In this document: piece by piece, positions 1 to 17,367 of the stretch
Layout of the letters: every line of letters begins with the position of its first letter
Position numbering within the stretch: position 1 is the first letter of the stretch
Assembly: GCF_006345805.1 (NCBI RefSeq)
Contig: NW_021824863.1
Coordinates: 1 to 17,367, forward strand
Direction: 5' to 3'
DNA: 17,367 nucleotides
Source: Octopus sinensis
Taxonomy: Eukaryota
Program-made: the position numbers and the translations under genes
The notes under the pieces: generated by a model
Told to the model about the DNA's origin: nothing
What the model saw: only the letters and a program-made list of their open reading frames with translations
Database searches by the model: none

Positions 1-38
1 ACATTTGACGGATATTTGTCCTCATCTTGTTTGTTGTT

Positions 39-83
39 AAACAACATTTCGGCTGATATACACTCCAGCCTTCAACAGGTGTC
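39..83 (-). ncRNA. Degenerate hammerhead motif, family A (core CTGTTGA)
   Basis: Minus strand reads GACAC-CTGTTGA-A-GGCTG..CAGCC-GAAATGTT-GTTT. Confidence 0.55.
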
Positions 84-268
84 TTGGAGAAATTTCGAAC
101 CTGGGTTCTCATTTCTAAGGTATTTGCCGATATTATTATATTATTATTATTATATTATTATTATTATATTATTATTATATTATTATTATTCAAGTACTGC
201 CCTCTGGAATCGAACTCGGAATCTTGGGGTAGCAGCCTGTGCTCTGAACCACTTCGCCATATGCCGTG

Positions 269-340
269 GGCGTGTGGGCGTAGTGGTTAAGAGCGCGGGC
301 TACTAACCCGAATATTCCGAGTTCGATTCCAGAGGCAGTA
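269..340 (+). promoter_or_regulatory. tRNA-like head with Pol III A and B boxes (SINE head, not a functional tRNA); mirror copy at 194-265 on minus
   Basis: A box TGGGCGTAGTGG (275-286), arm CGGG-CTACTAA-CCCG, B box GAGTTCGATTCC (319-330). No proper acceptor stem. Confidence 0.8.
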
Positions 341-343
341 ACT

Positions 344-388
<45 letters not shown>

Positions 389-456
389 TAATAATAATAA
401 TAACAACATCGAAAAATACCTTAGGAATGAGAATCCAGGTTCGAAATTTCCCCAAT

Positions 457-501
457 ACACCTGATGAAGGCTGGAGGGTATATCAGCCGAAACATTGTGT
501 T
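457..501 (+). ncRNA. Minimal type I hammerhead ribozyme motif, family A
   Basis: ACAC-CTGATGA-A-GGCTG(loop)CAGCC-GAAA-CAT-T-GTGT. Stem I ACAC/GTGT, 5-bp stem II. The four-copy consensus has a palindromic ACGT helix III; this copy reads ACAT. Confidence 0.75.
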
Positions 502-677
502 AACAACAAACAAGATGAGGACAAATATCCGTCAAATGTAAATAATGTAAATAATGTAAGAAAGAAAAGGATAAAACAATTATGATACATGGTTAAGAAA
601 TTTGTTTCCTTAATATGTGATTTCGGTTTCGATCCCGTTGCATGACATACAAAAACTGATTAAAATGTATTGGAACT

Positions 678-790
678 GTTGCTATGGTAATGGTGCTAAA
701 GTATGCAGAGTGAAGCCGCTTGGCAAAGATTGACCTTGAACTCTGTCGCGCATGCACACTAAGTCACAACGTTCTCGATCGCTTCCGTTG
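678..790. promoter_or_regulatory. Candidate Pol II promoter/enhancer motif cluster
   Basis: RFX X-box-like GTTGCTATGGTAAT (678-691), nuclear-receptor site TGACCTTGAACT (731-742), NRF1-like GCGCATGCAC (748-757) and ETS-like CTTCCG (782-787), all within unique, relatively CpG-rich DNA. Confidence 0.4.
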
Positions 791-876
791 TTTGTGGCAG
801 TGCTTAGAAGTAAAGCGTGTAAAGTGTGGTCGTCTCAACTCACCACAACGCTTCACTCAGTTACCACGCAGAGGAA

Positions 877-1122
877 TGCGTGTGTGTGTGCGCACGCCTG
901 TGTGTGCGTGTGTGTGTGTATGTGTATGTGTGCGTGTGTGTGTGTGTATATGTGTAGTGTTGTGTGTGTGTGAGGTGTATGTATGTGTGTGATGTGTGTG
1001 TATGTGTGTGTGTATGTGTGTGTGTGTTTTGGTGTGGGGCTATCGAGCGTGTATGTATGCGTGAGTGTATGTGTATGTATGAGGTGTTGTGTGTATATGT
1101 GTATTATGTTGGTAGTGTGATG

Positions 1123-1156
<34 letters not shown>

Positions 1157-1165
1157 AGTGCATGC
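877..1165. repeat. (GT)n/(GTAT)n compound microsatellite
   Basis: Direct inspection. Confidence 0.95.
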
Positions 1166-1233
1166 GTAGAAATAGACACGACTGGAAGGGTGTAACATCC
1201 AAGAATCTTTCCATAGAATCAAATTCTTCTTGG

Positions 1234-1449
1234 AAAAAAACAAGATTTCAAGACGTCGCAGAAATCCAAGAAAATGCAGCGAAGAAACTGGTCGCTATCC
1301 CTAAAAGAGGAGTTTCCAGGAATGCCTGCATCAGTGCAAACGATGCCGGATAAAGTGCATAACTTCAGAAGACGACTACTTCGAATGAGATTAAATGCTG
1401 AATCGCTTTTTACTACCCACAATCTCGTTACTATTGATCAGACCATGTA
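1234..1449 (+). mobile_element. Tc1/mariner remnant: transposase C-terminus pseudogene plus right TIR
   Basis: Translates across frameshifts as KTRFQDVAEIQENAAKKLVAIPK/EEFQECLHQCKRCRIKCITSEDDYFE, the mariner-type RF...W.KCI...G.YFE end. It is followed by TIR-like CTCGTTACTATTGATCAGACCATG and TA (1448-1449). Confidence 0.8.
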
Positions 1450-1473
1450 CTGAGTATGTGTATTCTGTTATAG

Positions 1474-1605
1474 CATTGGTTCTCAAAGTGGGCGCTACTG
1501 TCACCCCGATGGACGTTGAGACGGTCCAGGAGAGCGCTGGTGCCTAAGGGGGCGGTAGAGAAAAAAGAGGCGTTGGGAGGAAGGCAGTGAATTGGGGGAC
1601 GATAT
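1474..1605 (+). mobile_element. Possible left end of a hAT (Charlie-type) non-autonomous element
   Basis: Starts CATTGGTTCTCAAAGTGGGCG, resembling CAGTGGTTCTCAA termini. No clear right TIR found. Confidence 0.4.
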
Positions 1606-1621
1606 GAATTTATTATAATCT

Positions 1622-1836
1622 ATTTTACTCTAGGCATAAAGCACGAAATTTTTCGGGGATGGGGGCCAGTCGATTCGGCCGACCCCAGTACGCAACTAGT
1701 ACTTAATCTATCGAATCCGAAAGGATAAAAAGGCAAAGTCAACCTCGGCGGAATTTGAACTCAGAACATAAAGGTAGACGAAATGCCACTAAGCATTTTG
1801 TCCGGCGTGCTAACGATTCTGCCAGCTTGCCACCTT
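1622..1836 (-). mobile_element. tRNA-derived SINE, near full length
   Basis: Minus strand: AAGGTGGCAAGCTGGCAGAATCGTTAG (A box), GAGTTCAAATTCC (B box), then a ATCCTTTCGGATTCGATAGATTAAGTACTAG..TACTGGGGTCG body. Confidence 0.85.
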
Positions 1837-2507
1837 ATATTTATTGTAAATGTCGTTTGTCAAGCGATGTTGTGTGTGTGCGTGCGTGGGGGGGGGGGAA
1901 CAACAGAAAAAAAAGAGGGTATTGAATAATGTGGTTTTGCGTATATGATGCATGGTAAAAAGGCGGGATGATCACGGGTGGAACAGTGACATAGCTAGTG
2001 TGTGTGCTGCACGGAGCAGCAGTTGAGTGTGCCGCAGCCTCCGTTCCTGTACAAGGTTTTCCGAAAGATCCTCAAGTGACGCTCGGAACCCCCCACTGCA
2101 TATCGTTTTCCCTGCCCTAGCTACATTACTGGTGTGCAATGACTTCGATCACAACTCTGCTGGATCAGAGCTAATCATGGACTAAACAACAATAACAACA
2201 ACAGCAACAACTTCCTATTTTATTTTCGGATCGTGCAGCTAACAGACCTAACCACGAAGACAAACTCCTTCACACACACACACACCGTAACCCGAATCGA
2301 TAAAAAATATTGGCCATTTCTGTTAAAACGTTCATTCTTGGGTGGAAGCAGAAGAAACAGAGAATTATTTGCGTTGGTTTAAATGAGAATCGGAATATAT
2401 TTGGCGAGCAAAACGTGTGTTTGGAATGCATTAAGTTCAGAAATGCAGAACAGCCATACCATTGGCAATCTAACAATGGCCACTTTGTTGATTAAAAAAT
2501 TATATAC

Positions 2508-2677
2508 ATTGTGTGTGTATGTGTGTGATTGGGTGTGTGCGCGCGCGCGTATATATATCTGTATATTTTATATAATGTATGTGTGTATATATATTTGTAT
2601 ATATATATGTATATATATATATGTGTATATATATATATATACGTATATATATATATATATATAGACTGTATATGTAT

Positions 2678-2713
<36 letters not shown>

Positions 2714-2793
2714 ATAATATATATATATATACATATATTATATTTCTATTCATATATATATAGATTTATATATACAGTGTATATTGGTATACC

Positions 2794-2849
<56 letters not shown>

Positions 2850-3124
2850 TATGAATGTGTATTATACATAATATTTATCATGTGTATTACGTATCGGTTA
2901 TACATATATGTGTATATGTATATATGTGTGTATATATTTGCACACACACATGCACAAATATATAGACGTATGCATGTATATATGTATGTATGTGCGTATC
3001 TAAGTATATATATATTATGTATGCGTATATGCATGTGTATACGTGTAATTGTGAATGTATGTTTGTGTGTGTTGACCATTTATGTGTGTATTTATGTGTA
3101 TTAACTTAAATACCCCATATGTAA

Positions 3125-3178
<54 letters not shown>

Positions 3179-3348
3179 TATATATATATAAATGTGTATG
3201 TATGTGCATATGTATGTTATAAGTCTGTATAGATGTACATACATGCATATATAAATACATATATAAATATACATATCTATACACACAAACACGCGCACAC
3301 ACAGCATACATACACATACACATACAAACACACACAGTGCACATACAC
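2508..3348. repeat. (TA)n/(TG)n/(CA)n compound microsatellite field
   Basis: Direct inspection. Confidence 0.95.
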
Positions 3349-3601
3349 AGAGCGAGAGCGAAAGGTGGAAAGAAGAGGAGAGAGAGAAATGGTTGATAAC
3401 GGATGATACATATTCAATTGATTTGGCCAATTAAAACGGACTGGCATTTTGGCAAGGGGGAACATTTAACAAAGCTATATTGTTTCCTATATTTATTGAT
3501 CTCCAATTTATTCTGGAGATTGGACTTGTAAGGGGTGAAGGGTGGAGGATTTGAGGGTGAGGGAGTGGCAGGTGCGGAGCGAAAAATCTACACGTATCGA
3601 C

Positions 3602-3833
3602 TTATATGTAATGGTTATATTGAAACAAATAACGAACTGTATTATCACGAGGATTGATGTACCGATCGGCTAAAACTGCCAATATCGGTTGCGGTGTTGG
3701 GTCGGAGCTTTGTGGCTGGTTCGATGTAATTGGTTGTTCGTTTTGGTCTCCCGCAACCCGTCCGCTACCCGCAATGTTTTGGCATTGCACCAGCGACACA
3801 AAAATCATCGATAGATCTTTGAAGTTTTTCATC
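3602..3833 (-). CDS. Weak candidate host exon, unknown product
   Basis: Unique non-repetitive sequence. Possible acceptor ...ctcaagcag|GATGAAAAA at 3833. Phase 0 reads DEKLQRSIDDFCVAGAMPKHCG*; another frame is open for 76 aa. No family recognised. Confidence 0.25.
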
Positions 3834-4330
3834 CTGCTTGAGGTCGATGGAATAAAGTACCGGTCGATGACTCGGAGTTGATAAAATAATGTACCAGTTG
3901 AGTTTTAAGGGCGATATAGTAAAGTACCATTCAAGAATTTGGATCGATAAAATAAAGTATGAATCAAGTATTAGGGATTTATAAAACAGAGTACCGATCA
4001 AGTACTGGAATTTACAGAATAATGTACAAGTTAAGTGGAGTCATAAAATAGAGTACCATTCGAATATTGGTACTTATAAATGAAATACGAGTACCAATTA
4101 AGTACCAATTAAGTACTAAGGTTTATAAAACAAAGATCAATTCAACTATTGATTTTGATTTTGATTTTTCCAGTTTCAGCTCATGAGCTGTGGCCATGCT
4201 GGGGCACCGCCATATTGGGAATTTATAAAATAGAGTACCAGTCAAGTACTGGGGATCGATTAAATAAAGTACAAGTCGAGTACGAGTTGGCGATATAAAA
4301 AGGATAACCCAGTCATGTACTGGGGTCCAC
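3826..4330 (+). repeat. Degenerate ~33-bp minisatellite derived from the SINE body, interrupted by a short SINE-tail fragment (~4150-4211)
   Basis: About a dozen or more units of ATAAAATARAGTACCARTYAAGTACTGGGG..CG. The same motif occurs once in the SINE at 1622-1836. Confidence 0.8.
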
Positions 4331-4621
4331 TAAATACACACCTCTCCACTTAAAAATGTAGATCCGAGTTTTTATTACAAATTATGATTAGTTTTCCTCA
4401 GGCGATGGTTCGTTAGACTGTCGGAAAATATGGTTATCAGTGTTTGGCTTGACCCCGTCGAGTTTTTACTAAACATTATTCCTTGCCAAAATAAAATGGC
4501 AGTAGAATTCAACTGAGCAGATCACTGGAATATATATATAATCCATTATGGACATTTCTCTCCCCACCCACTACCTGTGTGTGCGTATGTGTGAGTGTGT
4601 GTGTAAATATGTGTATATATA

Positions 4622-4775
4622 TAGTTAATCCAAACATGAAAACTCAAAGAGAAAACACAACGCGAGGACGTGGAACAAGTATAGTATTATTGGACGCTCA
4701 GGAAAGAAGGAAAGAAGGAAAGAAGGAAAGAAGGAAAGAAGGAGGGTTTAACGTTTCGAGCGGAGCTCTTCGTCA
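4622..4775 (-). mobile_element. Fragment of hammerhead-bearing repeat family C (5'-truncated HHR at 4748-4775)
   Basis: Minus strand TGACGA-A-GAGC-TCC-GCTC-GAAACGTT. Shares GTATTATT..GACGCTCAGGAAA with 15381-15406. Confidence 0.6.
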
Positions 4776-4815
4776 TATATATATATATATATATATATAT
4801 TTATTATATAGAAGG

Positions 4816-4866
4816 AGCTTCTACAGGACTAGAACTGTTTCATTCAAAAGAAATCATCAGGAAGCT
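4816..4866 (-). ncRNA. Type I hammerhead ribozyme, family B, mirror copy
   Basis: Minus strand AGCTTC-CTGATGA-TTTCTTTTGAAT-GAA-ACAG-TTCTAGTC-CTGT-A-GAAGCT. Confidence 0.8.
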
Positions 4867-5092
4867 AGTGACAAGAGTTGTTTTGGCATTTATACATTTA
4901 GGCAGGTTTAAAGAGGTGGTGGTGGGGGACTTTTTTGGGGGGTAGGCATGGTGCAAAACTATCATTATTAGGGGAGTGGTCACTCCCCTAATAATGATAG
5001 TTTTGCACCATGCCTACCCCCAAAAAGTCCCCCCCCCACCACCCCTTTAAACCTGCCTAAATGTATAAATGCCAAAACAACTCTTGTCAACT

Positions 5093-5143
5093 AGCTTCCT
5101 GATGATTTCTCTTGAATGAAACAGTTCTAGTCCTGTAGAAGCT
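5093..5143 (+). ncRNA. Type I hammerhead ribozyme, family B, intact core
   Basis: AGCTTC-CTGATGA-T-TTC-TCTT-GAA-T-GAA-ACAG-TTCTAGTC-CTGT-A^-GAAGCT. Stem I 6 bp, stem III 4 bp, short stem II. Predicted cleavage after A5137 (GUA). Confidence 0.8.
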
Positions 5144-5224
5144 CCTTCTATATAATAAATTAATTTACTCTGCTATGTATTGAGTACCTTATTTACTGTG
5201 GTTAACCCCGACTCAACCGGGACC

Positions 5225-5297
<73 letters not shown>

Positions 5298-5609
5298 CAT
5301 GTATATATACATGTAGATGTAGGTACGTACATATATGTTTGTATGTATGCATATATTTTTAATTATCACATTATTGTCTGACAGCGCCCCGCGTCAGGTT
5401 CGTTTCGATTTGTCGGTTCATTCCACTTCTTGTCTCCATTCAATTTTTATATACATATATATATATCCGACATGCGCAATCGAATCAGTATTTATTTAAA
5501 ATAGCCAACTAAGTATCACATTTAATATATACACACTGTCGTATGCCGGATTTTAATTCAGCCAGGCGGCTATACGCAACATCAGAGGATGTTTTCTTCA
5601 ATGTTTTCC

Positions 5610-5705
5610 TACATCAGAAACTTTGCAGTTAAGCGGTTTCGGGATCAGTACCCCTACACGGCACCTATCACATCCCCCGGGCCAACCAATGCTTTGTAGA
5701 CGGAA

Positions 5706-5793
<88 letters not shown>

Positions 5794-5795
5794 AT

Positions 5796-5830
<35 letters not shown>

Positions 5831-6150
5831 TTGTCTGTCTGTCTGCCTGTCTGTCTGTCTGTCTGTTTGCGTGCCTGTTTGTCTAACTGTATCTCCGTCC
5901 GCCCTTCTGTCTGTCTACGTGTGAGTGAGTGTGTTTCTGTGTTTGTCTCCTCCAGCGCATGACAACCGGCGCTGGTTTGTTTACGTCTCCATAACATAGC
6001 AGTTCGGCAAAAGACACCGATTGAATAAGTATCAAACCTAAAAAGACAACAAAAAAAGCATTGGGGGCGATTTGTTCCACTGAAACCCTTCAATGTGGTA
6101 CTCCGGCATGACCGCAGTCCAATGACTGAAACAAATAAGAGATGAAAAAT
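5610..6150 (+). mobile_element. Diverged tRNA/CORE-type SINE with internal (TATC)n(TGTC)n expansion
   Basis: Degenerate head ~5610-5707. Body 5930-6150 is homologous to the reverse complement of 9301-9510. Confidence 0.75.
5708..5885. repeat. (TATC)n followed by (TGTC)n microsatellite
   Basis: Direct inspection. Confidence 0.95.
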
Positions 6151-6170
6151 GAAAGAAATAAGGGAGATAA

Positions 6171-6212
6171 CCTCAGACGCGTTTCAGTCATATAGCGATA
6201 TCATCAGCAAAG
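6171..6212 (-). ncRNA. Degenerate minimal hammerhead motif, family D
   Basis: Minus strand CTTTG-CTGATGA-TATCGCTATATGACT-GAAACGCGTC-TGAGG. Intact core and palindromic ACGCGT helix III; stem I is wobble-rich and stem II eroded. Confidence 0.55.
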
Positions 6213-6397
6213 CATCGTGTTTACTAAAGAAATGCTAAGAGAATCGTTGAGAAAATGTATTAGATTCTATACTGGTTGTTGTCGTAGGAAAATAGAGCTG
6301 TTTGGTTTGTCTAGTCGACACCGGATTTCTTAGAGAATCGAATGAACATTTAAATAAAGAACCCTAAAAAGTTTGAGTTTGTGTATTTTGGACCTAC

Positions 6398-6534
6398 CCG
6401 AGCTTGTTCATTGTACTGAACATCCAACAAGGATGCATTCTGGGAAGAAAACTTCAACACAGGTCTTCGTTTCCTTCGGATTTTGTGAAGACTTAAGAAT
6501 TTCAAACCTATCCGGCCTTGGCAGCGGGAAGCAC
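6398..6534 (-). CDS. Candidate internal exon (137 nt) of an unidentified minus-strand host gene
   Basis: Acceptor tttctatttcatacttcag|GTGC and donor GCTCGG|gtaggt. One frame is open throughout: ASRCQGRIGLKFLSLHKIRRKRRPVLKFSSQNASLLDVQYNEQAR (phase 1 in, phase 0 out). Confidence 0.5.
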
Positions 6535-6674
6535 CTGAAGTATGAAATAGAAATAAACAAACATTTAAGAATTTGGATCAAAGCAGTTCCCGGAACAAAA
6601 ACTTATTTTCGTTAAAATATTATGAAGATATCTACTTCACATTTTCTTTGATTCTCTTTTACAAACAAACAAAC

Positions 6675-7660
6675 GGTGGAATGTACCAGTGAAGACCTCA
6701 ATAAAATGTAAGCACAACAGACCTGATATAATGATCTGGGATATAGTAGAGAAACGGTACACAATTATGGCAATTAGTTGCTCAGCGGATGTTAATATAA
6801 AGCTGAAGATCAGTGAAAAAGAGAATACCTACTCTGAACTATTGAGAAATCTGCAGTTACTCTATTCAGATTACAGGTTCAGGTTTATATCTGTAATTAT
6901 TGGGCCCTGGAATATGTAACACACTGCCTAAATACGAATCTTGAGAAATTAGGCTTCTCAAAACCAGAAAGGAGAAAGCTAATTCGAAGACTACAGATCC
7001 AGTCCATCACTGGAACTGTAAAAATCTGTAAAACTTTCCAGATGTTTACCATTTCAATATATATGAGCATGTCTAGATACGTAACTTTATGCATGAGAAT
7101 ACATACATACATACATACATACATACATACATACATACATACATACATACATACATACATACGTACGTACATACATACATACATACATACATACATACAT
7201 GCATGCACACATACATACATACATACATACATACATACCTACATACATACATACATACATACATACATGCATGCACACATACATACATACATACATACAT
7301 GCATGCACACATACATACATACATACATACATACATACATACGTACATACATACATACATACGTACATACATACATACATACATACACACATACATACAT
7401 GCATGCACACATACATACATACATACATACATACATACATACACACATACATACATGCATGCACACATACATACAACATACATACATACATACATACATA
7501 CATACATACATACATACATACATACATACATACGTACGTACGTACATACATAAAAAATACCCTGTTGTTGATGTTGAAATTCCAGTGAAGGAGCCTTGAA
7601 TCTAGGTTAGAAACCAGCTCTTTCTCTATTGGGAAGAAATCTTGAAATAAAACTGAACAA
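6675..7660 (+). mobile_element. 5'-truncated RLE-type non-LTR retrotransposon (R4/Dong-like), endonuclease-domain pseudogene plus 3' UTR
   Basis: WNVPVKTSIKCKHNRPDIMIWD..AISCSADVNIKLKISEKENTYSEL..SVIIG/ALEYV..LEKLGF matches the PD-(D/E)xK RLE pattern, with a frameshift near 6905. 3' UTR carries (TACA)n. Confidence 0.85.
7099..7551. repeat. (TACA)n microsatellite inside the LINE 3' UTR
   Basis: Direct inspection. Confidence 0.95.
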
Positions 7661-7671
7661 TGACATACGTC

Positions 7672-7915
7672 AAGGCACGTGGCTTAGTTGTTAGGGAACA
7701 GAGTTCACGATCGTATGATCGTGAGTTCGCTTCCCAGTGGCGCATTGTGATTTTGAACAAGACACTTTATTTCACATTGTTCTGGGACACTCGGCTAGCA
7801 AGAATGGGACGCTTGTCTGTGGAGTACTCAGCCACTTGCTCATTAATTTCACCAGCAGGCTGTTCGGTTAATAGGATTAACTGTGCCACTCGTCGTCGCA
7901 ACATACGGAGTGCCA
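7672..7915 (+). mobile_element. Diverged tRNA-derived SINE
   Basis: A box GTGGCTTAGTTGTTAG, B-box-like GAGTTCGCTTCCC, then a CORE-like TTGAACAAGACACTT segment. Confidence 0.7.
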
Positions 7916-8131
7916 GTACATATATACGTTCGTACGTGCTTAGCTACATACGTATGTACATACATACATACAAAACGATCAAGTTATCTTTCACAATAAA
8001 AATTCTTAAGATTTAAAAGACGATAAACGAAGCAAGGTACTTTCCTTCACGATCTTGCTACCAAGTAGGTGGACGGTCAAAATTAACTACGAATTAAAAG
8101 CGGACGAAAAAAAAATACCTACATACAAATC

Positions 8132-8295
8132 ACGGAGTGGTTGGCGTTAGGAAGGGCATCCAGCCGTAGAAACACTGCCAGATCAGACTGGGCCTGATGC
8201 AGCCTTCTGGCTTCACAGACCCCAGTTGAACCGTCCAACCCATGCTAGCATGGAAAGCGGACGCTAAATGATGATGATGATGATGATGATGATGA
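8132..8295 (+). mobile_element. SINE/RTE-related 3' fragment with (ATG)n tail
   Basis: GGCGTTAGGAAGGGCATCCAGCCGTAGAAA body; ends CCATGCTAGCATGGAAAGCGGACGCTAA(ATG)n. Confidence 0.75.
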
Positions 8296-8782
8296 TATAT
8301 CGATAGGTGAATGAATTATCCTATGTTTACCGTCAGCATGGAAAATTCTATGAACCGATACCAGGGTAGCAAATTCACGTCAGAAACACGGTGAAACAAC
8401 TCTGAACTCTTCCATATTCTCTTCTCTAAGGTTCCCCTTGTAAACACTCATAGAGAAATCATACAAATGTAAACACTAGCAGAAACATACGTTTTACTCA
8501 TATAAATGATAACGATAGTCACTGTGGTTTGAACAATTAGCTTAACGTCCACCCCACTTCAATAGCGAAATAATTTCCTAAGCCTTCGAACATTCTTTTA
8601 ATCAACGTACTCTTCCCTCTCCACTTGTTCCCTACCTATTATTCCTTTATCCCTTCTCTTCCTACTATCTATCTTTGACGTCAATTCTTCTAACGGTTTT
8701 TTTTTAAAACACTTATTATTGTTTTGTTTACCATGTAGGCAGTCATCGCAATTTTTGTCTGTCTTGTTGTTGAGAGAGGCTC

Positions 8783-8854
8783 CCTTTCATTCCTGATGAG
8801 AAGATTCCTTTGGAATGAAACCGTGTTGTCTTCGAAACATGTCGAGAGTAAAGG
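8783..8854 (+). ncRNA. Type I hammerhead ribozyme motif, family E, intact core
   Basis: CTGATGA (8793-8799), stem II GAAGA/TCTTC (8800-8804/8829-8833), GAAAC-AT-GTC^ (palindromic ACATGT; cleavage after 8843), interrupted stem I CCTTT-CA-TTC / GAG-AGT-AAAGG. Confidence 0.7.
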
Positions 8855-8900
8855 AATTTTGTTAACATCTTCGTTCAACTCCATTCATTTATTTATTCAT

Positions 8901-8932
<32 letters not shown>

Positions 8933-8997
8933 TGCTTCTCTCTCTTTATGAGCTCCTTAAAGGCTCGTTGCAATCTAATTCATCGGCGAAGCAGTAG

Positions 8998-9142
8998 CGG
9001 CGTTGGCGTGGCTGTCTGGCAAGCAGTTTTGCTTCCAGACCACCTGGATCCGGTTTCCGTCTAGCTGCATATTGACTTCTACCATAGACTCGGACCGACC
9101 ACAGCTTTATGAGCGGATTTGATAATCGGAAACTGTAAGAAC
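8998..9142 (+). mobile_element. Degenerate 5' part of the CORE-type SINE
   Basis: Similar to the head of the SINE at 9301-9737 (GTGGCTGT.TGG.AAG..., GGACCGACCA.AGCTTT.TGAG.GGATTTG). Confidence 0.6.
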
Positions 9143-9300
9143 ATTTTCAGGCAGGACAATGTCTGAAATTGAACTAAAGTCCTGTTTCACTGTTCTGTAT
9201 ATTTCAATTTTTTTCTATTTCCCCTTTTTTTTGACTGGTAGTTTGTTATAGACAACATGTTGTTGTTGTTGTTGATGCTGTTTAGTTTGATATCTGCCCT

Positions 9301-9511
9301 ACTCTTTTACTTATTTCAGTCGTTTGACTGCGGCCATGCTGGAGCACCACCTTTAGTCGAGCAAATCGACCTAGCTTGGTACTTATTCTAAGATTTGTAA
9401 GCTTAGTACTTATTCTATCGGTATCTTTTGCCAAACCGCTAAGTGACGGAGACGTAAACACACCACTATCGGTTGCCAAGCGATGTTGGGGGGACAAACA
9501 CAGACACACAG

Positions 9512-9551
<40 letters not shown>

Positions 9552-9737
9552 CACACACACACACATACATATATACGACAGACTTCTTTCAGTTTCTCTG
9601 TCTACCAAATCCACTCACAAAGCTTTGGTCGGCCCGAGGCTATAATAGAAGACACTTGCCCAAGGTGCCACGCAGCGGGACTGAACTCGGAACCATGTGG
9701 TTGGTAAGCAACCTACTTACCACACAGCCACTCCTGC
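9301..9737 (-). mobile_element. Full-length tRNA/CORE-type SINE with internal (CA)n
   Basis: Minus strand: GTGGCTGTGTGGTAAG (A box), GAGTTCAGTCCC (B box), CORE-like ACCTTGGGCAAGTGTCTT. Possible TSD CTGCCCT at 9294-9300 and 9734-9740. Confidence 0.88.
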
Positions 9738-9865
9738 CCTGTTCGAGTATCTTTATAACGAAAGGCCTTTCAGCTGAAACCAAAGTACCTATATCTCTAT
9801 CAAAACCCTTGGAACCAGACATGTTTTGGAATTCGGATATTTTTGGTTTTGGAATCGGTTGTACA

Positions 9866-10032
9866 GTACAGTTCTATATTTAAGAGATGAGGAATTATGT
9901 ACATTATTTACATTTGACGGATATTTGCCCTCATCTTGTTTGTTGTCAACATTTCGGCTGATATATCCCCCAGCCTTCATCAGGTGTCCTGGGGAAATTT
10001 CGAACCTGGGTTCTCATTCCTAATACTAATAT

Positions 10033-10106
<74 letters not shown>

Positions 10107-10290
10107 ATAATAATAATAACAATAATAACATCACAAAATACCTTAGGAATGAGAACCCAGATTCGAAATTTCTCCAAGACACCTTATGAAGTGCTAGAGG
10201 GTATATCAGCCGAAACGTTGTGTTAGCAACAAACAAGATGAGGACAAATATCCGTCAATTGTAAATACTGTAAATAATGTAAATAATGTA
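9866..10290. mobile_element. Second family A fold-back element lacking tRNA heads, with 10-bp TSD and one-sided tail
   Basis: About 9899-10023 is inverted relative to about 10143-10290 around a (CTA)n/(AAT)n spacer. TSD CGGTTGTACA at 9856-9865 and 10291-10300. Tail 9866-9898 is on the left arm only. HHR motifs at 9948-9988 (-) and 10178-10224 (+). Confidence 0.88.
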
Positions 10291-10867
10291 CGGTTGTACA
10301 ATATATTCGTAGGGTATATCCTCGATTACAAGTCGTGATTCCCAGGAATAATTTAGGTTGAATCTCTGTCCACCAACTTCGGAAACAAAATTCTTATTTC
10401 TATATATTTTCTATGGCTGGTTGAACTTAAGTTTTGAACCTCTAAGGATACCGGTACAGTGTGCTGATAGGCCTTGCCTAGTAGGGTATATGAGTATTTT
10501 TCTCAAATTATAATCATGAGTCAGATTAACATAATCACTGGTTAGATTAAGAGAATGTATTTACACATCAAAGAAGACACGTAGATATTAAATGCCTTAC
10601 CAGTGTTACATGAATACTGTTTAGCGTAAGTATTACAGAGTATTGTTCATTTGTGGTACGAATACTCTCAAACCGAACAGAATAAAGACATTTTAAATAC
10701 TATGGAGACTTCGAATAATAATAAAGTTTATTCATATTGTAATAAACTGATAAATGAATCGAGATAAAGACAAGTCATAAAATTACGAGGGTATTTATTG
10801 TTATTATTATTATTGTTGTGATTTTAGTTTTGATCAGGTAATTTTGATTGTCTCCATTGCTGTTATT

Positions 10868-11171
10868 TTACTTGTGGCCCCCCCTTCCTTTCGGAGGTGT
10901 CTTCAGCCCAACACCAGAGCTGAGGACACCTCCGAAAGGGGAGGCCCCGCCACGTCAAAACGGTAGAGGAGTAGGGGCCGAAACCGGACGTGGTTCCTCC
11001 TGATGATGTCTTGAGCTAACTGGATCCTATAAAGGAGCTGTTGTGGTAGCAGACCACGAAACACGGTTGTAATTCCAGTGCAACTGCGCAGAGTTCTGTT
11101 GTGTTTACGGCACAACGTGTTCAAGTGTTAGTTTTTAGTTAGTCGAGACTGCAGCAACTCGCTGCATAAAA
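10868..11171 (-). mobile_element. Candidate short non-coding, highly structured RTE-dependent element
   Basis: GC-rich island flanked by direct repeat CTGTTATT (10860-10867, 11172-11179). On minus it ends CACAAGTAA, as does the RTE 3' end at 12207-12215. Contains a ~23-26-bp hairpin at 10883-10944. Confidence 0.5.
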
Positions 11172-11234
11172 CTGTTATTGTGTTGAAGTTTGGTTTTGCT
11201 TACAATTTAACAATGTTTGTATTGTAGATTACTG

Positions 11235-11677
11235 GGATCTTTTCGGTTTGAACGGCAGTTTTTAACATAATTTCTAGGTAACTAAAAAATTTTAAACTTC
11301 GTATGCTGGTAGAATGTGTTTATAAAACATCTTTTTCTCTTGGCTTTATTGAGAAAATTCTATAGTTTGTAAGATATTTGTTGTTTTTTCTTCTTCAATT
11401 TCTGCAATTTCAACCAATCAGTGACGTCTATTGAGTTGAAAAGCATTCTGTGCCGTATGAATATGTCCCTCGTTTAAGAAACAGATTGGGTTTATTTACA
11501 TTTGTGAAGAAAAAAAGATACCCTTCCCCCCATCCCTAACTCTAACTCTAACCCTAACCCTAACCCTATCCCTAATTAACCCTAAAAGAGATTGAAATGC
11601 ATAATAGGGTCATAATTATGGGTGACAATTTCATATGACACCGCTAGAAAAAACTGCCGTTCAAACCGAAAAGATCC
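11235..11677. mobile_element. MITE / non-autonomous DNA transposon (Merlin-like by termini)
   Basis: Perfect 29-bp TIRs GGATCTTTTCGGTTTGAACGGCAGTTTTT (11235-11263, 11649-11677). 8-bp TSD GATTACTG/GATTACAG (11227-11234, 11678-11685). Confidence 0.9.
11534..11585. repeat. Interstitial telomeric-type (CCCTAA)n repeat inside the MITE
   Basis: CCCTAACTCTAACTCTAACCCTAACCCTAACCCTATCCCTAATTAACCCTAA. Confidence 0.85.
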
Positions 11678-11719
11678 GATTACAGTATTTTTAGTTGATT
11701 AAAACCTTTTAAACTTAGA

Positions 11720-12232
11720 ATTTGTTTTCTGCTATCCTCCTCTATGGTTGTGAAACATGGCCTATGAGGGTAGCCGATTAGCGAGGGCTTGAGATGTTCG
11801 ACAATGACTGTCTCCACAGCATTCTTCGCTGCCGGCGCATTGGTCGGGTCCATACAGCCGGTCTTCGTCATCGCCTGAATCTCGGTCCCTCCCTTCGGTG
11901 CTTCTACAACGGCGTTTAAGGTGGTTCAGTCATGTGGCCCGGCGTCCAGAGGGTGAGCTGATTCGCGATGTCCTCCTCCCACCTCCACTTCCCAGTTGGC
12001 GCAAATGCACGGGCGGACAGCTGAAGACCTGGGCAACGACGATAAAGGAGGACCTCTCCGAACTCTCAGGTTCGCAGGAGGTCGGTCTGCGCAGATGGAA
12101 CCGCGAATGGCTCGCTACCTCCAGTGACCTCGCACGGCCGGCATGGTTCGTGATGCCGTTAGGACCAGAGAAGAAGCCGGCTCAACCCGTACTGGGTGAA
12201 CGCCGTCACAAGTAAGTAAGCAAGTAAGTAAG
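11720..12232 (+). mobile_element. 5'-truncated RTE-clade LINE (ORF C-terminus pseudogene)
   Basis: ILLYGCETWPMR..FDNDCLHSILR.. then LQRRLRWFSHVARR..GGQLKTW, with a stop and a frameshift. (TAAG)n tail. 13-bp TSD TTTTAAACTTAGA at 11707-11719 and 12233-12245. Confidence 0.92.
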
Positions 12233-12757
12233 TTTTAAACTTAGACATTCCATTTTGGGTTTATAACAATTATTATTATTTCTAAATAAAATATTCAGTA
12301 AAACTGGCGCCAAGCGCGTGCTCTGCTTTGTAGACGACACCCGAGAAAAATCATCCTGTTTTCGAGTGAAAGATTGTTTTATTTGACTATAATGGTCTGA
12401 ATGTCGTCTCATTTTTTAAGACTAAAATATAAACTGAAGGAAATTTAACTGCTACTTTTAACAGATCGGGCAAGTTAAAGGCTCCCAATTGTCTGTTGAG
12501 TCATATCGATTCCATTGTATTAAGTACAGGATCTATATCTGTGTGCATGTATGATAGAAACACTTCCTTTTGTTCTTCTTTAACTGCAGGTCAGCTTTGA
12601 TCAAGTAGATATTCATCGTCAACGATGATCCAAGCGTGAAACACCTGACATTTTTTTAAAAACAGGATACTGTATTTTTAGGCAATAAAACCAGATGTTC
12701 GGCTTAAGGCCACAATCTGGCCATTGTACATCCTTTAAGGAATCCGCTCCAGGACCA

Positions 12758-12900
12758 GCTGTGTGGTAACTTTATTTTGTAATCATGCAGTTTTAAGTTC
12801 CATCCGTTTGAAGGCATCTATGTCAAGTGTGTTCTATAACAGTCTTGGACCGACCAATCATATGCGAGTAAAATTTATGAGCGGAAGACCTATGTATAAG
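12758..12900 (+). mobile_element. Highly degenerate CORE-type SINE head
   Basis: GCTGTGTGGTAA..AGTTCCATCC..CAAGTGTGTTCTAT..GGACCGACCAA, similar to 9600-9737. Confidence 0.55.
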
Positions 12901-12946
12901 TGTGCATGTGTGCACGCGCGTGTATGTATGGATGCATGTATGTATG

Positions 12947-13100
12947 CAGTTTTATTTCAAGATTTCTTGCCAATAAAGATCCGGTTTCTAACCTAGATCC
13001 AAGGCTCCTTCAATTTGAATTTCAACATAAACAACAGGGTAATTTTGTTATGTATGTATGTATGTATGTATGTATGTATGTATTGTATGTATGTATGTAT
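12947..13100 (-). mobile_element. 3' UTR-only copy of the R4/Dong-like LINE
   Basis: Reverse complement matches 7552-7656 and is preceded by (TACA)n. Confidence 0.8.
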
Positions 13101-13477
13101 GTGTGTGTGTGTGTGTGTGTATGTGTGTGTGTGTGTGTGTGTGCAAATTTTATGTATGTATTCTCCTTTTCTGGTTTTGAAAGACACATACACATTTAAG
13201 ACGGTAGGATGTAATTTGAGTAAGAATCGACTACTATGTCTGACACGTCGGGCGACAAGTAGAGGATCCATCGTTTACTGGATTTTCAGTCGTAGACAAC
13301 TACCAGACGTTTAATACATTTAGTAAAGGCATGAACGCCCTTACAGCATCACGTAGAAAGTCTTTCATGGGTATTTTTATTGTTGTTGTTTAGCCTCTGC
13401 TCAGCTCAGCCCCTGTCAGTCAACCCTGTGATCAAATGTGTTCCAGTGTGGCCATCCCACCGTATTCTTGTCTGTTA

Positions 13478-13850
13478 CTTATTTTCCCTGTTTCGTTCGT
13501 AGAACTGTGGCCATGCTACAGCATCGCCTTGTAAGGTGTGATCGAACGTATCGACGCCAGCACTTGTTTTTTAAAGCCTATTATATACTCTAGCGGGACG
13601 CTTTTGCCGAACCGCTAAGTTATAGGAACTTAAACAAACCAATAACGGTTGTCAAGGGGTGGAGGAGACAATCATAAGCACATAGATACCCCCCCCCCCC
13701 ACACACACGCACACACGCACACACATACACACGATGGAATTCCATGTAGTTTCCATCTTCCAAGTTCACTCACAAGGTACCGCACAGTGGGACCGAACCT
13801 GAAACCTCGTGGCTGCAAAGCGAACTTCTTAACCACACAGCCATGCGCAT
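13478..13850 (-). mobile_element. Diverged CORE-type SINE with internal deletion
   Basis: Homologous to 9301-9737 (GGCTGTGTGGTTAAGAAG head, GGTTCGGTCCC B box, CTTAGCGGTTCGGCAAAAG body). Confidence 0.78.
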
Positions 13851-14170
13851 CCTTTTTTATAAAACAGTATGATGTGATTTGAGGGAGATTTGGCTGCTAT
13901 ACCCAGAAGATCAAGTGACCAAGTTGAAAGTCATCCTCGTTTTCTAGTCTGTTGTTCGTTATAGGATTAAGAGGCTTCGATTAGAAATTGAAAACCATGT
14001 CGGATCTCTTTCAAAATATTGATTAAAACAACAAAATATCGAAAGTTCGTTTACCTTCTATGTCTTTTAAATCCAGATCGAACCGGTTTTTATGATCAGC
14101 GCCTTCTTTGTGCTTACACTTCACTCTTTCACCACCTAAAAAAAGAGAGAAAACAGATAAAAGGTGCGAA

Positions 14171-14213
<43 letters not shown>

Positions 14214-14269
14214 GAGAGAGAGAGAGAGAGAGAGATAAAGAGTGGTGTTGTATATACATACATATATAA

Positions 14270-14968
14270 GAAATAAGAAATAAGAACGCACAGAATGGTA
14301 GAAGCCACGGCAACTCATAATAAAAAGGAATACTGGTGGAATGTACCGGTGAAGACCTCTATAAAATGTAAGCATAACAGACCGGATATAATGATTAGGG
14401 ATTGAGAAGAGAAACTGGGCACAGCCGTGGAAATTAGCTGCTCAGCGGATATTAACGTAAAGCTGAAGATTAGTGAAAAAGAGAATATCTATGCTGGTCT
14501 ACTGAGAAATCTGCAGTTACTCTATCCAGATTACAAGTTCAGGTTTATACCTGTAAATATTGAGCCCTGGGATATGTAACACACTGCCTAAATACCAATC
14601 TTGAGAAATTAGGCTTCTCAAAACCAGTAAGGGGGAAAACTAATTCGAAGACTACACATTCAATTCATCACTGGAACTGTAAAGATCTGTAAAACTTTCC
14701 AGAAGTTTATCATTTAAATATATATTGGCATGTCTAGACATGCAACTATATGCATGAGAATACATGCATAAAACATACAAATCTGCACATACATACATAC
14801 AATCATACATACATACATACATACAGACAGACAGACAGACAGTCATATATGAATACATACATACAAAAATACCCTGTTGATGTTGAAATTCCAATGAAGG
14901 TGCTTTGGATCTAGGTTAGAAACCGGCTCTTTCTGTACTGACGAGAAATTTTGAATTTTAACTGAGTA
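14270..14968 (+). mobile_element. Second 5'-truncated R4/Dong-like LINE fragment (RLE pseudogene plus 3' UTR)
   Basis: Colinear with 6675-7660 (EYWWNVPVKTSIKCKHNRPDIMIRD*EEKLGTAVEISCSAD..). Shorter TACA tract. Confidence 0.85.
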
Positions 14969-15008
14969 ATCACACGCACACACACATATACATACACCAC
15001 ACCCTATG

Positions 15009-15043
<35 letters not shown>

Positions 15044-15047
15044 ATTA

Positions 15048-15084
<37 letters not shown>

Positions 15085-15416
15085 AATAAGAAAATGGAGG
15101 GGATCAATAGGTGGTATTCATCAACTTTTAGACATCATATTATGACAATTTATTTATTTATTTACTAAAAGGACAATTATAACAATATACATACAAGTAT
15201 AACATATGCTTTACATATATAATATATAAAATATAAAAATATCAGTAATTATTAAAATATATAACATATACCAATAGAAATCGAGATAATATCTTACATA
15301 TACATATATGGTTCGAAATTGTACCCCCCCCCCAAATAAAAACGAAAGAGAGAAGCAGGCAAGGAAACAACAAATAAGGTGTATTATTAGTTCGACGCTC
15401 AGGAAAAATGGAAGAA

Positions 15417-15456
15417 ATCTTTGACGTTTCAAACCTATGCTCTACTACAGAAAGAT
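15417..15456 (-). ncRNA. Degenerate hammerhead motif, family C
   Basis: Minus strand ATCTTT-CTGTAGT-A-GAGC-ATAG-GTTT-GAAACGTC-AAAGAT. Perfect 6-bp stem I and GUC site, but two core substitutions. Confidence 0.55.
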
Positions 15457-15814
15457 ATGAAGAAAGAAAACAGATGGAGAGAGGAGGAAAAAAAAACCGG
15501 AGAGAAATAAAAAGTGTCTGTATATATAAAACATTAAAAAGATTTATTTTAAGAACCATTGTACACATGTTTCAATAAGGTTTTTATAAGTTTATATAAT
15601 CTACATCAATCATTTCTTCGGCAATATCTATCAGAGGAAATAATAAAGAAATATGATGATTTATTATACAAACGAATAATAAGTCTATTACTGAATTATG
15701 TATATAATAGTTATTTGAATTAATGCTTTTAAATATATTACTCTATGGATTTTTTACGATATGAATTGATTAACTAGTAAATGAAGAAGTTTTTTTCAGA
15801 ATTCGCATCGCTCC

Positions 15815-15888
<74 letters not shown>

Positions 15889-15943
15889 GTGTGTGTGTGT
15901 GTGTCTGTTTGTCTGTGTGTGTGTATGTGTGTGTGTGTGTGTC

Positions 15944-15984
<41 letters not shown>

Positions 15985-16052
15985 TATATATATATGCGTA
16001 TGTGTGTCTGTGTCTATGTTTACGTACACACACACACACCACACATACATAC
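15815..16052. repeat. (TA)n/(TG)n/(CA)n compound microsatellite
   Basis: Direct inspection. Confidence 0.95.
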
Positions 16053-16946
16053 TTTAACAAAGAGATTAGAATCAACAACTGGCTTTATCGTATAATTCTA
16101 CGACTGTTTCATTGTAGCGTTCCCAGAAGTTTATTGCTGGAATATTATTCTATAATATACGAATTCGATTTATACATCGATATAAAGAGTCTATATTCTC
16201 CAGTATTGCATTGGAAATAAACTGATTCAATGCATAATTTCATACATTACATAATGATATTCCCCCCAACAAACTTCCGTTAAAGTGTCGATGTAACAAT
16301 TGTAAGTGTATGCAATAAAACGAGTTGCTAACTCCATTTTTCTTGTTAATGTTTATACAAACTCTACAGATATTCACAGATTTTCAGATATATCATCAGA
16401 GAAGCGATATAGTTTCGTTGGATGAAAGTATCTGATAGCCTATGCCCGTGGACAGGCTTATAAAGTAAACCCCAAGGACGAAACCCAAATAGAATTTACA
16501 CACACACACACCAGCCCATTTCCCGGTAGCTATTTTCGGCTTTCTGTATTTTTTCATTCGGTTATCTGAGTCTGAACGAGCCAGACTTTTGTTAGAAGCC
16601 TGCGAAACTTTAAATCATTTGGAGTCGAATTAAATTATTTTGGAATGATCAAAAAAAAAAAAAAACAGAAAATTATTTAAGATGGTCCCTGGCATACCAT
16701 CCATACAGGAAGTGTAAAAACTTCTCTTAACTGGTACGTCACACATATTGAGAAGAGCATCGTCGCTGTGACTTTTTTTCCCCTTTTCCTCTTTACTTTC
16801 TTTGTCTACTTTTTAATTTTTAATTTTTTATTTTTTCTCTCTGTCTTTCTTCCCCTTTTTCTTTATCACGTGACTTTGTAAACGGACAATTTGGTGTGTT
16901 TATTTTAATGACCTGGCAACGTATATAGTACGTTTCTCTGCCCTAG

Positions 16947-16987
16947 GTGTCAAGAAGACATTCGGCAAGAAATGGAAGCAGAAGTGA
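16947..16987 (+). CDS. Candidate short terminal coding exon of an unidentified plus-strand gene
   Basis: Acceptor cgtttctctgccctag|GT. Phase-1 frame reads VKKTFGKKWKQK*. AATAAA at 17160-17165. Reading frame uncertain. Confidence 0.35.
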
Positions 16988-17007
16988 AAAAGATGATGAT
17001 GATGATA

Positions 17008-17061
<54 letters not shown>

Positions 17062-17367
17062 TATACAGATCGTTGGCGATTTACGACCTGCATATATATA
17101 TATCCGGCTTACGACTAATCGACTTTACGACGATTGGCGAGCCAGACTCCGGCAGCAGTAATAAACAGTCCTGCTGAAATGTAATGGGTTTAATTTCTTA
17201 TAATGTTGTATAGTACAGAATGGTGGTGTGACTTTACTCGTGCATGTATCTTAAGAATGTACAAGTATAAACAAAGCTACGTAGGCCTATAGGTCGACTT
17301 ACGACACTATATATATATATATTATATATATATATATATGTATATATATTATGTAAACAGAGTTAGC

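Follow-up and report, generated by a model that had tools for sequence, protein, structure and literature searches.

How does a palindrome with a hammerhead ribozyme motif in each arm, and a tail on one side only, come to sit within a run of (TA)n? The question is posed by a locus on Octopus sinensis contig NW_021824863.1, of which we analysed a stretch of 17,367 nt (hereafter the window, in whose coordinates unprefixed positions are given). As a preliminary description had seen, two near-identical arms of ~180 bp meet here head to head: 4799-4977 and 4982-5160 agree in 174 of 177 aligned bases and differ by 3 substitutions and 3-4 small, mostly homopolymer indels. The left arm (4799-4981, minus strand) is the inverted, tailless pLTR 3' end of what classifies as a Hydra-clade Penelope-like element (PLE) and ends ...TAATAAAT into (AT)n; the right arm (4981-5160, plus strand) is the same pLTR segment in sense orientation. 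Perfect pairing begins at 4978/4981 with a GT in between, which had been taken for a 2-nt spacer. The parent, however, reads ...TTTGACC/ACTCCCC and the left arm follows it up to 4981, so that the arms overlap by one C: at the head-to-head junction (4979-4981) the GT is not foreign but parent sequence of the left arm, and C4981 is common to both arms, a microhomology of 1 nt. The one-sided tail is real, 67 nt on the right arm only (5161-5227, plus strand), as is the (TA)n on both flanks (4775-4798 and 5228-5309), whose first ATAT on the right (5228-5231) is common to parent and target; no target-site duplication can be read at such a target.

Could the palindrome have been made in the library or during assembly? 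The window is the whole of a small unplaced contig and no public DNA contig from four runs spans the centre of the copy, which is why we considered a fold-back artefact at all. The left flank does not mirror the right one, though, and the palindrome is therefore not a read folded back on itself; its tail is one-sided and its arms differ. Moreover, short-read contigs from each of the four runs (4/4) contain the tailless end as a loose end, the 4866/5093 junction dealt with below is found in contigs of 4/4 runs, and the same centre is present elsewhere in the genome (G000), so that an artefact appears scarcely credible. This second centre (G000:C14:23262807, within L084 at G000:C14:23262632-23263064) lies between different flanks and represents an independent insertion with the central junction exactly as in the window; its CCACTCC, which we take to fit an initiator consensus, makes a minor upstream start or a pause site possible. 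The left flank of the window copy holds a remnant of another hammerhead-bearing repeat (4622-4776, minus strand) that ends at TGACGA within the core and has relatives in three further loci (L252, L023, L066). The window palindrome is a real, ordinary Hydra-clade PLE insertion, then, and its interest lies at the level of the family.

The reading of inverted pLTR plus one-sided tail as a PLE insertion, proposed from the window alone, held up in the genome search, which found the parent ORF joined to the tail; two claims made alongside it, that this copy is the best candidate for an active ribozyme and for a recent insertion, found no support (see below). Right arm and tail gave 1,358 first-look candidates in G000, and the 40 that were scored are all 95-100% identical. 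An 18-mer over hammerhead core and stem I occurs 3,653 + 805 = 4,458 times in G000, which puts the hammerhead arms of the family at 4,458 or more; the window copy is one of thousands of short scars. Other copies extend upstream through a microsatellite-rich region to the ORF. Full elements continue beyond the tail with ATATCCTAGC..., the ORF starting at an ATG 46 nt on, and the joint between tail and ORF leader is present in 47 genomic copies. This single ORF (~2.2 kb) encodes RT plus a C-terminal GIY-YIG domain and lies after the tail and ahead of the same pLTR end, the pLTR itself being ~2.3 kb long and microsatellite-rich. At L066 the order is endonuclease end, ~2.3 kb pLTR, hammerhead, tail, ORF, pLTR, tail and (AT)n, i.e. 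a partial tandem of the kind that forms pLTRs and is also seen in L076 and L082. Two further loci, L238 (G000:C16:42874800-42878200) and L239 (G000:C9:87419800-87423200), are palindromic tandem arrays of hammerhead units of the window family, ~250 bp and 424 bp long and mirrored about the centre; apparently, these are retrozyme-like arrays born from a PLE.

The parent protein carries RWR (RIRWR), DKT (SDKTK), YRDD, CNCPDKTTC (CxCX5C) and, towards its C-terminus, VY..YIG, CDLC and CMH; an alignment read by eye lacks the conserved cysteine pair (CCHH) in the GIY-YIG core. Of 8,000 candidates that were scored, 1,348 are homologues, with ~40% identity for the best of them. In the Atlas clusters nearest to the protein, RVT_1, GIY-YIG and HTH_animal are present on 13-100% of members, depending on the cluster. 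Local Pfam and PDB sequence scans of the protein returned nothing relevant, and no intact full-length ORF was found in 20 ORF-anchored loci. The pLTR end and some stretches of the ORF are represented in contigs of four presumed RNA runs, material from which starts, strand and level are not readable. Almost every end listed leads into (AT)n or an AT-rich microsatellite, which amounts to a preference for (TA)n. Going by its diagnostic motifs, the window element is best assigned as a 5'-truncated Hydra-clade PLE insertion; the family departs from the tendency of that clade to be "generally shorter than 3 kb", a tendency that is no diagnostic.

A first regularity of the family is that its insertions have two fixed ends. 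The tail is the parent sequence between them, and it includes a TACTC...GAGTA hairpin (5166-5186, plus strand) that one end precedes by 5 nt and the other follows by 41 nt. The hairpin is conserved in a second Hydra family (below) and may serve in recognition by the RT. The tailless end directly joined to ATATA has 942 exact occurrences in G000. When the first 40 tailless anchors by position on C1 (43 matches merged) were inspected for a partner within 8-10 kb, an inverted tailed partner was present in 34/40, a tailless one in 0/40 and none in 6/40. From the junction side, 28 distinct anchored loci include 24 with both ends, and these have one tail in 22/24 cases and two tails in one, are partial in one and are never tailless; at least one insertion thus runs counter to the one-tail rule. 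The tail is found on the long arm or on the short arm, and AT or ATAT is common to the target and both ends. Inserts measure 104-5,443 bp with asymmetric ends, many family members being near 205 bp.

These sizes bear on an alternative already named in the preliminary description, that such copies are MITEs, or more generally that the palindrome itself is mobile, be it MITE-like or copied whole from a palindromic master. The crowding near 205 bp would suit a mobile unit, as would the identical junction on C14, at a locus that is also the closest relative of the window copy among the matches scored. Copies of the family are neither fixed in length nor symmetric, however, the window junction exists in 2 copies only, and the C14 locus differs at a site private to the window copy. 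That one junction should repeat among >2,000 insertions is unsurprising, and the C14 junction, considered as the mark of a palindromic master, was judged compatible with chance. We regard a mobile palindrome as highly improbable.

The second regularity is where the arms begin. In 40 regions on C1, 43/84 arm starts fall at 5091-5099, including 24 exactly at 5093 (in perfect palindromes BLAST ends pile onto 5093 by construction), and the remaining arms reach 4990 or beyond (24/84), break within 4991-5090 (5/84) or start after 5100 (12/84). Position 5093 (plus strand; mirrored at 4866 on the minus strand), where hammerhead stem I begins, is a junction hotspot throughout the family: a single exact, AGCT-centred palindromic junction occurs 231 times, and 805 arms have C or G in place of the genomic A beyond it. 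Taking these together with the 25 T continuations among the 100 W rows listed, ~37% of arms end at 5093. At two loci (L241, L144) one and the same arm stops twice at this point. A TATA box (TATAAAT, 5064-5070, plus strand), a candidate promoter element, lies 29 nt before A5093; its left-arm counterpart (4888-4894, minus strand) is 28 nt before 4866, the spacer having lost 1 nt. The spacing is the same in 111/120 arms, and 114 arms show no variant site in the TATA box and nine in the spacer (5073-5091).

A capped transcription start at A5093 would be the simplest reading of this hotspot. Reverse transcriptases can add a C opposite a cap, and the arms start with C in 82/100 C/G rows listed, the 18 G rows among them comprising 8 upstream subfamily variants, 9 partner joins and 1 other. 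CA, which the partner arm cannot supply, starts 13 of the 100 C/G rows listed, as opposed to 3 unexplained A/T starts across the same coordinates (AC, TG, AG and TC starts fall outside that listing), and at several junctions the extra base is present on both arms. A literature search on C opposite a cap yielded nothing useful, and the extra C may be a terminal addition by the RT instead of a copied cap. Equally, the hotspot may in part be structural, since AGCT is its own complement and a cDNA is able to adopt the complement of stem I. Of 30 copies with tail and ORF, 16 reach upstream of 5093, 5 have their start there or very shortly past it and the other 9 begin lower down, and with >1 kb of ORF only 1/14 starts near 5093; with so few ORF copies starting there, the capped-start model must invoke template jumping. 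In the openly accessible papers searched, a transcription-start junction hotspot is not described for PLEs.

Alternatively, 5093 might be a splice acceptor (YAG, 5092-5094) and the short copies might derive from spliced RNA. The YAG is kept in the main subfamilies, and there is a precedent in Penelope of D. virilis, in which an intron finishes where helix I has its 5' end (PMC4209133). Arms stop at the A of the AG and not after the G, however, no constant sequence that could be a first exon lies beyond 5093 in the 100 junctions listed, a TATA box is present at -29, and the second Hydra family breaks at CC/ATTCT rather than AG, all of which makes splicing a very unlikely source of the hotspot. 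One continuation, 'GGCTGTCAAA', was looked at as a spliced exon and rejected, being upstream sequence of another subfamily.

That second Hydra-like PLE family of G000 (L249-L256, e.g. G000:C12:65808500-65817500) shares ~45% protein identity with the window family, has 2,275 hammerhead arms and near-identical open frames of 721-728 aa, looks younger and offers better preserved ORFs to in vitro work. It repeats the layout of TATA, start site, hammerhead and hairpin: TATAGA is at -27/-28, the ends lie 5 and 42 nt from the same hairpin, and 38/100 arms listed break within 7 nt of CC/ATTCT as opposed to 1 in the next 5 nt.

Do the two arms of an insertion stem from one source? A six-site haplotype is common to both arms in 43/48 pairs (shuffles: mean 11.6, maximum 22). 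The window pair is among the five exceptions, its arms differing at one haplotype site (5111), and has 5007A in both arms, a base absent from 29 other copies. Later gene conversion could also yield shared haplotypes. As for age, the window copy is not the best candidate for a recent insertion that it was thought to be: 22/28 sampled palindromes have fewer arm differences, and its three inter-arm substitutions (sample mean 1.5), a count that assembly errors may inflate, place it in the older quarter of the 28. Judged from its arm sequences, it is nonetheless young in transposon terms.

Near-equal arms, shared haplotypes and the AGCT centre would also be accounted for if a single cDNA, or an antisense template, folded at AGCT or at the stem I complement and copied itself into an inverted arm, much as self-priming on an antisense template has been proposed for rotifer Penelopes in the available text of Arkhipova et al. 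2013 (PMC3846280). Against such a fold-back speak the tail, which is on the long or the short arm alike, and the many strongly asymmetric junctions (L031, L035); centres of perfect AGCT or of 0-1 nt leave a snap-back no loop, some junctions have the extra C/G on both arms, and none of the 100 C/G rows listed shows GGAAGCT followed by CCTTCT, as a snap-back at stem I would leave behind. We therefore think it unlikely, though less so than the other alternatives.

Our own reading of the window copy, which we consider probable, is that two cDNAs were primed from both sides of a (TA)n cut on the sense RNA of one source and joined head to head. The element protein would cut both strands of (TA)n, each free DNA end priming its own cDNA on sense RNA, one beginning at 5227, where the tail ends, and its counterpart at 5160, the tailless site, with the conserved hairpin in between. 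Both cDNAs would run toward the RNA 5' end until they meet a break or the capped start, and microhomology end joining (0-4 nt, with small templated insertions) would fuse them head to head. The commonest case may be that both reach the capped start at A5093, giving mini-palindromes of ~205 bp, a class that priming near the transcript 5' end would produce. Longer arms would result, and the promoter would be rebuilt, if a cDNA were primed within the downstream pLTR or jumped there via the repeated 5093-5227 segment. In the window copy both cDNAs would have gone ~112 nt past A5093 and stopped at nearly the same place, and were thus likely templated by, or jumped onto, a downstream pLTR. Start site, cap-derived C, order of the two priming events and end-joining pathway are the conditional parts of this scheme.

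What, then, is the hammerhead for? Type I motifs are present at 5093-5143 (plus strand, predicted cut after A5137) and 4816-4866 (minus strand, predicted cut after 4822), which bears out the earlier report of one in each arm at the level of the motif. Each has the type I core (CUGANGA, GAAA, UH) and three stems: 6-bp stem I, CUGAUGA at 5099 (plus) and 4860 (minus), GAAA, a GUA site, a 3-bp stem II closed by U.U and a 4-bp stem III with an 8-nt loop. The U.U replaces the G10.1-C11.1 pair, as it does in published Hydra motifs in the available PMC8557442 supplement. The motif arose in 0/3,000 dinucleotide shuffles of the 245-nt arm; Rfam scans matched no hammerhead family, only miRNA models driven by microsatellites. 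Folding, with tertiary contacts left out of account, predicts a full-hammerhead fraction of ~0.04 for 5093-5143, 0.014 for 5085-5150, a construct proposed earlier for cleavage assays in which the hammerhead is not the predicted minimum free energy fold, and 2e-4 for 5085-5160, once a competing hairpin (5134-5152, plus strand) can form, in which the cut site and the 3' strand of stem I are predicted to be tied up. The fraction falls to ~1e-57 in the whole palindrome, and in a read-through transcript both motifs are predicted to be buried in the ~180-bp duplex. Loop III holds the palindrome CUAG and might allow dimers, which are predicted to be more stable (-25.2 kcal/mol, as compared with 2 x -7.6); at the equivalent of 5126, a subfamily variant (T>A) found in 23/184 arms of relatives lengthens the self-complementarity of this loop, which is consistent with dimer formation.

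As an active ribozyme the window copy does not stand out: with all 11 core nucleotides kept in 107/114 sampled arms, it is typical. Variable sites within the hammerhead among 114 arms, taken from loci not picked by hammerhead patterns, lie only at N7 and in loops II and III (3/3, where 13 of the 51 positions are free; P=0.014), which may be a modest sign of selection on source elements. A genome-wide search for a junction hotspot at the cut site found none: 22 arms change sequence there (~6 clean junctions, 7 stem-I microhomology joins, the remainder small indels) in a test that is blind where the next base is T, and it follows that cleaved RNA is rarely a template. At L194 (G000:C5:98103533), a mini-palindrome has both arms ending exactly at the predicted cut site and is possibly a rare product of cleaved RNA. 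Placed right at the 5' end of the putative transcript, the hammerhead likely cuts slowly or conditionally and would be unnecessary for insertion.

Elsewhere in the window, 8793-8850 and 461-510 (both plus strand) are hammerhead-like cores of other repeat families, the core at 461 sitting in inverted arms (41-139/400-498) with a relative at ~9910-10280. A GC-rich hairpin (CCTTTCGGAGGTGTC...GACACCTCCGAAAGG) occupies 10876-10947 beside a CTGATGA at ~11000, and 6675-7109 and 14335-14770 are fragment copies, 87-88% identical, in which (TACA)n comes after a LINE-like C-terminal frame.

Combining the above, we tentatively put forward a broader reading that strikes us as plausible rather than probable: the hammerhead would be the first 50 nt of a TATA-driven capped RNA, on which a dimeric RT-endonuclease primes two cDNAs, from the two ends of a single (TA)n break, at -5 and +41/42 of the hairpin, and these strong-stop-like cDNAs would either fuse or jump downstream. 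Head-to-head fusion would account for well over a third of arms, and jumps would rebuild promoter and pLTR tandem. If so, copies like that in the window are divergent promoter cassettes firing hammerhead RNAs outwards, and such cassettes could seed non-autonomous copies and retrozyme-like arrays. The PLE literature, to the extent of its available texts, names inverted repeats, one-sided tails and partial tandems as mechanistically open. Here, natural products numbering in the thousands within one family give exact coordinates for a putative transcription start, for two sites at which the RT would start and for a hairpin that is a candidate for recognition, in a layout that recurs in a second family only ~45% identical in protein. 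The ~205-bp hammerhead palindromes that resemble MITEs are retrotransposition products.

How does this compare with known systems? In L1 twin priming, both target ends prime cDNA and microhomology joining follows, with the result that a non-duplicated segment is inverted; unlike this, the cDNAs of the window family would both copy the same segment from two fixed sites. Retroviral strong-stop cDNA is short, runs to the cap and can jump through the terminal repeat. Among the C-terminal EN+ PLEs, the Hydra clade in the available text of Craig et al. 2021 (PMC8557442) has in common with the window family RT plus C-terminal GIY-YIG, (TA)n targets, the RW(K/R), DKT, CxCX5C, CxxC and CxH motifs, the ctgatgat...tgaa hammerhead layout and the inverted 5'-truncated copy with a one-sided tail. 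It differs in size (Hydra elements are "generally <3 kb" in total as against ~2.3 kb for our pLTR alone), in tail length (30-40 against 67 nt) and in the hammerhead, ours combining a stem II of 3 bp with a palindromic loop III of 8 nt; that of Hydra-1_Obim is different in sequence. We did not find the family in the literature searched or its motifs in the supplement of PMC8557442, the available text of which may omit some consensus sequences. Non-LTR retrozymes (PMC7229834; 10.64898/2026.07.22.740005), as far as the accessible parts of these sources go, share type I hammerheads and, with L238 and L239, tandem hammerhead arrays, yet the window element is an inverted pair and not a head-to-tail array.

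Closest to our scheme is PAc, the Poseidon of Anolis, for which the portions available of Frangieh et al. 2024 (PMC11167929) describe an in vitro reaction in which the protein cuts the target on both strands and extends both, the tail is set by two internal positions from which the RT starts, the protein is predicted to be a dimer, and the main template is uncleaved RNA, hammerhead cleavage being unnecessary. The coordinates given here are testable with this published assay. PAc start sites, however, are inside the ORF and not homologous to the target, whereas the ends of the window family are upstream of the ATG and have AT/ATAT in common with (TA)n, and those portions hold neither an explanation of inverted arms nor a transcription-start junction hotspot. 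Inverted pLTRs of rotifer Penelopes, in the available text of PMC3846280, resemble ours in junction palindromes, an optional tail and TATA plus Inr-like motifs in the pLTR. There, the explanation is self-priming on antisense RNA; our data on the window family point instead to a pair of cDNAs, both copied from sense RNA and both halting at its 5' end.

Follow-up and report, generated by a model that had tools for sequence, protein, structure and literature searches.

The evidence supports the view that the insertion at 9856-10300 of the window (the whole 17,367-nt stretch of DNA that was analyzed) is a 5′-truncated stump of a Penelope-like element (PLE) of about 2.6 kb, with two 3′ ends placed head to head. 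It is probably a single 5′-truncated insertion of an endonuclease-bearing PLE that is likely to belong to the Penelope/Poseidon type; two priming events, one on either side of a staggered cut, are its likely origin. Taken singly the copy is ordinary. The family to which it belongs, family A, is useful as data on the inverted repeats of PLEs, whose origin, like that of their one-sided tail, is called undefined in PMC8557442 (in part).

Anatomy of the insertion

The insertion is flanked by the direct repeat CGGTTGTACA, at 9856-9865 on the left and at 10291-10300 on the right (both plus strand). The call is made from the sequence and, for the left copy, also from the family-wide duplication test given below. 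With both strands searched, CGGTTGTACA occurs in the window at these two places and nowhere else. The first-pass annotation had described a perfect 10-bp target-site duplication, and such a duplication is present; since the first C also matches the element's own next base, its length is 9 or 10 bp.

Two inverted arms lie within the duplication. The left, tailed arm (9867-10023, minus strand) is the 3′ part of the pLTR, 5′-truncated just before the microsatellite, and diverges by 7.0% from the family majority. Its outermost stretch (9867-9899, minus strand) is the 33-nt PLE tail, whose outer end corresponds to the distal (D) end in the family. Opposite it, the untailed right arm (10130-10290, plus strand; 4.8% divergence) ends at the proximal (P) end, AATAATGTA, the motif at which the copy at 1-558 also stops. 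Both the tail of about 33 bp on one arm only and the shared stopping point had been noticed from the letters, and both hold. Between the two arms runs a (CTA)n then (TAA)n microsatellite (10020-10128, plus strand), the part of the element between head and arm; counted with it, the untailed arm extends further 5′ than the tailed arm. The arms meet at CTAA/TAA where the (CTA)n(TAA)n tract begins, and the inversion junction (10020-10023) is a 3-4 nt microhomology (CTAA) of the tailed arm with the other arm's microsatellite. Thus the arms are indeed truncated at different points and fused through the microsatellite, as had been claimed.

Each arm contains a decayed minimal hammerhead motif, and both fail a descriptor of the minimal form drawn up after PMC4209133 (in part). 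In the tailed arm (9943-9988, minus strand) the core is kept, a helix III base is changed and the 3′ strand of helix I is partly deleted. In the untailed arm (10178-10224, plus strand) the core CTGA has become CTTA and helix II is disturbed. The copy is old, with both motifs broken, and likely does nothing now. The outer part of the untailed arm (10260-10290, plus strand) is an array of 3.4 copies of the 9-mer TGTAAATAA; the two arms disagree in the number of these units and at site 126.

The copy was said to be complete, which is right insofar as both of its ends are present, but what they enclose is a stump of the 2.6-kb element. It was also said to have no tRNA head, and it has none, unlike the copy at 1-558, which has one tRNA-like head in each orientation. 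We infer that the copy at 9856-10300 never had a head, a later deletion being the alternative. The headed insertion (1-559) is the second of family A in the window and is cut by the contig start, since the window is the whole of a small contig. Its whole form is found on contig C8 (L247), with a tailed left arm and an 11-bp duplication. Positions 1-1798 of the window match C8 (L277, 81.68 Mb) at 96% over 1.8 kb and at 100% in the arm, and no other part of the window ranks with the longest matches to the 20-kb portion of C8 used in the comparison. The match is either a segmental duplication or an assembly overlap.

The autonomous element

Two of the first 29 sister copies continue into coding sequence, and in other genomic copies an RT ORF with a C-terminal GIY-YIG-type motif lies directly upstream of the same arm. 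A search with the ORF peptide gave 150 scored matches out of 2,323 candidates. In nearly all of 20 loci, which were selected for long frames, the end of the ORF is followed by the stop codon, the tRNA-like segment, the microsatellite and the arm, in this order, and the ORF C-terminus reads VYSIPCSC..LYKGET..R..EH..ADH. Every ORF copy seen is broken. The one at L075, near full-length at about 2.6 kb, has stops and frameshifts; at this locus the tailed arm is long, the inverted untailed arm is short, and the insertion has a duplication of its own, of 12 bp. This copy (L075:3003-5634) has three matches of 100% identity over the 66-aa query, on the small contigs C8464, C9459 and C9724, which possibly represent duplicated assembly.

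The domains differ in how they were recognized. RVT_1 scored above cut-off in two of four frames scanned (L167 and L173; E 3e-10), five partial frames gave nothing in Pfam at E 0.01, and a PDB search returned RT matches only, which were weak. A search for protein homologues gave four proteins with PF00078, PF28514 or PF26215. Pfam gave no GIY-YIG match on the endonuclease frames, and this domain is assigned by its motifs: two cysteines between the GIY-like and YIG-like halves, and a conserved R, EH and H. The RT-endonuclease linker has isolated cysteines only and no CX2-5CxxC zinc finger. Because the linker has no zinc finger and two cysteines lie inside the GIY-YIG motif, the element is likely of the Penelope/Poseidon type, a motif-based assignment by the rule in PMC8557442 (in part). 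By the motifs stated in that part, an element with a C-terminal endonuclease and a linker devoid of a zinc finger is not Naiad, Neptune or Nematis. The arm is thus the 3′ repeat of an ORF for RT and a GIY-YIG-type endonuclease, which bears out the proposal that the insertion moved as a PLE rather than as a DNA transposon.

The 33-nt tail continues into the ORF in four loci (L030, L185, L075 and L176), and in L030 and L185 the arm, the 9-mer and the tail are in one frame with the ORF N-terminus. For this reason the arm can be identified as the pLTR and the tail as the start of the ORF body. The TGTAAATAA unit is accordingly an in-frame repeat of three residues, variable in number, in the N-terminal part of the ORF. 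A 9-mer repeat at the untailed end had been counted among the signatures of integration. The repeat is present, but the array does not mark integration, since tailed arms vary in it too, 36 of 87 having extra units and 6 having fewer. At the untailed end the 9-mer is often repeated, with runs of 21 nt or more in 49 of 96 arms. This made telomerase-like repeat addition there attractive, but it was rejected as an end-specific signature, as the tailed arms vary too and the unit is in frame. Since 20 of 45 untailed arms go beyond what their partner would template, slippage occurs somewhere.

The family arm is predicted to hold a minimal hammerhead motif. The majority sequence and 39 of 123 arms pass our own min-HHR descriptor, which none of 2000 shuffles passed; Rfam gave no hammerhead match. 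In pLTRs, min-HHRs are described as pairs 100-700 bp apart on opposite strands (PMC4209133, in part).

The 3′ region of the family further contains a segment with A-box and B-box-like motifs, which aligns to genomic tRNAs with no clear parent. Compared with 27 tRNA genes of 6 amino acids, this head aligned best to Arg-TCT (z of 7.8), followed by Ala (7.3) and Cys (7.1). Rfam gave no tRNA match to the head, and ARAGORN made no call at default settings and gave implausible folds only at relaxed ones. Free 5′ ends cluster at the start of the head, 27 of 43 falling in a 15-nt window where about 6 are expected; the simplest reading of the clustering is possibly a Pol III start at the head. The head lies inside the 3′ region of the autonomous element itself, some 30 nt past the stop codon, and is absent from both arms in 8 of 41 pairs. 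That the family might be a separate tRNA-derived SINE was rejected, the head being part of the autonomous partner.

Regularities of the family

The family was tabulated as 119 inverted pairs with both 3′ ends, most loci having been chosen by similarity and not randomly. The 3′ ends form two peaks, at arm positions of about 137-147 and 167-172. One tailed arm is combined with one untailed arm in 106 of the 119 pairs; within the position-ordered set the figure is 41 of 45. If the ends were independent, the expectation would be about 50% (p about 1e-21 for the 116 pairs with both ends classed). The 13 exceptions comprise 7 pairs with no tail at either end, of which one is truncated by the contig start, 3 with a tail at both and 3 unclear.

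Before duplications, variants and junctions were counted, L075, L008 and L172 were dropped for internal, nested or broken ends; L208, a duplicate of L207, was left out of some family counts. A flanking direct repeat (score of at least 8) is found in 79 of 103 tailed/untailed pairs vs. 6 of 309 pairs of shuffled flanks, which served as the control. The first-pass annotation attributed the inverted pair to a single retrotransposition event, and the one duplication around both arms, in the copy at 9856-10300 as in these 79 sister pairs, agrees with it. Of the 79 duplications, 48 measure 11-13 bp, lengths that are inflated by matches to the element ends; perfect duplications are of 9-17 bp (41 cases). 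The targets have 23% GC. Six insertions lie in other repeats with empty paralogues. In five of these a single copy of the duplicated sequence is found, and the sixth stands at 10 against 13.

Among 70 junctions resolved by BLAST, whose ends make the overlaps approximate, an overlap of 1-5 nt is seen in 35 and a longer one in 4; a gap is present in 27, and the remaining 4 are blunt. A second set, also of 70 pairs, comprises those without a microsatellite-hidden end, 33 hidden-end pairs being excluded. Here 67 of the 70 junction positions are distinct, and the longer arm is the untailed one in 33 pairs and the tailed one in 26, with 11 equal. Pair lengths range from 157 to 1915 bp (41 pairs), and single-arm copies are common in the family. 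Two loci, L009 and L310, have the same symmetric TAACC junction and the same variants at arm positions 125-126. They may hint at copying of a ready-made inverted unit or at one source locus.

The two arms of an insertion share non-CpG variants 2.8 times as often as shuffled pairs do, above all 1000 permutations, the shared sites numbering 40 in 9,540. At site 126, the partner has T in 10 of 13 cases when the tailed arm has T, vs. 7 of 81. This suggests that both arms usually have a common source, which may be a single RNA bound by a dimer of the protein. The sharing could also reflect one source locus or gene conversion between arms. A common source need not be one RNA molecule, because the copy at 9856-10300 is discordant at site 126, 76 of 103 pairs are without any shared non-CpG variant, and conversion is possible.

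How the inverted pair may form

Within one duplication, then, each side has its own fixed 3′ end, and the two ends are separated by 33 nt of the element. In the double-priming scheme that we prefer, the RT-endonuclease would cut the two target strands at positions offset by about 10-12 nt, so that 3′ overhangs remain. One 3′ end would prime cDNA at the distal start site and the other at the proximal. Both cDNAs would extend toward the 5′ end of the RNA and stop at unrelated points. They would then join via a few complementary bases, which would be CTAA in the copy at 9856-10300, and fill-in would generate the target duplication.

The activities of PAc, a Poseidon protein of Anolis carolinensis, bear on the scheme. 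In vitro it cleaves both strands and extends them, with RT beginning at two sites that lie on either side of the tail, and it is predicted to form a dimer; no strand difference in start-site use was found, which counts against double priming (PMC11167929, in part). If one RNA were held by a dimer, the tail would correspond to the distance from one start site to the other. A fuller version would have a dimer with one RNA make two cDNAs at once, one from each target end, at sites 33 nt apart, so that an inverted insertion always has exactly one tail, and would add a tRNA-derived Pol III promoter in the pLTR making the short RNAs behind most copies. This version is tentative and, as we judge it, somewhat more likely to be wrong than right.

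A different origin is by fold-back, in which one cDNA (or an antisense RNA; PMC3846280, in part) snaps back at a palindrome and copies itself. The arms do share variants, and symmetry to within 5 nt is seen in 11 of 70 pairs, in some of them at TAACC/GGTTA or at a TGCCC-AC-GGGCA hairpin, as self-priming would have it. However, copying a tailed cDNA can give nothing beyond the 5′ limit of the template, and copying an untailed one can add no tail. Yet in 33 of 70 pairs, as in the copy at 9856-10300, the untailed arm exceeds the tailed arm in length, and in 27 pairs it begins at the head, with the stopping point of the partner varying between ORF position 274 and arm position 121. The counts (one tail in 106 of 119, either arm longer, shared variants) favor double priming, and we regard fold-back as unlikely.

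An inverted pair might also be moved ready-made, via an RNA read through an older inverted copy. The common junction and variants of L009 and L310 are what such a route would leave, and the junction 17-mer of the copy at 9856-10300 occurs 34 times in the genome, a count of the exact 17-mer alone. But 34 is small vs. the 3,759 exact genomic matches of the core 29-mer and fits a recurring TAA microhomology; the 67 distinct junction positions also speak against the route, and the precise proximal end is left unexplained by it. We therefore think this origin improbable.

Still less credit is due to two independent insertions, to an insertion followed by local inversion, or to a headed pair whose middle was deleted later. 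The arms do differ, the middle is a slippage-prone microsatellite, and the 8 of 41 pairs headless in both arms might be so explained. Against this, one duplication surrounds both arms and the one-tail rule is family-wide, and a later deletion would alter the junction only and leave the origin unchanged.

Finally, that the insertion is a MITE or another non-autonomous DNA transposon with terminal inverted repeats is suggested by the flanking duplication and by the long arms that lie inverted close to either end, and is next to impossible given the variable duplications and the continuity of the arm with an RT ORF, which refute it, and the asymmetric ends (106 of 119), variable lengths and many single-arm copies. 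The family behaves as a retrotransposon and not as a MITE. When duplication lengths, tails and inversion points were tabulated across copies, as the first-pass annotation had proposed, the fixed length and symmetric termini of a MITE were not seen. In repeat annotation, such stumps can readily be mistaken for MITEs or SINEs.

Relation to known elements

In the twin priming of L1, two primers give rise to an inversion joined by microhomology. There each of the pieces derives from another part of the RNA, whereas in family A both arms are the same 3′ end. The SM-alpha element of Schistosoma is a tRNA-headed hammerhead repeat. It and Helenus/Ajax (PMC10886601, in part) have a small-RNA-derived promoter inside the terminal repeat of a retroelement, as family A may have; Helenus/Ajax are LTR elements, unlike family A.

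The inverted 5′ copy, the one-sided tail of 30-40 bp, the duplication of 8-10 bp and the pLTR hammerhead are already published. The anatomy of Naiad, Neptune, Nematis and Penelope elements includes 5′ truncation, an inverted 5′ copy and a tail of 30-40 bp, often at one end (PMC8557442, in part). Pen2a_Av and related EN+ Penelope elements of Adineta vaga are similar to family A in their inverted 5′ pLTR and the tail on one pLTR. In Pen2a_Av the tail is of 31 bp and the duplications are of 8-10 bp, and the pLTR and tail encode the ORF's first residues (PMC3846280, in part). As Pen2a_Av is described in that part, family A is unlike it in that its pLTR has a tRNA-like segment and a microsatellite and is present in tens of thousands of copies. 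It also departs from the self-priming model put forward there, since most family A junctions are non-palindromic, which argues against that model.

PAc is like the family A protein in having an RT with a C-terminal GIY-YIG and in AT-rich targets. Its pLTR hammerhead likewise overlaps the ORF start, and the tail lies between two RT start sites. As far as the available part of PMC11167929 goes, family A differs in its tRNA-like head and in the counted use of one start site per side. In a literature search outside most subscription journals and Repbase, no tRNA-headed PLE and no counted one-tail rule were found. One PLE protein only has been reconstituted so far (PMC11167929, in part), and the family counts yield predictions for the existing PAc assay.

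Abundance and age

Abundance was sampled in 80 evenly spaced 10-kb stretches (799,700 bases), which contained 8 clusters in 7 loci. If the sample is representative, the family has about 25,000 insertions genome-wide. The family arms stand about 5% from the majority.

The filled right junction of the copy at 9856-10300 was found in contigs of four runs (X1, X3, X4 and X5), labelled as four organisms, and the filled left junction in X1 and X4; the flanks in those runs differ by up to 3%. No empty allele of the locus was seen in the four runs. As filled junctions occur in runs labelled as four organisms, the insertion is older than those splits. No genomic paralogue of the left flank was found, and the right flank has four weak ones.

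Other repeats in the window

Just left of the insertion (9600-9737 and 9400-9450) is a very abundant short repeat, whose summed contig depth is far above that of family A; it is likely a common SINE. A near-perfect palindrome of 370 bp (4792-5167; 95%) belongs to a different family and has a TA-repeat on its left. Hammerhead-like cores of the form CTGATGA...GAAAC point outward from it at 4860 (minus strand) and 5099 (plus strand), and it looks like another PLE stump with a symmetric center. Two copies of a repeat of about 530 bp with a (TACA)n end, 86% identical, lie at 6675-7199 and 14335-14865, with a shorter inverted relative at 12947-13165. An element of about 440 bp (11235-11677) is bounded by terminal inverted repeats that match perfectly over 29 bp and has a (CCCTAA)7 tract inside; it has the look of a true MITE and offers a useful contrast to family A.
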